A stretch of 63,478 nucleotides of DNA, the filler included, from Fonticula-like sp. SCN 57-25 (lineage: Eukaryota): the NCBI GenBank assembly GCA_001724245.1. It is 3 parts of 3 records of this genome, joined end to end, with 100 filler letters (N's around TTAATTAATTAA, not from the genome) between each part and the next. Parts side by side here need not be neighbours in the genome. Positions count along the whole stretch, not along the records: positions 21,329 to 44,958 come from MEDX01000085.1; 2 more parts are not named here. One strand, written 5' to 3'. The notes beneath the pieces were generated by a model. The model saw only the letters and a list, made by a program, of their open reading frames with translations. It was not told the origin of the DNA and ran no database searches. The position numbers and the translations under genes were made by a program. Position 1 is the first letter of the stretch. The number at the start of each line of letters is the position of its first letter. This document shows positions 1 through 63,478 of this stretch, one piece after another.

Positions 1-248
1 TTGGCGGGCACAAAACACAATCTGACAAACGCAACTTTTGACAATGATCAACGAAACTGATTAGCCATTTTATTGATTGATCCTGGTCTCTACCCTTAAT
101 CGTAAACATGAACGCCGTAATCAACGGTGAGATTCAAATTCCCCGTTCAGATCGTCGCATTCTTTGTCAGCATTCGGGGGGTGACAAAAATAACTCCCTC
201 GATAGATCGCTCATCAATCATCATTCCCGCCCGATTCTATCAGCTGCG

Positions 249-3200
249 ATGGCCCCTGCGCTCGAGGACCTCTTAGCGAAGGAGCTGTCGACGCTCAGCA
301 CGGCCGCTGAGGTGGTCGACGATGACGTGAATATTAAGCTGGTGCGTTGCTGTGCGGCTCCGGCGCGGCGCTGGCTCACTGTACTATTCGGTATCATATG
401 GTAGATTGGAGACAGGGTGAACGAGCTGGATGCTGCGTTGGTGGAGCTGGACTGCTCGGCGGCGACGGACGAGCGCGGCATGCGCGCAGTGCTGCGGCAC
501 ATGGTTCCCACGTCGTATTTTCTGGCATTCATGTTTGATGAGCACAGCATCGAAAACCTGGTACGGTTTGCAGCCCCCATCCCCACATTCCATACTGACC
601 AATGCATGCAGATGTTTTACCTCGACATTGTGCACTTTCGGAGAGAGATTCTCGCGACCGGCGACCAGGCCAAGTGGCGCGAAACGGCTCTCTCGATATT
701 TTACTGCTACATCAAGAAAGGGGCTCCGCTCGAACTCAATCTTGTCAGCTCGGTCCAGAACGCGCTCCAAAACGCCCTCTCTCCCGAGATGCTCAAAGGT
801 GACTGCGAGTCGCTCAAGACTGTCTACGACGACGCGTTCGAGGCATGCCGCATTCTCATGCAGGACACGTGGCGGCGGTACCAGCGCTCCGAGATCTTTC
901 AAAAATCGACGCGGCGGCTGACGGGCGCCGACCTGACCGACGTCAAGGTGCGCCGCGCCGCCATGCGTGAGGTGCTCTACCACTTTCGCAACGTCGTCGG
1001 CGTCCCGGACACGTATACGACAATCGTCAAGGGAAAGGTGCTCGCCTACTACAGGCGCCTCAACGCGGGAAACAGCTCGATCGACCTCGAGGCACAGTCC
1101 ATCATCGACGTACGTGTCTCTTTCCTCACTCGTTGTACTCTACTCACCCGCCGCGCGTGCCCAGAGCTGCACAGGGCCCATTCCGAATGTCATGCGCGTC
1201 AAGCTTGCATACGAGCCGGGTCCGACCGACAAGGGAATGCTTCGGCTTGCGGTGCGCGCGCCCGCCCCCCTCTGTCGCCGTCTTTTCTCACCTCTCCTGT
1301 TTTTTACAGGTAAACGAGCTTGTTCTCGTGCTGGAAGAGAACGCCAATGGTGTGTGGAAGGGCCAAAACTGTAAAGGCGTTGGTCTGTTCCGCCCCGTTC
1401 TGTGTGCCAAGGTCGAGCTCGTACGTAGCTTGTTGCATTTATAGTTTATTCTGACGCGCGCGCAGCCCACCTTTGATGAAGTCGACCTCGTGTCCACTGC
1501 CGCGCCGCTGCCCGTGACGCACCGCGCGCCGATCGCGTCGCTCCTTCCTACGCTCCTCGAGTCGCTGACGCGGTCGGGCTGCACCGCGCTCTCGAATGTG
1601 TCGCCTGTCGTAGGCTCGCGGTTCCTGCACGGCCTCGCGGGCGTCACCCTTGCCGTGACGCAGGCCATCTCGCTGGCCGACGCCCTGTCGTCGCGCACCT
1701 TTCAGTTCCGCGATATCCAGATTCTGCACCACGAGTCGCTCAAGACGGTCGAGCACCTCAAGAGTCTCACCAACTGGATGTGCACCGGTACGCTCCATTA
1801 TTTGTTGACGCGCGTCTCACACGTGCGCGTCAGTGTACGACAAGGGCAGCGTCGCCTCACGCAAGAACGACCCGAACCACCTGAGCCTTTCGTCCGTCGC
1901 GCGCCTCCTGTCGGTGCTGCTCGACGTGCTGCAGGCGACCAAGGAGCTGCTGCGCGCGCTGAGACCGCTGCTCCAGTCGTTCGTCGCCAACCCAAAGGAG
2001 TTTGACGTCGAAAACATCATCATGTGCGTGTTTTGTTTGGCGCGCTGTCGGCTCACACGTGTGTGGTAGCACTGCCCTCGAGCGGATCACTGTGCTGAAC
2101 GGCCCGAGGTCCATCAAGAACGCTCAGCAGCTCGTTGCTTCTGCGGCATCTTCCATCACTGAAGGTGCGCGGAAAGCAGCGCGCGCACGTCGGCTAATGT
2201 TCTGCCGCCCATAGCTTCCCGCACAGAGGATACGACATTTTTCCTGCGCTCGACCGCGGTACTGTGCGCCGCCGTGCTCATGTTTGTTGACTGCGCTTCG
2301 GACGCGGAGGGCGACGAAACGGTCGGCGTGCTTGAGACGGCTGTCGCGTCCGTCATCGGCAAGGTCCGCTCTGCGCGCGACTCGGCAGAGCTGGTACGTC
2401 CGAGCCCACTCCATCATTGCGCTGACGCGGCGGCTTTGTAGAGCCTGCTTATGGACCGCTCGAGGAACGTCCAGGCGACGGCGGCGGTCGGCGCGCAGAT
2501 CAGCGCGGTTATCTCGCAGTGCGTCCGCGATCTTGAGGCGTGCGCGTCCAAGAAGGAGGCGTCGGGCAAGGCGAGCCACGCGCTCGTTGAAGCTGAGCTC
2601 AAAGTGTACGCGGAAAAAATGTCGCTTTAATTTGCTTACACGCTCTCAGTGTTCGCGGCGGTGTCTCGACCCTGCTGGCTGCCGTGCAGCAGAACCGCAA
2701 GGACGAGTTTGTGGGATGCGCCTCGCAGCTGAGCGAGGCCGCCAAGGTGCTTGTCATCAAGGTACACAGCGCGCTGTCGGCGCAGGGCGTCGTCGGCATC
2801 AAGCTCTACGACGAGGTGCTGTCGGACGCCGGCCACCTTGTCGACGAAGGCGCGGGTTTTGACGACCCGCACGCGTCCTATGAGGGCTGCCTCAAGGAGC
2901 TCACTTCCAACATCCTCGCCGTCCTCCCGCAGAGCAGCGACCAGCTTGATATTCGCCCTCAACAGCAGGCGGGCGCTGCATGTAGCTCGGCCGTGCGCAT
3001 GATTTTGCAGATCCTGCAGTGGCTGCTCGCGCGCGCGTCCAGGAACGCCGACCGCCTCGTGCTCAGCCAATCGGCGACGGCGCTCCAGGCTGCCCGTGAC
3101 GCCTTTGAGGCGGCGCTACAGGACAACCTGGCCACCCTCATGAGCGTGGAGAGCACGGCGACGCTCAAGCAGTCGTGCGCCGGGCTGCTGCAGGCGACCA

Positions 3201-5771
3201 AGGACGCCGGCCAGGCCATCGCCGATTTTAGCAAGGACGGCGGGTCGCCATTGCCCGAGCAGACGCCGGCATCGCCGCCGCCACAGTTGTTTAGCGTCCA
3301 GCGCCGCGGGTCGAGCCAGCTGTTTGGAAAGAGCAAGCCAGTATCGCCTTTTGACTCGGCCGCCATGGTCGACGCGTACGCTTTTTAGTTGTCGTGTTGT
3401 ATACCCTAACGTGACCGTTGTGGCTTGTAGGAACCAGCCGATTTCTCCGTTTGACCCGAACCGGCGCGGGTCGGTGCCCGCACCGTCGTCGCCGCCGACC
3501 GTTATGGACCGCCGCGCGTCGTCGTCGGCGGTCGTCGCGCCGGCGCGCAGCCGCACGGGGAGCGTTACGAGCCTCAACGCGCGCTCTGTACGCGACTCTT
3601 TTTAAATATATTCGCCTAAACTGACGTTTGGTTTCGCGCAGGACGCCAAGGATCCGATCAAGGTTGAGGTGAACCTGCGCCTGGCGCAGCTGTTGCACTC
3701 TGTGGGCAAGGCGCGCGTTGCCGCGGCGCTGGCCGCCGGTGTGTGGCCGCCGCCGACCGCCGCCGCCGACATCCAGTCGGCATGCCAGGCCGTGACCAAC
3801 ACGCTCACCGAGCTGACCAGTTCCTTTGACGCGGTGCTCGGCCGCGAGCAGGACCGCAAGGTTTCCGAGCGCGGCGATACGACGGCGCGCTGGAAGCTGT
3901 CCTGCTTTGACCTACAGGCGTACACGTCCGGTACGCTAATCTTGGTCCTTTGACGGCCGTGCTGATGATCGATCTCTTTTCCTCAGCTTGCCTCGCCGAC
4001 ATTGTGCCTGTGCTTGCCGCCAAGCAGGCGAGCATCACGGCCGACCGCCGCACGCACCAGCTGATGAAGCGCGCAAAGTTCACGACGCCATCAAAGTACT
4101 GGGTCGACAAGGGCGCCAAGGTCGACTACACACGCTTCAACAAGCTGTGCACGCCAGAGAGCCTCGAGGACACGGAGGACGACGCGATCGTTGAGGCGGC
4201 CGCCGGCGACGCCATCGCGGTGCGCGCCGGCAGCCTCAAGGGCCTCGTGCGCATCCTGTGCAACCACAAATACTTTGGTACGTGCCAGTTTAGGTTTAGT
4301 TTAGTTTTCTGACGCGCGCGCGCAGACATTCCGTACATGCAGACGTTCCTCATGACGTATCGCACGTTCACGACGCCGATGGAATTGCTCAACGCGCTGA
4401 TTGAGCGCTACGGCGTCGCGCCGCCTCTCAACTTTCCGCACGAAGAGTTCTATTACGTCAAGAAGATTGTCGTCATCCGCGCACAGTACGATGATGCTTT
4501 TTTGATTCGTGAAGACTGACGCGCTGTAGGGTCCCGCGCGTCATCCACGCTTGGTTGGACGCGAGCTACGACGACCTCAAGCAGAATGACGGCGAAGTGC
4601 TCGTCGCCCTGAAAGAGTTTTTGGAGCAGCAAATGTCGGTGACGGACGAGGGCCTCGCGGCCATGCTCCTAAAGCAGCTCGCGTCGCTGGTACGCACGCA
4701 CTATAAAGATGATTTTTTGCTGACGGCGCGGGCAGGAATCCGGGGCGAACCACCGGCCGTCCATGTCCAAGGCGGCGGCGCCCCCCGCGCAGAACAAGAA
4801 CGGATGGTACGACGTTTACTTTGTTTATGCTTGCTTGCTAACCGCCGCGGTGTGGCAGGTCGGGCCCCGACACGCGGCTTGGGTCGCTGAATGCGCTTGA
4901 AGTGGCGCGCCAGCTCACGCTCATCGACTTTAATCTGTTTGCTGCCATCCGGCCGTCCGAGTTCCTCCAGCAGGCGTGGTCCAAGGAGGCGCTCAAGGAC
5001 CGCGCGCCAAACATCCGCGCCCTCGTGCGCCGCTCCAACGACGTGCGCATATTTAGGTGTGGTTGTTGATATGCTGACCTGCGGTATTCGCAGTTGACGT
5101 ACTTTGTGGCGTCCGAGCTCCTCAAGGAAGGCGACCTTGCCCGGCGCCAGGCGCTTCTCCTCCACGTGATCCACATTGCCATTGTGCGCTGCATGCTCGG
5201 GCTTGCTTTTGCTGACACAAACATCGTTCTTTAGGGCTGCCTCTCGCTCAACAACTTTAACGCTGTCATGTCGATCTACGCCGCGCTTTCGTCGTCGCCG
5301 TTGTTCCGCCTCAAGAAGACGTGGGCGTCGGTGCTTAATGACCCCTCGAGTGCGGTGTATACGGCGTGGCAACGCATCGAGCAGCTGACTGCGCCGGCTA
5401 ACAACCACAGCGCGTACCGGACGGCGCTGCGCGCCGCCAAGCCGCCCTGCGTGCCGTTCCTCGGGCTCGTGCTCACCGACCTTGTCTACCTCGACGACGG
5501 CAACTCGGACAACGTGGTCGTCAACAATCACGCGCTCATCAACTTTGAAAAGAGGCGCAAGACGTATGCCGTGATCGCCGGCATCCAGCAGATGCAGTCG
5601 ACGGTGCGCATCACGATCGGCCGACACCAATGATGACTAACATATTCGCCACAGCCGTACGGACTCACGCAGTGGCCCGACCTCATGCAGCTCCTCCTCC
5701 GCCACGAGACGTCGCAGACAGAGGACGCGGCCTTGTACCGCCGCTCGCTCGAGATCGAGCCGCGCGAGTAG
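249..5771 (+). CDS. Multi-exon RasGEF: RGS domain, SH3, long helical (talin/vinculin-like) region, REM and CDC25 catalytic domain
   Basis: RGS motifs (FMFDEHSIENL, FYLDIVHF, IFYCYIKKGAPLELNL, MQDTWRRY); SH3-like (VKLAYEP..GMLRL, ELVLVLEENANGVWKG..GLF); REM (AGSLKGLV, FLMTYRTFTTPMELL); CDC25 (LNNFNAVMSIYAALSSSPLFRLKKTW, PCVPFLGLVLTDLVYLDDGN, INFEKRR); many GT..AG introns; TAG at 5769-5771. Confidence 0.85.
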
Positions 5772-5981
5772 GGCCCCTTTTATTTCGTTACAGTGATACC
5801 ATGTCGCACCAGTGTTGCACGGCCTGCATCCTTTTTACATTTATTCTGACAAGCATGTAATTTCTTAGCTACTCGAATTGCCCTTTAATATAATGAACCA
5901 ATTATGCAATTATCTCCGCGCAGTAAAAACCCTGACAGCGCACTGCCCCTCCAGTGATCACTTTGATTGCGTCAGGCGGGG

Positions 5982-7211
5982 ATGATGACGTGCGGCGGCT
6001 GCCAGCGCAGCCCATCCAAGCCGGGCGCGTGCTTGTGCGCGTCGTGCGCACGAGAGAGGTGCGCAGTGGTACACATAAATGTCATTTTGGCTGACCTTGA
6101 TGCGATCAGCGTGGCGGGCCTCATACCATATACCGACGCCAGGGACGCACTGGCGGCGCGCGCGTCTGCCGCCTTTGTCTCGCGGCGGCGTCTACTCGAG
6201 CTTCGGGAGCGCGCGGACCTCCTGAGAGATCAAATTACAGAGCGTCAGAAGGAGATCGCGCAGTCGACCAAGCGCATCGAGCAGAGTTCGCCTTCCTACC
6301 TTTGTCACGCTGACGCTAATCTAGCCCGTCCTAGTGCGCAAGAATCTCGACTATGCGTCCCGCCGGTGCAACGAGCGCCGCGCCTCGTTCGATGCGCGAC
6401 AGAGCCTTCAGGGCTTTACCGAGTTTCTGCGCACGGAGAGGGGCCGCGCGACGGTGCAGCGTCTTGGATCGCTCTCGAGCGAAATGAGCGCCCTCGCGTG
6501 CCGATTCTGCCGCGATCTCCTCTCCTTTTACCGCTTCAAGCAGCTCGGCAACGATCGCTTGAGCCTCCTCGGCACCTTTCTACACGCGTCGAGTGACTTT
6601 TCCGGTTCGTTTTTGCCTTTTGTTTGCCCGCCGTCGCTGACCCTCCGTCTGCAGGCATGCCCGCCGAGGCTGTGAATGTTGGTGTCGGCGCGCTTGCGCA
6701 CATGGCCGCGTCGGTCAGCCTTCTCTTTGACATTGCACTCCCGTTTGCGTTCAGTTTACCCCCCGCGTCGCCGCTCCCCGGCGAGCGGTCACGCTCGTTC
6801 CTGTCGATCGCCGTCGACGTTCCCTTGCAGCTCGTCTCGGCGGATCAGCTGGGCGAGTTTTTGCGCGGCATCGCGCACCTCAACTTTAACATTGCCTACC
6901 TGAGCCTCGCGCTCGGCAGGCCGCTGGCGCCCGACCGGCTGAATTGGGCCGTCGGGAACCTCTTTGCACTGCTGACCGACGGGGCCGCCGGCGCGCTGCC
7001 ACACCGCACGGACCGGCCGCTGTTGCCTCCAACGTTCTCGCTTGACGCGTGCTGCCACGCGCCGCTCAAGGCGCCGCCTGTATTTGACGACGGCGATGGC
7101 GGCGAAGGCGATGCGGAGCTCGAGAGCGAGTGGGTTGACTTTTTGGACGAGGAGGAGGAGGCGCTGTTTGCGCCGCAGATGAGCAGGTCGAGGATGTCGA
7201 GGCTCGGTTAG
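5982..7211 (+). CDS. ATG14/UVRAG(Vps38)-like PI3K class III complex subunit
   Basis: N-terminal CxxC...CxxC (MTCGGCQ...CLCASC), coiled coil, then LPF and FLRGIAHLNFNIAYL motifs typical of ATG14/UVRAG; acidic tail with Trp; three short introns. Confidence 0.65.
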
Positions 7212-7639
7212 CGGCGAGAATGGCTGTATTTGTGTATATACAATAAGCAATTGGCAAAGTTCACAACTGTGCATAAAACTGTGCATCTAGAGCACAAACG
7301 TGTTCATATAAATAGTGCACAGCTGCACGGGAGAAGGTGGTTTGAAAGGAGAAATCGGATATTTTGCTAACACAGTGTGCGTTGATCTTTCTCTTCAATA
7401 TTTGCGTGGTTATACAGTCAACGTGATGCCGCATACTGTGCAGTGCGCGTGTCAGACTCTCATGCGGGCATGGCACCCCAAACAGCATCGCGGGCATTTG
7501 TTTTGATGGTTTTCATTTCCAAAAGCACACGACGCTAGAACGATACGATCACAAAAGTAAAACCCAAAAGGAAATCAAAAGTACAAAAGGAGAGCAAGCG
7601 GGCAAAGGAGAAAGGAAGAGGGAGAGAGCGCGAGCTCCC

Positions 7640-8118
7640 TTAGCTCTGCCAGTAGCCGGTGGCGTCCAGGCTGCCGCCCGGGCCATCCTCGTCGTCCTTC
7701 TTGCCGGGCACCTTGTCGCCTTTTACGGCCTAGAGAAAAGAGTCAGTACACAACGAAACAGGCACACCGCAAGTGAACGCACCTCGCGGTACTTTTGCAG
7801 GTAGATCTTGAGGGGCTCGCAATAGTTCTCAAAGCCTAAGCTCTGCATGGCCCAGAGAATGTCCTCACCATTGATCGTCTTCCGTTTCTCCTGCTGGCAG
7901 CGGTCGCTCGCCTCGCTCGTAACAAAGCTGATAAATTCCGACACGCACTCCTGCACCGTCTCCTTGGCGTCCTTGGCCACCTTGGCGTTCTCGGGAAGCG
8001 CGCGCTTCATGATGCGGTTGACATTGGCGATCGGGAGGAAACGGTCCTGCTCGCGCATGGGGTCTCCAAAGTCGGACTTGCCGACATCGCCCTCACCTCC
8101 GGAATCCACGTCACCCAT
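7640..8118 (-). CDS. NFYB: Nuclear transcription factor Y subunit B (HAP3)
   Basis: [65 protein letters not shown] histone fold; one intron near 7730-7782; last exon ends ATGYWQS-stop. Confidence 0.95.
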
Positions 8119-8783
8119 TACTCAGTTCGTGCTCTGCACCGACCCTTTTCGCACTGTCCCGCTAATACGGACAGGGGTACAAAAGTGGCCAACGGGAGGG
8201 CGCGCGCGTTCTGACGGCGGCGACGTCGACGATTTGACAGTTTTTTGCGCGCAAAATAGAGTCGGTTTTAGACAGGTTTTAGACCGACCAGGTTGATCTG
8301 ATCATCAGGGGCAGATTCTGGGTATCCATAATAGTCTACGTTCCTTCAATCGGGGTTGACGCCGGTTTGTCGTGGGAGAAGAGGAAAGGCTCCGGACGAG
8401 GGGCACATTAACCAGCAACCTTACCAGCGAGCGGCAATTGTTACAGTAGAGCTTGCCCCTTTTGTGCGTCTTTGGCTAGTCTTTGAAGGAGCAACGTTCA
8501 CTTGGGCTCTGGGCTCTGTTTTGGCCACGATCAAGAGGGACCAAAGTGTTTTGACCTCGGGTGGTTTTGACAGCTCCGGCTTGTGTAAGGCGGTCGGGAG
8601 TTGTGCCGCGGCGGGATTTCCGCAGGGACACGAGGCTGTGCGAGCCTGAAGGGTTTATATAGATAGAGAAGGAGAGAGCGCGTGGAAAGCGACGAGTCGC
8701 CCTTTGGTCACCTCGTCGCGCGACCGTCTTTTGTTTGTCGGTCAACGCAAGGGTACGCCACCAACACCATTGGGTCGATGTAG

Positions 8784-11315
<2,532 letters not shown>

Positions 11316-12018
11316 GACGTCACGTTGGCCCGGTTTGCGTTCTTTTGTGCATATCTCTACCTATATCCTTGGACCTGTAAGGCACTTTGCTTCTTGGGTT
11401 TTCTATTCAAATTGCGCTTGCGGCGGCGCGCGCATGCCTCTGTCCTCCCTGCGGATGGCTTGGGCGGCGCGCGTCAATGCAGCGCCTTGTTTTAACAATG
11501 GGCTTTTATGCCTGGGCGACGTTGTTGCAGCGCGCTCATTGGCGGCGGCCGGAAGCACGCGCTCGTTTCCTCTTCTTTTCTATCAATCTTTGCTATCGGC
11601 AATGTGTATCTCTTTCGCGCCTCAGCAGTGCTCGCGCATTATATCCACTCGAGTTGTCCTTTTTTATTGATTCTGAGCACGCTTGTGCCAGTAGACAGTG
11701 CTGTTTCGCCCGGTGGTCGCCCATCGTCAATCCCTTTTGCCTCCCTTTCTTTCCTCCTTGTTTGCCACAGCGGTTGGATACACTGCCCTGTACGCGCGCG
11801 TCGAGCGCCGTGTTTGTCCTCTTTCGTTCCGGGCCGCTGCCCTTGCGGCGGCGCGAACTACTGTACCTGTATACCTAGCATCCCCCTCTAATAATAAGGC
11901 AAGGATCGTTGTTTATATCTCCATTTTGCAAGACATTGCACAGCGCACATGGACACAGAAAAGACACATAAAAGAAAGAGGCGTTTATTTAAGACTAAAG
12001 AGAACGGCACGCGCGTGC

Positions 12019-14157
12019 TTACACGTGGGTGATGCCCCAGACCTTGACGGCGGCGTCCTGGCCGATCGAGACGATCTTGTCCTCGCCGACAAAGGCGACG
12101 CCGTTGACCTGCCCGACGTGCGCGTTCTTGATCTGGATGTGCTTGCTGGGCGTGGCGAGCGACCACACAAAGATGTGCGTGTCGAGCGAGCCGGTGGCGA
12201 CGCGCTGCGACGACGGCGACCACGAGATCGACGTGATGCGGCTCTGGTGGTACACCCAGTCAATGCCGCGGTTCTGTAAAAGAGCGAAAAAAGTGGTCAG
12301 CGAGGCGAGTCAAAAGTGCAGGCGGTCCGCACGGTGTAGTCGGCGGTGCTGTGCAGGACAAGCTGGCGCGACGTGTCGGCGGCGGCGAGGTAGGCGCCGT
12401 CGGGCGAGTACGCGAGCGCCGAGATCTGGTTGCGGTTGGTGCCGGTGAGCTCCTTGAAGGCGACGAGGTCGCTGCCCGCGAACGTGTAGAGGTGGATGGC
12501 GTCGGTGGCGCCGACGGCGACCTGCGAGCCGTCAACGCTCAGCGCGACGGACACGGGCTGGTACTTGACGGCCAGCGACGAGACCTTGGCGCCGTCGCGG
12601 AGGACGACGAGCTGGTCGTTGAGGGCAACGACGCTCAGGCCGCCGCGGGCAGCCGAAGCGAAAGCCTTGGGCTGCGACTCGGCCTTGAACACATTGTCGC
12701 CGATCACGTGCGACGCGAGCGACGTGGTGCGGACGGTGTCGTCGAGGCCGCACGACATGAGCGACTGGCCCGAAACGGCGAGGGTCGAAACCTGGTTCGT
12801 GTGCTGAGGACTGCAACGAAAGGACAGTCAGAACAATGTACACAATTGGCCAACGAGTATTAAAAAACAAAGCACATTCCAAAAAAAAAGAAGACACAAA
12901 AATATTGACCCTTAACGTACCCAGTGACGTTGGCAGCGGTGCCGGCGTCAACGTCCCAGTACGAGATGCGGCCCGAGTTGTCGGCGGTGAAGATCTCCTT
13001 GCCCTGGACAGCGAGCGCCATGATCGGCTTGCTGTGGCCGGTGATGACCTTGCTCGGCTTCTCGGGGCTGTTGACGTCGAGGTAGTTGAGGTCGCCCGAC
13101 AGCGACAGGCTGAGGAGGTAGCTGCCGGCCCAGAGGCAGCTCACCTGCTGGTCCTCGACGGTGTTGCCAAACTTGAACGTACTGCAAGAGCGTGGGTGAG
13201 CGACAATACGAAAAAAAAAAGATTGCGCACGTGGCAAGCGAGCGGGACTCGATGTTCCAGAGCTTGACGGTCTTGTCAGCCGAGGCAGTGAGGAGCTGCT
13301 TGCTGTCGGGGGACCACGAGCAGGAGAAGATGGAGCCGGTGTGGGCGCCCTCGCCGCCGAGCTCGGCGACGCGCTCGCCGGTCTTGCCGTCAAAGAGGAA
13401 GATCTTCATGTCCGAGCCGACGGTGGCAAAGTGCTCGCCGTTGGGGCTGAAGCGCACGCAGTTGACGAAGCGGGTGTGCTCCTTGTTGGACTGCTTGTAC
13501 TTGAACGGCGGGCCCTCAAAGTAGCCGACGGTCAGGTCGTCCGACACGGTGACGGCGCGGAAGGGGCGCGTCGGCTTGATGTCGGCAGAGTTGATGGTCT
13601 TGCTGTGGCCAGTGATCTCGCCGACAGACGAGCCAGAGTCGTAGCTGAAGGCGTGGCCAAAGCGCTCCTGGCCGTTACCGACGGCGATCACGCGCTTGCT
13701 CTCAGAGTCCCACGCAATGTCGCGGATCTCACCGGCAATAACCTTGATCTCGTACTTGAGGATGTGCTCGGCCTGGGTGGTATCCCAGATGCGGACGTTG
13801 CCGTTCACATCGCCGGACGCGATGTAAAAGCCCGACGGCGAGTACTTGGCCACGGTGACGTTGGCGGTGTGCTCGGTGTACTGGTCCGCAATGTGCGGGT
13901 TCTGCAGCGTACTGTAAGAAAAAAATAAAGCGAAATGCGGCACGCACGGCGAGGTCGCGGATAAAGACCGAGCGGCCGTTGGCGTAGACGACCTTGGTGC
14001 CCTTGGGATCGGTACCGAGGTGCACGACCTGGCCGCGCGTGGTGTGCGGCAGAGCGGCAAACACTTGCTCTATTCGAAGCAAACACGTCTGTCAGCAAGC
14101 TCGACCCAGGAAGAGGCCCCACCGCCTCGGGAAACACGTACCACGCTTGTACGACAT
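12019..14157 (-). CDS. WDR1: Actin-interacting protein 1 / WD repeat protein 1
   Basis: [18 protein letters not shown] start, [62 protein letters not shown]40 repeats over several exons. Confidence 0.93.
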
Positions 14158-14586
14158 GCTGTAGCTTCAGGAGGAGATCTCTCACGCGAAACGCCGAGCA
14201 ACAATGTTCCTCACCTCTTTCTTCCCCTTTTGAAAAACACTCGAAATGTGCAGCCCTTGACTCCCGGGCGGAATCCGGGGCCAACTCGCTCCAAACTGAT
14301 TGGATGCACATTGGGTGCACATTGCTCCATCAGCCAATCGGAGTCGCGCTGGACGTTCGAACATGGGCGGAGGTAAAAGTGGTAAGTTGTTCGGAATGCA
14401 ATCGTGTTGAGATCATGTTGTGCCTTTGTTGCACTCATATTGGCGCATGGTTGGTGTTCCAATTTAGGAGATTTGTTGGGGTCCCGACTCTTGCAAAGGA
14501 ACTGACGGCCGTCCCCCGCCACTCAGCTGCTCTCCGTCACCCTCTCCCACCCACAACAAAAAAGTTGCAGCTCAGGAGGGTCGGCA

Positions 14587-16362
14587 ATGGCTTTCACCGA
14601 AGCGGAATCAGCGGTGGCGCCGCCGCCGCCCGAAGGCAGGGTGCGGAAGACTCGCCCTGTGGTCGCGTGCCCCTTTTTCTAACCCGTGGTGGTCCGAACG
14701 TAATACAGATGGGAAAGGCGTTTGGCAGCGAGCTCTTTGAGGTGCAAGGCGCGCCGCTGCTGCCGGACTGGACGCAGGTCATGGAGACCAAGTCGGGTCG
14801 CAATTATTATGTGAACACGCGAACGGGCGAGACGACGTGGGCGCGCGCGGTGGCCGCGGGGTTGGACAGCAACGTGACCCCGCGCACAGCCACCCTCGGC
14901 CGCCCGACCGCCCACAAGCAGGATGCCACAACAATGCCGTCGCAGTCGTTCGGGTCGAACGGAGCGGCGTCGATCAAGAGCATTCAGACCGTGTCGCTCG
15001 ACTCGAGCCAGTCGAGTTTTTCCACGCTGCCCACGCCCATCGAGGACGACTTTGGCAATGAGCGGTGCGAATCGCGCGTCTGCCGCAATTTCTCCTGCTG
15101 ACATTTTTCTCGTTTTTAGCAAGCGCACCCCTTCCGACTCGAGCAGTACCTCGTCGTTTGCGTTGGAAAAGTATGCGAGCCGCCGATTCAACACACACAC
15201 GCGCGGCATCTTCCGCCGCAAGATTCCCCTCATGACGATGACGACGTGGACCAAGGATGCGATCACGCAGCCGATGCTCGATGGCCTCGACAAGGAGGAT
15301 ACCAAAGAGGCAATTGCGGCGTGGAAGGTGATGCAGCGCGCCATGGGCGACCGCACCGGCACTGTTCGCGGCATCAAGACGAACGCTGCCTCGTTCCAGC
15401 CCCTGATCGACATTGGCCTGAGCCGCCCCGCTCTGCGCGACGAGCTCTACGTGCAGCTGTGCCGCCAGCTCCGCATGAACCCGACGCTCGACAGCCAACT
15501 TGTCGGCTGGGAGCTGATGGCGGTGTATACCACGTACTTTGCGCCGAGCAACGACTTTGAGACGTACCTGATCTCGGTCGTGACCACTGCTTTTGAGGAG
15601 ACGACCGAGAACCGCATCCGGGCGTACGCCGATGCTGCGCGCAAGCGCCTCAAGCGCATCTCGCGCTCTGGCCCGCTGCGCCGCCTCCCGACGCTCGGCG
15701 AGATCGAGCGCGCGGCCGAGTCGCCGCTGTCGCCGTCAGTCTTTGGCGAGGCCCTCGAGGACATTATGGCGCTCGAGCGCCACCCACCGCACTGCAGCAC
15801 CGACACGGTCCCAATAGCGCTGCGCTTCCTGGCCGAGTCGGTCACCAAGATGAATGGCCACCGCGCCGAGGGCATCTTCAAGCGCCCCGGCGACGCCGAG
15901 ATGGTCGCCGAGCTGCGCCTCCGCGTCGACAAGAAGAAGCTCAACATGGAGGGCATCAATGACCCGCACGTGCCCGCGTCGCTGCTGCTCACCTGGCTGC
16001 GCGAGCTGTCGGAGCCGCTCATCCCGACCGAGCTCTCGGCCGACGCCGCGACCAACGGCGAGGACGCCCCCAAGTGTGTCGCCCTTGTGGCCCGCCTCTC
16101 CGAGGTGCACCGCAACGTCCTTTATTTCCTTGTGCGGTTCCTCCAGAGCATGGGCGACCCGGCCAATGTGGCGCACACCAAGATGAACGCCAGCAGCCTC
16201 GCTGCCGTCTTTACGCCGTCCTTTTTCAGCGCCACGGCCGCCGGCGTGCGCACCACGGCAGAGATTATGCGGTTGAGGCAGGCTTTCGTCCGTAATCTCA
16301 TTCTTTTCCTCAACGTCGAGGCGGGCCACGAGGGCGAGCTGCTGAGCAGCCCCCTCCTGTGA
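14587..16362 (+). CDS. ARHGAP39: WW-MyTH4-RhoGAP protein (ARHGAP39/Vilse-like) with degenerate GAP site
   Basis: WW (LLPDWTQV..SGRNYYVNTRTGETTW), MyTH4 (LRDELYVQLCRQL..NP..GWELM), RhoGAP (EGIFKRPGD, DPHVPASLL, LRELSEPLIP, TKM); two introns. Confidence 0.82.
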
Positions 16363-16784
16363 GCCCACGCGGGTTGATCTCGCGGTTTTCCTCGCACGTT
16401 TTTTCCGTTAGTCGGTCGGCTCTCTTAGGCCGGCCCCGTTGCTGAGTTGCCTTTTGGATTTGAGTGTACTAGTATATATTGTCGTTTGTATATTTTCTTT
16501 GCCTTTTTGCTATCGTTTTTCTGCTCAATTTTCTCTCACGCATTGTTTGCAGCACCTGCAAATTGCTATATGGTATATATCTTCTGCAGAAGTTTTTCTC
16601 GTAACAATGCCCAATACAGTATTATGCCAGTGCTTATCCCTGTCCCGCGCGCCTCACAGACCGGCACCCCAGTGCTTTTTCCTTCTGCCGTCCATATGAA
16701 AAGTGCATAAAAACGTGCATGAACCACATGGAATGCTTGATCTCGTGGCACGATTGGTCGACCACTATATCGATTGACCTCTGA

Positions 16785-16837
16785 TTGGTCCGTCGGAGGT
16801 TAAGCCCGGATTGATTGGACGGCTCCTGTGACGTCAC
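16785..16837. promoter_or_regulatory. CCAAT boxes plus CRE palindrome upstream of the MAPK gene
   Basis: ATTGG twice and GTGACGTCAC at 16828-16837; TGACGTCA recurs upstream of other genes (24959, 35968, 58471). Confidence 0.45.
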
Positions 16838-17070
16838 CACGGTCGTCTTTTTCATTGTTTGTGTGCGAGAGCCCTTCGAGGTCAATTGGCAAGCGGTGCG
16901 GAAAGGGGCAGCGGGCGGTTGACCAGAGAGCTGACGGTCGCTTTAGAGTTCTTGACGGAGCCGCTGCTTGACATTGGACGTGTTTGAAGCATCACACGCC
17001 GTCCGCTTTCCTTTTGTTCACGTTTCGATTGCCGTTTGTTTTTCTTGGTTGCTCAATCGCGTCATCCGCC

Positions 17071-18566
<1,496 letters not shown>

Positions 18567-18806
18567 GAGATCGGGGAGGAATGTGCAAATTTGTCTTGTT
18601 TTTGTCTTGGAACGCAGTAAATATAACGCATGCAGTTTATATTAAAAGTGAGTATGTGAAACGAAAAATACTGAGACAGTATTGCGAAATGCAGCCAAAG
18701 TGAACCATTGGCTGGTTCGCTTGCAGTTCGATCCCGAGTTCGCTGTGAGTTCGCTTGGAATATTGCGCAGTCATCAAAACAACCGGCGCGTCACAGCGCA
18801 TCAGCC

Positions 18807-20537
18807 ATGGCCGACGGCGTGCTGCGGGATCTGGACGAGTTGCTTCATGACGGAATAGACGAAGCAACTGCGCTGAGCACGGCTGATATGCTCTGCGACG
18901 CGATTGAGCAGCTTGACTTGCCGCTGACGACGCGACTCGTGCGAGCCTAATGATCTACCTTTGTTCGCTGACTGTCCGCGCAGGCGCTTGTGGGCGAGAC
19001 CCTCGCTCGTCTGTCGAGGGATCCCGACGCCAGCGGCGAAGACACCTTTGACGAGATACGCGAACAATTCGAGCCGGCGCTCGAGTCCCTTGTTCGAGGC
19101 GACGGCGGCGCTGCCCTCTCTGCCTCACGACGGCGGCATCTCCTCGAGTTTGGTGCGGCAGGGGCAAGCGTCGTTCAGTACGCATACGAAGAGGGCTGCC
19201 GCATGCTTGTGCGCAGCAGCGTCGCAGCGTGCCGTCCCGAACTTGTCTCCCTGAGCACCCCCAACGTGCCCGACGGGATATCGTCGGTGGTCGTCGAGGC
19301 GCCCGCGCGCATGGACCTCGCTGGCGGGTGGTCTGACACGCCGCCGATCTCGTGCGCCGCACCGTTTTGCTTTGCGCCTTCTGACCGTTGTTGATGCAGA
19401 TACGAGGCCGGCGGTGCCGTTCTGAATGTTGGCTTGACGGTCGACGGTTTGCTTCCGTTTGGCGCATGCGCCCGCGTGATGCCGGGCCGCTACGTTGTGC
19501 GCATTGAGCAGCACGACCTGTCGCGTCCCGTGCGCAAGGTGATGCTGCTGACGCTGGACGATCTTGAGAGCGTACAAGACTACCGCGACCCGTCCTCCTT
19601 TGGCTCGCTATGCCTGTCGGTGCTCGTGAGCCTCGGCTTCATCGACCCTTCCATGTCTGCCGCACCGCTCGCCGACCAGCTGCTCGGCTTGGCGGGCGGC
19701 GGCCTGCACCTCTCGACATGGTCGCGCCTGCCGCCCGGGTCGGGCCTCGGCGGCAGCAGCATCCTTGCGTCGGCGCTCGTTGCAGCGGTGTGCGAGGCGA
19801 CGGGGCGGCGCGTGGAGGGCGGCGAGTCGGGTCTCGTCGCCGCCGTGCTCCACGTCGAGCAGCTCATGACGACCGGCGGTGGCTGGCAGGACCAGGTCGG
19901 CTGCATCTACCCGGGCATCAAGATGGCCACGTCGCCGCCGAGCCTACCGCTGCGCGTCGACGTGCGGCCGCTTGACGCCCTGCCGAGCGGGTTTATCGAC
20001 CGCCTCGAACGCCAAATGGTCCTCGTCTACACGGGCACGACGCGGCTCGCCCGAAACCTGCTCCGCAGTGTGCTCCAAAAGTGGTTCCTGCAGACGGCCG
20101 ACATGATCGAGCTCGTCGAGGCGCTCAAGCAAGGCGCGGCAGATGCAGAGCGCGCATGCACAGCAGGGGATGTGCGCGCGCTCGGCATGGCGCTCGACGC
20201 CTACTGGGCGCACAAGAAGATGCTCGGTGGGCCATCCACTGAGCCTTACCACGTGACGAGGCTCATGGGCGCGTTTCGACCGCACGTCTGGGGTGCGTCA
20301 ACCAATTTGGTATTGACTTGCTGACGCGCATGTGCAGGCCAGGCGATGGGGGGAGCCGGTGGCGGTGGGTTCATGATGGCCATTACGAGGGAGCCCGATA
20401 TGAGGCAGATATTGGAGGGCGCGGCGGAGCAGACGCTGAGCGCCGACGAGTTTGCCGCCGTTCGGTTCTGCGAGGCGCGCATTGCAAATGTCGGTCTCTG
20501 CATGCGGCGCGTCCCGGGCATATTCGCCGTTGTTTAA
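18807..20537 (+). CDS. FCSK: L-fucose kinase (GHMP kinase part only)
   Basis: PARMDLAGGWSDTPP, LPPGSGLGGSSILA, EQLMTTGGGWQDQVG, YTGTTRLARNLL, GGAGGGGF; three introns. Confidence 0.85.
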
Positions 20538-20653
20538 TGTCGTAATTTCTGTACAATAATGTCTTTTCTCTGTATCGTGTTTGATGTATATGTTTTGATT
20601 ATGCCATTTTGTGTTCATCTAGGTGTGTATTGTATTGAATGTAGATAGGTAGT

Positions 20654-21228
20654 TTACATGTTGTTAAAGACGATCATTTTGGGCTCTGTCATCTCGTGCA
20701 TCGAGTACGGAATGCCGCCCATCCCGAGCCCGCTCTGCCCGCGCCCGCCGAAAGGCATCCAGTCGACGCGGAAGGCCGTGTGGTCGTTGACCATGACGGC
20801 CGTCGCGTTGAGGCGCTTGGCGGCCTCCCACACGGACGGCATGTGGTTCGAAAAGACAGACGCCTGGAAGCCCCACGGCACCGCGTTCGCCCGCTGGATC
20901 GCCTCCTGCAGCGTGTCGTAGCCGTACACGGCGACGACCGGACCAAAGATTTCGCTCTGCGACAGGCGGCAGTTGGTCGGCGGGTTCACGACTACGGTCG
21001 GGGGGTACAGCGACGGGGACGATAGGCGCTTGCCGCCACAGGCAAGCCGGCCGCCCTTTTGCACGGCTTCGGTCACCCACTCGTGCACGCGGTCGACCTC
21101 GCGGTGCGCAATCAGAGGGCCAATCTGCGCGAGGAAAGCGGCTCAGCACGGCAGAAAGTATAAAATGGGTATCGTACCTTGGTCTTGATGTCGAGCGGGT
21201 CGCCGACGGGCATAAACTCGGCGGCCGA
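20654..21228 (-). CDS. Aldehyde dehydrogenase, 3' part only (cut by gap), bacterial RL0313/SafD-like subfamily
   Basis: IGPLIAHREVDRVHEWV, EIFGPVVAV, VNDHTAFRVDWMPFGGRGQSGLGMGGIPYSMHEMT; one intron near 21126-21177. Confidence 0.85.
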
Positions 21229-21328
21229 NNNNNNNNNNNNNNNNNNNNNNNNNNNNNNNNNNNNNNNNNNNNTTAATTAATTAANNNNNNNNNNNNNNNN
21301 NNNNNNNNNNNNNNNNNNNNNNNNNNNN
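21229..21328. other. Artificial contig linker
   Basis: 44 N + TTAATTAATTAA (stops in all six frames) + 44 N. Confidence 0.97.
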
Positions 21329-21642
21329 CGCAGAGAGACGATTCGGGGCCCACACAGAAGAAGTGTAGGACCGACGGCATCCGTTCACGGCAGGCGGCCG
21401 CAACCAGATCTCTTGCAAAAAAATAACGTCAGAGTGAGGGGCCCGCTGCCTTAACCAAACATTAAAACCACAACGAGACTTAACATACATTAAACGAATG
21501 AATGAAATAGAGGCCCCACTGGCACGCAGGCTATCTGCCAGGTGGCACCTGGGTGCAATTGGGCAGTGTCCACTTGTTCGTCGTCCACGTGGGCAGGCCG
21601 TCCCGTTTCCGTTTTGCGTTTTTCAAACTGGTCCGGCGACGC

Positions 21643-23384
21643 ATGGACATGGGCGAGTTGACAATGGAGGAGCTGATGCGACAGCTTCGCATTGCCGAAG
21701 AGGAGAAGACGGCCGCCCAAGAAGAGAAGAAGGCTGCAGAGGAGCGCGAGAAGGCCGCCCAAGAAGAGAAGAAGGCTGCAGAGGAGCGCGAGAAGGCCGC
21801 CCAAGAAGAGAAGAAGGCCGCCCAGGAAGAGAAGAAGGCCGCCCAGGAAGAGAAGAAGGCCGAACAAGAAGCACGATTGGCTGCCGAGGCAAAGCTCGCC
21901 GACATAGGTACGTGTTGTTCCGACCTCCTCCTACCTTGCTTATGCGGGCATGGCCAGATGCCTCGGTCCTAGATGGACTGCCAGAACTTGGGGAGAAAAC
22001 CTATTCGACCGCCAGCGCTTCGGTCAATAAGGCTCATGCAAGCGCCAAAATCAAGCTAAGCACCTTCAACCTTTTGACCGTCGACCAGTACGTTGTTCAA
22101 CGCACCGGGCGTTCAGCCATCTGGGGCAACAAAAGAGATACTCGTCTCGTCTATTCGACCGAGGAGGACATCAGTCGCTTTGTGCAGGAAGTTCTACGGG
22201 ATGCGGTCAGTGCACTTCCCGCGCTGCAATCCGTAGAAGTGAGGATCGTGCCCGAGCTTAGTGCATTTGGCGAAAAAGCGGATCTGTGGGTGCTGGCTCG
22301 GCTCGGTGTACCCGTCGGTGTTGTTGAAGTCAAGAAGCCGCACGAGGCCATTCTGCAAAACGAGTCTGTGGCCGGACAGTTGCTGGACTACATGAAGCGC
22401 CTGCGGTCATTTTTTGGGCTCAGCGACATCTTTGGTATTGCGACGACCTACGAGGAGTGGCGTATTTTCTGGCTGAAGGACTGCGATGCTGCGGCCGCAA
22501 GCTGCTCAATGACAGGGGCGACAACGTCTGAGGCTGTACCGCTACAGGGCGTACCCGACATCCCGTCGTGGGGGGGGCGCGATGAAACTCCTGCTATGGA
22601 CATCGCTACGTCGTCGCCGCCGACCCCTGTCAAGGACCGCTTGGTGCACGCGGGAAACGTGCTTCGCTACAACGACCCCCAGCTTGTGCCCACCCTCCTG
22701 TCGGTGCTCATGAAGATGGTGTCATCACCGGTTAAACGAGCGCGCAATTTGGTGGATCCCGATCGCGAGTACATCGTGGTGAACAGCTCGAGCTGGTTTT
22801 GGACTCGACTTTTCGGCGATTTCAAGATCAATACGCGCTCGGCGATGCCGCGCACCGACGCCACATCGTTCATCTTGCTGGCCCATCTCGGCGACGGTGG
22901 CTTTGGTCGTGTGTGGTTGGCGGCTACGCACGGCGGCTCGTTATGCGTGATAAAGTTTGGCAAGGACGGGACCGCGTGGAACCCAGATCACGAGGCTCTC
23001 GTATGGAAGTCTGCGTGGAAACTGAATGCTCGCGTGCTGCAGCTCGCGGGACGCCGCGCTTTGCTCCTGCCATACCTTTTGACATGCCAACGAGCGGGGC
23101 CGACCGGCCCAGACGCGGTGGCGGTGCGACTCGCCACGGTGCGCGCCATCGAACGCATGGCTGCCGCTGGCTGGGAGCACACTGATCTAGCACGTCCGGA
23201 CAATGATCAGCCCAAGTGGGCACATGTCGGGTTATATAGGCAGGGCGGTGAGCTTAAAGCATTGCTCATCGACCTTGGCATCGTGCGTAAGGTGCTGAAG
23301 AGTGATGTAGAACGCGCTGGCGCAGTGGCGCGAATGCGAGCGGCACTTGGACTGGATGACCCCTCATATGATGGTACCTCTTAA
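21643..23384 (+). CDS. Crinkler/RHS(CR)-type protein: coiled-coil repeats, PD-(D/E)xK REase domain, divergent kinase domain
   Basis: Exon 1 (AAQEEKK repeats) joins in frame via intron 21908-21957; REase-like E..ADLWVL..VGVVEVKKP..GQLLDYM..FGIATTYEEWRIFW; kinase-like LGDGGFGRVW, CVIKF, HTDL..WAHVG, LIDLG. Confidence 0.7.
21700..21870 (+). repeat. 21-nt-unit coding tandem repeat (heptads AAQEEKK / AAEEREK)
   Basis: Repeated gaaggccgccca(a/g)gaagagaa and gaaggctgcagaggagcgcga units. Confidence 0.9.
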
Positions 23385-24013
23385 GCGGCACCCCCGTAGA
23401 TCCGGCAAAGAAGCAGGCGATCTGCACCAATTTGACATCATGGCTGCTCTGTGCAGGATCTTGCCCTGAAATCAAGCACTTTTGTTTATTTTGGTTGTAC
23501 TATACTATACTGTAGTTGTTCATTTAAGAGTCGAGACCACTGATTGCTATCAATAATAAGATTATTTTCGTTTAAAATATCACTTGGATTACAGTATGAG
23601 TAGTATAGTATGGGAGTTCAGCCCCTCGGTTCAGCCCCTGGGTACCCGCGTGCCCCTACCCGAAAGCGAAGCAAATACCGTATGAAATTCATGCCCGCCA
23701 AAAGTACACCCTACCCCAGTTCGGTGGGTATCACCGAATGAAAATAGCCAATTTTCCCATCCCTGCGCAACCCTCTTTTTTGATCACCCTTCAAGGTACC
23801 CCATCAGCCAAAAAGTCCAAAAACGCCGAGGCGCGTGTGTCATGTTCGGTCGCAATGACCGATCGAAATTCGTGTTATATGGGGTGTTGCCAAAAAATGA
23901 TGAAATAAAAAATGGTAAAGTTATTTCAGGTTGCCCCTCAAGTTGGCACAGTCGCAGCATCATGATCAAGTGCACTCCAAACTCAGACCCCCTGATTCAG
24001 CCCCTGTCCCCGA

Positions 24014-24049
24014 CCCTGACCCTGACCCTGACCCTGACCCTGACCCTGA
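24014..24049 (+). repeat. (CCCTGA)6 telomere-variant-like hexamer repeat
   Basis: Six perfect copies preceded by degenerate ccctgt/ccccga; reverse complement is TCAGGG. Confidence 0.85.
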
Positions 24050-24062
24050 TTCTGGCCTTGAC

Positions 24063-24624
24063 ACTTTAGGGCCAAACAATCCTGCTCAAAAATACGATCT
24101 TGTTATCCATTACGATTTTCAGGTGAGATTTGGAGGCAATTGTGGATCCCGTCGTAACCCAGATTCAAAACCCAGATGTCGTATAAACCAAGTCTAGCAT
24201 CCATAAATATGTCACATGGGACCACGCATGTTGCAGTAAATACCAAACAGCATAGTATGGTCATAAGGCAAGAGTGGTTATTTTAGAGCAAGAGTTTTGG
24301 GTCTGCAAAGTAGGGCGATCACCATCTGGCATCCGACGCAACGCGGATGATTTCCGTCGGTCGCGGATGATTCCGCATTGTCGGCGGAATATATGAAATT
24401 GAGTGATACCGAACGACTCCTAAGCCTCTGCTGCGCTTGCCTACAAATGGCCCACCCGAATTAACGCATTTTGAGCGCAGGCGAGGTCTTTGAACTTGGG
24501 TACCCCAAAACGCGAGTGCAGAGTGTACTATACAATCCAATCACTTAGATCCAAGCGTCCGAACATAGGTGATCTGCCCGTAGTGTCGACTTTAGGGCAA
24601 AACAATCCTAGTCAAAAATACGAT
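24063..24624 (+). repeat. Pair of 36-bp imperfect direct repeats (24063-24098 and 24589-24624)
   Basis: actttagggccaaacaatcctgctcaaaaatacgat vs actttagggcaaaacaatcctagtcaaaaatacgat, 3 mismatches. Confidence 0.85.
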
Positions 24625-25015
24625 TGTACTATCTACCGCAATTTTTGACGGCGGTTCGTATCTTGGTTATGGGATGGACACATTTTCGAATCTCCGAAGA
24701 AATGATTTCTTTCAATCAAATCGCAATTTTGAGCGGGATTTTAATCTCATTTTAGACAACGAAAGGGAGAAAAATGATTTTATTCTCTTTCAAAATTCAA
24801 TGTTGTAATGAAACGACAATTTCAGCCCCACTTTCGTCGTGATTCGTCGCCTCAAGTCAAATTTGAACGCTCCGCATTTTGCCCTAAGACGGAAACGATG
24901 ACAGATCATTACGGTAAAGATCTCGCAAACTGCAAACTCGCCTTCTACGTCACCATCGTGACGTCACATATCCGCCACGCGCCACGGATTGATTCTTTCT
25001 TGATCGCTGCATCAA

Positions 25016-26502
25016 ATGTCCTTCCGTGGAGGAGGCGGTCGCGGTGGTTTCGGCGGAGGCCGTGGAGGCGGCTTTAGCGGCGGGCGCGGCGGCGCTGGTG
25101 GCCGTGGTGGCTTTGGCGGCGGTCGCGGTGGCGGTCGCGGCGGAGGCCGCGGTGGATTCGGCGGTGGCAACCGCTACGAGGAAGGCCCACCTGCCGAGGT
25201 CATTGGTACGCCGCCTCTATCCTTTTCACGCCGATCCCGTTGGCACTTGCCGCTCTATCGTTCATTTGGCCCTTTATTGTTTGTCTATTGTGTTTGCTGC
25301 TGCATCTCTGCCGCATCCCTGCTGCATCTCTCGTGATTCCTCTTGATCCCCTCTTTCTGTTTCCTCCCTTTCTCATGCGCCTTGTCTGCCAACAGAGCTC
25401 GGCAAGCTTGAGCATCCCTGCGAGGGCGAGCTTGTGTGCAAGTCGACGAATGAAAAGATCCCGTACTTTAATGCGCCCGTGTACCTCAACGACAAGAATC
25501 AGATCGGCAAGGTCGAGGAGATCTTTGGCGCCACCAACGATGTGGTACGTTTCGGCGCTAATCATCCCCGCCATCTGCTTACGCCTCTTTCTCCGCAGCA
25601 CTTTACCGTGAAGCTCCAGGAGGGCTTTGTGGCGACGTCGTTCAAGAAGGGCGACTCGTTTTATGTCAGCACAGAAAAGCTCCTCCCATTGGCGCGCTTC
25701 CTCCCGCAGCCCAAGTCCGCCAAGGGTCCGTCTCACACCCTTTTTGTCCCCTTTTCTGACCACATGTCCTCTTGTTTTTCCTCTTCTAATGCTATTGCTA
25801 TTATCCTTGTGAATATCGCATGCGATTTTGTGCTCTTTTCCTCTCTTTTCTTGCTTGCTTTTCCGTCACAGTTGGCAAGCCTGCTGGTCGCGGCGGTGCG
25901 CGCGGCGGTTTCGGCGGCGGTCGCGGCGGCCGTGGCGGCTTTGGCGGCGGCCGTGGCGGCTTCAGCGGCGGTCGTGGCGGCTTTGGCGGCGACCGCGGCG
26001 GCTTCCGTGGCGGACGCGGCGGCGGTGCGCCCCGTGGCGGCAGCGGGTTCGGTCGCGGTGGTGGCGGCGGCGGGTTCGGGCGAGGCGGTAGCCGCGGTGC
26101 GTATTTTGGGAATATTGAGAGGGAAAGGAAAGGGAAAAATGGGTCAGTATGTGTCGTATGACTGTCATTCATGATCGTCTTTGATGTTGAAGATGAGTGG
26201 TATGAGTGTCATTGATGAGTGTCATTGATGATGATGAGTGTTATTGATGAGTATCATTGATGATAATGAGTGTTATTGATGATCACGAGTGTTATTGATG
26301 ATCATGAGTGTCATTGAGTGTCATTGATGATGATGAGTGTCCTTGATGGTTGTTATTGATGATGCTTTTGATACTTTTTTGATCATGTACTGCTGGTCAT
26401 GGTCAATGCTGATCATCAATACTATATGTGTTTGTATTCTTTCTTACACTATCCTTTACCTTTGCTGACTGTTCATTTCTAGGCGGACGCGGTGGCTACT
26501 AA
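25016..26502 (+). CDS. GAR1: H/ACA snoRNP subunit GAR1
   Basis: RGG termini, [59 protein letters not shown]; last mini-exon ends RGGY-stop. Confidence 0.95.
26190..26365 (+). repeat. Intronic minisatellite (gatgagtgt(c/t)att variants)
   Basis: Multiple degenerate tandem units in the last GAR1 intron (26097-26482). Confidence 0.8.
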
Positions 26503-26687
26503 GTACATAAATCGCTCCCCGGTTATCTTTTGCGTTTGTAGGTTCCTTTCTTTCTTTCCTTTGCCCTTGTAGTAATACAGACTACACCCTACCCTTTTTG
26601 CCTGCCACAACCCTGTGCACATATCGATTGCATTACTGTACATTGAAACATGTTATCTATGCGGCCCTCTGATTGGCCACTTTTTCC

Positions 26688-28227
26688 TCATACGCCCTGG
26701 ATGGCCGTGACGGCCCAGTTGGTGCTGATCATGTGCCGCGGGTCGATCGGGTTGATGTCAAAGCGCAGCGATCTGAACCGGTTCGTCTCGGGGTGCAGCA
26801 GCCATGCAAACCTGTTTTGTTGTTTGCACAGCGCCTCGGTGTCGCGCGCGCAGTCGGCCGCATCGTGCGATGTCAAGATCACAGGCCGTTTCGTCTCAAA
26901 AAGGAACCTGCGAGAGACGATTTCAGTCAATCACGTGAAAACACTATCACGTGATATGCGTACTCGAGGGTCGGTTTCCACCCGTCCACGTGGGCGCCGC
27001 TGCCCAAACCCGCATTGAATGCGACATACAGATCGGGCATCTTGTCGTGCAGGATCAGATCGTCGTGCACCTTGTGGTACATGCCGGCGTACCCGCGGAC
27101 CGCCATGGTCGACGACAGGTTGTGCGTCTGGCGGTCCAGGCCGGCGGGGACCTCGGGGCCGACGAAAAGAAGGTCGAAGCGCGTGCCGGGGAGGAGGTGG
27201 GAGAGCTCAAGGTGGAAGGGGGGGGGGAGGGTCGCCTCGGCGCGGGGGCCGAGAATGCAGATGCAGAGCGGCATTCCGCGCGCAATTCGTCGCCGAAGGT
27301 CTATTTAAAAAGGGTGAGCGGCCAATCAAAAGTGGGAATAGACGAAGCAATATAATAGTCACTTGATAGTCACTTGCGCGTATACATGTGAACATATCAT
27401 AGAGATAGATACAGAGAAAAGCAGGTGATAAAGACCATGCAAATCGAGCATTCTGTACACATGCAAACCAAGGCACTTTGCATACATGCAAACTGCATTC
27501 ACTTTGCATGCACAAAGAAATACGCAAACTGATAATCACTTCCAAACTCTATCTGTTTCGCACCCGTGAATGTATCGACGCCAGTGTCGGTAAAGTTGAG
27601 GTTTGTCCGCTGCATCAGGAACTGCGCGATCGTGAGCGAGAAAGAGAGCGCCTTGCTCAGGTGCCGCTGCGTGCGCGGGTTCTCTGCGTCTGCATTCTTC
27701 GTGAGCCGCAGGTCGGGGTGGCGCGAGCAATGAATGGGTTCGCACCTGTGAATCCCCGCGACACGAGGTACGATGCCCAGTCGTCCATCTTGATGCTGCC
27801 CAAGTTGGTCGCCGGCCCTGCGCGCAAAAGCGTCAGTAAAGGCGCGCAGAGCGCCGAGAAAGACATCTCATTGGCCAGTCGGTCCAAATGCGCGCTTCTC
27901 ATTGGCCAAGAGATGATGCCGGCGCGTACCCGGGAAGCGCCTGAGCTCGTCCTTTGGCCGGTCAGAGAGGAGATCCTGCGTGTCCAGCAGCACGGTGCGG
28001 AACGCGGTGAGGAGGTCGCGGTCCTCGGCCTTTTCGACGCGGCAGAGGTCGGGGCGGAGGCACTCGTACGACTGGCGATCCAGGCAGAAAGTGCACCCGC
28101 CGAGGGATGCGTACGCGGCGCGCTCGCGCTCAAGCTGCTGCATCGCAGGGTGAGCGGCGGACGACAGGCGGGCCGCATGAAGCGGGAGGGCCGAGAAAAG
28201 GCGGGGGAGGCGGCGCAGGGACTGCAT
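26688..28227 (-). CDS. MSS51: Mss51-like mitochondrial protein (COX1 translation/assembly factor family)
   Basis: Arg/Ser/Leu-rich presequence MQSLRRLPRLFSA; QDLLSDRPKDELRRFPG, DDWASYLVSRGF, RHLSKALSFSLTI, ICILGPRAEATLP, FVGPE, DLYVAFNAGLG, ETKRPVILT, NRFRSLRFDINPIDP; four introns. Confidence 0.8.
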
Positions 28228-28564
28228 CGTGTGCTAGCAGCGCATGCGACGGGCGATGTCCCCGGGCGCGCTGTGCAGCCTGCGACGTAACATGAACGCA
28301 AACTGGAATCAGTTTGCACTTTTATAGAGGACTGGTAAGAGCGATACCAAGAGGGATGGCCGCACATGCATGCATTATTGACTGCGCGCTTCCAATGCTT
28401 TTCTATTTTGCGTTTGTACAGTATTGAATATGGACCACACTGCGCTTGACGCATGCCGCTGATCTTTCCGATCTTTTGCCGCCACCTCAGCAAATCCACC
28501 CCCGACTCCACCCCAAACACGACCCACAACGATTCGAACCGTGACGCGGTGAACAGCGGCACAG

Positions 28565-29800
28565 ATGCTCCGGCATGTGCTTGTGATCTCCTCGAGCGGG
28601 CTCGTTCTGTTCCAGAAGCAGTTCCTGGAGGGCATTGCACAGCCTTCCTTGACGGGGTCCCTTTTAATCGCGCTTCAGAGCCTTTGTCGGCGCAGTGTTG
28701 GCCAGCCCGCATGCTATGTCGGCCTCTCTCATGGTGCGCCTCGGTAATGCTAGATCCCATGCCTGACGCTGCGTCGCTCTTTCTTTGCGAACCTCAGTGG
28801 GTGTAGGTCTTGCTGCGGACACGGACAAGTCTGGCGTCGTGTGCGCTGTCTTTGGCGATGCATCGTACGGCGGCGATCTGTTGATGCTGCTCGCGCGATC
28901 CGTGCTGGCCACATTCCTCCGCAAGTGCGCCGCCTGCTGCCTCTATTGATGCGCACTCACACGCGATGCCGACAGGTTCCGCGCACAGCTGTCGCAGCCG
29001 CTTGTTGACACGCGCGCTTACAACGGATTCCGGCAAGATCTGGCGGCGTGCTTTCGGAGCGCATCCCTGACGCTGATCGACGAAGGTGCGATCGGGATGC
29101 TGTGTGTGTAATTGCTCATTGCGCTCTTTTCTTAAAGTGCACGCGGCGCACCCGACGCTCGTCAACTGCGTGCTGATCCACGGGGATCGCGTGTCGCACG
29201 AGACGCGGCCGGGCAACGTTGACGTGCTCGGTGTCGTCGCCAACCTAAAGGCTGCATTCGATATTTCCGCAGACGCAAGTACGTTTATGGGAAATGAAAA
29301 CTGCAAACTGGTTTTGGTTTGCCAATGTGCAAACTCGCGTGCAATGTGGCGTGTTCCATTATATTATGTGCGATGTAGAGTGCAATTGCGTGCTTTGTGG
29401 TGTGGTCACGAGTGAACACTTACAACTTTCTTTTCCTACTGCAAACTGCAAACTCTCTCTCGCAAACTGCAAACTGACCCATTACTAGTGAGCTCGAGCA
29501 ATGACACTCCTCGCGAGATCTCGCTCCAGCTGTCGCACGACAGCGACGATCACAAGCTGCAGGGCGCGCGCGTCGGCATCTACGCGATCGCGCCTTTCTA
29601 CCTTGTACGTCCACGTGGCCACACATTGCAAACTGACGCCGGTTTGCAGGTCATTATTTCGCCCGCCTCGCTGGACCCGGCGGCGTGCCGGCAGACGGTG
29701 CTCAAGACGACGATGCGGCTGCGGCAAGGTGCGTTTTTTGGGTTTCCCGCGCGTTTTGGCTGACCACGTGGGCAGTGGCGGCGCTTTTGGCCGGATTTAG
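28565..29800 (+). CDS. Small multi-exon protein with N-terminal longin-like domain
   Basis: MLRHVLVISSSGLVLFQKQF..QPSLTGSLLIAL..YVGL beta-beta-alpha-beta pattern; about six canonical introns keep the frame. Confidence 0.5.
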
Positions 29801-30204
29801 CGGCTAAAGAGGCTTTTTTGTGCGCATTTCCTTATAGTATTGCTGGTATATCTTGTACAACACTCTTTAATACACCTTGTTGACCTTGAAAGTCATTAAG
29901 AAATTGAATAATATTATGAATAAGAAAATGGTCATACTTACGTCCATATGGGCCACGTGAAAGGCCTACATATCTTTATTTTTCTCTTTTCTTTCCTATT
30001 CAGACTGCTTCTTTTTCCCTTTCCATTCAATTATACACTACTTGTACCGTACTATAGAACATTCCGCATTGCGCCACACGAGACAAAACTTGCGTCAAAG
30101 TCACGTGACAATCATAAATATCACGTGATTTGTGATTTTTTTCCTTCTTTCCTTCGCTCGGTCTCCTGCGTGGTTGATCGTCCGATCGTTTTTGCGTCCC
30201 CGAC

Positions 30205-33200
30205 ATGTCTCAGTGGGAAGTCGTCGCGCCGCGCACGTACCTCCAGGAGGTGGCGGCCAACCCGCCGCCGGGCATGTACAGCATGCAGGCGACGCTCCCG
30301 CGCCTCCCCGTGCCCGATCTCGATGGCACCCTCGACAAGGTGCGCAGGCGGTTTTGCTCTCGGGATCACATGGGACATGAGGGGCAAATGTCAAAGTGTA
30401 TAGTGGAAAGTGTGGTCAAATAGTGGAATGAAAGTCAGGGAGGCATTTGGTCTATATTTAAGCCAAAAGTTGGTCGTGCTGTGCTTTGTGACTCGAGCCA
30501 ATGTGTTTCATCATGAGGCAGTGCGGGGATGGGGCGGCATGTCGCCCCGAATTGCACTCTAGTTTGCACTGCCCAATCTGCGTTCCACTCTGTGCCCAAT
30601 CTGAATTCGCATTCGTGTGTGTGTCTCTGATGATGATGCCATGTCCCGCGCCAATGCGGCGATTCCTTTTTCCATCGTGCCTAACATGCGTTTCCCGCAG
30701 TACCTCAAGAGCGTCGAGCCCGTCCTGACCCCCGAGGAGCTGGTCGCCACTCGCGCCGCCGTCGAAGAATTCCGCAAGCCCGATGGCATCGGCCGCCGCA
30801 CTCAGGAAAAGGTACGTGATTGATCCTCTGTTGGTGTGAAGATCTTTCTTCTCTGCTGCTGCATGTTCCCTTCTTCCTCTTGCTTCTGCTTGCTGATCCC
30901 CTTCTTTCCTCAGCTTCTTGCCCTTGAAGCGAGCCTCGCCCCCGCCGGCGAAAAGTCGTGGCTCGAGGACATTTGGCTCCAGTACGCGTACCACATCTGG
31001 CGCGATCCCATCGTGGTCACTTCCAACTGGTACTCTGTCTTTCGCGCCTCTCCCGCTGCTCTGTCGCACGATGTCAAGCAGGTGAGCCGTGCGACCGCCA
31101 TGGTGAGCAACATGGTGCAGTACAGGAACCTCGTCCTCAAGTACGTGGAAGAAGGGGAAGTGGAAGGGCAAGGAGAAGGGTAAAGGGAGATGAAGAGAAG
31201 AGGAAGGGTAAAGGGAGAGAAAAGGGCTATGGTAATATGGAAACATTACGGTAACAATACGGTAATGTGGTAATGATACAGTATTATGTCCATGTGGTAG
31301 TGATACTGTGTGCATACTGTGAGGTAAGGGTTACTATAGTAGTGGTAATAGTGGCAATAGTAAGGGTTACTGTAGTGAAATAGTGGTACTAGTAAGGGTT
31401 ACCGTAATGATGGTAGTAATAGTAAGGGTTACCGTATTATAGTAGTAATTGTAAGGGTTACTGTCATATGGTAATGGTTCCTGTAATATGGTAATGATAC
31501 TGTAATGACATGGTAACGATACCATGCCATCATACTACTACTACTACTAAATGTTCTACTACTACTACTACTACTACTACTACATGTTCTTTTCCTTCTT
31601 CTCCTTCTCCTTCTCCTTCTACTACTATCCTTCCACCCCCCCACTCACCCTTCTCCTCTAGGGAAGCCTCCCCCATTGACAAGGTGCGCGGCAAGCCCCT
31701 CTGCATGGACCAGTACTCCAAGATATTCGGCGTCACCCGCATCCCTGGCGAACACTGCGACTCTCTCCGCCACGTGGCCTTTAGTGAGTCACGTCATATT
31801 GTGGTGATGCGTCGTGATCAGATGTTTGCGATTGATGTGGTGGATGAGAGGGATGAGCCAATCGATGAGCTCATTCTGCAGGCGTACGTGAAGAAGTAGA
31901 AGTAGAAGGGGATAAGGGGGAATATGGGAAGATAAGGGGAGGGTTATGGTGGTTAAACTGAAAAAAGGAAGGGTTATTGTACATGTATTGGATGATGTGT
32001 AGGGTTATGGTAGTAGTAATGGTAATGGTAGTGGTGAATGAGTGTAATGGTAATGGTAATGGTAAAGATTACCGTATTGGTAATGGTATTGGTAATGGTA
32101 CCATGTTGTCATGTTGGTATTATACATGTCATGATGGTGTACTACTACCAGTATGGTACATGTACCATACTGGTAGTGTGTATGAGTACAAGTGTATGTG
32201 TATGAGTATGATTATGTGTATGAGTGTATTAGTATGTGTATATTACTCTTTTCTCTCTATTCTCTCTATTCTCTCTCTATTCCCTTCTCCTTCTCTTTCC
32301 CCTCCCACTCACCCACTTCTCCCCTCTCAGTCAATTAGAGTATGTGATGACCTCGACCGACTATGCCTGCGACCAACCCCCCATTCCCATCCTCACTGGC
32401 GAACAGAGGACCACGTGGTGGCGTGCACGTGAGGCCATTCGTACGCTCAGTGAGAGGAATGCTGGCAATCTGGATGTGATTGAGAGGGCGATGTTTGCGG
32501 TGGCATTGGATGATGCAAGTCCGTCTACGCGTGAAGAGGTATGAAGGGAGAAGGGGGGGGGTAAGGGGAAGGGGGGGGTGGAAGGAGAGAAAAAGGGACG
32601 AAAGAGAAGAAAAGAGAAGAAATGGGACAAAAGAGGGAAAAGAGGGAAAGTATAGTATTGTGTAGTATAGTATAGTATATGGTGTAGTATATGGTATAGT
32701 GTATAGTATAGTACATGGTATAGTAGTATGGTGTAGTATAGTATGGAACGTTGTATAGTATAGTATAGTATATGGTATAGTGTATGGTGTAGATAGTATA
32801 TGGTGTAGTATACTACACAGTATACTGTGTAGTATACTGTATGGTGTATGTGTGTAGTGTATGTGTGAATCGTATAATCATATGATCACGTGATCATATG
32901 AACACCCTTCATACATCATTCACTCATCCATCATATACTAACCCTTCCCTTCTTCCTCTTCTCCTTCTCCTTCTCCTCTACTAGATGGCCCGACTTCTCT
33001 TCCACAACTACTCTGGCCGCAACCGCTTCTACGACAAATCCTTCACCCTTGTCTTTTTCGCCAATGGCTGGTCAGGCATTAATGCCGAACATTCCCCTAT
33101 TGACGCACCCTCATTGGCACATGGTGGGGCACTGTTTGTGTCGTATATGGAGAGTGTGGCGCAGTATGTGAGGCTGCATGCGAGTGCTGGGAAGGGGGAG

Positions 33201-35326
33201 AGGCCGCGAGGAGTTGGTGTGCCGAAGAAGTTGGTTTGGGATGTGGATGAAGTGATTTCGGAGGTATGGAAGGAATGGGGTGGGGTAGGGGAAGAGAAGG
33301 GTAGTAGTAGTAGTATGTAGTATGTGGTAGTAGTAGTAGATGAACATGTATGTTATCACAAGTACTATGTACTTGTAGTAGTATGATAGACAGTATGTTG
33401 TCACAAGTACGTATGTACTTGTGGTAGTACAAGTAGAAAGTATGTTATCACAAGTACTGTGTACTTGTGGTAGTAGTACAATAACACATGTGTAGTGTAT
33501 TAGTACAAGTACATGAAATGTACTTGTAGTACTCTGTAGTATAGTGTGTATTGTATTGTATAGTGTATATTGTGTGTATATTGTAGTGTGTATGGTATGT
33601 ATAGTACTATAGTGTGTATAGTAGTAGTACTGTATGTACTCTATGTGTAGTACTATACTATACTATGGTGTGTATGGTCACTTTTGTTCTGTATGTCATT
33701 ATTCCTAACCACGTGGCCACATTCTTCCTCTTCTCTCTAATCACGTGACATAGGCTATTGCGAAGGCCCTCGTCAACGTGGCCGCGTTCATCGCCCCCTA
33801 CCAGCTCAACGTCCTCGAGTTCACCGACTATGGCTTTGAGGAAATCCGAAAGAGTGCGTCACGTGACACTGTCCACGTGGTTATACTCATCACGTGACAC
33901 AGTCAAGGTCAGTCCCGATGCGTTTGTCCAGATGGCCATCCAGCTGGCCTACTACAAGGCGCACGGCAAGTGCGTGCCGACCTATGAGGTGCGCAGTCAT
34001 CATTTGTCATTGTTATTAGTCACGTGATACTGATCATGTGATTTTGGTCACGTGATTAGTCTGCCCAAACGCGCATGTTCTTTCACGGTCGGACGGAGAA
34101 TGTGCGCACGTTGTCGAATGAGACTGTGGAGTTTGTAAAGACAATGGAGGACAAGGCGGCGGACGTACGAGAAGGAAAGGGGGGGTAAGGGGGGGTAAGG
34201 GAGAAGGGGGAGAGAGAGTAAAGGGAAAGAGAAGGAAAAGGAAGGAAGATGGAATGAATGTATGAGTGATTGATTCCCAATGTGTATATGGGCATGATGC
34301 ATGTGTGCATTACCCATATGCGCATATGGGCATGATGAATGTATGGGATTGTATGTGTGTGTATGATACATGTATGAGTATGATACATGTATGGTCCATT
34401 GCCCATATGGAGTGTATGTGTGTATGTGTATGATTCATGAGTATGATACATGTATGAGTATGATGTATGGTTCAATTACCCATATGCGCATATGGGCATG
34501 ACATACTACCCTTCTTATTCCTTCTATTCCCCTCTATTCATTACTTATCTAATGTCTATTATTAGAATGACACCAAGCTCGCCGCCCTCACCCGCGCAGT
34601 CAACGGCCACGTGGCCTACATGGTCGACTCCTCCACCGGCAAAGGCGCCGATCGCCACCTTCTCGCCCTCCGCGTTCTCATTGGCCAGTCTGGCGAGCAG
34701 CAGCCAATCATATTCACGGACCCGGCCTTTAGCAAGTCGATGCACTTTCAGCTGTCTACTAGCAACTTGACGCCTGCGCCAGAGTTCTTTGGTGGATATG
34801 GGCCCATGTATAATGATGGATATGGCGTGTGCTACGCGCTCAGGCCTTATGGGGTACGCAAAGAAGAGAAAAGGGAAATGATCTTGTGGTGATCGTGTGG
34901 TGATCGTGAAGATCATGAGGGTGAACGTGAATTGGGATTGGGTAAAGTGAATTCAAATTGGGTAAAGTGAAAGTAAATTGGGTAAAGTGAAAGTGAATTG
35001 GGTAAAGAGTGAATTTAAATTGGGAATGGGATTGATACCATATGATCACGTGATCATATGGTAGTGTGTTTGTCTATTTGGAGTCCATATTGGTCACTAT
35101 TTAGTATCTATTGATCATATTTACAATCTATTTGAATATCTATTATCTATTCATTGTTGTGTCTATTATGCTCTTCTTCAATGTGACTAATCACGTGACG
35201 TAGCTTTGGTTTAGCGTGACTGCGCACGGCAGCTGCCCTACCACTTCTGCCCCTCTTTTGATTGAGGCACTCAAGAGCAGCCTGGCCGACATTCGCGCGC
35301 TTTTTGTGCAAAAGAGCCAGCTGTAA
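30205..35326 (+). CDS. Carnitine O-acyltransferase with C-terminal PTS1-like SQL
   Basis: LPRLPVPDL, SWLEDIWLQYAY, PLCMDQY, NRFYDKS, catalytic NAEHSPID, SPDAFVQMAIQLAYY, FHGRTE, GKGADRHL, LSTS, GYGVCY; about 11 exons with long repeat-rich introns; ends QKSQL-stop. Confidence 0.9.
31141..35203 (+). repeat. Low-complexity and palindrome-filled expanded introns
   Basis: GA-rich, (GTA)n, (TAC)n, (TATAG)n and CT-rich tracts; perfect palindromes at 32144-32177, 32878-32901, 34313-34330, 34479-34496, 35036-35063. Confidence 0.9.
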
Positions 35327-36019
35327 GGCGGGAAATGTGGCGGGAAATGAGACAAGAAATGGCGCGAAATGAGACAAGAAAAGAAAAGAATAGAATAGAA
35401 AAGAAAAGAAAATTATATCAAAAGAGATATCAGATATGACAAAGATCAATAAAGACGCCTTCTTGCTAATAATTGATATGACGTATCACATATATCATAC
35501 ATGTCATAAAGGGATACTATATGGTGGCATGTGATACATAGAGGTGTGTATATATTGTATGTATGATGTCATATATGACATGAGAGTGATGGCATGTATG
35601 GGACATTCCAATGGAATGGCGTGCAGCATTCCTGTGAAGAAGTGCCATTTAGAGAAGAAATAATGGGACTTGTACCATTTAAATATGTGAATTGGGCATT
35701 GATGTACATGCGTGTGGCAGGCGTGTGAGTAATTACTCTTTATTATGAAGTTTTGATGTCCTTTTTTGGGTGGCGGGAATGGGCAAAAATGGCACTTTTT
35801 TGTCACTTTTCTCAATTACAAGTAAAAATAATGCATCATTCTTATCCAATTCTTGTTCGCCATAATGTGATGCATCTATCGGTACCATTTTCTTATTCAT
35901 TTACTCTTCTTTTGGCCATTTTACACATTCCATGTCCATTCCTCACTCTCTGATTGGTCAGAATCGATGACGTCAAATTTACAAATCACACATTTCCTTC
36001 CTTGTTGTGCCTACCCGCC

Positions 36020-38684
36020 ATGGACGACAATCCGTTTGGAGATCCGACGCCGGTCGCCCCCAAAGCCGCTGCGCCGGCCACCCCGCCGCCCGCCGCCAAG
36101 GCACCCACCGACCCCGACGCGCCGCTGCTCCCGCTGATCACAAAGATCCGCGAGATTGTCAAGACGACCGATGACAAGTTTGGAGGCGCGCAGCTTCGCC
36201 CTCTCCTGATGAAGAGCGGGATCCCCGTCGATCAGCTCAAGCAGGTGTGGGCGCTCGCCGACGTCAACAAGCGCGGCTCCCTCGACCTTGCCGAGCTCAA
36301 GCTCGCGCTGCGCCTCATTGCGCTCGCGCAGGACGGCCGCGCCATCGACCCCCAGGCCGCCGCCGCGTCACGTGACCTTGTGCCGCACTTTCCGTCGCTC
36401 GATGCGCTCGCTGCATCGGCCGCGGCTGGCGGCAGCGCCCCCGCCACCAACAACCGCACGAGCGTCATTTCCTCGTCCTCCTCTCCCGCCGGCCCCGCGC
36501 CGTCATCGTCGACATCGTCGCTCGCATCGCCGGCATCCCCCACGACGCATCGCAACTCGCTCGAGGTGCTCGAGAGCTTCCAGGAACTGCTCGATCGCGA
36601 GCACGTGACTGTGACTGTCGCCGAAAAGGGCACTGGAATGTTCTCTACGACCTTTTACACTGTCGTGTCACGTGCGCACGGGTCGACGGTGACGCGGCGG
36701 TACTCGGACTTTGACTGGCTGCACGAGGTGCTTCTCAAGCGGTATCCGTTCAGGCTCATCCCGGAGATGCCGGGCAAGAAGCTCATCAACAAGGGTGCGA
36801 CAGTGGTGTGGAAGAGTGGGAAGTGTGGGCAAGAGTGGGCATGGCGCATCGTGGGATCATGTGGGGATCATCAGCATCATGTCTCATGTCTCATGTCTCA
36901 TGTCCATGATCATGATCATGATCATGAAGATGTGAAACTCAATGTGCAATATGCAAACTGGCTGTGCAATGAGCAAAAGTATGCTTTTGTGTCGTACTGC
37001 AATGTGCAAACTCCCTTATATGTTACATGTTCAACCTATCTCTGATATATCACTGTACTTGTCTCTGTCTATGTGTGTGTGTGTTCGTGATGATTGAACC
37101 AGTATCTGCAAACTGAACCACCCGCAAACTGCAAACTGACCCAATTTCCCTTTCGCTTCCCATAGAGGATGACGCGTTTGTTGAGCAGCGCCGCCGCGGC
37201 CTCGTCCGCTTCCTCGAGTTCGCCGGCCGCCACCCCGTCCTCCGCAACGACGAGACCGTCATCACATTCCTACGCGAAGAAAACACCGACACCTTTGCCG
37301 CCTTTAAAAAGCACAAGTCATCTCAGGCGATCGAGGAATTTACGTTCAACCCGATCGGCCTGACATCCAAGGAGCACACGCCGACGGATGCGGATGAGGC
37401 GCTGAGAATCGCGAGGGACAAGTTGCCGGCATTGGTCATGACGCTGGGAAAGTATATTGAGACTGTTGATGCGGTGGTCAAGAGGCTGCAGAGTGCGTGG
37501 GAAGGGGCGTGGGAATAGGAGGGAAGTAGGGAAAAGAATAGGAAAAGTGTGTCTGGGGTGGAATCAGGGGTGGAAGAGTGTCATGGAATACACAGTGGGA
37601 GAGGAGTAATACTATGTTGAGTGGGATAACACTCATTGGCCACGTGGACGTATGTACTGACGTGATCGTTTTTTTTCTTAGCGGATGCGGCCGACTTTAT
37701 GAAGATGGCACAGATGCAGCAGTACGCACACTGATATTGCGTGTATCGTGACAGTAAAGATTACCGTAACGATACATGAATGACGTAATGATACTAATCA
37801 CGTGACATTTAGGCTGTTTATTGAGTCCGAGTATCCGCCCACGTGGGTGTCGTCGTCGAGCGCGCCCAAGCAGCTCCTCAGCCGCTTTGAGGAATATGCA
37901 AAGCTGCATGCCACTCTGGTACGTACCATATTGGCCACGTGGTTATATCGATCACGTGGGAATATTCACGTGATAACATGACTGACCACGTGGCTTTGTA
38001 GGCGACTGGCGGGATGGACTCTTTGGTCGAGTCTCTTCGCCACCACCTGACCGTCATCCTCGCCTTCCAGGTACGCATCACGTGATTTGAGTAAAGGGAT
38101 GACAATGGCATGTATGTTTTGTGTCACGTGTTCAGTATGGTGCATTTATCACGTGGCCATTTGATATATTTTTTTGTTTGTCCTTGAGCAAGTATTGGTA
38201 CCATGGCGTAGTGTGATCTACCGTACACGTGACAAAATATTCATTTTCTCACGTGACACACATTACCTTCCATCTCACGTGACCAAATTACTTACCATCT
38301 CACGTGACCATATAATAGGAACTTTTGCTTCGCCGTCAGCAAACCACCCAAAAAGAGGTCGTCACGTACAACCGCCGCGTGGTCGCGAGCAAGCAGCGCC
38401 TTTCCCAATTGGCCGCCGCCGGCAAATCAGGACGCGCCCTCGAGATCGTCCAAGAAGAGATCGATCGTGATGAACGTGAGGCGCAACTTATCCAAAAGCG
38501 GGATGAATTTGCGACTTTCTGCCTATGGAAAGAGCTGCAGTTTTTCAACCACTTGAAGGCGTACTTTTCGATTAATGTGCTTGAGCTGGTGAGGGTCAGA
38601 TTGCAGTTTGCAGAGGGGCAGGTGGCGCTGTTGAGGCAGATGAAGCCGCTCGCGGCGGACCTGCCCACAAGTGGGTTTTATTAG
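36020..38684 (+). CDS. SNX8: Sorting nexin SNX8/Mvp1-like: EH-like domain, PX and BAR
   Basis: EH-like ([36 protein letters not shown]), PX ([48 protein letters not shown]), BAR end ([15 protein letters not shown]). Confidence 0.82.
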
Positions 38685-39628
38685 GCCACGTGGAGCATAT
38701 CATATCATATCATGTATGGCACAGCCAGTCAGCCGCAGGGCAATATACTTCATTCCAGTAATTGTGAATAGTAGGGATAGGGGTGGGTCACGTGGGAGGG
38801 GAAAAGAGGAAAAAGGGTTTTGATTATGGTCACGTGGGAAGTATTTGTACGTACATGAGTTGTCCACGTGGGTATTACAGTTGAGTGTGTATCATAATTA
38901 TCTATGTTATGGGTGTGTGGACAAGTACTACTTGCCCTAGATAGGCTGCGATTGAGCACATTGATATTCTGTCCACGTGACCATATTCCTTTCCCAATGT
39001 CCACGTGACACAAAAGCAGAGTTTCCATGCTTTATTTATAGATATTATGGAGATTACTCGTATGAACAAAAGGATGCACTTCAAAAAGAAATCGGTACTC
39101 GCAAGCAACGCACAAATAGATAGATAGAAACCGGGGTGGCCTATTACCGCCCCCCTGAACACGTATATCATAATCAGATGGAAGAAGAGAAGAGCAGAAT
39201 CGATCTCGAAAAGAGGACACAAAAAAACCCGTCTGGAAAGCAATAGAGAAGAAAAGCCAAAATAGCCACTGACGACACGTGGCCGTGAACCTTGAAAACA
39301 TGACTCATGCTGATGACCATGTATAGCGCGCACTCGATATTTCCCGCGCAATTACCGTACAACTCTCCAAACGACCCATGCTGCGTTGCAATAAACCCGA
39401 CACTATGGCACTACAGAGGCAGCAATACGGCGAAAAACATGAAATTACCGTCATATTACGGTCATTACCATGCCATTACCATGTCATTACCATCACCGAT
39501 AATAGCGGATAACCACCGACCATTACCGTAATTACCATGAAATAACCACAATTTTCTTCTCTTTTCCTCTTTTCCTCTTCTTCTCCTCCTCCTCTTCCCC
39601 TTCACTTTTCCCGCCATATTCCCCCCTC

Positions 39629-42093
39629 TCACAGCTTGAGCTGCTTGAGGAAATGCTCTGCGACGATCTTGTACGCGTGCGACGCGCCCGACACCCTCCC
39701 TATCTTTAGCCCGTGCAGCCTCAGCAGCGGCACGTAACAGATCTCGAGCTCAAACTCGACGACGCCCGGCTTGATGACCGACACACAAAAGGGGCTCGTC
39801 TGCTTGGCGGTCATGCTGAGCACGCCGGCGACAATAAAAATGCGCTCCAGAATCTCGTCGGGCTTGCGCGTCGTCGTATTGGACGTCGAAAGGGGCAGCT
39901 TGATCGTGCGCGGCTTGCTGTGCTGAGGGGTCAGCGGGGCGGCAGTCGACGTGGTGGGCGACGCGGGGGTCGCCGCATCAAAGGACGACCGCGTGTGCGC
40001 CGGGACTTCCACCGACAATCTCTGATTATGCGAGGCCGCGTTGCCGTCAATGGACACGCGCGGCGATGGCGGCGGCGAATTCTGAGCAGACTCGTCGCCG
40101 ACGCCGCGGCCGCGCAAAGTCTTGAGGACAGGGCCGGGCTCGGCGGAGCGCCGCGTGCGGCTGATGGCGGCGCTGCGGCTCGACTCGTGCGACGGGACAG
40201 ACAAGTGCGGCGGCTGAATGGCCGAAATGGACGGCGAGACGGAGCCGTCCAGGGACGCGCGCGGCGAGGTGGGCGCGCTCGCAAGGCCGGCGGCGGCGGC
40301 AGCGGAAACGGTGTTGGTGACGGCGGCGCTGCGGCGGCGCGAAAAGGAGCCGCCGGCGGCGCTCCCGGCGGCGAACGAGATTGGCGGGGGGGCGACGGCC
40401 GCGTTCGAGCGGCGGCCGGCGTGCGGCGAAAGGAGCGGCGGCAGCGGCTCAGTGTGCGTCGCGGCGCCGGCAGCGCGCGCGCCAATCGTGTAGCTGCGCC
40501 GCCTCCGCCGCTCGGTGCGCTCCGAGTCGGCGACCGCGGCAACAGCGCGCGGCAGCGGCGGCGTCGGGCCGGTCGCGACCGCCACCGTCATCGGCACGGG
40601 CGAAAGCGACGGCGGCGGACCGCGGTCGGCCGAAAGGCGGTGCGGCGCGGGCGTCGCGACCGTCGCAATCTCGTCAGACATGTTTTCATCTTCTTCCGCG
40701 GTCGTCGGCGTCGTCGTCGAGACCGTCGGCGGCGCGCTGTTGGGCTCGCTGATGATGAGCTGCGGCGGGCGGCGGCCGCGCTGGTCGCGAACGAGCGTGC
40801 GGTAGATCGAGTAGATGCCGTCGTATGCTTCATTGCGGACGGAAGCATAGATTTCTTCGCGCTCGAGCTTGTACTTTTTAATCATCATGGTGACAACATT
40901 CTCGTCAATGTCGGCGGGGGGGGCAGTGGCGGCGGCGGGCGCGGCGGTGACAGGGGCGGGCGACGAGACCGACGACGAAGGCGCGGTCACGGCCGTCGGC
41001 GACACCAAAGGCGCCGTTGCGGTGCTTCCAATCGACGTTCCCGACGACTCTGTCGACGCAGTCGCCGTGCTGACGGTCGGCGTCGGCGCAGCAGAAGTTG
41101 GCGTCGACACGCCGCTCGTGACACTAATGCCGCTGCCGACACTGATGCCGCTGCCGACGCTGAGGCCGCTGTGGACGCTCGACGACATTTTCAGGGGCGC
41201 CTGCGGTGCCGGCGGGTGGATAAAGTCGGCGATGTTGCCGTCCTCGTTGAGCCACGGGTCGTCGAGGAGCAGGTCGATGCTTGCACGCGACGCCGGGTTG
41301 ACCGAAATCATCTTGTTGAGGAGGCGCTGGAGCTTTGACGAGACGAAAAAGGGGACGGAAAAGTGTCCGCGGCAGACGAGCTGCTTCATGTCGTGAAAGT
41401 TTTTGCCGTCAAAGGGGAGGCTCGAGGTCGTCATCATGAAGAGGATGACGCCCATGGACCAGATGTCGACTTCGGGGCCGACGTACGCGATGCCCTTGAA
41501 GAGCTCGGGCGCGGCGTACGGCGGCGAGCCGCAGAACGTGTCCAGCACGTTGCGCGGGTCGTACTGGTTGCTAAAGCCAAAGTCGGCGACCTTGAGCTGG
41601 TGGTCGCCGCTCAAGAGCAGGTTCTCGGCCTTGAGGTCGCGGTGGATAATGTACTTGTCGTGGCAGTACTTGACGGCAGAGAGCAGCTGAAGAAACTTTT
41701 GGCGGGCCTCGCGCTCCTTCATGCGGCCGTGGATGATCAAATAGTCGTACAGCTCGCCGCCGGCCGCGAAATCCATGACGAGGTAGAGATGGTTCGTCGA
41801 CTCGAGCACTTCAAAGAGGCGCACAATGTTCTTGTGGTTCAGTTGCTTCATGATGCGGACCTCGCGATGGAGTTTGCTCAGCGTCTTGGCATCAAGCTGC
41901 GTCTTGTCAATGATCTTGATCGCGAGCTGAGGCGGCGAAAAATAGCGTCAGCAATCGAAATAGACATTAAAGCAAAGATCTATGGGAAGCGCACCTCGAC
42001 GCCGGTCTGGCGATGCCGCCCGAGCTTTACCTGGGCAAAATTGCCCGCGCCGAGCGTGCGCAGAAAAGTGTAGTTTCCGATTCCCTCGGACAT
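39629..42093 (-). CDS. MARK/Par-1/Kin1 family Ser/Thr kinase with UBA-like and KA1 domains
   Basis: [56 protein letters not shown]-terminal [20 protein letters not shown]; one intron near 41927-41993. Confidence 0.92.
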
Positions 42094-43637
42094 GTCAGGC
42101 GGACAAACAGCACACAGAGCGACTCGTCAACAAAAAAAATATTTTAAAGAGAAGCAGCGCGCGATGCCAGCAAAGCGGTTGCGACCCGTTAGGTTGTGAC
42201 GAGGCAACACGCGTGTGTTTTCCTCGATGCAAATCCGCGGCAAAAAGAAAGGAGCGGGCGATTCGCGCCGCACTCAAGCGTCTCCTTGCCGCTACCTCTA
42301 CACCTGCGCCGGTTTTACGCCGACAGCAGCAGTGCTTCTCCGGAAAAGAGCGTAGAAACGTCGAGAAAAAACCCGACGGCAGCAGCCTTCGAGCGATTGG
42401 CAATCGGCAATGTGGGGTGCCACGAGTCAACAAAAAAAAAACGCGGCGGCGGCGGCGAAAAGCGGTTCTTTTCGTCTCTCCTCTTGACGAGCTCGGTCGC
42501 GCGGCTGGTAGGTCAGCGAGCGTGGCGCTGCGCGCAAAGGCTGGCCGATGCTTGGGGGGGGGGTCAAAACACTGCCTGGTGACCTGCGACAAAAAGAATG
42601 GCAAAAAATGGAAAAGTCCGAAAATGGCAATCTGACCGCGCAACTTTCGGTTGCTACGGCGGCCAATCGGACCAATCGTATCCAAGGGAGAGCCAATCAA
42701 AATCCGTTCTCGAACGCTTTGTTTTAGTGTTCCATTATCCACGTGGCCTTTCGGGTGGGTCTTCCTGCCTACTTTGGCCTGTCGAGCCTGGCAACACGAC
42801 GGGCTCGTGAGCTGGTCGATGACGCGCGGCTTGGCGATTGGCAGAAAAGGAAGGACACAAAACGTTTGACTGGGGTAGGGCGGGCTGCAAAGTTTCCCAT
42901 GACGTAATTCGTGGAAATCCCCACGTTTTACCCTGTAATCTCACTCGCATGGGAATCGCTGGGCTGGGGAGAAGCAAACAGAAGCAGGCAGAAGCTTATC
43001 ACAATTAAATAGGCACTAAGGATGATAGAAATGCGGCTGTTTGTCGCGCAAATGCCGCACATTCACCCTGTTGCCGTGACATCATAAAAATGCTATGGAA
43101 TACCCCTTGGTATTTCACCTAGTGACGCGGTTTGTTTGGCGCAATCGGGTTCCCCTCACGATTTCCCACCTTTTGATCACACTGCAACAAATTCTCCGGT
43201 GCGACCGGGTAGACCTCTCCCCCCACCCCCGGTCCGATCGCTATCCTGATCTCACTTTCGGGGTAGAAACAAACAACACACCCCTGAAATCCGGGCACAT
43301 CGGAATGCGGCATCGACCAATAGGCGCGCGCGCCAAGAGACTGCCCAACAGGAGCGCGTCCTCTGTGCCTGGCGGGCTCCAGCGAGCCAACCACCACTTT
43401 TGGCACTTCTCCTGGGGCAAGGTGGGAAAGAGGCTTAACTGGGAGGTCAAGAAGAAGAAAGAAGAAGACGAAGGAAGCAGTGGAAGGCGCCAGAAACCAA
43501 CTGCAGAATCAACATTCTGGATCTTGATGGCGCTCGGTGACCGGCGCTCAGCATCAGTTCATCATTGCGGATAAGTTTACAGGCGGAGCAGGGCAAGTAC
43601 GGGGTAGCTTAGGTGGGGGCGCAGGTAAAATATCAGC

Positions 43638-44442
43638 ATGGCCAAGACAACTGCAAAGCACCCGGCGTCCTCGCACGCCGACCTGATTATGGCGAGCATC
43701 CCGCAGGACAGGAAGGAGCGAATCAACCACCTGCTCACGCTAATGTCAGAGCGCGAGCAGAGCAACATCCAGGTGCTTGAGCAGCGATCGACCGCGGCGC
43801 TCATGAACGGCAGCGTACCGCAATGGCAGATACCGCAGATGCAAGCACAGCAGAATCACCGGCGGCAGCAGCAGAATCAATTACAGCAGCAGCAGCAGCA
43901 GCAGCAGAATCGGCAGCAGCAGCAACTTGAGGATCAGCTACAACTTCATGATGATCAGCAGCTGCAAGCTCAACTCAAAGAAGAGCCAACGGACCTCTCG
44001 CTCGACGCGTCGCCCTCTTTTTTCCCCTCGCCGGTCGATGTGCGCCCTCTTTTTTCTGATCTTTTCTGTTCTTTTCTTACCTTTTCCGCCTCAGACCTCC
44101 TTTGGCGGGCGCGGCCTGTCGCTTTCGCCCGAATTGTCGCCTTCCCCCCCACTTTCCCGCTCCGCCGTCGGCGCCTCGCTCGACCTCACCGAGCAGGAGC
44201 GCCTCATTCGGCGGCGGACGCAGAACCGCGAGTCTGCGCAGCGGCGGCGGCTGCGGCACCGCGAGATGCGGCGCGAGCTCGCCGATCAGAACGATCTTTT
44301 ATGGGGCCACGTGATGACGCTCAACAATATTGTTCACGTGGCCAAGGAGAAGCTTGCGTACTACGACCCGATGGCGGCGGCCGAAGTTGCCGTGCCGCCG
44401 CTGCCGTTCGAGCTGCGCGGGAACGGCGGGCTGTTCCAGTGA
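43638..44442 (+). CDS. bZIP transcription factor with Q-rich region
   Basis: Intron 44040-44094 joins the Q-rich exon to RRRTQNRESAQRRRLRH..L..L basic-zipper exon. Confidence 0.75.
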
Positions 44443-44958
44443 GATGTAGCTTTATTTAGGATATCCATATATGGTATACGAATATGCACGGTTATAGACA
44501 CGTGCTTGCATACAGTGTTTATTGAACGAGTTGTTGCGATCTGCGATGCGTTTTGTTTGGCTGCTGTGATATTATTGGGCAGAATGCCCCTAAAAAGTTT
44601 CCCTCTGCGAGGACGTCTTTTTCAAGTGCTTTGTTTTGTTTTTCCCGCGTTTTTCAATCAATCATTGTTTTGTCGTGTTTATCAACGCAATCCATCATTG
44701 TTTCCATATTTGTTTTCATACAGTATTGGTTTTCATATATTGTTGAATGCAATCCTATCACTGATTGTAGTCGTAGAATAGTTTGCTTTTAGCGCGCCTA
44801 TATGATTCGCGCTTGTCATCATCAATAAAACCAATTTTTATCATTTGCTCAATTGAATTATATGGGTGCCCCTCACCTAGTCAGAGAAAATTTTTGGAAA
44901 ATCTGAGAAATTGGATCCGATGATGGAAAACGTCTCATCCAAGTAAATTCATTGAACC

Positions 44959-45058
44959 NNNNNNNNNNNNNNNNNNNNNNNNNNNNNNNNNNNNNNNNNN
45001 NNTTAATTAATTAANNNNNNNNNNNNNNNNNNNNNNNNNNNNNNNNNNNNNNNNNNNN
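44959..45058. other. Artificial contig linker
   Basis: Same N44-TTAATTAATTAA-N44 structure as at 21229. Confidence 0.97.
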
Positions 45059-45085
45059 TTATTGCATGCTGACTTTTCGTGGTAG

Positions 45086-45195
45086 TGACGGCGGCGATGT
45101 CAAAGGGAGCGAATGAGATGCTTGTCAAGGTTGTGGCGGAAAGGGCGGTTGATGGCCACGTGGCGGATGCGGTGCGGAAGGCGGCGCGGTCGTAG
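45086..45195 (+). CDS. Probable last exon of an unidentified gene cut by the gap
   Basis: GCTGAC branch point and TAG acceptor, then GC-rich open frame TAAMSKGANEMLVKVVAERAVDGHVADAVRKAARS-stop, then AT-rich DNA. Confidence 0.4.
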
Positions 45196-45545
45196 ATTGC
45201 TTTTATATAAGAAAGAGGCGCAGTCTATTTTTATCTCAAAACAGGAATGTAATAATAACAAGAGTATTTCTCATTGGCTGAGCTTATATGGGCTGAAATA
45301 GAATGATGGGTAATATGGGTAGAATTGTTGCATACATGATGAATAGTGGCCATATTGCCCTGTGAATATGACCATATTGTCCTTTGAATATGACCATAAT
45401 ATATCTATATATTTTTTATGAATCATAGTATAAAGGCCTCAAATACTCATTCTGCTTATCATAACTGCTCCTCAAACCAATTAAATATATATATTCACTT
45501 TCCTCTCCTTCTCTACAATATAATGACTGTACATCTTTCTAACTC

Positions 45546-47875
45546 TTATTCGATTGGCAGCCCAGATGCGGCCGCACGCGCGTCACCAAGCGAGTTCCAT
45601 ATGACGTAGCTCTCAGAGTACACTTCGCGCACAACATTCAACTGCACAATGAACAGTCAGCATATGTGATTTGAGCCAATCAGAATGTACCTTTGCGTCT
45701 TCGCTTGGGTAGACGATGAGTGAACCGGGCGAAACATTCAGGCCACTCAGGGAAGTCTCTTGCATCTTGAACCGCAACTATAAATAGCATGATAAGTAAC
45801 GAGAGATAATGTAAAGATAGAGCAAATCATAAGCAAATATAGAGCAAATATTGTGTATATCGTAAGATAAAAGCCAATATACTGAGCATATCATATGCAA
45901 CATTCATATCATAGTCAATCAACCAAAATGATAAGTATTCAAACTAAAAGACATTCATATCGTCCACGTGGCCATACCCTGACGTAGCTGTTGTGATCGA
46001 CACAGAAAGGATCATTGTTATCATCCGCCTCATAGCTAAACCGCTCCTCACCCAGACTCTTCCCCTGACTCTGGGGCTGAATCTGCACACCGTGCCCCTG
46101 ATTCTGCCCCTGATTCTCATGCAAATCCTCTGGCGCCCCCAGCGGTGCAAAAGTGATTGTTCCCGGCAATGCCACTTCGCGCCCCTTTCCAGTGAACCGC
46201 TGCCCAATGTTCCAGATAAGGGAAGGCTGCGATGGGACCACGTGGACGACGCCCGCGGTCGGTTTCACGTCGGCGCTCGCGATCAGCCCGCGATGGCTGA
46301 AGGGGATCAGCACCTGGCAAAAGTCAAAGTCGCTCGACATGTAGTCGGCAAGCTTGAGCTGAATGAGAATTTGCACAGTGCGCGTGTCCACCATCTGAAA
46401 AGAGTAGGAGAAAGTGAGTAAAACGTGGGGGAAAAGAGGCAAAATGGACCAAAATGGGGCAAAATTGACCAATGGTCATTCCACACACTTTTCAAACACG
46501 TTTCACACACTTTTCAACCACATTATACCCCTTTTCAAACACATTTCAACCACATTTAATGCCTATTTTTCGCACCTTCATTTGGTAAAACCCTCTCACT
46601 GGCGGCTTCGGGATACTCGGTATCCTATACGACAGCAGCGGAAACACCTCCAACGGCGGCGAAAACACGACCGCACTCGACGCGTCAAAGTCTTCCTCTG
46701 CCTGCGCACACGCGTGCACGCGCACGTCGGCGACGGCGGCGGCGCCCGAAAAGGAAAGTGTGACGTCATTGACGCCGTTGAGTTCTGCTTTGCACATGAC
46801 TTGGCCGTGCGCTTCGACGACGTCAGAGATGTCGTCACTGTCGTACTGGAGCGCGCGGACTTCCTCGCGGATGGTGAGGGTGACGAGGGGGCGGGCATTG
46901 TGGAGGACAGTGGGGAGCCAGGCGGGTTGCTGAAAGGGAAAATGAGTAAGGGGGATGAAAATGAGGGTAAAAGTGGTGGTAAAATGAAAGGAAAGTGGGT
47001 AAAATGGGCACAAAAGTAGGTAAAATGAACACAAAATGACACAAAATGGACTTTAAATGTACAAAATTTGGGTCTATTTGACACAAATACTCATACACAC
47101 ATACAATCCCTACACATTACATACACACCACACACGAATACCCCATGCCCACAGTACACCAGACACAGAAACACAGCGCACCTTTTGGGTGAGTGGTGTG
47201 CGGTCGGGCTCCTTGCGGAGCTGGCTGCGCATCAAGGCGAGGTTCGTGTCGACGAGGCGGCCGAACGGGACGCAGTAGGCGAGGTGCACGTTGAGATCGG
47301 CCGCGCGCTCGGCGTGCGATGGCGCGGGTTCCCCGGTAGGCGATGCGGGCGGCGGGCGCATAAAGACGGAAATCTGGCGCAGGAGGACAGCCGACGCGGA
47401 AATGACCGGCGCGTCCACCATGAGCGTCTCGGGCTTGCCGTGCGTCACAACCGACGGGATGCACAGGTACACAAGGGGATCCTGTGCAGCGAGGAAAACG
47501 CGTCGGCATTAGACATGATCGCGTGTTCCTCGGCGGATCGTACCTCGGGCAGGCTCACGACGGGCCAGGCGGAGGCAAGGCTTTGGATGAAAGGCGGGCG
47601 CGTGAGGTGAGGCGCGCACGCCGCCTGGTACGTCGCCACCAGCTGCGCATCGGACGGCAGCTCGCTAGGGGGCGATCAGCTGGAACATCGGCACAACAAA
47701 AGAGCCGCACCGGTACGTCTCCCCCGACTCTATCTTGTGCCGCCGCTCGACAGTCTCATACCGCCTGTTCAATGCTGTGTGAGCGCTCACTAGCCTAAAA
47801 GGCGCGCGGAACGCACCGCGAGAAGAGCAGATCGCCGCTCGCGCCGTACAGGATCCACAGCCCTCTCAAGCTCAT
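45546..47875 (-). CDS. AP5M1: AP-5 complex mu subunit
   Basis: Spliced start MSLRGLWIL..LLFSRRYETVERR; WPVV; QPAW; IREEVRALQYD..G.VMCKAELNG; FSPPLE; PPVRGFYQMK; YVIWNSLG near the end. Confidence 0.85.
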
Positions 47876-47941
47876 CTCTATTCGAAAGCGGAACGATTCG
47901 ACGCGTCACGATTTTGGCGCGCATTTGTGACCGTCAGCAAG

Positions 47942-49346
47942 ATGGCGGGAACGGTCCCTGTGCGGGATCTGTGGCAGATGGCCTCTGTCCTGCAGTTCTT
48001 TAGCTCCTTTTCGGGGCTGACAAACATGGAGTTTCAGCCCGAGGAGCTCGAGAGCGCGCTCGAGGACACTGCGAGCACCCCCGCCGAGCTCTTGCAAAAC
48101 GCCACGAAGCGGCTCCTCGAGCTGTACCTCAACCGCAAGAAGCCGATCGAGTGCGCATTCCCTTGCTGCGGTGCTGCTGTACTTACACGTTTCACTCAAG
48201 GCGGAGCGCCATTGCGACGCAGCTCAAGCTTGTTGTTGACACGAACGCGTCCGATGTCGCCTCCATGCTCGGCACGGACGCGCTCGATCGCGGCGTCGCC
48301 GACTTTTTCTCATGGCCGGCCGCCGACAAGGCCAAGCTTTTGTACCTTCTCGTTTGCCTTGCGCTCGAGTCGAGCGATCTTTTACGTCAGCACATCAACG
48401 AGGCGCCCGAAGCGAGCGCCCTTCTCCGTGTCTCTGCCGTCGGCGAGGATGCCAAGGCTGCGCGCTACTACCAGCTCGGCCCCGACTCGACGCGCCTCTA
48501 CCGCCAGGCGTCGGCCACCGCGTGGGAGGTCGTCGCGACAACCCCAGAAGACCTCGAACATTTCCTGGAAACGTCGCTGCTCAGCAAGACGAACCGCAAG
48601 GAGCGCTTATTGAGGGCGTTTCTCGAAGACGAGGTGCTCCCTGGCTCCCGCGACCGTCGCCGGGTACGCCCATGCACACATGGCTGCTTGCCCATGAAAT
48701 GCGTTTCACTGACACGTGGCCGGTAGAAACTGGAGCTGCAGGCAAAGCGTCTCAAGCGCATCGCAAACAACCTCACTGGTCGCTACTCTGAGCCGCTCGT
48801 CATCGAAGGCTCCCGCCGGTCGTGCGTCTTTCCCGCTTTTTGTCGCCTTTCTGACGCACACGCAGGCGGCAGCCGGTCAACTACGCGAGCTGGTTTGATG
48901 ACGACGCGGCGTTCGAGCGGTCGATAGACGAGTACAATGACAAGCGGCCGGCGCGGCAGACAGCCAGGAGCGCCGCCGCCGCACCAGCACCGCCGCCGCC
49001 GCGGTCGGAACGGTACGCCTCGCGCAGGCGGGCCGCCGACGAGCGCGAGAGCAGCGAGGAAATTGTTGTAGAGAGCGACGCGGATGACGTGAACGCAGTA
49101 GAGGCGGCCGCGGCAGAGGACGACGGCGAGTCGGCCTATGAGGCGTCTGACGACGAAGCGGCGCAGCAATCGGGAAGCAGCAGCAGCAGCAGTGAAGAAG
49201 AGGAGGATGTTAGGCGGCCGACAAGGAGCGGCGCAAAGAGGCGGCACATTTCGGATGACGAAGAGACCGACGGCAGCGCAGAAGACACGCCGTCGGAAGC
49301 GGATTTGCACCAGGAAGAGTCGGACGAAGACGACTTTGAGGCGTGA
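47942..49346 (+). CDS. DDT-WHIM domain protein (ISWI partner, RSF1/CECR2/Ioc3-like), acidic tail
   Basis: LWQMASVLQFFSSF..EELESAL (DDT-like), KAKLLYLL (WHIM1), VGEDAKAARYY..RLYR (WHIM2), WEVVATTPEDL (WHIM3). Confidence 0.7.
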
Positions 49347-49577
49347 TTTTGTACATATTGTAACCATAGCTGTGTTCCATGCAATTTCGAAGGACAATGA
49401 AAGCCATTTGGGACTATTTTGGTCCGTTTCTGCAGTGCGTATTTGATATCCTATTTCTTTTCCCTGCGCTTTATTATCGCCACTTTACGCCCCGTGACAC
49501 CTTCAAGCGGTTCCCAATGGTACAATGCCACAAAACTAAAACAACCAATAAACAAACTAAACCAAAAAACTCTTTTC

Positions 49578-51084
49578 TCACCGCCTCGGCGCGCGCACTG
49601 GCCCGCTCGCCGGCACCCCGACGTCCGAATCAAGGTCCCTGAGCGGCACAATCGCCGTCGACAACCGCCTGAGCTTCATCGCCGAAATGGTCGGCACCCT
49701 TGCCGGCGTCTGCTTTGACGGCGTCGCGACATTCGCCGCCGACTGCGCGCTCGCCAGCGGCTGCCTCACTGGCGCCGCCGTCGTGTTGCTCGGCGGCGGC
49801 GCGCGCTTGGCGGCCGGCACAGGCGTGCGAACGGCGCTGCTCCTGGCAGCCACCGGCGTGGCGCGCTGGACGGGCGGCGGCGGCGGCTCCTTGCCGTACA
49901 CGGTGCGCAGCACCGACAGCACGGGCAGCACCGACGGGTCCTCTGGCGTGTCGCCCTCGTACTTTGACCGCGCGCGGACATTCGACTTACTGGGCACGCG
50001 CGTCAGGTCAGACTCGCTCGGCTCGTTCTCGAGAAGGTCCTCGGTGATGGCGTCCTTCCAGCGGATGCCGCGCACGCCGGCGGCGGGGACCTTGCCGACC
50101 TCGAGCACGTGGGCGCGGCCGATGAGGCCGGGCTGGGGGTAGAGGACAACGGGGGGCTCGTCGCGGATGTAGCGCATGACGAGCTTGAGCTTGCGCTTGT
50201 AGCCGCTGTTTTGGATCGTGTTCTCTTCGGCGACGCGGAGGTTCGCGTCCTCATCATACTGCGTGGCGTCAGTAATTGAGCAGAAAAGGGCAAAGAAAAA
50301 AAGAAAGCCAAAACACAATAGACAAGTGAAAAAATTTGCCTATTGCACTAATAAATTCAACAAAATTTACGTACTTCCGGCGGTGGTGACGCGGGTGGCG
50401 TCAACATGCGAGAGGCATCGCTCTGGGCGGCGGCGGCGTTCTCCGCGTCTACCATTTCGGCGGCGGCCTCGCGGTCCCGCTTCAGCTGCTGCAAAAGCAT
50501 TTGACGCGTTTTCCGCACATTCTCCAGCGCCTTTTGCTTTTCCTCCATTACGGATCCCTGCGTGACACGTAAGCGAAACCGCAAACCTCAAAAAAAGATC
50601 GTACCGTGCGACGCGATGCCGCCTGCGAATCATTAGTCGCCGGCTGCAAGGAGCGCTTTTTCAATGTTGTTTTGAACCGCCAGCGCGCCTGTATAAACAA
50701 AATGGTGCGCAGCGTGCGAGCATACTGCTTCCGTGCGACATGCGCGCGCCATGTCGCGGCGATCTTGGTGGCCGCGCGGTGCCGCAGGGATCGCTCACGA
50801 ACAAGCCGCCACCACTGCTGCACTTGCTGCGCCGCCTTTCGCTGCGCAACAAACACTTGCCTGAGCGGCAGCATGCGCATCCACGCCTGGATGCGATTGG
50901 CCGCGAGGCATGCCGCGACGGCGGTGCCATCAACCAGCAGGGTCCTCCTCCGGTTGCTCAAAAGCTCTCTCCGACGCAGCTCGGCACTGCTCGTGGGGCC
51001 AAAAAACACCTCGTCCTCCTCGTCATTGTCATTGCTGCAGAGGTAGATTGGCTCAGAGGTCGTCCAAAGCAGCGGACCGGCCAT
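49578..51084 (-). CDS. IQ-motif protein with DEVFFGP N-terminal motif and basic low-complexity tail
   Basis: IQAWMRM, VQQWWR, IAATWRAHVARKQY, IQARWR repeats; EDEVFFGP; two introns. Confidence 0.6.
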
Positions 51085-51640
51085 CGTGCAGCGGTCCACC
51101 ACCGGGGTCAGTGTTTGAATTTTCAACAATTCGTGTAACGGTTCAAGTAACGGATCAGATCTGATTGCATCTGATTTGTCTGATTTGATCTGATTGCTGC
51201 CAATCATGGCGGGATATTTGGCGGGATCTTGCCAGCATCGCCAGGATGTCCAAGAATGCACCTTTTATGCATAGAAAGACACTGCTCGAGACATGCAGAC
51301 ACAGCATGTGTTTAATAATATGGCTAAATCTCATTTTGTGCCCAATTTGTGCCCATTTAAGCCTACTTTCCTTTCCACATCCATGAAATTTGCGTGTAAA
51401 TGACAGTGTATTGGTGGTATGCGACAATAAATGTACGGAACCTGTAAACTCTACTGCATAGTGCGGCCTTGCAAAATCCTGCCGTCACCGTGCTTGTCTT
51501 CTTGGAACACCATCGATATGATACATGAACTCGGCATGGCAATAGAAGCCACTCTTGGTATGACACGGCACTTGAACAAAACATTTTTAAAACAAAGAGT
51601 GTAACGCGGTAGTCTAGTTATGCGGCGGTGAATAAGCGTT

Positions 51641-52729
51641 CTACTCGGTCTTGGCGGGGGCGGGCTTCTTGCCGTAGCTCTTCATGTAGAGCTGGATGAA
51701 GAGGACGAGGAAGGAGAAGAGGGTGAGCATGCCGAACCAGAAGCCAAACCACGAGCCAGAGCACTGGGTGCCGTTCAGCGTGTAGTACGCCCACGACAGG
51801 TTGCCGACAAGGTCGACGACAAACTGGGTAATCTGGACGCTCGTCACATACTTCTTCCACCAGACATCGACGTTGATGGCGCCGCAGGCGTAGTAGTAGT
51901 ACATGATCGTGTGCACGATCGTGTTGGCGACCGAGCAGAGCCACTGCATCGAGAGCTCGTCGTCAAGGCAGACCCAGCAGAGCCAGAGCGTGATGATGTG
52001 GTGGTAGGTGTGGAGCAGCTGCAGCGGTTTCTGTAAAACGCAGCGGGGTCAGTAAGGGCGGGCGGGATCGCGCGGGCGACGCACCTTGCGGAGGATCAGG
52101 ATGGCCGTGTCAACAAACTCGTACATCTTGGAGAGGTAGAAGATGTAGAACCAAAAGTACAGGGTCGTCTGCGGGTGGCGCTTGGCCGAGTCGCAGTTGA
52201 CGCCCTCGTAGCCGTGATCGACAGCAATGACGGCGATCTACCCTCAAGCGTGAGCGCGCGACATTAAACAGCTCGCCAGCGTACCTCGCGGATAATAGCG
52301 ACAGAGACGATGAGCGAAAAGCTGCTGAGAATGACGTTGTGGACGACCATGAGCCACTTGAGGTTGAGCGCATCGCGCTTCTTCATGTACTCGGGGCCGA
52401 GGAAGATCATGAGGAGGTAGCCAAAGCACGCCACGTGAGGGATGCGCTCCTGGTGGAGGCCGACGCGCGGCTCAAACTTAAAGTCCTTGATGTACTGCGC
52501 GTACTCGGTGTCGGCCAGGTACAGCGCAGCGCCAGAGATGGCCAGGATGACCAGCATCAGGTAACTAGCAGCCACGCATGCGTGTGAGCCCACGCGGATC
52601 CTCGGACAGTAAAGCGCATGCGTACGTTCCACCCCACCCCTGATTCTTGGGGCGCGCGACGCGCTTCTTCGCGTCGACCTTGTCGCCGCTAACCGGCGTC
52701 ACCGGCGCGGAAGCATGAGTCTCGGACAT
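51641..52729 (-). CDS. ELO/GNS1/SUR4 fatty acid elongase
   Basis: FYIFYLSKMYEFVDT, LHTYHH, NTIVHTIMYYYY, WWKKYVTSVQITQF; lysine-containing ER-type tail. Confidence 0.93.
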
Positions 52730-53277
52730 TTTCTTGCTCTCGCGGGTCAATCGGCAGTCAAGGACCGTGTGTACAAGGACAGCGTGCGCGGACCGATGAA
52801 AGTAGAGGGGGAACTGGGGCCTCACATGAGCAGTCCAAAAAAGGCAGTCTTCAAGCCTTATGACCATTTTGGGTGATTCGCCTGCTATATTAGGATATTA
52901 CTGGGTTGCGATTGCAATCGTACTCGATGCAAGAAACCAAAAAGAGACCTCACAGTGAACAAATCAAGAAAGGCATTGGGGTCGAGGGGACAAAACGCCG
53001 ATGCCAATGCCAGCCGCAGCGCAACCAATAAAGCGGCAACAGACATGTAAAGTGCAGTTACATGATACATTTAATGCGCGATATCCATATTTAGTGATCA
53101 ATATGGTTTATGTACATTGCGTCGTTCAATCCTGGCTCAATCACCATATCGTAGTGTAAAACCAAACAAATCGACCAAACTACGCGTTCAGCATCAAATT
53201 ATCAATATCTATGCGAGTAAAAAAGTATAGTCTGATATTTTTATTGCTGTTTTGGGTTCTTATTCATTCATCATTGC

Positions 53278-54463
53278 TTACGCGTCAGAGTCCTCGTCGT
53301 CATCGCCAGGGACATCGCGCGCGCGCGCCTCCTCCTCCTCCATAAGATCCGCCAGCTGCTTCTCGTCCGACTCGGTGACGGCGCGGGGCTAAAGACATGT
53401 CAATATACCATGCAAACTGCAAACTGACAAACGCACCTTGGCCTTGACGACAACGTCGCCGCCCGAGGCCTTGATGACCGCGTCCATTTTGGCGAGCGCG
53501 TCCTCCATGAGCTGGATGCCGTCGTTCTTGTCGAGCGCCTGGAGCGTCATGACGTACAGCGGCGCCGCAACAAGCTTGATCTGCACACGCAAACCGCCCT
53601 GTTAGCAGCGCGCCACACGCAAAAAGCGGCCAATAAGTACCTTGATTTCGTCGTCTTCCGTCGACATGGCCTCGCCGGCCTTGAGCGCGGCAATGATGGC
53701 GTCGATGCCATCGTACGAAAAGCACGTTACCTCAATGTCGGCACGGAGCTTGACGGCCTGCGGTGTTAGGCGGCGGCGAATGTTTGAGATGAGCTCCTCG
53801 CGGACGACCGGCGTCACATCCAGGCCCTCGAAAAGCTTGTCCGTCTCGCTGCAAACAAAAGCAAATGTCAGTTCACCTGCGTTGGCAATATGTTAAATGC
53901 GACGCACCTGATGGCGAGCTTGAAAGCATCGTACGCATGGCCATACTTTTTGTAGAGCGGCCAGGCGATCTGTTGGTACAGCTCCTCAAGAGGCTGATCG
54001 ACCTTCTCCGCGACGTGGCGCATGATGCTGTGCACAGCCTTGGACTTGTTGTACTTTTCTTCGCACTTGGCGATTTCCTCCGCAGAAACGCGGCGCTTAG
54101 AAAGATCAATGTAGCCTGGCGGCGTGTGAGCGGATCAGCGGCATGGGGCGAGGCACAACGCACCCTTGTCCTTGTCGACACGCAAAACGACCACGACTTC
54201 GTTGCGGCCAACGCGAATCAGCTTCTGTATGGAGCGAATACGCCGGCGCGACAACTCAGAAAGAAGAATCATGCCCTGAATGTTGTTGTACTCGAGAAGG
54301 TGCACATACGCGCCCATCTCGGCGATCTTTTAAAAGCATTCCCGTTAATCAACCGACATGGACATAAAAAATAGCAACGCACCTGTCTAACATTCACCAT
54401 GACGAGGTCATCCACCTCGGGAAGCTTGTTCTCGTACATGCGGCTCTGAAACTTGTCCCCCAT
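53278..54463 (-). CDS. EIF2S1: Translation initiation factor eIF2 alpha
   Basis: [41 protein letters not shown] (Ser51 site), [20 protein letters not shown]. Confidence 0.96.
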
Positions 54464-54723
54464 GGCTGCCGACCTCCCTCTTTCTCGACGCGGACACGCG
54501 GCAAAGACCTAAAGGATATGGTGGAACAAGCAAAATTCTCAATCGCGATCCAATTCATCTGAATCGCGATCAATTGCTTTGTGGTCACTGGGTGGTTTGT
54601 GTAGGGGAAGGACCTGTCAGTTGAAGCGGCGGCCTCCAGTCGAGTGCAGCAGTGTCCTGGAGCCCTCTCGCGCGCGGGAACACGCTCCGCTTTTTCACAA
54701 GACAAAGTAAAAAGCGCAGGATC

Positions 54724-55243
54724 ATGACGGCAACGAGGCGTCGGAGTGCGGCCAAAAGTGCCGCTGCGGCGGCGCCTGCCTCGTCGAGCAGGAATGACGC
54801 GGTCGTCAAGCATGAGACGCCTGACTTCGATAACGAAGAGGAGCTGGACGGGAACGCGGACGCCAAGCTGGAGCGGCGGCGCATGAGCCACGTTGCGTTT
54901 GAGCGCCGCAGACGGGAGGATCTGAGGGTCTGCTTTGAGAGGCTGGCTGCCACGACCCCGGGATGCTCAATGGACCAGGTCGCATCATCGAGCCGCCCGT
55001 ACAAGTGGTACGTCGCGGGTGAAAATATGTGTAGGTGCACGTTGTTTTGAATACTGACAGGGGTGCGCTAGCCATATTGTGCTCAAGACCATTGAACACG
55101 TCAAGAACCTCGAGGCGCAGATCGAGCAACTGAACGCGCGCCTTGCTGCCTCCACGGCCCAACTTCACGCCCTGGGGATAGTCAAGGAGGCGGCTATTCT
55201 AGAGTCGCAGCCGAAAAAAGCGGCAATTACCGAGCTGCCCTAA
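54724..55243 (+). CDS. bHLH-leucine zipper transcription factor (Max/Mlx/Myc network-like)
   Basis: RRMSHVAFERRRREDLRVCFERL; after one intron KCHIVLKTIEHVKNLEAQIEQLNARL. Confidence 0.8.
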
Positions 55244-55535
55244 TCGGCGGCCAGGGGCCCACCCACGCATATCCTTCCGTTGCATTTCTTTGGTGCTTCT
55301 TTCTGCTAGTGTTCTTCTGTTTCTGCTTTGGTGGTTTCTAGAACTTTATGTATATATTTAGACCTTTTTGTACTCGTTAGGCTGTACGCAATACATGGAT
55401 AATATGAAAATGGCTGACAAGTCCTGTTGCGGGGCGGACCATAACAAACGAATCAGCAAAATCAGGCAGTGATATCTGATTTTTATCACAAAGATGACCG
55501 TTGATTTCTCTATGAATGCCGTAGTGATCTTATAG

Positions 55536-56559
<1,024 letters not shown>

Positions 56560-56853
56560 GGCCGTGCGGCCGCCGTGGCGTGTAAAACCTATTTCGTGTA
56601 GCTCCCAAATACAAACAAAACAATTGCACAATCCTTTCCATTAGCAGGGCATTTTCTTTTTTGGGCAGTATGTATTGATTAGCGCACTACGGCAGGCTGT
56701 CGACAAAACGAAAAAACAATCCAAGTCGCAAGAGGGAAATAAGTGAGAACGCTATCTCGTGGACATTGCCGGTCACAAAATCAATCGTAAGTCAATAGGG
56801 CAGGAAATTAAACGAGAAACGAGGTCAAGCACAACGGAGTCCAGGCCTCAAGT

Positions 56854-57997
56854 TTAGTTGCCAAAAGTGAAGGCAAAGCCGACAGTCGAGGTCGAGAGCT
56901 TGGCATCGGTGGCGGCGCCAATGGTGAACTTGACGTCGTCGCGGAGCTGGTGGGTGTAGCCGAGGCCGACAGCGCCCTTCTCGTTGACCTTGCCGCGGAC
57001 GGTGCTGTAGGCATCGAGGCGGTACGAGGCAGCGACGGTGAGGCCGGTGGCGCCCGAGTTGGCGTACGAGGCGTTGGCACCGAGGAGCAGGTTGCGGTTC
57101 CGGGACACATCGTGCACGAAACCAGCCTCAGCGCGGACGGCATCGCCGGCCCTGAAAAGAAAAGCAGTCAGTACACAATAGAACCACAAAAATATATGAA
57201 CGCACTTGGTGACAGTGGTGGTAAAGTCAAAGTCGGCAGCGATGTAGGCGACGCCGACCGAGGTCTCCTTCACGGTGAAAGGCGAGGCGAACGAGGTGTT
57301 GATGCTGGCGCCGACAAGGAGGTTGTTCTGGACGCTGTGCGTGGGTCAGCAACACAAAGGCATACTCAAGCGGATGCGCACCTGGCGGCGACGTTGGCCG
57401 AGAGGGTCTTGCCGCGGGGATCAACAGTCGAGTTGCCGTTGAAGCTCGAGGTGGCATAGCCGGCGGTGACCGAGACGGCGGCGTTGCTGCGGCGCCGCTG
57501 TCAGCACACACATTCAAAATGAGCGCAAGGGGCGTACCGGGCGTTGCCGAACGGGATCTTGGTGTCAGTCTCGACCTTGACGCCCTTGGTGCCAATGTTC
57601 TTGTACTCGGTCTGGGCGCGGAAGGTGGCCGGGGACGAGCCCTTGGGGAGGGCGAGCGTGCCGGTGAGGGTGCAGTCTAAGCGCAAAGCAGTGAGCAAAA
57701 GAGACGACGAAAAGTATATATAGACATACCGCGGATGGTCTGCTTGGCCTTGAGGTCAGCGACGATGGTCGAGCCGGCGGTGGTGGCCTGCGAGCCGTTG
57801 ATGGTGATCTTCTACTCGCGCAAAAATGTAAACAGACTGAAGAAACAACGCAAAAAAGGGCTGGCTCGGGCACGTACCACCTTGTTGGCGGTGACGGTGT
57901 TGACCTTGACATTGACGGCACCGGTGGGGTAGTCCTCAGCGGCAACGAGGTCGTTGAAGCTCTTGTTGAAGTCGGCAAACTTGCGGAGATCGGCCAT
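56854..57997 (-). CDS. VDAC: Mitochondrial porin VDAC
   Basis: N-terminal KFADFNKSFNDL helix, beta-strand repeats, YRLD..STVRGKVNEKGAVGLGYTHQLR..KFTIG..VGFAFTF end; multiple introns. Confidence 0.82.
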
Positions 57998-59019
57998 TGT
58001 GAATAAGCTGCTCAAATATAAAAGGACAAAGGTAAGCCTCCAGCAAACAGCACGCTAAACAGAAACTGCAGCAAGTTTGACAACAATCGCCTCCTCAATC
58101 GGCCAAACAACGAAAAAAAAACAATGGCCAGGATGCCATCTTGTTTATCACACAGTTGATTGTGCACGGATAATGTAGCCGACAGACACCCAAAAACAAT
58201 CGCCTATTTCCCACCATTATCTCCTCTCCTTCTCCACCCGCGCCTTCCCTCTGCCCGCACCCGCCCGCTGCGCCCAAACAAAAACACGGCCGCGTACCAA
58301 AAAACGAACTTTTCAGTCGACGCTCGGGAAAGGGGAACGGAAAAGGTGAGGTGGCCGTTGAGAAAAAATGCCTTTTTTTCCTTTCAAAGGAGCGATGCCA
58401 TTGGTCGAAAATTGATGACAATGATCAGATGCTGGTTAGATGGCGATTAACAAGGGCCGTGTTTCACTTGTGACGTCATTGAGGAGAACGTGGGAAGACG
58501 CGCCAATGCTATGCGACGGCGCGGCGTTTCAGAAGTGGCGCGCAAATATAAAGAAGAGAAAGATGGACAAGTGATGGAGTATGTACAGAGTGAGCGGCGT
58601 AACATATATGCTCAATTGGTGCGCCTCTACTCGCGACAATAGCGGCGCAAATGATTGTCAAAAACTGCGAAACATTGCCCATATGCCCACCTATGCAAAG
58701 ACATGCATACAATAGAAAAAGGCATGCTAATGCGGTGCAACAGTGCCAAACAAATATACTTTTAACCTTCTGTATGCGCAATTGCGCAATGACATGAACA
58801 AATGTTTATGGGAACAAGAATGGGTAATACAAGACAAAACAGCTTTTCGGTTCGAGGCAAGCGCCCCGCTCGCCAAAGTGCGGCGTGCTTGACTAGGATC
58901 CAACAATGTAGCAAATAAAAGCAAACGGGATTAGGCATGAGAGTTGATAGACGCTTCCTGTCACTACTCGGCAGGCGGCGGCCTTTATGAATTCACTTGT
59001 GCTGACTCGAAAGGCGACG

Positions 59020-59761
59020 TCAAGGGTAGAGAATTGTGCGCTGAGCGTCAGCAAAGATCTGTTGGTAATATGAAATGTAATGCGTCAGTGCCTCCACGAG
59101 GTCCTCCATCTGGTGCTGCTGGCAGAACCGCATGGCGAGATGCCTCGCCGAGTCATCCTGCGGTCATCGTCAGCGGGGCGAAACGGAAAGTCTCGCGGCG
59201 TACCGGATAGACCGAAATATGCTCGAGCCGCCCCCGCTTTGTCTCCACGCTGAGAATAACAAGCGGCATGAACGGCTGCGACACTGCTATTGGCCCTGCG
59301 CATCTCGGTCAGTAACATGGCTGGCAGACAGGGGGATGCGTACCTGGTGGGGGAAGCATCATGGGGTCTTGCCGCTTGCCCGGGTGTGGCGGGTGCGAAG
59401 ACATGTGCGGGAGCGACGACGATAGCTGCTGTCTGTTGCCGCCGCCGCCTCCGCCGCCCATGCGCTCCTCTTGCAAACTCCCTTTCCGATTCTGCCCCGG
59501 TGCGCTGCCCCGCCGCCCTGACTGTGACGATGTTGATCCTTTCCGCTCCTGGTTTCCTTCCCTGCTACCTCCTCCCCGTATCCCCATTGCGTTGCTCTTC
59601 GCCGTCGACGGAGCGCTCCCCCTCCGCCCTGTCTCGGACCCGTTCATCGCGCGTCGTCTTTTTCCCCGCGCCTCGCAGTTGGCGTCCCGGTCAGGTGTGT
59701 TGTTTGTTCTGCTGATAAGGCTGTTGGCTGTTGTGGGCATGCCTGCCACAATAGTGTACAT
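59020..59761 (-). CDS. Three-exon hypothetical protein: disordered N-terminus plus small alpha/beta C-terminal domain
   Basis: Two canonical introns (about 59295-59343 and 59156-59202) give PLVILSVETKRGRLEHISVYPDDSARHLAMRFCQQHQMEDLVEALTHYI...ILYP-stop; start codon uncertain. Confidence 0.6.
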
Positions 59762-59855
59762 CCACGTGGGTGTTTGGGGTAGTGCGCCCGATCAAAGTCG
59801 TACACTGTCGCACACGCTGCCCACGCCGTTGTACCTGGTAGGGATCGTGTGACGA

Positions 59856-61432
59856 ATGGCGCCTCGCGTGGACCTCGCCGAGGACCTGGACTCGTCGGTT
59901 CCCGACACTATTGTCGGCCAGAAGAACAGCCGCCCTGGTACGACCATGCTTTTTTAGTGATCTGTCCGTATAAAGCCCGGTTTTGCTCACCCGACCCAGC
60001 TTCGCGCGCATTCACATGGGCCGAGATCCGCCGCCATAACAAGCCGGACGACTGCTACATTGTCATCCGCGGCAAGGTGTACGCCGTGCATGACTTTGCC
60101 AAGGAGCACCCCGGCGGCGACGTCATCCTCACCTATGCCGGCGAGGACGCATCGGGTGCGCAGCGCATGGAGGCAAAATGCCTGTTTTGGCTAACCATCA
60201 CCATGCAGATGTGTTTGCCGCGTTCCACCCGAACAGCACGAACGTGCTTCTCCCAGGCCACTGCATCGGCGTCGTGGCGGAGGACTCTGTCGAGCCGGCC
60301 TCTGGTACGCCATGCAGTCTCTGCATGCTTGGCTGACCCTCTGCATCAGACTTTGTGACCGAGTGCCGCCGCCTGCGCACGCTCTTCAAGGAGCAGGGCC
60401 TCATGAAGAGCAGCAAGCTCTACTACACGTTCAAGGTGCGCTGATAGAATTCTTTGGGCCTGCTTTGCTAATCTTTTCCTGCAGATTGCCTCGAACCTGT
60501 CGATCCTTGCCCTGTCGACGTACATGGCGCTCACCTTTAGCCACCCCGCCATGATCGCCCTCTCGGCCGTCCTCCTCGCCATCTTTTGGCAGCAGTGCGG
60601 CTGGCTCGCGCACGACTTCCTCCACCACCAGGTCTTTGAGAACCGCACGCTTAACAACTGGGCCGGCTTCTTTGTCGGCGACTGGTGGCAGGGCTTTAGC
60701 GTGACGTGGTGGAAGCGCAAGCACAACACGCACCACGCCGTGCCGAACGTCCACCTGACCGACCCCGACGTCGACCTCATGCCTCTTCTCGCGTGGTCCG
60801 AGCACGCGCTCGACTCTTTCATGGAGGGCGACTTTGCCGCGCTGCCCAAGACGCTCATCGACTACCAGTACCTGACGTACCCCGTGCTGCTCGCCTTTGC
60901 GCGCATGTCGTGGGCGATTCAGTCGGTCCTCACTGTGGCGACCGGCACGGACGTCCCCGACCGCGCCAAGGAGGCGTTCTTCCTCGCGCTGCACTACGCG
61001 TGCTACTTTGGCCTCATGTCGACCATGTCGGCTGGCAACGCGGCCATCTTTTTCGCCGTCAGCAACACGACCTGCGGCCTGCTGCTCGCGCTCGTCTTTT
61101 CGCTCAACCACAACGGCATGCCCATCTTTACGCACGAGGAGGCGTGCAGCATGGACTACTTTACCCGCCAGGTCGTGACCGGCCGCGACGTCGAGCCGAC
61201 AACCTTCAACTCGTGGTTTAGCGGCGGGCTTAACTACCAGATCGAGCACCACCTGTTCCCGAACGTGCCGCGCCACAACTTTCACAAGATTTCGCCGCTC
61301 GTGCGCTCGCTGTGCAAGAAGCACAACGTGTCGTACCACAGCACGTCGTTCATGGGCGGCACCATCGAGGTGTTCAAGCGCCTGATCGTCGTCGGCAAGG
61401 CGTCGCAAAAGGTGACGGCCGCGCGCAAGTGA
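59856..61432 (+). CDS. Front-end (delta-6/delta-8 type) fatty acid desaturase with cytochrome b5 fusion
   Basis: HPGG, WQQCGWLAHDFLHHQVF, WWKRKHNTHHA, GGLNYQIEHHLFP. Confidence 0.93.
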
Positions 61433-61716
61433 GCAAGTTGAATGAGCCGCATGGGCGGCCTGCATGCATCCTCAATGTCCTCATAGCTAGAGGAACTGCC
61501 AGTTCAATATATATTAGCCAATAGCACTCTATACTACACAATCGCTTTACAGTCATGTTATCAATCACAAAAGTATTATCCTTGTCTTATCAAAAGAGTC
61601 GTCCCCATTGATGAATCGCAGTCATGGTCATCAAAATTACCTTGATGGCCATCATTTGATAGACATTCTTATTATCGTTCCTATTCATTCTCAGTTCATT
61701 CTTGCCCTTGTCCATT

Positions 61717-62796
61717 TCAAAAATGCTTGATGTCGAGTGATGTGGGCAGCTCGAGCTTGAACAGCGCTTCGTCCTGTTCCGCCTCCTCCTCCTTTGCGCT
61801 CACAATCTCTGCAAACGCAGGCAGCACGCTCAGCTTTTCATAGTCACACAGCCTCAAGCTGAACTGTATGGGAAACGCGCCGTCGACGTGCGAGTCGTAC
61901 TCGACGCGGCCAAAGCAAATGTACGGGCAGCCGACCTCGCGGCAAAAGAGCAGCACGGGGCACGCGCGCGCCATCATGCGCGCAATGACGGGCGAGTCGA
62001 CGCGCTGCATCGTCTGCGCAAACCACGAAATGAAACGGCCGTCCTTGTGGAAGGTGTTGGCGTAGCTGCTGCCGTCGAGGTTGACAAAGAGAAAGATGGC
62101 GTTGCGCCACTCTTGTATCCCGCTGTACTTGTTGAAGCGCACGGAGCGCGTCCCGGCGGCAAGCGTCATCACGGCGCCTTTTACCTGGCCGCCTATCGGG
62201 GGGATCGGCTTGCCGAGGTACTCTTCGTCCAGCATCACCGCGTCCATGCCCTTGATCGAGCCGGGCGGGGCGGTGGGCGAAGGAGGCGCGAGTTCAAGCG
62301 AGCGGTTCTCCTTCCAGCTGCGCGAAAGCTCGTCGGGGGAGCTTTGGAGTGTGTCTTTTCTCCGCTTGCTGCTCGATGGCGGAGACGGCGGGGTCGATTC
62401 CCTGCCAAAGGCAACGCCGTCGTCCTCCGACGTGCTCACGTCGGATTCCTCGTCAGAGGGGAGATCGTCGCCGCTTCGTGTCCTCCGGCGCAGCACACGC
62501 GGCACAACATCGCGGTAATGAGGTGAAGGGCGCTCGAGGCGGCGTGCCGACCGGCGGGGCGGAAGGCCCTCGATACTCACCAGCTCTGCGATTGGGCCGG
62601 TGTAAGTTCAAGACCAACGTCATGCATGCGACGTACCGTCGACGACATTCTGAGGCGGCTGTAGTTTCCGCTTGTTGGGAAACAGCTCTGGCGCCTCCTT
62701 TAGTCCGAGCTGCTTCAAAAGCGCCTCATTCTGGGCAATGTTGGCCAGGCGCTCCCGCTCATAGCTCGAGAGTTGATCGCCTTCCCGCCGCGACAT
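61717..62796 (-). CDS. Protein with CDCA7/WDR76-like N-terminal helix and DUF3427/SRA-PUA-like domain
   Basis: Exon 1 LSSYERERLANIAQNEALLKQLGL; intron 62586-62636; RRSARR; SGIQEWRNAIFLFVNL..YANTF..ISWFAQ..VLLFCR..YICFGRV. Confidence 0.65.
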
Positions 62797-62888
62797 CAGG
62801 TGGATGCAAACTGCAATCTGTTTCATGGGGCATGCAAACTGCAAACTATCCCCAAACGTCATCCGACATTTCACGCACAACAGCGGCG

Positions 62889-63472
62889 ATGTGGGACAAG
62901 GTCGTGGAGCAATTTGCGTGGAACCCGCTCAACTGGGTACGTCTGGTGCTCTCTTTTGCGGGCCTTTTATATCTCTTTCGTGACTTGTGTCTTACGCGCG
63001 TTGGTATATAGGCGCTGGCCGTCTTGGTCGCCTACCTCGCAAAGACGCTTTTCACGCGGCAATCGGAGCCCGTGGAGGCAAAGCACCCCAAGGTCACCGT
63101 CCTGCGGGGGTTCACGCTGGAGGAGCTCAGAAAGTACGACGGTGAGGGCTCCGACGTGCCCATCTACATGGCCATCGACAAGAAGGTGTTTGATGTTACA
63201 AAGGGCCGCAGCTTTTACGGCAAAGGTTCGCGCTCTCTGATCCCGCAGCGGTGAACTGACTGGCAACGCTAGGTGGCTCATACGGGACGTTCGCCGGCCG
63301 GGACGCAAGCCGCGGAATGGCAAAGTACTCTTTCGACACGTCAATGCTTTCGGACAAGCCGGACAAGCTCGATGATCTCACCGAGTCAGAGTGGGACAGC
63401 ATGCGCCAGTGGTCGCAGTTTTTCGAGAACAAGTACCCAGTGGTGGGCTGGATGGAAGACGAGGCCGAATAA
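62889..63472 (+). CDS. Membrane-associated progesterone receptor family (PGRMC/Dap1) cytochrome b5-like protein
   Basis: N-terminal TM, FTLEELRKYDG..IYMAIDKKVFDVTKGRSFYG, YGTFAGRDASRGMA, KYPVVG. Confidence 0.92.
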
Positions 63473-63478
63473 AGCCCC

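Follow-up and report, generated by a model that had tools for sequence, protein, structure and literature searches.

The acyltransferase gene and its long introns

The window analyzed is a stretch of 63,478 nucleotides, composed of three contigs joined with N linkers, from an organism whose best protein matches are to chytrid fungi. Within it lies a gene for a carnitine/choline O-acyltransferase that contains six long introns (Table 1). All six begin with GT and end with AG, and splicing them out along with three shorter introns leaves a single open frame of 602 codons, which opens with the ATG at 30641 and closes with the stop codon at 35325–35327. The five exons that were tested match the PF00755 Carn_acyltransf profile colinearly (profile positions 54–118, 126–189, 196–265, 278–355, and 456–546). 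Based on their borders, the restored frame, and the colinear exons, we assign the six long stretches as spliceosomal GT-AG introns. Introns across the 63 kb were inventoried with a crude home-made exon/intron Viterbi model, which predicted 104 introns, many of those above 100 nt being doubtful; 68 of the 104 are ≤80 nt, with a median of 53 nt. The description of the six in the first-pass annotation, as introns of about 350–520 nt set amid short ones, is therefore accurate, and the six are roughly eightfold longer than is typical.

Table 1. Coordinates of the acyltransferase gene, its introns, and introns of similar layout elsewhere in the window.
Feature	Position	Strand	Description
Carnitine/choline O-acyltransferase gene	30641–35327	+	10 exons, 9 introns, 602 codons; C-terminus ...KSQL
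Ordinary intron, same gene	30812–30913	+	102 nt; pyrimidine-rich along whole length, without purine head
Long intron 1	31141–31661	+	521 nt; phase 2; donor GTACGT; purine head 31145–31232; 32/59-nt minisatellite 31324–31473; (TAC)17 31533–31583; pyrimidine tail 31577–31642; branch-like CTCAC 15 nt before intron end
Long intron 2	31884–32330	+	447 nt; phase 2; donor GTACGT; G4 motif 31908–31943; (GGTAAT)n 32003–32100; perfect 34-nt palindrome 32144–32177; GTATGA-type repeats 32177–32245; pyrimidine tail 32243–32329
Long intron 3	32539–32984	+	446 nt; phase 0; donor GTATGA; purine tract 32531–32655 with G4 motif 32546–32578; GTATAG-type array 32649–32867; perfect palindrome 32807–32838; 22-nt palindrome 32879–32900; CTAAC branch motif; pyrimidine tail 32934–32986
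Long intron 4	33264–33753	+	490 nt; phase 0; donor GTATGG; G4 motif 33277–33301; (GTA)n 33301–33339; 46-nt minisatellite 33333–33476; GT-rich arrays 33539–33636; tail with CTAAT and two CACGTG
Short intron, same gene	33854–33902	+	49 nt; three CACGTG motifs
Short intron, same gene	33989–34059	+	71 nt; two CACGTG motifs
Long intron 5	34165–34565	+	401 nt; phase 0; donor GTACGA; purine tract 34165–34262 with G4 motif 34179–34210; GTATGA-type arrays 34325–34469; perfect 18-nt palindrome in two places, 34313–34330 and 34479–34496; C/T tail
Long intron 6	34854–35203	+	350 nt; phase 0; donor GTACGC; short purine head; 11-nt and 20-nt arrays 34879–35024; perfect 28-nt palindrome 35036–35063; T-rich tail, last letters CTAATCACGTGACGTAG
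Long intron, Gar1-domain gene	26097–26482	+	GTGCGT; purine-rich head; 13/19/32-nt C-poor arrays; pyrimidine tail; CTGAC
Intron, EH/PX-domain gene	37493–37681	+	189 nt; GTGCGT, then G4 motif 37499–37531; C-poor head (88% purine); T-rich tail
Probable 5'UTR intron (from sequence)	58010–58297	−	about 288 nt, 3' end read by eye; donor GTACGC at 58297; G4/purine-rich head 58275–58237; tail CTTAC ... CAG just ahead of ATG at about 57996

The long introns are mostly not an artefact of assembly. A separately assembled public metagenome contig of 1655 bp (L001) corresponds to window positions 32104–33758 apart from two substitutions, without any indel, so that both intron 3 and intron 4 lie whole within it. 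Introns 4, 5, and 6 are each spanned whole, with no differences, by contigs of the possible source run, intron 4 is whole in one X1 contig, intron 5 lies inside one X1 contig, and pieces from another study differ from the window at 0–5 positions. An origin in low-complexity reads of a metagenome bin is suggested by the joined contigs of the window and by breaks in the public-run contigs at 31524–31632 and 32645–32785, and among the contigs compared none independently bridged 31524–31632, the (TAC)n/(CTTCTC)n portion of intron 1. Set against the intact introns of the other assemblies, however, such an origin is barely conceivable.

Composition and repeat layout

The six introns have a three-part layout comprising a G/A-rich head, a C-poor body of GTA-type repeats (8% C), and a C/T-rich, G-poor tail; the middle deciles for the most part contain 0–12% C. 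The purine starts noted earlier are evident in all six, with purine fractions at intron positions 7–56 of 0.92, 0.88, 0.96, 0.80, 0.94, and 0.70 for introns 1–6; at positions 7–24 of the 68 short introns the fraction is 0.26–0.44 (about 37%). The pyrimidine-rich ends noted for most of the introns vary in strength, as the fractions over the last 50 nt (0.84, 0.90, 0.86, 0.66, 0.74, and 0.60) correspond to a strong tail in three introns, a moderate one in two, and a weak one in intron 6, short introns already being at about 0.6.

Tandem repeats make up 1464 of the 2655 nt (55%) of the six introns versus 2347 of the 60647 nt (3.9%) in the remaining window. Arrays identified by Tandem Repeats Finder cover 34–75% of each long intron, a share large enough to class them as micro- and minisatellite expansions, and their units differ from intron to intron. 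A BLAST search of the six introns and the Gar1-gene intron against the 63-kb window found no shared element; the hits were limited to (CTTCTC)n, a single weak match of repeats, and a palindrome of 22 nt that introns 3 and 6 have in common. These results agree with the first-pass annotation that the filler differs between introns and is not one transposon, as do the GTA-type repeats on the 5' side of the (TAC)n of intron 1 and the internal palindromes, perfect examples of which were located in introns 2, 3, 5, and 6.

The C depletion of the long introns is not a general strand bias because neither synonymous sites nor short introns are C-depleted (C 0.39 vs. G 0.32 at third codon positions of the acyltransferase gene; C 0.27 vs. 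G 0.23 in short introns). The first-pass annotation had also suggested comparing purine skew with intron length and, across the window, head purine rises with length (Spearman rho 0.45, p = 3e-5, n = 79), including when the six long introns are removed (rho 0.31, p = 0.009, n = 73). Nine other introns of at least 150 nt have a GC skew of +0.45 in the head and −0.44 in the tail, the values for 59 short introns being −0.09 and −0.12.

Related tracts occur beyond the introns. The stop codon of the acyltransferase gene is followed by a purine tract and GGTAAT-type repeats (35328–35420), and the same arrangement is found past the stop of a minus-strand kinase gene, from 39631 to about 39400; no splicing is expected at either place. 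The spacer at 35328–36020, between two plus-strand genes, has a purine-rich start and a pyrimidine-rich end. All arrays have G on the sense strand, for genes of both DNA strands.

Splice signals

Among the 68 predicted short introns the donor is GT[AG]CG[CT], position +4 being C in 93%, and 59 of the 68 contain CTNAY, whose median distance to the 3' end is 16 nt. In long introns 1–6 the first CTNAY is at position 504 of 521, 425 of 447, 385 of 446, 442 of 490, 350 of 401, and 334 of 350, respectively, and there is no interior CTNAY in 2259 nt. The expected numbers are 7.1 for shuffles of the introns' own composition, 17.4 for short-intron composition, and 8.97 for shuffles within 40-nt blocks, and the fraction of 2000 block shuffles without any interior copy was 0.001, although the repeats provide fewer independent positions, so that P values for this absence are overstated. 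The consensus donor GT[AG]CG occurs only once inside the six introns. Their bodies contain 37 copies of GTATG, a rare donor type which is in use by introns 3 and 4. A further long intron, at 36795–37165, holds five interior CTNAY.

Predicted pairing between intron ends

The MFE structures of the six introns have 29–57 pairs between the first and last quarters, compared to means of 12–18 for dinucleotide shuffles, and the ensemble expectation is 25–59. The MFE z-scores against such shuffles are −6.7, −2.3, −10.6, −5.2, −3.9, and −0.9 for introns 1–6 (−4.8 for the Gar1-gene intron, folded as 26096–26483). Base-pairing of the intron ends, as the first-pass annotation had envisaged, is thus predicted in all six, and the comparison with shuffles it called for upholds the folding of five; intron 6 is the weakest case among the six. 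However, this pairing is generic. Shuffles that keep local composition have as many end pairs as the real introns, and head/tail duplexes average −57.0 kcal/mol for cognate ends (range −78.6 to −34.9) and −58.8 kcal/mol for non-cognate ends. Duplexes of each tail with the next head across the exon have energies of −59.6, −95.4, −61.3, −45.3, and −38.0 kcal/mol, that of the intron 2 tail with the intron 3 head (−95.4) being the strongest in the duplex matrix, and in a joint fold of introns 1–4 (2.7 kb) these same two ends pair over the exon with 70 pairs.

The accompanying proposal that pairing brings the splice sites together found no support in the predicted folds, where the structural distance from the 5' to the 3' splice site is 3–15 in the long introns and the shuffle medians are 4–17, with no shortening. 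The MFE helix starts within about 5–20 nt of the donor and is predicted to cover the branch site and pyrimidine tract; in introns 1–5 the probability of being unpaired is 0.36–0.58 for the branch motif and 0.21–0.48 for the last 30 nt. Given the composition rule (C-free head and body, G-free tail), complementarity of head and tail arises of itself, as does the long purine-pyrimidine helix that is predicted, and the pairing looks like a generic, purely compositional side effect. A striking predicted end-to-end intron helix can come from composition alone, so an intron should be labeled "structured" only after controls with non-cognate ends, cross-exon ends, and local shuffles.

Origin of the long introns

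The best reading of these data, a tentative one, is that each long intron has undergone a repeat expansion of its own and that such expansions last only if no competing splice signals come with them. In a chytrid-like fungus with introns normally of about 53 nt, local tandem-repeat amplification would have produced introns seven- to ten-fold longer, each with its own micro- and minisatellites. The arrays follow a rule of position and strand, with G/A-only sequence behind the donor, often with G-runs, C-poor GTA-type units in the body, and C/T-only, G-poor sequence ahead of the branch site and acceptor. The donor GT[AG]CG[CT] and the branch site CTNAY both depend on C, and a 3' splice site cannot do without AG. 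If a spliceosome tuned to very short introns tolerates length only without a competing donor, branch site, or acceptor context, repeats lacking C in the head and body and lacking G in the tail may be the types able to grow harmlessly. We infer that the pattern arose because cryptic signals were selected against, and not because structure was required. A directional expansion process, the other possibility raised in the first-pass annotation, fits better than bridging of the intron ends, based on the share of tandem arrays and the rise of head purine with length. Several observations sit poorly with signal avoidance: the many GTATG copies indicate that weak donor-like motifs are not avoided, the intron at 36795–37165 has its five CTNAY, and similar tracts follow two stop codons. 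Moreover, signal avoidance accounts for the C-free sequence and not for the T-poor, G-run-rich heads.

Under functional bridging, the cognate purine head and pyrimidine tail would pair co-transcriptionally and shorten the effective splice-site distance, letting a short-intron spliceosome remove 350–520 nt, as a fungal counterpart of zebrafish (AC)m-(GT)n introns. We regard this as unlikely. The excess of end pairs over dinucleotide shuffles in both MFE and ensemble, z-scores of −2.3 or below in five of the six introns, duplex energies of −35 to −79 kcal/mol, and a polarity that increases with intron length are all consistent with it, transcription order would favor the cognate partner, and precedents are offered by zebrafish (Lin et al., 2016; PMC4691745) as well as by the zipper stems of yeast (PMC12350175). 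However, cognate specificity is lacking, cross-exon partners are equally good and win in the 2.7-kb fold, composition-preserving shuffles pair equally, splice-site graph distance is not below that of shuffles, the branch motif and last 30 nt are mostly paired in introns 1–5, and the fold of intron 6 is no better than chance. The heads might instead act as protein- or G-quadruplex-mediated enhancers, with G-runs or an RNA G4 behind the donor and an extended polypyrimidine tract strengthening distant or weak splice sites and the repeat body serving as neutral filler. Canonical G4 motifs number 12 in the window, both strands counted, and five of them (31908, 32546, 33277, 34179, and 37499) start 7–25 nt past long-intron donors on the sense strand. 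Only six of 668 GT[AG][CT]G sites have a motif starting ≤30 nt downstream, namely these five donors and 58297 (−), which looks like a 5'UTR intron donor, although these are small numbers and the comparison was made post hoc. Candidate motifs of the form (G≥3 N1–7)×3 G≥3, on the non-template strand and no more than 100 nt past the donor, are present in four of the six long introns and in the introns at 37493 and 58297. The rare GTATG donor of introns 3 and 4 also fits an enhancer. We nevertheless consider this role improbable, as introns 1 and 6 have no canonical motif, enrichment is reported to be absent outside mammals and birds (PMC9065059), and head-tail pairing would preclude a quadruplex.

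A neutral, strand-asymmetric mutational process, in which transcription-linked slippage or R-loop-prone purine tracts make and orient repeats in transcribed non-coding DNA and selection keeps the pyrimidine tail alone, would explain the tracts past the two stop codons, the purine-to-pyrimidine run of the spacer, and the sense-strand G of arrays on both DNA strands. Partly fitting contigs from other loci have the same order of donor, purine tract, and GTATGA-type repeat, and depth in X1 rises from about 15 to 107 at 32140–32313, indicating that such repeats are common in the genome. Yet synonymous sites and short introns of the same transcripts are not C-depleted, there are fewer branch motifs than expected from local composition, and a switch from G-rich to C-rich within one transcription unit needs more than one bias, making this process a rather unlikely source of the pattern. 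Insertion of introner-like or MITE elements, of which the long introns would be degenerate copies with purine/pyrimidine terminal inverted repeats, is very unlikely. The complementary ends fit, as do the greater-than-regular length and stable predicted structures, features of fungal introner-like elements in the available part of their description (PMC3609843), but the only matches in the 63-kb window are low-complexity ones and one 22-nt palindrome rather than a sequence family, the two ends of one intron match each other no better than they match the ends of other introns, no target-site duplication was seen by eye at the six junctions, and more than half of the long-intron sequence is local tandem arrays.

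We also entertain, as an outside prospect, a modular long-intron design in a zoosporic fungus (G-run/purine head, signal-free satellite body, and G-free pyrimidine tail) in which zipping of head and tail during transcription, or a head RNA quadruplex, would enable an intron-definition spliceosome to handle ten-fold longer introns. If true, a fungus would have arrived independently at repeat-bridged introns, so far known from fish, and the generic complementarity could lead to regulatable exon skipping or circular RNAs where several such introns adjoin. Returning to repeat expansion free of competing signals, if the pattern is genome-wide it would provide a testable rule, that long introns are tolerated when the added sequence lacks splice-signal bases. 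The locus also offers a natural system beyond vertebrates and budding yeast in which to ask whether repeat-made helices or G-runs aid splice-site pairing.

Comparison with known systems

Fungal introner-like elements, in the part of the account available (PMC3609843), exceed regular intron length and have stable predicted folds, like the chytrid introns, and form multi-copy sequence families, whereas the six introns have no common family. Enrichment of G4 motifs 3' of 5' splice sites is described for mammals and birds, is reported to be absent in other groups, and is strongest in short introns (Georgakopoulos-Soares et al., 2022; PMC9065059). The chytrid motifs resemble them in being canonical, on the non-template strand, and tens of nt from donors that include non-consensus ones, but occur in a fungus and in long introns. 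The (GGG)m-(CCC)n introns, defined in the available text of PMC4691745 by three or more GGG within 40 nt of the intron start together with three or more CCC within 40 nt of its end, have one counterpart among the six, intron 1 (GGG counts for introns 1–6 of 3, 2, 7, 4, 5, and 1; CCC counts of 3, 4, 1, 0, 1, and 0). The likeness lies in G triplets just past the 5' splice site and C triplets ahead of the 3' splice site in introns 1 and 2; the difference is that the chytrid tails are mostly CT-rich and pairing leans on A-U and G-U.

In the zebrafish (AC)m-(GT)n introns, as outlined in the same text (Lin et al., 2016), AC repeats lie close to the 5' splice site and GT repeats close to the 3' one, and the structure is needed for accurate splicing, which is U2AF2-independent. 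The chytrid ends are not AC/GT, the heads being GAAGGG-type purine and the tails CTTCTC-type; the pyrimidine tract is present, not replaced. Shared with the zebrafish introns are complementary simple-repeat expansions at opposite intron ends, unconserved in sequence and of slippage origin, and a predicted bridging hairpin, which exceeds shuffles in five of the six introns. Yeast zipper stems, in the accessible portion of a 2025 report (PMC12350175), leave 42–85 nt of linkers with signals accessible, whereas the predicted chytrid helix begins a few nt past the donor and takes in the branch motif as well as the tract. As in yeast, the chytrid introns are long introns of a fungus with bimodal intron lengths, and their predicted stems would put the donor region near the branch region.

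The Acyltransferase Gene and Its Host

All six long introns lie within one gene, encoding a carnitine/choline acyltransferase, on the + strand of the middle contig (see table). That these stretches are real introns, with exactly the boundaries proposed in the first-pass annotation, is indicated by frame and homology. Excision of nine GT..AG stretches gives one open frame of 602 codons (ATG at 30641, stop at 35325-35327), and retention of any one of the six would bring in an in-frame stop after 2-19 codons. Five singly translated exons matched PF00755 (choline/carnitine O-acyltransferase) at profile positions 54-118, 126-189, 196-265, 278-355, and 456-546, and the 100 profile positions left over are accounted for by three small intervening exons of about 97 residues in all, so the long stretches hide no coding sequence. 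A single-exon ESM Atlas search returned the acyltransferase family again and nothing further, and a search of metagenome contigs with a 96-aa exon of this protein gave 249 pattern matches, none of them a relative. An Rfam scan of the window at gathering thresholds had 0 matches, with no known RNA family (e.g., snoRNA) found inside introns; no tRNA was found in the window either.

The host is most likely a chytrid fungus, judging from protein matches. The top match of a MARK/Par-1 kinase in the window (717 bits) is a protein labelled Chytriomyces hyalinus, and the next matches (about 400-414 bits) are, among named proteins, largely from other chytrids. Forkhead and MyTH4-RhoGAP domains are also present and are consistent with an opisthokont. 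The contig joins in the window are artificial and adjacency across the linkers is meaningless.

The first-pass annotation had allowed that the long tracts might be errors of assembly. Sequencing run X1, a possible source, has contigs over the locus that show 0 differences, and introns 4, 5, and 6 are spanned by single contigs. Pieces from one run of the same study and one of another study, which include intron heads, differ at 0-5 positions each. Furthermore, a separately assembled public metagenome contig (L001, 1655 bp), found with a 22-nt palindrome as probe, matches 32104-33758 apart from two substitutions, has no indels, and takes in introns 3 and 4 in full. With introns 3-6 spanned in this way, the long introns are mostly not an assembly artefact, and it is scarcely credible that artefact explains the pattern. 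The caution stands for the (TAC)n/(CTTCTC)n stretch of intron 1 (31524-31632), whose repeat copy number is provisional because no independent contig among those examined bridges it.

Table. Positions and properties of features in the window. Head purine refers to intron positions 7-56 and tail pyrimidine to the last 50 nt; z is for minimum free energy (MFE) against the shuffles named.
Feature	Position	Strand	Length (nt)	Head purine	Tail pyrimidine	Repeat units (nt)	z, dinucleotide	z, within tenths	Remark
N runs (linkers)	21229-21328, 44959-45058								N44-TTAATTAATTAA-N44
Acyltransferase gene	30641-35327	+							10 exons, 9 introns
Intron 1	31141-31661	+	521	0.92	0.84	32/59	-6.7	-4.2	
Intron 2	31884-32330	+	447	0.88	0.90	6/30	-2.3	-0.4	
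Intron 3	32539-32984	+	446	0.96	0.86	12/17/57	-10.6	-4.9	
Intron 4	33264-33753	+	490	0.80	0.66	46	-5.2	-2.6	
Intron 5	34165-34565	+	401	0.94	0.74	17	-3.9	-2.2	
Intron 6	34854-35203	+	350	0.70	0.60	20	-0.9	-0.9	
Palindrome CATATGATCACGTGATCATATG	32879-32900, 35039-35060		22						Perfect; introns 3 and 6
Probable 5'UTR intron	58010-58297	-	about 288						G4/purine head; pyrimidine tail just upstream of ATG; absent from gene model predictions
Tract after acyltransferase stop	35328-35420	+							
Tract after kinase stop	39631 to about 39400	-							
CACGTG clusters (examples)	33854-33902, 37919-38001, 38071-38319								
(CCCTGA)8	24002-24049								Contig-internal; complement of telomere-like hexamer TCAGGG
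Tandem array	21694-21871					21 (x8.5) or 42 (x3.7)			Tandem Repeats Finder; apparently within predicted coding region

Intron-Specific Repeats

Each long intron owes its extra length to micro- and minisatellites of its own. Tandem Repeats Finder arrays make up 1464 of the 2655 nt of the six (55%; 34-75% per intron), compared with 2347 of 60647 nt (3.9%) elsewhere in the window. The internal palindromes and the (TAC)n repeat reported in the first-pass annotation are present, the latter as (TAC)17, and its view that the filler differs between introns was borne out. On the sequence comparisons, the six are not copies of one mobile element because the repeat units differ by intron and BLAST matches to the whole window are almost only low-complexity: (CTTCTC)n, one weak GTATAG match, and the perfect 22-nt palindrome. 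An origin from degenerate mobile elements is therefore very improbable, there being no sequence family among the introns in these searches. The 16-nt core of the palindrome, searched in the window, was matched in 0 of 100 shuffles, and the sole match to the 22-mer in the metagenome collection was L001. Two other arrays in the window are listed in the table.

In partly fitting contigs from other loci, the donor is followed by a purine tract and this in turn by repeats of the GTATGA or GTATAG type. Many of these contigs end within 32140-32313, over which the depth of X1 contigs rises from about 15 to 107; GTATGA-type repeats are thus common or multi-copy in the genome.

A Composition Rule That Scales with Length

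Introns were predicted with a home-made exon/intron Viterbi model with neutral intron emission, so that no composition bias was built in. An initial splice-candidate scan had recovered only 4 of 9 known introns, and the first Viterbi version merged neighbouring genes via false long introns. The final version penalizes length; even so, it breaks up the acyltransferase gene and includes doubtful long introns. Many of its 104 predicted introns that exceed 100 nt are doubtful, and 68 are ≤80 nt with a median of 53 nt, in keeping with the earlier impression that introns here are usually short.

The composition of the long introns is set by position and strand. All six open with a purine-rich head (0.70-0.96) and most close with a pyrimidine-rich tail (0.60-0.90), as the first-pass annotation had described, and short introns are pyrimidine-rich along their whole length (purine 0.26-0.44 at positions 7-24). 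The middle deciles of the six are mostly 0-12% C, and their central 60% (A 0.30, C 0.08, G 0.26, T 0.36) has GTA as its top trinucleotide and strongly under-represents TT, the reverse of short introns. The C depletion reflects no general strand bias, since neither third codon positions of the acyltransferase gene (C 0.39 vs. G 0.32) nor short introns (C 0.27 vs. G 0.23) are C-poor. The acyltransferase gene is enriched in near-pure tracts (≥90% purine or pyrimidine across 40 nt): 4 of the purine tracts on the + strand fall in it, as do 3 of the 6 genuine pyrimidine tracts, a count that omits 4 further rows from the script that were N-linker artefacts. Repeat-induced point mutation (RIP) was considered as a cause of the body composition. 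The indices of the intron bodies (TpA/ApT 1.23, (CpA+TpG)/(ApC+GpT) 0.84) fall in the Neurospora RIP-positive range; they are driven by the GTA repeats and were not taken as evidence.

Within the window, head purine rises with intron length, the relationship that the first-pass annotation proposed to check (Spearman rho 0.45, p = 3e-5, n = 79, simple credibility filters; leaving out the six, rho 0.31, p = 0.009, n = 73). A further nine introns of ≥150 nt, on both strands and all three contigs, have a GC skew of +0.45 in the head and -0.44 in the tail, compared with -0.09 and -0.12 in 59 short introns. As these share the polarity, the acyltransferase gene is the extreme of a length-linked rule rather than an isolated oddity, on an evidence base of one 63-kb window of a metagenome bin.

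Predicted Head-Tail Pairing

The first-pass annotation proposed that the intron ends could base-pair and bring the splice sites together. Pairs between the first and last quarters in the MFE structures number 29-57 per intron against dinucleotide-shuffle means of 12-18, the ensemble gives 25-59 expected head-tail pairs, and folding is stronger than in these shuffles except for a slight difference in intron 6. The ends could thus pair, as proposed, and the outcome named there as a refutation (folding no better than shuffles, no end-to-end pairing) did not arise. However, this complementarity is generic. Shuffles within intron tenths, which keep the composition gradient, have as many end pairs or more (means 24-63) and partly remove the energy excess; in these models, what is left can be attributed to internal palindromes. 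In a 6 x 6 matrix of head/tail duplexes, cognate pairs average -57.0 and non-cognate pairs -58.8 kcal/mol, and cross-exon pairing of a tail with the next head equals cognate pairing, the matrix best being the intron 2 tail with the intron 3 head (-95.4). When introns 1-4 were co-folded, the MFE structure took this same combination (70 pairs), along with the intron 2 head and the intron 3 tail (41 pairs), and not the cognate helices. Four controls on the folding models show that the predicted pairing is a consequence of composition, and cognate pairing would be favoured by transcription order alone. Shuffles bring donor and acceptor just as near (median structural path 4-17, against 3-15 in the introns), and this distance was discarded as a test of bridging because MFE models place the ends of any long RNA close together. 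The structural proposal of the first-pass annotation thus has partial support.

Splice Signals and G-Quadruplex Motifs

In the 68 short introns, the donor consensus is GT[AG]CG[CT]; position +4 is C in 93% of them and position +5 is G in 99%. The usual consensus is GTAAGT, with A at +4; that of the host seems atypical and might point to an altered register of pairing with U1/U6. A branch-like CTNAY is found in 59 of the 68, with a median distance of 16 nt to the 3' end, and both signals require C. The long introns have interiors without the branch consensus: their first CTNAY falls within the last 17-62 nt in 6/6, and there are 0 in 2259 nt of interior, where 7.1 would be expected from their own composition, 17.4 from that of short introns, and 9.0 from 40-nt-block shuffles. 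A fraction of 0.001 of 2000 such block shuffles lacked CTNAY, although P values for this absence are optimistic because repeats cut the number of independent positions. A counterexample is another long intron, 36795-37165, with five interior CTNAY. The six contain just one interior consensus donor, and 37 copies of GTATG, which is rare as a donor but serves as one in introns 3 and 4.

Canonical G-quadruplex (G4) motifs also lie just past the long-intron donors. Five of the 12 in the window (both strands counted) start 7-25 nt past such donors on the sense strand, four in the acyltransferase gene and one at 37499. Only 6 of 668 GT[AG][CT]G sites in the window are followed within 30 nt by the start of a G4 motif, and five of these six are long-intron donors; the sixth, at 58297 on the minus strand, bounds the probable 5'UTR intron.

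A separate observation concerns CACGTG, which occurs 67 times in the window against 22.9 expected, with 40 of the 67 in about 10 kb (29600-39300) and 3-4 copies in single short introns. In addition, CTAATCACGTGAC followed by ATAG, GTAG, or ATTTAG closes three introns (ends 33753, 35203, and about 37812). From sequence, these motifs could represent clustered binding sites for a transcription factor, a variant branch site (GTGAC), or what is left of a repeat.

Possible Explanations

The account we prefer, to which we give slightly less than an even chance, is that only repeats without competing splice signals expand, the helix being a by-product. With a spliceosome accustomed to introns of about 50 nt, expansion would be open only to repeats that do not introduce a rival donor, branch, or acceptor context. 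Because donor and branch need C and acceptors need AG, the surviving repeats would lack C in the front part and G in the rear part, and the predicted head-tail helix would follow from that composition. Sequence resembling the intron heads, with a purine tract leading into C-poor GGTAAT-type repeats, also lies directly beyond the stop codons of the acyltransferase and kinase genes, and the spacer between the acyltransferase gene and the next gene runs from purine-rich to pyrimidine-rich; this counts against any intron-only reading. Both stop codons lie in donor-like GTAAGG or GTGAGA.

The rivals to selective survival of signal-free repeats are not mutually exclusive. Use of the helix during transcription, as in the zebrafish (AC)m-(GT)n introns, would draw on the excess of end pairs over dinucleotide shuffles, and we consider it unlikely, with non-cognate and cross-exon partners pairing equally well. 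The other proposal of the first-pass annotation, directional expansion, fits better than bridging. A neutral, transcription-linked expansion bias, to be set beside the strand-dependent composition and the tracts beyond stop codons, seems somewhat less probable than use of the helix. Lower still, if not by much, we place a role for the G-runs or quadruplexes past the donors and the long pyrimidine tracts as splicing enhancers.

Comparison with Known Systems

Full-text literature searches of main articles returned no description of purine-head/pyrimidine-tail long introns in chytrids. According to PMC9065059, G4 enrichment past 5' splice sites is a feature of mammals and birds and is lacking in other groups. 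Fungal introner-like elements, as presented in PMC3609843, are sequence families, whereas the six long introns form none. Splice signals stay accessible in the yeast zipper stems outlined in PMC12350175; in contrast, the helix predicted here extends over the branch motif and the final 30 nt. A parallel exists with fish introns that carry AC and GT repeats at opposite ends, for which Lin et al. (2016; PMC4691745) showed that a bridging helix is needed and U2AF2 is not. In the six long introns, unlike these, predicted pairing is not confined to across-intron rather than across-exon partners, and only 1/6 has the GGG and CCC triplets counted for GGG/CCC introns. The six resemble the zebrafish introns in having complementary ends made of repeats, and the clean pattern that they present gives testable rules.
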